A program made the translations under genes and the position numbers. Shown piece after piece: positions 1 through 28,745 of a stretch of 28,745 nucleotides of DNA. Position 1 is the stretch's first letter. Every line of letters begins with the position of its first letter. Source of the DNA: an uncultured Candidatus Saccharibacteria bacterium (GTDB taxonomy: Bacteria; Patescibacteriota; Minisyncoccia; CAYZDR01); contig CAZEUY010000003.1 in the NCBI GenBank assembly GCA_964515525.1, positions 1-28,745 on the forward strand. The letters run 5' to 3'. The notes under the pieces are model-generated. The model saw only the letters and a list, made by a program, of their open reading frames with translations. It was not told the DNA's origin and ran no database searches.

Positions 1-6977: not shown

Positions 6978-8639
6978 ATGGAAACAGAAAATAAAATAAC
7001 ATATTTTGCGAAAACGAATTTCCGTGATCAGGAAAAGGTTTTTGGGATCAAGCAAGATGATAGACGCAGGCATCTGTATATGGTTGGAAAGACTGGTATG
7101 GGAAAAACTAATCTTCTAAAAAATATGATCATTCAGGATATTCAAAATGGTCATGGAGTTGCTTTTTTAGATCCACATGGAGATGATTCAGAAGATATCT
7201 TGAACTTCATTCCGAAAGAAAGGACGAATGATGTTGTGTATTTTAATCCTGCTGATCAGAATTATCCGATAGCATTTAACATCCTTGAAGCTACCGAAGG
7301 GATGGAGAAAAAACATTTAGTGGTATCTGGATTGATGGGGGTTTTTAAGAAAATTTGGCCAGATGTTTGGAGTGCCAGAATGGAATATATCCTTAACAAT
7401 ACAATTTTAGCACTTATAGAATATCCGGGGAGCACGATGCTTGGAATCAACAAGATGTTTTCTGATAAAGAATACAGAAAGAAAGTTGTTGATAATGTAA
7501 GTGATCCGATGGTAAAATCTTTCTGGATAAATGAATTTGCAAAATATACAGATAGACTTGCAAGCGAAGCAACTGCGTCTGTTCAAAATAAAGTAGGACA
7601 GTTTTTGTCATCATCTATTATCAGAAACATTGTTGGACAGCCGAAATCAACGGTTAATGCGCGTGATATTATGGACAATCAAAAAATTCTCATAGTCAAT
7701 CTTTCAAAAGGGAAAATAGGGGAAGATAACATGAATCTTTTAGGAGGAATGATCATTACTAAATTGCAAATGGCGGCGATGGAAAGAGTAGATATGCCTG
7801 AACATGAGAGAAAAGATTTTTACCTTTATGTTGATGAGTTACAGAACTTCGTTAACGAATCATTTGCAGGGATCCTTTCTGAGGCAAGAAAATATCGTCT
7901 CAATTTAACACTGACTCATCAGTATATCAATCAGTTGCCAGATGTTATCAGAGATGCGGTATTTGGGAACGTTGGGACACTGATTACTTTCAGAGTCGGG
8001 GCAGAAGATGCGGAATTTTTGGAGAAAGAATTTGAGCCAGTGATCACAATGAATGATATTATTAATTTACCTAAATACAACATCTATTTGAAACTAATGA
8101 TTGATGGGGTTGCCAGCAATGCTTTTAGTGCAACAGCTCTTCCGCCGATGGAACCTCAAGGGAAAAGCCATTTTGATACAGTTATTAGAGTATCTAGAGA
8201 AAAATATGGTCATCGGAGAGAAAATATTGAAGAGAAGATTATTCGTTGGTCAGGAGTTTTTGAAGAGGAAGAAACACCTGAAAATTCTGATAGAGAATTG
8301 TTTAAGACGAAATGTGCGGAATGCGGGAAAGAAACATATGTGCCATTTAAGCCAGACGATAGAAGACCTGTTTACTGTGAAAAATGTTTGAAAGAAGCGC
8401 GAAGTTCAGGGAAGGTATTTTCTTTTAAGAGAAAGACCGAAAATGGGGGAGAAAACAATGAGAACAAAGTTTCTCTAAAAGATGCGTTTAACAAAGTTTT
8501 TCAAGAACGTAAAAATGGTCCTGTTCAAACAAAATCTCAATGCAAAAAAGTTGAAACGGGGGAAATTAAAAGTATGATTCAGAAAGTGATGGAAGATAGA
8601 ATTAAGAAAGAAACACAAGGTGGTCAAAATAAAACATAA
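6978..8639 (+). CDS. Type IV coupling protein-like ATPase (TrwB/VirD4/TraG/HerA-FtsK superfamily) with C-terminal CxxC-x17-CxxC zinc ribbon
   Basis: Walker A GKTGMGKT, FLDPHGD, Walker B LYVDELQNF, SEARKYRL, HQYINQL; CAECGKETYVPFKPDDRRPVYCEKC. Start moved to ATG 6978 because the ORF-track start lies inside the repeat. Confidence 0.85.
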   Translation: METENKITYFAKTNFRDQEKVFGIKQDDRRRHLYMVGKTGMGKTNLLKNMIIQDIQNGHGVAFLDPHGDDSEDILNFIPKERTNDVVYFNPADQNYPIAFNILEATEGMEKKHLVVSGLMGVFKKIWPDVWSARMEYILNNTILALIEYPGSTMLGINKMFSDKEYRKKVVDNVSDPMVKSFWINEFAKYTDRLASEATASVQNKVGQFLSSSIIRNIVGQPKSTVNARDIMDNQKILIVNLSKGKIGEDNMNLLGGMIITKLQMAAMERVDMPEHERKDFYLYVDELQNFVNESFAGILSEARKYRLNLTLTHQYINQLPDVIRDAVFGNVGTLITFRVGAEDAEFLEKEFEPVITMNDIINLPKYNIYLKLMIDGVASNAFSATALPPMEPQGKSHFDTVIRVSREKYGHRRENIEEKIIRWSGVFEEEETPENSDRELFKTKCAECGKETYVPFKPDDRRPVYCEKCLKEARSSGKVFSFKRKTENGGENNENKVSLKDAFNKVFQERKNGPVQTKSQCKKVETGEIKSMIQKVMEDRIKKETQGGQNKT

Positions 8640-8648
8640 CTTATTTTT

Positions 8649-9317
8649 ATGGAAAATCAAAAACTATTAACGAAAAAAGAAATTATTCCTATAACAATTA
8701 TTTTAGCGATGGTTGCCATTGGAATAATTTTCTTTAGTAAGATGCCACAAATGATACCATCTCACTGGAATTTTCAGGGAGAGATAGATAGTTATATGCG
8801 TAGAGATGTGTTCATCTTTTTAATTCCGGGAATTAGCATTGGGGTTTATCTTCTGATGACATTTTTGCCATTTATTGATCCGCTAAAAAGAAATGTGCAA
8901 AAATTTGCCAGCGCTTACGTCTGGATGAAAACAATCATTGTTGGATTTTTAGCTCTTCTGTTTTTCCTAATTACATACATCAGTGTTTCAGGAAAGTTTA
9001 ATTTTCCTGTCGGTATAGCTGTTACGTTATCTGTTGGAGCAATGATGATGCTAATGGGGAGGATCATGCCTCTTATAAAGAGGAATTATTTTATCGGGAT
9101 TAGAACCCCATGGACGATAGATTCAGAAGAAGTGTGGGATGCTACTCATAAACGAGCAAGATGCGCCTTTACTTTAGGTGGTGCTATTATGATTATAGGG
9201 GGACTTTTTGAAGTGATTACATTCTGGTTTTTTATCATCGCCATCCTGACTCTATTGTGGCCTGTTGCCGACTCATATTTTATTCACAGGAAAATTGCGA
9301 GAAAGATTAACGAGTAA
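8649..9317 (+). CDS. SdpI/DUF1648 family membrane protein
   Basis: IPSHWNFQGEID (DUF1648) and KRNYFIGIRTPWTIDSEEVWDATH (SdpI) motifs; multiple TM helices. Confidence 0.88.
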   Translation: MENQKLLTKKEIIPITIILAMVAIGIIFFSKMPQMIPSHWNFQGEIDSYMRRDVFIFLIPGISIGVYLLMTFLPFIDPLKRNVQKFASAYVWMKTIIVGFLALLFFLITYISVSGKFNFPVGIAVTLSVGAMMMLMGRIMPLIKRNYFIGIRTPWTIDSEEVWDATHKRARCAFTLGGAIMIIGGLFEVITFWFFIIAILTLLWPVADSYFIHRKIARKINE

Positions 9318-10582
9318 TGAAAATACTCAAAAAAGTTCAAATTGATGGTGATATTAATTCTAAGGATTTTTTGAAATTCCTTGGTTTTTGGGATAGAAGA
9401 GCTATTTTGAAAATAGCAGAAAAATTAAAAGGGAAAAAAGTTGTGCATATAAATGCAGTTTCCACAGGTGGAGGGGTAGCAGAACTTTTGAAAAGTCTGA
9501 TCCCATATCTGAATTCCTTAGGAGTAGGTAGCAGTTGGTATGCGATTGATAGTGCAGAAGTTAGTAAAGATTTTTTTCGTTTTACAAACAGACTTCACAA
9601 TGCTTTGCAGGGATCTCCCACAGATTTTGCAAATGAAGAGTGGGATTTGTATAAAATTTTGAATAGAAAAATGGCAGCTGAGCTTGTAGAGCTTGATTAT
9701 GATGTTTTGATTGCAAATGATCCTCAAATGCTTTTTACTAGAAAATATGTTGATGGTCCGGGCAAAGAAATTTATTATAGTCATATAGATACATCAACAG
9801 CAAATGGTAATGTTTGGAAAGAACTCCTGCCGATTATAAATTTGTATGAAGAAATGATATTTAGCAATAAAGATTTTGTAAACAAAGAACTAAATAGAAA
9901 GAAAATAAATATCTTTACTCCAGCGATTGATCCATTGTCATTAAAACAAAAAATTGTTTCACGCGATGAGGCAAAAAAATACTTATCTCAATTTGGGATA
10001 AAAGAAAACTTCCCTTTGATTGTTCAGGTGTCCAGGTTTGATGTTTGGAAAAATCCGTTAGGAGTAGTGGAAGCATTCAGACTTGTCCAAAATTCATGCC
10101 CAGATGTTCAATTGGCCCTTGTTGGAATTAAAGAAGCAAAAGATAATCCTCAAGCAGATAAAGTTTATCAAGACATCGCAAACATTGCTGCAGGTGATCC
10201 AAACATTTCCCTGTTTTTTAATTCTTTGGGAATAGATGATATTGCAGAATTTACTATGATGATGCAAAACGGGGCAGATGTTGTTGTCCAGAATTCTATC
10301 AAAGAAGGATTTGGATTGACGGTGACGGAAGCGATGTGGAAAAGGAAAGCAGTAATCGGGGGAATAGCGGCAGGAATCAAAAAACAAATTAAAAATGAAG
10401 AGAATGGGTTTATTACAGCTACTCCAGAAGAGTTAGCGGAGAAAATAGTTTTTTTGTTGAAAAACCCAAAAGTGGCGGAAGTGATGGGTAAAAATGCGAA
10501 AGAAAGTGTCCGAAAAAATTTTTTATTTCCAAGATTAATTTTAGATCATTTGAAATTGTATGAATCAGTACTTAATCTGTAA
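9317..10582 (+). CDS. GT4 glycosyltransferase, trehalose synthase TreT-like
   Basis: VHINAVSTGGGVAELL, DPQ, QVSRFDVWKNPLGV, KEGFGLTVTEAMWK. Confidence 0.8.
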   Translation: MKILKKVQIDGDINSKDFLKFLGFWDRRAILKIAEKLKGKKVVHINAVSTGGGVAELLKSLIPYLNSLGVGSSWYAIDSAEVSKDFFRFTNRLHNALQGSPTDFANEEWDLYKILNRKMAAELVELDYDVLIANDPQMLFTRKYVDGPGKEIYYSHIDTSTANGNVWKELLPIINLYEEMIFSNKDFVNKELNRKKINIFTPAIDPLSLKQKIVSRDEAKKYLSQFGIKENFPLIVQVSRFDVWKNPLGVVEAFRLVQNSCPDVQLALVGIKEAKDNPQADKVYQDIANIAAGDPNISLFFNSLGIDDIAEFTMMMQNGADVVVQNSIKEGFGLTVTEAMWKRKAVIGGIAAGIKKQIKNEENGFITATPEELAEKIVFLLKNPKVAEVMGKNAKESVRKNFLFPRLILDHLKLYESVLNL

Positions 10583-10606
10583 TTGATAACAAACGGACAT
10601 CAACTA

Positions 10607-10634
10607 TTGACATTTTTTCGGTATTTGATAGAAT
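10607..10634 (+). promoter_or_regulatory. Sigma70-type promoter of the non-coding unit
   Basis: TTGACA-N16-TAGAAT with extended TG; a boxA-like GTTCTTTG follows at ~10660. Confidence 0.7.
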
Positions 10635-10672
10635 AGCGATATTAGAAATTTAATAGTTCTTTGTGAATATAT

Positions 10673-10745
10673 AGGCATGTAGCTCAGTGGTGGAGCTCCC
10701 TTGTGTCAAAGAGGAAGGTCGTTGGTTCAAATCCAGCCATGCCTA
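10673..10745 (+). tRNA. Atypical tRNA or pseudo-tRNA, anticodon GTC (Asp) by position
   Basis: Acceptor AGGCATG/CATGCCT, D arm GCTC-AGTGGTG-GAGC, T arm GTTGG-TTCAAAT-CCAGC; the anticodon stem has a C-A mismatch, loop GTGTCAA, 6-nt variable loop, A73, no encoded CCA. Confidence 0.7.
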
Positions 10746-10760
10746 TTTAAGTATAAGTAC

Positions 10761-10991
10761 AGAGTCGCGTATAAGGCGTTATCTCATAGCTTTGTTGGGG
10801 GAGGAAAAAATTTCATGACCCAACGCGCGATTCTTCTACAATAAAATAAATGGCGGGAGAATAATGTGATGTGTAAAACTCACGTTATGGGGCTGACCTA
10901 AAAATCAGCCACTCGCCACCAGATATGTGGTCAATTCAATTTATGTAGCATAATCATTCATTCCGGAATATTAAATAATTGGATTGACCAC
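10761..10991 (+). ncRNA. Three further tRNA-sized structured modules (10761-10834, 10852-10921, 10927-10991)
   Basis: Each module's ends pair (9, 6-7 and 15 bp) and enclose hairpins; AT-rich linkers; no credible ORF. Confidence 0.45.
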
Positions 10992-11001
10992 TAACCCATT
11001 T

Positions 11002-11032
11002 TACAGTCTCCCAGAGGGACTGTATTATTTTT
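11002..11032 (+). terminator. Intrinsic terminator closing the non-coding unit
   Basis: TACAGTCTC-CCAGA-GGGACTGTA stem (9 bp with one GU) followed by TTATTTTT. Confidence 0.65.
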
Positions 11033-11101
11033 GTCTTCTTTTGAAATGTGCATATAAATGCATATTTTTTTATACACAACGCAATTATGTCAACACAATC
11101 G

Positions 11102-11159
11102 TTGACAAGAAGGGAAGAAAAAGAATAGAATTTTTTAATAATGCAGATTATGTTATAAT
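11102..11159 (+). promoter_or_regulatory. Promoter candidates for mnmA
   Basis: TTGACA-N18-TAGAAT (11102-11131) and extended -10 TGtTATAAT (11151-11159). Confidence 0.55.
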
Positions 11160-11171
11160 AAACATAAGATT

Positions 11172-12263
11172 ATGGATAAAGAAAAGAAAATAGCAGTTTT
11201 ATTTTCCGGAGGGGTTGACTCTGTTGTTGTGACCAAAATGATGCAGGAACAGGGGTTTTTGTGTGAGCTTTTTTTCATGAAAACGGACTTTTTTTCAGAA
11301 AATATAGTCAAAAAAGCTGAAGAATCAGCGAAGATATTGGGACTAAAAATAAATATCATTGACCTTTCAAAAGAGTTCCAACAAAATGTTATAGAATATT
11401 TTAAGAAAGAATATCAGAACAATAGGACACCCAATCCGTGTGTGATGTGCAATAAGACAATGAAGTTTGGGTTGCTGTTTGATAAAGTTAGGAAGCTGGG
11501 GTTTGATAAAATAATTACAGGACACTATGTGAAAAATTTCAAATTTCAAATTTCATCCCAAGTCATGCGACGGGACAAGAATTTCAAAAAAAACGATAAA
11601 CAGCGAACCGAGTATCAACTGGAAGTTGCGGAAGATAGAAAAAAAGATCAGAGTTATTTTTTGTGGAATTTGACGCAGGAGCAGTTGGGGTATTTAGAAT
11701 TTCCAGTTGGAGGGATGCAGAAAAGTGAAGTTATTAAAATTGCGAAAGAGTTAGGCATTCCATTCGCGGATGAAGAAAGTCAAGATATATGTTTTTTAGA
11801 TGGAGATCACAATAAGTTTTTGCAAGAACATCTAAATCTGAAACAGGGAGAAATTAAAAACAAACAAGGAGAAGTTTTAGGAGAACATTTTGGATTACCA
11901 CTTTACACGATTGGACAAAGGAGATGGATTAAGATCGGTGGGACGGGACCGTATTATGTTTTAAGAAAAGACATCTTTGAAAATACACTGTATGTGACAA
12001 ATAGTTTTGATGACCCCGATCTATATGCTGATGAATTTACGATTAGTGATGTGAATTGGATTAGTGGAAATGCGCCAAAAGCTGAAAATCTATCAGTAAA
12101 ACTTAGATATCTGCACCCAGCTGTGGATATAAAGTCTATTGAAAATAAAGAGAATGGCGAGTATAATATAGTATTAAAGGAAAAACAGAGAGCGATTACA
12201 GCGGGGCAGTCGGGAGTGGTGTATGGGGGGTGTACACTGCTTGGTGGTGGAATAATAAAATAG
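11172..12263 (+). CDS. mnmA: tRNA 2-thiouridylase MnmA
   Basis: SGGVDS, TPNPCVMCN, TGHY, KDQSYFL, ESQDICF, YTIGQR, AITAGQSGV. Confidence 0.96.
   Translation: MDKEKKIAVLFSGGVDSVVVTKMMQEQGFLCELFFMKTDFFSENIVKKAEESAKILGLKINIIDLSKEFQQNVIEYFKKEYQNNRTPNPCVMCNKTMKFGLLFDKVRKLGFDKIITGHYVKNFKFQISSQVMRRDKNFKKNDKQRTEYQLEVAEDRKKDQSYFLWNLTQEQLGYLEFPVGGMQKSEVIKIAKELGIPFADEESQDICFLDGDHNKFLQEHLNLKQGEIKNKQGEVLGEHFGLPLYTIGQRRWIKIGGTGPYYVLRKDIFENTLYVTNSFDDPDLYADEFTISDVNWISGNAPKAENLSVKLRYLHPAVDIKSIENKENGEYNIVLKEKQRAITAGQSGVVYGGCTLLGGGIIK
11535..11586. repeat. In-frame AATTTCA heptamer array interrupted by a 24-nt hairpin insert inside mnmA
   Basis: AATTTCA x3, TCCCAAGTCATGCGACGGGACAAG (11556-11579), AATTTCA. Confidence 0.8.
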
Positions 12264-12279
12264 AAAATAACCAACGGGT

Positions 12280-12535
12280 AAATTAAAAAGCTCAAATTAA
12301 AAAATCCAAAGGAATGTCAACGAGCAAATTAAAAATTAAAAATGACAAATTAAAAAGGAATATCAAAAGCTAAATTAAAAAAACAATTTGATATTTTCAC
12401 CCCGCAGGGTGATCAGCCCGCGGGCTGAGATATTTTTTCCGCCCGATACGAATATATTCGTCCGATGCGGATCAGCCTCGGGCTGAAATTCCTTTTTAAT
12501 TTTTCATTTGGATTTTGAAATTTATTTGCTTTTAA
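12280..12535. repeat. Composite nested palindromic intergenic region
   Basis: Perfect 14-bp IR 12348-12361/12488-12501 enclosing TCAGCCCGCGGGCTGA, ACGAATATATTCGT and TCAGCCTCGGGCTGA hairpins. Confidence 0.75.
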
Positions 12536-12546
12536 TATTTTTGATT

Positions 12547-14334
12547 ATGATAACTTCCAATGAACTTCGTGTAAAATATGTTAATTTTTTCAAAGAAAGG
12601 AATCATAAAACCATTCCTTCTTCTTCATTGATTCCGGAGAATGATCCGACTACTCTTTTTATTTCAGCAGGAATGCAACCACTTGTTCCGTATCTTTTGG
12701 GGCAAAAGCATTTGGAGGGGAAACGGCTTGTTGATGTTCAAAAATGTATAAGAACAGTAGATATTGAGGGAGTTGGGGATAGCTATCACCATACTTTTTT
12801 TGAGATGATAGGAAATTGGTCGCTGGGAGATTATTTTAAGGAAGATGCCATTAAATGGACATTAGAATTTTTTACAGAGTCTTTGGGGATGCCGGTTGAA
12901 AGATTGGCCGTCACATGTTTCAAAGGGAATGAAAATGTACCGAAAGATGAAGAGGCAGGGCAGATCTGGGAATCTTTAGGAATGCCAAAAGAAAGAATAG
13001 CTTTTTTGGAAGATAACTGGTGGGAAGGCGGAGGAGCTATTGGTCCATGCGGTCCATGCACGGAGATATTTTATTGGAAGTTGAATGATAAAAGCGCTCC
13101 TGAAATTTTTGATCCGGAAGATAAAAATTGGGTTGAAATTGGGAATGATGTTTTGATGAGTCATGTGAAAGAAAATGGAAGCTATAGAGAAGCTGATCAG
13201 AAAAATGTTGATTTTGGAGGAGGTTTGGAAAGAATTTTAGCTGTTCTAAATAATTTTGATGACAACTATTTAACAGATCTCTGGCAACCGATTATTAAAA
13301 AAATTGAAGAAATTTCTGGCAAAAAGTATGATGAGAATAAAAAAGAGATGAGAATTATTGCTGATCATGTGAAGGCGGCAGTGATGATTATTTCGGATGA
13401 TAAAAAAATTATCCCATCAAGGAATGATGCAGGGTATATCGTAAGACGGTTGATTCGTCGAGCTGTGCGTTATGGAAAGATGTTGGGAGTGGAAAAAAGT
13501 TTTATTCCAGACATCGCTGAAACTGTAATTAATATGTACAAAGATATTTATGAAGAAGTTGGGAGTAATAAAGATTTTGTGTTGGCAGAATTGAGGCAAG
13601 AAGAAGAAAAGTTTAGTAAAACTTTAGGTAGAGGACTGAAAATTTTTGAGAAATATGTGGAATTTATTTGGGAAGGGCAACAGGAAGATAGCTCGAAAGT
13701 GTTGATGGGTGAGGATGCATTTAATTTATACCAGTCATTTGGATTCCCGATAGAGATGATAATTGAGGAAGCGGAAAATCGTGGGATAAAAGTTGATGTA
13801 GATGGTTTTGATAGACATGAAAAAGAACACAAAGAATTAAGTAAAACAGCGTCAGCAGGGAAATTCAAGTCTGGGTTGGCGGATCATTCTGATGAGACGA
13901 CAAAACTACACACTGTTGCCCATCTTTTACAAGCATCTTTAAGAAAAATTTTAGGGGAACATGTTGAACAGCGAGGAAGCAATATCAATCCCGAAAGATT
14001 AAGATTTGATTTTTCTCATCCAGATAAAATGACAAATGAGCAAATTGTAGAAGTGGAAAATATGGTCAATGAAATTATAGAAAAAGATTTTGATGTTGTC
14101 AGAGAAGAGATGTCTTCAGAAGAGGCGAAAACAAGTGGTGCGTTGGGATTGTTCGATTCCAAATATGGAAACACTGTGAGCGTTTACACCATCAAGGATG
14201 GCAACCGAATTATTTCCAAAGAGATTTGCACAGGTCCGCATGTTTCTAAAACTGGAGAAATTGGGAAATTCAAAATCAAGAAAGAACAGTCTTCCTCACA
14301 GGGAGTTAGAAGAATCAAGGCGGTCGTGGTTTAA
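12547..14334 (+). CDS. alaS: Alanine--tRNA ligase, short form without C-Ala domain
   Basis: TLFISAGMQPL, HHTFFEMIGNWSLGDYFK, GPCGPCTEI, IADH, editing HTVAHL and CTGPHV, GVRRIKA at C-terminus; start taken at ATG 12547. Confidence 0.95.
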   Translation: MITSNELRVKYVNFFKERNHKTIPSSSLIPENDPTTLFISAGMQPLVPYLLGQKHLEGKRLVDVQKCIRTVDIEGVGDSYHHTFFEMIGNWSLGDYFKEDAIKWTLEFFTESLGMPVERLAVTCFKGNENVPKDEEAGQIWESLGMPKERIAFLEDNWWEGGGAIGPCGPCTEIFYWKLNDKSAPEIFDPEDKNWVEIGNDVLMSHVKENGSYREADQKNVDFGGGLERILAVLNNFDDNYLTDLWQPIIKKIEEISGKKYDENKKEMRIIADHVKAAVMIISDDKKIIPSRNDAGYIVRRLIRRAVRYGKMLGVEKSFIPDIAETVINMYKDIYEEVGSNKDFVLAELRQEEEKFSKTLGRGLKIFEKYVEFIWEGQQEDSSKVLMGEDAFNLYQSFGFPIEMIIEEAENRGIKVDVDGFDRHEKEHKELSKTASAGKFKSGLADHSDETTKLHTVAHLLQASLRKILGEHVEQRGSNINPERLRFDFSHPDKMTNEQIVEVENMVNEIIEKDFDVVREEMSSEEAKTSGALGLFDSKYGNTVSVYTIKDGNRIISKEICTGPHVSKTGEIGKFKIKKEQSSSQGVRRIKAVVV

Positions 14335-14361
14335 TATTATTAGACAAAGAAAGCAATAATT

Positions 14362-15597
14362 GTGTTTAGACGTTTTAGGAAATCACAAGAAACCAAGGAT
14401 TTTCTCGCGCTTGATATAGGGACAGAGTATGTGAAAGCTCTCGTCTTTTCTGTTTGCGATGGGGAAGTTTTGGCGATTAAAGCTGTGCATAAAGAAAGAC
14501 AGGATCTACGAAACATGGCTGGCGGGATGGTTGCAGACATTGAAGGGGTTGCGAACACGTGCAGGAGGGTGATAGATAAATTGGAAAACGAAACTGGGAT
14601 AAGACTTTCTAAAGCGATTGTAGGAGTGGCAGGGGAATCTATTCGGGGAGGAGTGATGACAGTCCATTACGAGCGCGCAAGACCAGAAGTTAAAATCACC
14701 CCATCAGAATTAAGGAATGTAATCCAGAGAGTGCAATGGAGAACCTTTGACAGATTTAGAAACGATTTTCTTGAGGATACGGGACAGTCGTGCGTTGATG
14801 TGAGGATTGTTGATGCACAGATTTTGAAAATAAAAATTGACGCTTACGAGGTTGTTAATCCAGTAGATTTTCATGGGAAAGATATCGCCTTTGAAATTTT
14901 TAATTCCATCGCCCCGATGATTCATTTAGAATCCATAAAAAGTGTCATGCAAAAACTGGGACTTGAAATAGAAAACATCGTGGCAGAACCGTGTGCGATT
15001 GCAAACCTGCTCTGTTCTACCGGAGTAAACCATCCGCGCTCACTACTGATTGACATCGGAGGTGGAACTACGGATATGGCCATCATCAAAGACGGGATGG
15101 TTGATGGGGTAAGGATGTTTTCTCTGGGAGGGCGTGCGTATTCTAATCGTCTTTCTGAGGTGTTAGGAGTAGGAGCGGTAGAGGCAGAGGATATTAAAGT
15201 AAAATATTCTGCGGGGGAGTTGAGTAAAAATGCCTCATATTCCATAAGGACAATTTTCAAAAAGGATTCCAAAGTTTGGGTAAGAGGAATTCAGATTGCT
15301 CTTGAAAAATTTTTTAGAATTAATTTTTATCCTTCTACGATTTATTTGTGCGGAGGAGGATGTATGGTTCCAGAAATCAAAGAATCAATTGAGAGTGCAT
15401 TTACAAGAGAAGGTGTTGCCCTGAATGTGGAGTTCCTTTATCCGGAAGTTTTTTCCAATAGAATACAGGATCATAATAAGTTGTTAACAGACACAAGCGA
15501 TATCGCCAGTATTGGTTTAGCGAATGTCACTTTGTTAAAAAGAGGAGGAGTTGTAGAGGAGTCGTTAAGTCGGGCGGTGCGGATGATGCAAACTTGA
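14362..15597 (+). CDS. FtsA-like actin-fold ATPase
   Basis: LALDIGTEYVK, IVAEPCA, IDIGGGTTD, LGGRAY, AEDIK, LCGGG; GTG start; not in a dcw cluster. Confidence 0.75.
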   Translation: MFRRFRKSQETKDFLALDIGTEYVKALVFSVCDGEVLAIKAVHKERQDLRNMAGGMVADIEGVANTCRRVIDKLENETGIRLSKAIVGVAGESIRGGVMTVHYERARPEVKITPSELRNVIQRVQWRTFDRFRNDFLEDTGQSCVDVRIVDAQILKIKIDAYEVVNPVDFHGKDIAFEIFNSIAPMIHLESIKSVMQKLGLEIENIVAEPCAIANLLCSTGVNHPRSLLIDIGGGTTDMAIIKDGMVDGVRMFSLGGRAYSNRLSEVLGVGAVEAEDIKVKYSAGELSKNASYSIRTIFKKDSKVWVRGIQIALEKFFRINFYPSTIYLCGGGCMVPEIKESIESAFTREGVALNVEFLYPEVFSNRIQDHNKLLTDTSDIASIGLANVTLLKRGGVVEESLSRAVRMMQT

Positions 15598-15601
15598 AAG
15601 T

Positions 15602-15649
15602 AAAACGGATTTACACGGATTAGAAACAGATATTCACGGAGCACGGATT
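15602..15649. repeat. CACGGAT-type short degenerate repeat cluster after the FtsA-like stop
   Basis: AACGGATT, CACGGATT, CACGGAG, CACGGATT units; resembles 28481-28527. Confidence 0.6.
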
Positions 15650-15728
15650 ATGTCGGCGGGGAGGTTTGTTTGATTGGTTTTTTGTGGTAAAATGGGAGAG
15701 AATCAATAATCCAAAATATAACAACCAC

Positions 15729-17240
15729 ATGAAGGATTTATCTAAAACAATTTATATATCTCAAGACAATGAAATTACATCTGTCTTGGACAAAGTCTTA
15801 CAGAGTAGTGCCTCAAAGGTCTTTTTAGTCGTGCCGGTAGGATCATTAATTTTGAAAAGCATCATCAACCTGAGAATCCTAAAAGAAGAATCTGAACGTG
15901 GGGATATAAACTTAATAATCGTCACAACAGACCCAACGGGATTAGCTTTTGCCAGAAAAGTAAAATTAAACTATTCGGAAAATCTTTTCGGTAGTCTTCC
16001 AAGCGAAAATGAAAAAGAAATCATCGGTCCGCAAAGACCTAAAATTTCCATCTCTCTATCAGAATTTCATATTATAGACATAGTAAGAAAAAAAATTGTT
16101 TATGGAGTATTCGCTTTATTTGTTGCCATCATGCTAATTTTTTCAGTTTCATTCCTCCCATCGGCAACAGTGTTCGTTTTGGCAACACCAAATACTATTA
16201 CTGAACAGATCAATCTGCAAGTAGATACTAATATAGACGGGTATCTTTTTGCAGAAAATAAAATATCCGGAAGGTTGATAAAAATTGATGAGGATTTTTC
16301 TAAAATGATCCCATCAACTGGAGAAAAAGATATAAAAGAATATGCAAGCGGTCAGATCACATTACTCAACGAATGGGATTCTAATGAACAAACGATTATT
16401 GCAGGCACTCAATTGCAACACGAAAGTGGTAAGAGCTTTAAGATAGAATCCACTGTGGTAATCCCAGGGTTTGCCCGTTCAGGTGGGGATGACATCGCTG
16501 GAAAAGTTCCCGCTTCTGTAATCGCTTTGGAGCCCGGTCCGCAGTTTAATGTATCTGCTGGAAAGTTTCATATTACCGCGCTTTCAACAACTGATAAATA
16601 CGAGAAGATTTATGGAACATCTAAAGAAGCGATGAAAGGAGGAAGAGTTGGCAAAGAAACATTTATTACAAAAGATGACATAGAAACAGCCAACGCTTTT
16701 GTGAAAGATCAGATGAGTTCCATACATGAAAATGAGAACGATTTCAAAAAAGGTAGTGATGAAATTATTATAGAAAATTCTGTCAGTAATTCTATTAGCC
16801 ACATAGAGCTTAATGCAAAGCAGGGAGATCAGCAGAAAGAATTTTCCATAAAGGCAACCATAAGTAAGGAGTGTGTTTTGGCTAAAAAATCTGTTATTGA
16901 AGAGTTCGTTAAAGAATGGTTAAGAGAGTATGATATAAGTGTTCCAGATGTTAATTTTGAAGAAAACATTTCCATCCTTCCAGTTGATGTAAACATGGCA
17001 AAAAATGAGTTCTCAATTGAAATTACAAGAGAGTCAGGTAGTGCCGTTTCTTTGGGTGAAATCAAGGAAATGATTTTAGGAAAAGGGGAAATAGAAGCGA
17101 AACAGATCATGGGCGGGATAGGGACAGTGGAGAATTGCGAAGTTAAATTATGGCCGTTTTGGGTAAGCAAAATTCCCAAGCAACCAGAAAAGGTTAATAT
17201 TTTTCTTGACAGAAATTATTATTTCAGTATAATGAATTAG
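15729..17240 (+). CDS. Single-pass membrane protein with baseplate J/gp47-like extracytoplasmic region (CPR-type)
   Basis: N-terminal soluble domain, TM VYGVFALFVAIMLIFSVSFL, then ASGQITLLN, GTQL, VIPG and ALEPGPQFNV motifs; start taken at ATG 15729. Confidence 0.55.
   Translation: MKDLSKTIYISQDNEITSVLDKVLQSSASKVFLVVPVGSLILKSIINLRILKEESERGDINLIIVTTDPTGLAFARKVKLNYSENLFGSLPSENEKEIIGPQRPKISISLSEFHIIDIVRKKIVYGVFALFVAIMLIFSVSFLPSATVFVLATPNTITEQINLQVDTNIDGYLFAENKISGRLIKIDEDFSKMIPSTGEKDIKEYASGQITLLNEWDSNEQTIIAGTQLQHESGKSFKIESTVVIPGFARSGGDDIAGKVPASVIALEPGPQFNVSAGKFHITALSTTDKYEKIYGTSKEAMKGGRVGKETFITKDDIETANAFVKDQMSSIHENENDFKKGSDEIIIENSVSNSISHIELNAKQGDQQKEFSIKATISKECVLAKKSVIEEFVKEWLREYDISVPDVNFEENISILPVDVNMAKNEFSIEITRESGSAVSLGEIKEMILGKGEIEAKQIMGGIGTVENCEVKLWPFWVSKIPKQPEKVNIFLDRNYYFSIMN
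17206..17233 (+). promoter_or_regulatory. Promoter of the infA-alpha operon embedded in the upstream gene's 3' end
   Basis: TTGACA-N16-TATAAT, 10 nt before infA ATG. Confidence 0.7.
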
Positions 17241-17243
17241 TCT

Positions 17244-17480
17244 ATGGATCAATCAAATTCTGATAATTTATCTAAGGAAGTTGTGAAAGTAGAAGGGGTG
17301 GTTTTAGAAAATCTTCCTAGTACAACTTTTAAGGTAAAATTGGACAGTGGACAGGAAATTTTAGCACATATCTCTGGACGGATGAGAATGTACTATATTA
17401 AAATTCTACCCGGGGATAGAGTGACTGTTGAAATGAGTCCATATGATTTAACAAGAGGAAGAATAGTAAAAAGGTTATAG
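17244..17480 (+). CDS. infA: Translation initiation factor IF-1
   Basis: [40 protein letters not shown]. Confidence 0.98.
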
Positions 17481-17481
17481 C

Positions 17482-17595
17482 ATGAAAGTAAGAGCATCTG
17501 TTAAAAAAATCTGCAATAATTGCAAAACAGTGAGACGCAAAGGGCGCCTCTATGTTATTTGCTCAAACCCAAAGCACAAGCAACGACAAGGCTAA
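17482..17595 (+). CDS. rpmJ: 50S ribosomal protein L36 (not in ORF track; 37 aa)
   Basis: Translates as [37 protein letters not shown]. Confidence 0.98.
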
Positions 17596-17596
17596 A

Positions 17597-17725
17597 CTCA
17601 ATTATCAATGATCAATGACGGACGAATAATCAATGACGACGGTGTCGTGCGAATAAATTAGGGGCTGTGAATTAGTAATTATAGAGATAACGATTTCTTA
17701 ATTCTTAATTCTTAATTCTTAATTC
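17597..17725. repeat. Heptamer microsatellite-rich spacer
   Basis: TCAATKA repeats, ACGAC-GGT-GTCGT hairpin (17636-17648), TTCTTAA x4 (17695-17722). Confidence 0.7.
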
Positions 17726-17732
17726 ATCGTTT

Positions 17733-18125
17733 ATGGCTAGATTACTTGGGATAGAAATCCCGAATGACAAAAGAATAGAAATTGCTTTGACTTACATCTA
17801 TGGTATGGGTCCTGCAAAGAGTGCTAAAATTCTTGAAGAGACAAAAATTGATCCAAGTAAGAAGGCACGGAGTTTAACCATTGATGAAATAGATGCTATC
17901 AAAAAAGCAATTGAAAAAAATGGGATTATAGTAGAAGGTGATTTACGGAGATTTATAGGAGCTAACATCAAGAGACTGAAAGACATCGGTTGCTATAAAG
18001 GAATTCGCCATCAGAAAAATCTTCCAGTAAGAGGACAACGAACGAAGACAAACTCTAGGACAAGAAGAGGAAATGTTAGAGTAAGCGCTGGAAGCGGAAG
18101 AAAAGCAGCTAACCAGAAAACATAA
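17733..18125 (+). CDS. rpsM: 30S ribosomal protein S13
   Basis: EIALTYIYGMG, IKRLKDIGCYKGIRH, LPVRGQRTKTNSRTR. Confidence 0.98.
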   Translation: MARLLGIEIPNDKRIEIALTYIYGMGPAKSAKILEETKIDPSKKARSLTIDEIDAIKKAIEKNGIIVEGDLRRFIGANIKRLKDIGCYKGIRHQKNLPVRGQRTKTNSRTRRGNVRVSAGSGRKAANQKT

Positions 18126-18144
18126 ACGCGAATCAACACGAAAC

Positions 18145-18201
18145 AGAACGAATGTTCACTAATCACGAATCCGTTATTAGTGATTTGTGAACATTCGTTC
18201 T
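18145..18201. repeat. MITE-like palindromic element
   Basis: Perfect 15-bp IR AGAACGAATGTTCAC/GTGAACATTCGTTCT plus inner AATCAC/GTGATT. Confidence 0.85.
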
Positions 18202-18227
18202 ACATAAGTGATAATTAGTGAAACTAC

Positions 18228-18662
18228 ATGGGAAAGAAAACTGTAAAAAGTGTAAGTCAGGATCCGGGCAAGTTAAAAACTGCCGTTGCTGGTTCTATTA
18301 AAAAGTCAAGGAAAAAAGTGACTTCTGGACAGGCGCATATTCAATCAACATATAATAACACTATGGTTTGTTTATCAGATTCCAAAGGTGAAATTATTAG
18401 TTGGGCTTCTGCTGGATCAATTGGATTTAAGGGTGCAAAGAAAGCTACTCCGTATGCAGCTGGTTTGGTGGCAAAAAATGCAGTAGAGAAATCAAGAAAA
18501 TCAGGGATTAAAGAAGTAGAAGTTTTCATTAAAGGAGTCGGACCTGGAAGAGAATCTGCAGCAAGAGCTTTAATCGCCAATGGACTTATTATAAATTCTA
18601 TTAAAGACGTGACGCCAATTCCTCATAATGGATGCCGTCCACCTAAAGTAAGGAGAGTTTAA
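18228..18662 (+). CDS. rpsK: 30S ribosomal protein S11
   Basis: [50 protein letters not shown]. Confidence 0.98.
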
Positions 18663-18666
18663 TCAT

Positions 18667-19302
18667 ATGATGATAGATGCAAAATGCAAACAATGTAGGA
18701 GAGAAAAAGAAAAACTTTTTTTGAAAGGTGATCGTTGTTTTACTCCTAAATGTGCGATGGTGAAAAAACCATACGCTCCGGGAATGCATGGAAAAAAATT
18801 CAAAAGAAATAGCTCTGAATACGGGACACAGTTGAGAGAGAAGCAGAAAGTAAAAAGAACTTATGGTATTGCCGAAAGACAATTTAGGAAGTATTATGAA
18901 ACTGCAAGTCGCAGAAAAGGAGTGATTGGAGAAGCTATATTATTTGCTATTGAAAAAAGACTTGATAATGTGATATACAGAATGGGATTAGCGAAATCTC
19001 GTGGATTGGCAAGACAGATTGTATCACATGGACATATATTAGTTGATAGAAAAGGCAAGAAGAGAAAAGTAGATATTCCATCATTTGTAGTGAATGTTGG
19101 AGATAAAATTTACTTGAAAGAAAGCAGTCAGCCAAAAGGAATATTTAAGGATGTAGCGACAGTATTGAAAGGTTATGAATTTCCTGCATGGTTAAAGTTT
19201 AATAGCGAAACATTAGTTGGAGAGGTTTTGAATGAACCAACTATGGATGATGTAAACATTAATGCAAATATGCAGCTTATTGTTGAGCTGTATGCAAGAT
19301 AA
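18667..19302 (+). CDS. rpsD: 30S ribosomal protein S4
   Basis: CKQCRRE, PGMHG, SEYGTQLREKQK, RLDNVIYRMG, ARQIVSHGH, IVELYAR. Confidence 0.98.
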   Translation: MMIDAKCKQCRREKEKLFLKGDRCFTPKCAMVKKPYAPGMHGKKFKRNSSEYGTQLREKQKVKRTYGIAERQFRKYYETASRRKGVIGEAILFAIEKRLDNVIYRMGLAKSRGLARQIVSHGHILVDRKGKKRKVDIPSFVVNVGDKIYLKESSQPKGIFKDVATVLKGYEFPAWLKFNSETLVGEVLNEPTMDDVNINANMQLIVELYAR

Positions 19303-19325
19303 TAATTTAGGGAGAGGAATTTTTT

Positions 19326-20246
19326 ATGGAAAACATAATTTTACCAAAAAGTCCCGTAGTATTAAAGAAGGACGGTAATACAACTTTTTTTGAAATTAAA
19401 CCATGCCATCCTGGATATGGTTTGACGTTAGGAAATGCTCTGAAAAGAGTGTTAGTCTCTAGTTTACCCGGAGCTGCGATTACAAGTATTTTTATCAAAG
19501 AAGCAAGCCATGAATTTTCTACAATCCCGAATGTTTTAGAAGATGTGATGGAAATTATTCTTAATCTGAAACAAGTTAGAGTAAAGATGGAAGGAGAAGA
19601 AGAGGCTACTGCAACAATAAAAGTTTCTGGAGAAAAAGAAGTGAAGGCTGGAGACATTGAATTTCCATCTGGAGCAAGTGTTGTAAATAAAGATCAGCAC
19701 ATCGCAACTCTTACAGATAAAAAAGCTACTCTTGAAATGACATTGAAAATCAAAAAAGGCATCGGTTATGTTCCAGCTGAAAATCATGATTCAGATGAAA
19801 CTATAGGAACTATTCCTATTGATGCTATGTTCTCTCCAATTACAAAAGTAAGTTACAATATTGAAAATATGCGAGTGGGACAAATGACTGATTATAACAA
19901 GATAGCATTAGAAATAGAGACTGATGGTTCTGTTGATCCTAAAGATGCGTTAGCTGATGCAGTCCAAATTCTTGTGAAACAGTTTAGCTCAATTGCTGGT
20001 GAAGACGTTGAAGATTCTGTAAATGAAATTAACGAAGAGTCTGTTGCAGAAAGTGTTAATGGCATTGATATGTTGAGTTTGTCAAAAAGAACAGTAGGAC
20101 TTCTGAAAGACAATGATATCGTTTCAACAGATGCTCTTACAAGCAAGACAAAGAATGAGCTTTCTGAATTACAAGGTATGGGAGCAAAAGGTTTAGAAGA
20201 AGTTGAAGAAGCTTGCAAAAAAGCAGGATTATCATTAAAGGAATAA
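19326..20246 (+). CDS. rpoA: RNA polymerase subunit alpha
   Basis: PGYGLTLGNALKRVL, HEFSTIPNVLEDV, GIGYVPA, IDAMFSPI, MRVGQMTDYNK. Confidence 0.98.
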   Translation: MENIILPKSPVVLKKDGNTTFFEIKPCHPGYGLTLGNALKRVLVSSLPGAAITSIFIKEASHEFSTIPNVLEDVMEIILNLKQVRVKMEGEEEATATIKVSGEKEVKAGDIEFPSGASVVNKDQHIATLTDKKATLEMTLKIKKGIGYVPAENHDSDETIGTIPIDAMFSPITKVSYNIENMRVGQMTDYNKIALEIETDGSVDPKDALADAVQILVKQFSSIAGEDVEDSVNEINEESVAESVNGIDMLSLSKRTVGLLKDNDIVSTDALTSKTKNELSELQGMGAKGLEEVEEACKKAGLSLKE

Positions 20247-20253
20247 AACAGGT

Positions 20254-20607
20254 ATGAAACATCATAAATCAGGAAGAGTATTATCTAGAGAAAAAGACCA
20301 GAGAAACGCGCTGTTGAACGGGTTGGTTTCTTCTTTGATTATTCATGAAAAAATCAAGACTACGTGTGCTAAAGCCAAAGAAACCGCTCCAAGGGCGGAA
20401 AAGATGATTACAAGGGCTAAGAGGGGCGATTTGAGTGCTATAAAGCGAATGAATCAGACACTAAACAAGGAAGCATCTCTAAAGGTTATGAAAATTGCTG
20501 GTGCTAAATTCCAGAACAGAAAAGGTGGATATACGAAAATTACGAAATTAGCTCCAAGGAAAACAGACGGAGCAGAGATGGCAATAATAGAACTAATCAA
20601 TGAGTAA
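20254..20607 (+). CDS. rplQ: 50S ribosomal protein L17
   Basis: MKHHKSGR, HEKIKTT.AKAKE, RKGGYTKI, DGAEMAIIEL. Confidence 0.97.
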   Translation: MKHHKSGRVLSREKDQRNALLNGLVSSLIIHEKIKTTCAKAKETAPRAEKMITRAKRGDLSAIKRMNQTLNKEASLKVMKIAGAKFQNRKGGYTKITKLAPRKTDGAEMAIIELINE

Positions 20608-21013
20608 AATTATTTCAAGAAAATGGCACCTAATAGATGCCGAAAATAAAGTAATAGGTAAAGTGGCTGAACAGGCGGCAGTGCTTTTGCGAGGAAAGAG
20701 TAAAATAGATTTCACTTACAATGAAGATAAGGGAGATTATGTTGTGATCACAAATGTTTCCAAAGCATCTTTCTCTGGGCGAAAAATAGAGAACAAGATT
20801 CATCGTCATCACTCTGGATACATGGGCGGGCTAAAAGAGATACCGATGACAGATTATTTTGAACGTTTCCCTGATAATGTAATGCGAGAAGCAATCAACG
20901 GGATGATGCCTAAAAATAAGTTGAGAACTCCGATGATGAGAAGATTAAAGATTTTCAAAAACGCTAACCATGCTTATAAAGATAAATTTGTAACCAAAGA
21001 AGAAGCTAAATAA
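20600..21013 (+). CDS. rplM: 50S ribosomal protein L13
   Basis: WHLIDA, LRGKSK, GDYVVITN, HSGYMGGLK, GMMPKN. Confidence 0.97.
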   Translation: MSKIISRKWHLIDAENKVIGKVAEQAAVLLRGKSKIDFTYNEDKGDYVVITNVSKASFSGRKIENKIHRHHSGYMGGLKEIPMTDYFERFPDNVMREAINGMMPKNKLRTPMMRRLKIFKNANHAYKDKFVTKEEAK

Positions 21014-21018
21014 AATAT

Positions 21019-21477
21019 ATGATTACAGAAGATAAAAAAGTGGAAGAGAAAGAAATAGATCTTAGCAAAGCTGGGAAGTATTTTTATGGTTTAGGAAGAA
21101 GAAAAACAGCTACTGCTAAAATAAGAATTTATTTTGATTGTCCAAAAGAATTAAAAAATAAAGCTTTAATTAACGGTATGGCGATCAAAGATTATTTTAG
21201 TTCATCTGTTGAGTTATTTAATATCTATAAGCCGTTGGAAATTGTTGGGATAAATCAGAAAGATGTTTTTATTTCCATTAAAGCCGAAGGTGGTGGTAAA
21301 ACAGGTCAATCTGGTGCAGCACGACTTGCATTGTCTAGAGCGCTTATGGAGAAAGATATTGATTGCAGACCACTTTTGAAATCAGTAGGATTTTTAACAA
21401 GAGATCCAAGGATGAAAGAAAGAAAGAAACCAGGTTTAAGAAGAGCGAGACGTGCACCGCAGTGGACAAAACGATAG
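21019..21477 (+). CDS. rpsI: 30S ribosomal protein S9
   Basis: GRRKTATA, GGGKTGQSGA, LTRDPRMKERKKPG, RRAPQWTKR. Confidence 0.98.
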   Translation: MITEDKKVEEKEIDLSKAGKYFYGLGRRKTATAKIRIYFDCPKELKNKALINGMAIKDYFSSSVELFNIYKPLEIVGINQKDVFISIKAEGGGKTGQSGAARLALSRALMEKDIDCRPLLKSVGFLTRDPRMKERKKPGLRRARRAPQWTKR

Positions 21478-21507
21478 ACGAGAATTAAGAATCAAGAATT
21501 ATGAATC

Positions 21508-21535
21508 AAAAATACCTCGTAACGGGGTATTTTTT
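21508..21535 (+). terminator. Intrinsic terminator of the ribosomal operon (possibly bidirectional)
   Basis: AAAAATACCTCG-TAA-CGGGGTATTTTT. Confidence 0.8.
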
Positions 21536-21537
21536 GA

Positions 21538-21678
21538 AAGAAGAATAAATATAGCTATGGCGTAACTATCCCTAAAGAAATAATAGATGATTATGGATGG
21601 CGAGATGGACAGAAAATAGTTGTAGAATCTTATGGTAGGGGTAAAATCCTTATATCAGATTGGAAGTCGGGAAAATAA
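21538..21678 (+). pseudogene. 5'-truncated AbrB/MazE/SpoVT-type DNA-binding protein fragment
   Basis: Frame reads KKNKYSYGVTIPKEIIDDYGWRDGQKIVVESYGRGKILISDWKSGK*; in-frame TGA immediately upstream and no start codon. Confidence 0.6.
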
Positions 21679-21685
21679 AATGTAG

Positions 21686-21730
21686 TTGCCACTATAGAGC
21701 CCTCATAGGATATACTATAGAGGCTCTATA
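21686..21730 (+). promoter_or_regulatory. Promoter-like region with operator-like inverted and direct repeats
   Basis: TTGCCA...TATACT (spacer 19, suboptimal); IR TATAGAGCC/GGCTCTATA; direct repeat ACTATAGAG x2. Confidence 0.45.
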
Positions 21731-21751
21731 ATAACAAATTAGTAAAATTTT

Positions 21752-21970
21752 ATGAAAAAAGAAATATCAACAACTACAAAAATTGCAGTTTTTAGGAAAA
21801 AAGAAGTCCGTAGAACTATTTATAAAAACGAATGGTGGTTTTCGGTTATTGATGCATGCGAAGCATTGACGGATAGCGTTGACCCAGGCGCTTATTGGAG
21901 AAAGCTAAAACAAAGATTAAAAGAAGAGAAAAGTGAAGTCGTGACAATTAGACGATGCTTATCTTTTTGA
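21752..21970 (+). pseudogene. Truncated Bro-N domain protein
   Basis: EVRRTIYKNEWWFSVIDACEALTDS...YWRKLKQRL.EE.SEVVT is Bro-N-like; it ends abruptly in IRRCLSF* at 72 aa. Confidence 0.7.
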
Positions 21971-22061
21971 ATCGGATGCGGTTTTTATTGAAATGAGAGA
22001 AAACGAAAAGGGGAAAGCTGTCATATTAGATAAAACTATAGAACTGGACAGAAATTTTTAA
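21945..22061 (+). pseudogene. Orphan C-terminal fragment of an unidentified gene fused out of frame to the Bro-N remnant
   Basis: Alternate frame reads QLDDAYLFESDAVFIEMRENEKGKAVILDKTIELDRNF* with protein-like composition. Confidence 0.35.
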
Positions 22062-22113
22062 TATCAATGTTCCCACTGGGACAAAAGTAAAAAAGGTTTA
22101 TCTCTAAACCCTT

Positions 22114-28745: not shown

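Follow-up and report, generated by a model that had tools for sequence, protein, structure and literature searches.

The 590-nt gap (10583-11171) that separates mnmA from the gene of a TreT-type glycosyltransferase was found to hold a conserved non-coding RNA unit, in a window that comprises the whole 28,745-nt stretch of DNA analysed. The unit runs on the + strand from a promoter to a terminator (10607-11032) and, so far, has been found in four closely related CPR species only. The RNA operon is real, and its known range is very narrow. We propose, from sequence comparison and with a probability of about one half, that it is a clade-specific stable-RNA operon which would be cut by tRNA-processing enzymes and would release one of its modules, M3, as a non-decoding, CCA-ended RNA.

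Layout of the RNA unit

The genes surrounding the unit encode an SdpI-family protein, the TreT-type glycosyltransferase, MnmA and AlaRS, and no integrase is encoded nearby. The unit begins with a promoter, ends with a terminator and contains no credible ORF, all of which were recovered exactly where a preliminary description of this DNA had placed them (Table 1). Transcription would start at about 10641. The units of the three other species (G002, S4 and G001) begin with the same promoter, though the first module differs, and the terminator is retained in G002 and S4, where base changes preserve the stem. A boxA-like element, GTTCTTTG, had also been described in the leader; it is present, but it is kept in G002 only and not in S4 or G001. 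The largest ORF inside the unit has at most 47 aa, and none is conserved in the loci of relatives that were compared. Two candidate coding features, a 9-aa ORF with GGAGG in the loop of M2 (10815-10844) and the AUG at the edge of M3 as a start codon, were rejected, because coding at these sites is not conserved across species.

Table 1 Features of the RNA unit, in coordinates of the window.
Feature	Position	Strand	Observations
Sigma-70-type promoter, TTGACA-16-(TG)-TAGAAT, extended -10 TG	10607-10634	+	11/12 consensus matches
A/U-rich 5' leader, including GTTCTTTG at 10657-10664	10635-10672	+	Partly alignable in G002 and S4
M1, tRNA(GUC)	10673-10745	+	ARAGORN tRNA-Asp(gtc); Rfam tRNA (RF00005) 50.2 bits, cut-off 29
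M2, three-way junction of two hairpins and a closing stem of 9-10 bp	10761-10834	+	Fold z = -4.0
AUAAAU leader immediately 5' of M3	10846-10851	+	Identical in all four species
M3, core	10852-10921	+	Fold z = -4.6; 44-95 bits with covariance model R2 in 4/4 species
M3, acceptor-like stem	10852-10857 paired with 10912-10917	+	
M3, variable hairpin	10861-10888	+	
M3, T-arm-like hairpin	10891-10910	+	
M3, unpaired ACCA	10918-10921	+	
M4, hairpin closed by a 15-bp stem that includes one U-G pair	10927-10991	+	MFE fold, z = -4.6
Intrinsic terminator, 9-bp stem (11002-11024) followed by a T run	11002-11032	+	

M1 had been described as a tRNA-like cloverleaf, and the ARAGORN call together with the Rfam score shows that it is a real tRNA gene, not merely tRNA-like. 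The encoded tRNA is atypical: it has A1-U72 and A73, its anticodon stem contains a C-A mismatch, and the gene does not encode CCA. It is a second copy, a canonical GC-rich tRNA-Asp being encoded elsewhere in the genome on contig C38. The ortholog of M1 in G002 scores 50.4 bits with the Rfam tRNA model, and S4 and G001 have no M1.

The remaining modules fold as had been described. The closing stem of M2, AGAGUCGCG/CGCGAUUCU, and its inner GUUGGG/CCCAAC arm, the ACCA end of M3 and the 15-bp stem of M4 all match the predicted MFE folds, and the three modules fold better than the dinucleotide shuffles against which their z-scores were computed. M2, M4 and M2b, a module seen in two of the relatives, have no tRNA features and do not match the Rfam tRNA model at E<=10; M1 is the only gene that ARAGORN calls. 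The description of an array of tRNA-sized modules in one non-coding unit was thus upheld, but that of four tRNA mimics was not: only M3 looks like a mimic, and M1 is a real tRNA.

In an Rfam scan, which covered the window at gathering scores and positions 10500-11250 at E<=10, the sole family match was that of M1 to tRNA. Weak matches to rli45, mir-96, BTnc201 and sau-41 lay far under the cut-offs of these families and were discarded. SRP, 6S and RNase P RNA were rejected as identities for M3 or M4, the region having no match to RF00169, RF01854, RF00013 or RF00010. A genome-wide search found no match to RF00169, RF01854 or RF00013 and, for RF00010 (RNase P RNA), only a 15-bit fragment at the end of contig C24, which cuts this copy short.

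Positions 10746-11001 fold with z = -5.9. We compared the unit region with 294 windows drawn from the 96 intergenic gaps of the 664-kb genome that measure 200 nt or more. These windows proved hairpin-rich, with a mean z of -2.4 and a 5th percentile of -7.3, and the unit region (z = -7.3) ranked 16th among them. As the intergenic DNA of this genome is hairpin-rich, structure alone is not exceptional here, and since it is only moderately unusual, the argument rests on the comparison with relatives: it is conservation, not structure, that sets the unit apart. Given how common hairpin-rich spacers are in the genome, some of the modules may be without function. Many genes and tRNAs of the genome also have long hairpins behind them.

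Conservation and turnover of modules among relatives

BLAST searches of the genome itself and 60 relatives gave a full match in G002 only, and G001 matched at the promoter and at the edge of M3; these are the two other species of the genus. The fourth species, S4, is known from a JGI contig (locus L155) that was reached through its MnmA, 76% identical; MnmA identities among the four species are 73-79%. The order of elements in the genome of the window (G000) is promoter, tRNA, M2, M3, M4a and terminator, and that in G002 is promoter, tRNA, M2, M2b, M3, M4a and terminator, so that the true tRNA lies in the same unit as M3 in two species. In S4, the promoter is followed by a long hairpin, M2, M2b, M3, a 130-nt hairpin, a terminator-like hairpin and the terminator. 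The unit of G001 consists of the promoter, M3, an unrelated hairpin and a different terminator, and its M3 is repeated in locus L157. The stem sequence of M4 is kept in G002, where the interior varies, and S4 and G001 carry unrelated long hairpins in its place. Every module is single-copy in its genome.

Searches beyond the four species gave no further unit. In the sister genus (G003) and at locus L158 (58% MnmA identity), a tRNA for Val-CAC or Pro-CGG lies before mnmA and there is no M3; a GGCGGA hairpin of G003 was considered as an M3 and rejected, its z of -1.6 being not significant. The covariance models of M3 (R2) and M2 (R3), each run over 150 relatives of the class, found nothing credible outside the genus, and their weak matches (L078, L079, L161 and L162) were set aside as coding or without context, and mutually unlike. 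A loose pattern, GGCGG..CGCCACCA, searched over 400 genomes of the class gave mostly chance hits, with a control pattern about as frequent. The strict M3 pattern returned 54 stretches from metagenome contigs and no true M3 among them; three of these stretches, at 28.8 bits, were a single coding sequence with z = -1.6. The sequencing runs listed as containing this DNA were lake-water metagenomes, which may be its source, and included no RNA run; four of them yielded only contigs identical to G000 and contigs like G002.

To what extent the modules keep their pairing was read from the alignments of the species that carry them. M2 is retained in three species (G000, G002 and S4), and in a MAFFT alignment of the three, made without reference to structure, 5 pairs were changed on both sides. 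The closing stem of M2b showed one pair changed on both sides and two G-U transitions. Both inner hairpins of M3 keep their pairing across the four species, with 6 pairs changed on both sides. In the four-sequence alignment of M3, 90% of cells were paired, versus 35-53% with the partners slid, figures to be taken as indicative only, because related sequences were used and their alignment had been fitted to the model. With only four species to draw on, all of them close kin, the numbers of covarying pairs are small. When read on the + strand, the stems of M2, M2b and M3 contained 24 G-U versus 4 A-C cells, and the - strand folds worse than the + strand, both of which indicate that the folded molecule is the + strand RNA. 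These comparisons argue that M2 is under selection for structure, and that M2 and M3, at least, are selected for structure across species. The homologs thus show compensatory changes and no plain decay, within a range of four closely related species.

One promoter and one terminator enclose all of the modules, structural selection is seen on both M2 and M3, and the M2-(M2b)-M3 order is kept in three species. All this would also suit an undivided multi-domain non-coding RNA that stays uncut and serves as a scaffold or sponge, its domains strung together like beads. We regard such a molecule as rather unlikely: close species differ in their modules, to the point that G001 has only M3 and an unrelated hairpin, the predicted fold contains no long-range helix between modules, and an embedded true tRNA needs excision to work. 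The suggestion of one large structured ncRNA, made in the preliminary description, fits this variable module content poorly.

The modules behind the tRNA gene might instead be small insertion elements or integration scars at that gene, as they are discrete, present or absent by species, and, in the case of M2, directly behind the tRNA in two species. Such an origin is quite unlikely in view of the single copy of every module per genome, the lack of an integrase among the neighbours, and the M2 and M3 models, which match nothing credible in 150 relatives. The closing stem of M2 also contains no copy of the 3' end of the M1 tRNA, and neither this stem nor that of M4 has anything in common with the M1 tail.

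A decaying tandem tRNA array with neutral palindromic insertions, of the kind present in other spacers, would leave a non-functional residue of similar appearance. The hairpin-rich intergenic windows (mean z = -2.4), of which 15 outscore the unit region, are in line with this, as are the gain and loss of modules between species, the tRNA-derived look of the M3 ends, and M1 as an atypical and redundant tRNA. Yet the unpaired ACCA and the AUAAAU leader are invariant where the spacers no longer align, compensatory changes have accumulated in M2, M2b and M3, the near-consensus promoter is conserved in four species, and G001 keeps M3 after loss of the tRNA and M2. We therefore consider a mere residue improbable. 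The decaying tRNA operon that had been put forward may still describe the origin of M3, but the invariance of its ends and the compensatory changes contradict any decay still under way.

In G000, G002 and G001, mnmA and alaS directly follow the unit, whose terminal terminator could be regulated, as would be expected if the unit were a cis-acting leader of the attenuator or T-box type governing read-through into mnmA-alaS. This role is highly improbable. mnmA has its own strong promoter (11102-11131), 3' of the unit's terminator, and in S4 two terminators and an unrelated 155-aa ORF separate the unit from mnmA. No T-box or riboswitch of Rfam matched positions 10500-11250 at E<=10, and the RNA itself bears ACCA rather than an ACCA-binding sequence. 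The ORFs that precede mnmA in S4 and G003 are unrelated to each other. Given the separate promoter of mnmA and the intervening unrelated ORF in S4, the tie of the unit to mnmA and alaS looks positional only.

M3 and its likeness to the acceptor half of tRNA

M3 is the one module present in all four species; it has a length of 70-86 nt and folds as a three-way junction. Its 5' edge, where AUAAAU meets GGCGGG, and its 3' end, CGCC-ACCA, are invariant in 4/4 species, as are AUAAAUGGCGGG and CGCCACCA, and this invariance of the ends is unlike the flanking spacer, which does not align across species. The acceptor-like stem spans 7 positions, of which the first five are G1-C, G2-C, C3-G, G4-C and G5-C/U, and a non-standard pair occurs at position 6 or 7 in 3/4 species. 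A hairpin of 5-6 bp with an A-rich loop abuts the 3' strand of this closing stem, so that the acceptor stem and the adjoining arm can stack to a helix of 12-13 bp. The sequence features of a tRNA-like minihelix, that is, 7 plus 5-6 positions, ACCA and the AUAAAU leader, are thus found in M3 of 4/4 species. AUAAAU, which supplies A(-2) and U(-1), is a putative leader of the kind that RNase P recognizes.

M3 is also clearly set apart from tRNA. It has no D arm, no T-loop consensus, no conserved anticodon loop and no variable region; its T-like loops, UAAAAA, UGAAAG and CCUAAAAA, all differ from the T-loop consensus. Neither ARAGORN nor, at E<=10, the Rfam tRNA model called it. Lacking a D arm, a T-loop consensus and a conserved anticodon, M3 cannot decode. 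Judged by these features, M3 resembles the top half of a tRNA, namely the acceptor/T-arm half with ACCA, yet is no tRNA. The invariant ACCA is not a default of the genome, since CCA is encoded in only about 9 of its 39 tRNA genes and the neighbouring M1 does not encode it. A scan of the genome with a simple descriptor of a minihelix plus NCCA returned 60 sites, versus 22-35 in shuffles, and was abandoned as too unspecific.

We compared the ends of M3, taken as the 5' strand plus the last 22 nt, with tRNAs. The best match was an initiator-type tRNA-Met on contig C40, whose anticodon stem has three G-C pairs at its base and whose 1:72 position is mismatched. It agreed at 19-22 of 29 positions and ranked first or joint first in 4/4 species, its lead being 2-3 of the 29 positions in G001 and S4 and a tie with another tRNA in G000 and G002. 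The likeness to initiator tRNA is marginal. The T-like arm of M3 in G002 (GUUGA/UCAGC) differs by a single pair from the M1 T arm (GUUGG/CCAGC). Taken as sequence likenesses, these observations suggest that M3 probably originated from a tRNA gene.

M3 shares G2-C71, C3-G70 and A73-CCA with Met tRNAs, and its 5' strand is one base off both Met tRNAs of the genome. M3 might accordingly be imagined as a working acceptor-end mimic of initiator/methionine tRNA, processed, CCA-ended, and either charged with an amino acid or recognized by an enzyme that binds this end (for example MetRS, formyltransferase, IF2 or peptidyl-tRNA hydrolase). This specific role is very unlikely; were it true, M3 would serve these minimal-genome bacteria as an aminoacyl carrier dedicated to non-ribosomal use, or would regulate translation initiation by titration.

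A candidate processing route and the closest known RNAs

In the stable-RNA operon that we favour, the near-consensus promoter would drive one primary transcript ending at the intrinsic terminator, and enzymes of tRNA maturation would cut this transcript into modules within the A/U-rich linkers. RNase P would set the 5' ends of M1 and M3, the latter by cutting between AUAAAU and G. In the A/U-rich linker past M3, an endonuclease and 3' trimming would act, and trimming would halt at CCA. The co-transcribed tRNA(GUC) would be matured by the same route. M3 may thereby be freed as a stable, CCA-ended small RNA whose acceptor end would engage a protein that recognizes this end of tRNAs, with M3 serving as its ligand or substrate or competing with it. 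M2, M2b and hairpins of the M4 type would be self-closed companions or spacers, swappable and gained or lost.

The contacts of bacterial RNase P include the stack of T stem and acceptor stem, pairing of RCCA with L15, U(-1) and A(-2) (PMC4919922). Natural substrates of the enzyme other than tRNA, namely pre-4.5S RNA, tmRNA and phage C4 RNA, resemble pre-tRNAs (PMC4919922, PMC2190699). RNase P releases C4 RNA from a larger precursor owing to its likeness to pre-tRNA (PMC2190699, PMC4919922). Like M3, the C4 antisense RNA of phages P1 and P7 is small and non-decoding and consists of a closing stem with two hairpins; unlike it, M3 is chromosomal, in CPR bacteria, and without phage context. The Rfam C4 model gave no match in positions 10500-11250 at E<=10. 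Pairing between loop and target of the C4 type was sought by eye in the four species and rejected, a 7-nt match to the terminator flank being present in G000 only.

The tRNA-like domain of tmRNA (RF00023), which is processed like tRNA, has in common with M3 the acceptor/T-arm stack, a 3' ACCA and the lack of an anticodon. M3 differs in having C3-G70 instead of the G3-U70 alanine mark, and in lacking both a coding part and a T-loop consensus. The genome encodes its own tmRNA on contig C20. Across the genome, the tmRNA model gives 20 matches, which include real tRNAs and another tRNA-like RNA on contig C58 but not M3. With tRNA itself (RF00005), M3 shares size, the acceptor stem of 7 positions, A73-CCA, an arm of 5-6 bp and a leader with U(-1), and it differs in having neither a D arm nor a variable region, no anticodon loop of 7 nt and no T-loop of the GTTCRA type.

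RNAs of the mascRNA/menRNA type and 3'ETS-leuZ are likewise non-decoding and are freed from precursors by tRNA-processing enzymes, and some of them are CCA-ended. They belong to another domain of life or have another structure, and show no sequence relation to M3. A search of the literature for tRNA-like RNAs of CPR bacteria or Saccharibacteria found nothing relevant. M3 thus matches no Rfam family and no paper found, and its closest kinds are tRNA-end mimics processed by RNase P.

CPR genomes are pared down, yet four related species retain this strongly promoted RNA operon. If M3 is processed and CCA-ended, it would be a bacterial chromosomal addition to the few non-decoding tRNA-end mimics, such as tmRNA, C4 RNA and mascRNA, and would offer a compact natural substrate for studies of RNase P, the CCA-adding enzyme and synthetase recognition in these organisms.

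Variation of the gene content upstream of mnmA

Comparison of the position upstream of mnmA in the source genome of the window, in G002 (another species with the RNA operon), in the sister genus and at locus L158 showed that the identity of the tRNA gene located there differs among related lineages. The GUC tRNA of the window (M1 of the RNA unit) was likewise found as GUC in G002, and tRNA genes of other identities were located before mnmA in the sister genus and at L158. In both the window and L158, the tRNA position is flanked by a TreT-type glycosyltransferase gene and mnmA. No tRNA gene was present upstream of mnmA in S4 and G001, the other two species carrying the RNA operon. M1 is not close to the canonical tRNA-Asp of its own genome, and the anticodon stem of the GUC tRNA contains one mismatch, which lies at different pairs in the window and in G002.

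In the apical loop of M2, the three-way junction of the RNA unit, GGAGG is followed after 10 nt by the ATG of a 9-codon ORF (MTQRAILLQ), which is absent in G002 and S4. In S4, the RNA unit is separated from mnmA by an ORF whose sole Pfam match was LPD3, a weak match under the cut-off (22.4 bits), and to which the 131-aa ORF occupying the equivalent place in the sister genus (G003) shows no relationship. In the AlaRS of the window, the second additional domain is present alongside the catalytic core, but there is no long C-terminal part; the same short form was observed in S4 and on a G001-like contig (594-597 aa).

Coordinates of the features at the mnmA locus and elsewhere in the genome
Feature	Location	Strand	Detail
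tRNA before mnmA, window (M1)	window 10673-10745		GUC
tRNA before mnmA, sister genus (G003)	L154:862-934		CAC (Val)
tRNA before mnmA, L158	L158:2313-2386		CGG (Pro); 58% MnmA identity
GGAGG and 9-codon ORF in the loop of M2	window 10797-10844
AlaRS, short	window 12508-14334	+	608 aa
S4 ORF	L155:1850-2317	+	155 aa
tRNA-shaped RNA (L038)	C58:454-524	-	71 nt; 42.3 bits, tmRNA model
DUF3800-II RNA (Rfam RF02961)	window 1469-1532	-	65.5 bits; gathering score 43.2
Hairpin-packed gap	C17:14887-15136
Hairpin-packed gap	C18:437-686
Hairpin-packed gap	C2:16880-17112
Hairpin-packed gap	C10:15082-15331

Other structured RNAs

Another tRNA-shaped RNA, with its own TATAAT box and terminator, was found on contig C58, at a site where ARAGORN made no call. 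Its acceptor stem (GGGGGUG/CACCUCC) includes G3-U70, the D stem is absent, a 5-bp arm carries a 15-nt loop, the T arm is canonical (GGGG-UUCAAUU-CCCC), and the 3' end is ACAA. The score on the tmRNA model comes via the tRNA-like ends of that model, and only partial T-arm matches were observed in relatives (n=5). A DUF3800-II RNA was also identified in the window.

The small bacterial SRP RNA (RF00169) was matched in none of 26 genomes, namely the own genome plus 25 relatives from the class. Several of the 26 genomes are 100% complete. RF01854 had no match in the own genome; control searches in 14 genomes were mostly positive. Either divergence of this class's SRP RNA beyond the reach of the models or a miss by the first filter of the search tool would account for this result.

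Hairpins in intergenic gaps

Long near-perfect hairpins, with z as low as -11, fill many intergenic gaps of the genome, and a recurrent pair, TTCTTCGCGTAGCGAAGAA and GCCCTTCG..CGAAGAAGGG, is located behind CCA-encoding tRNA-Met and tRNA-Lys genes.
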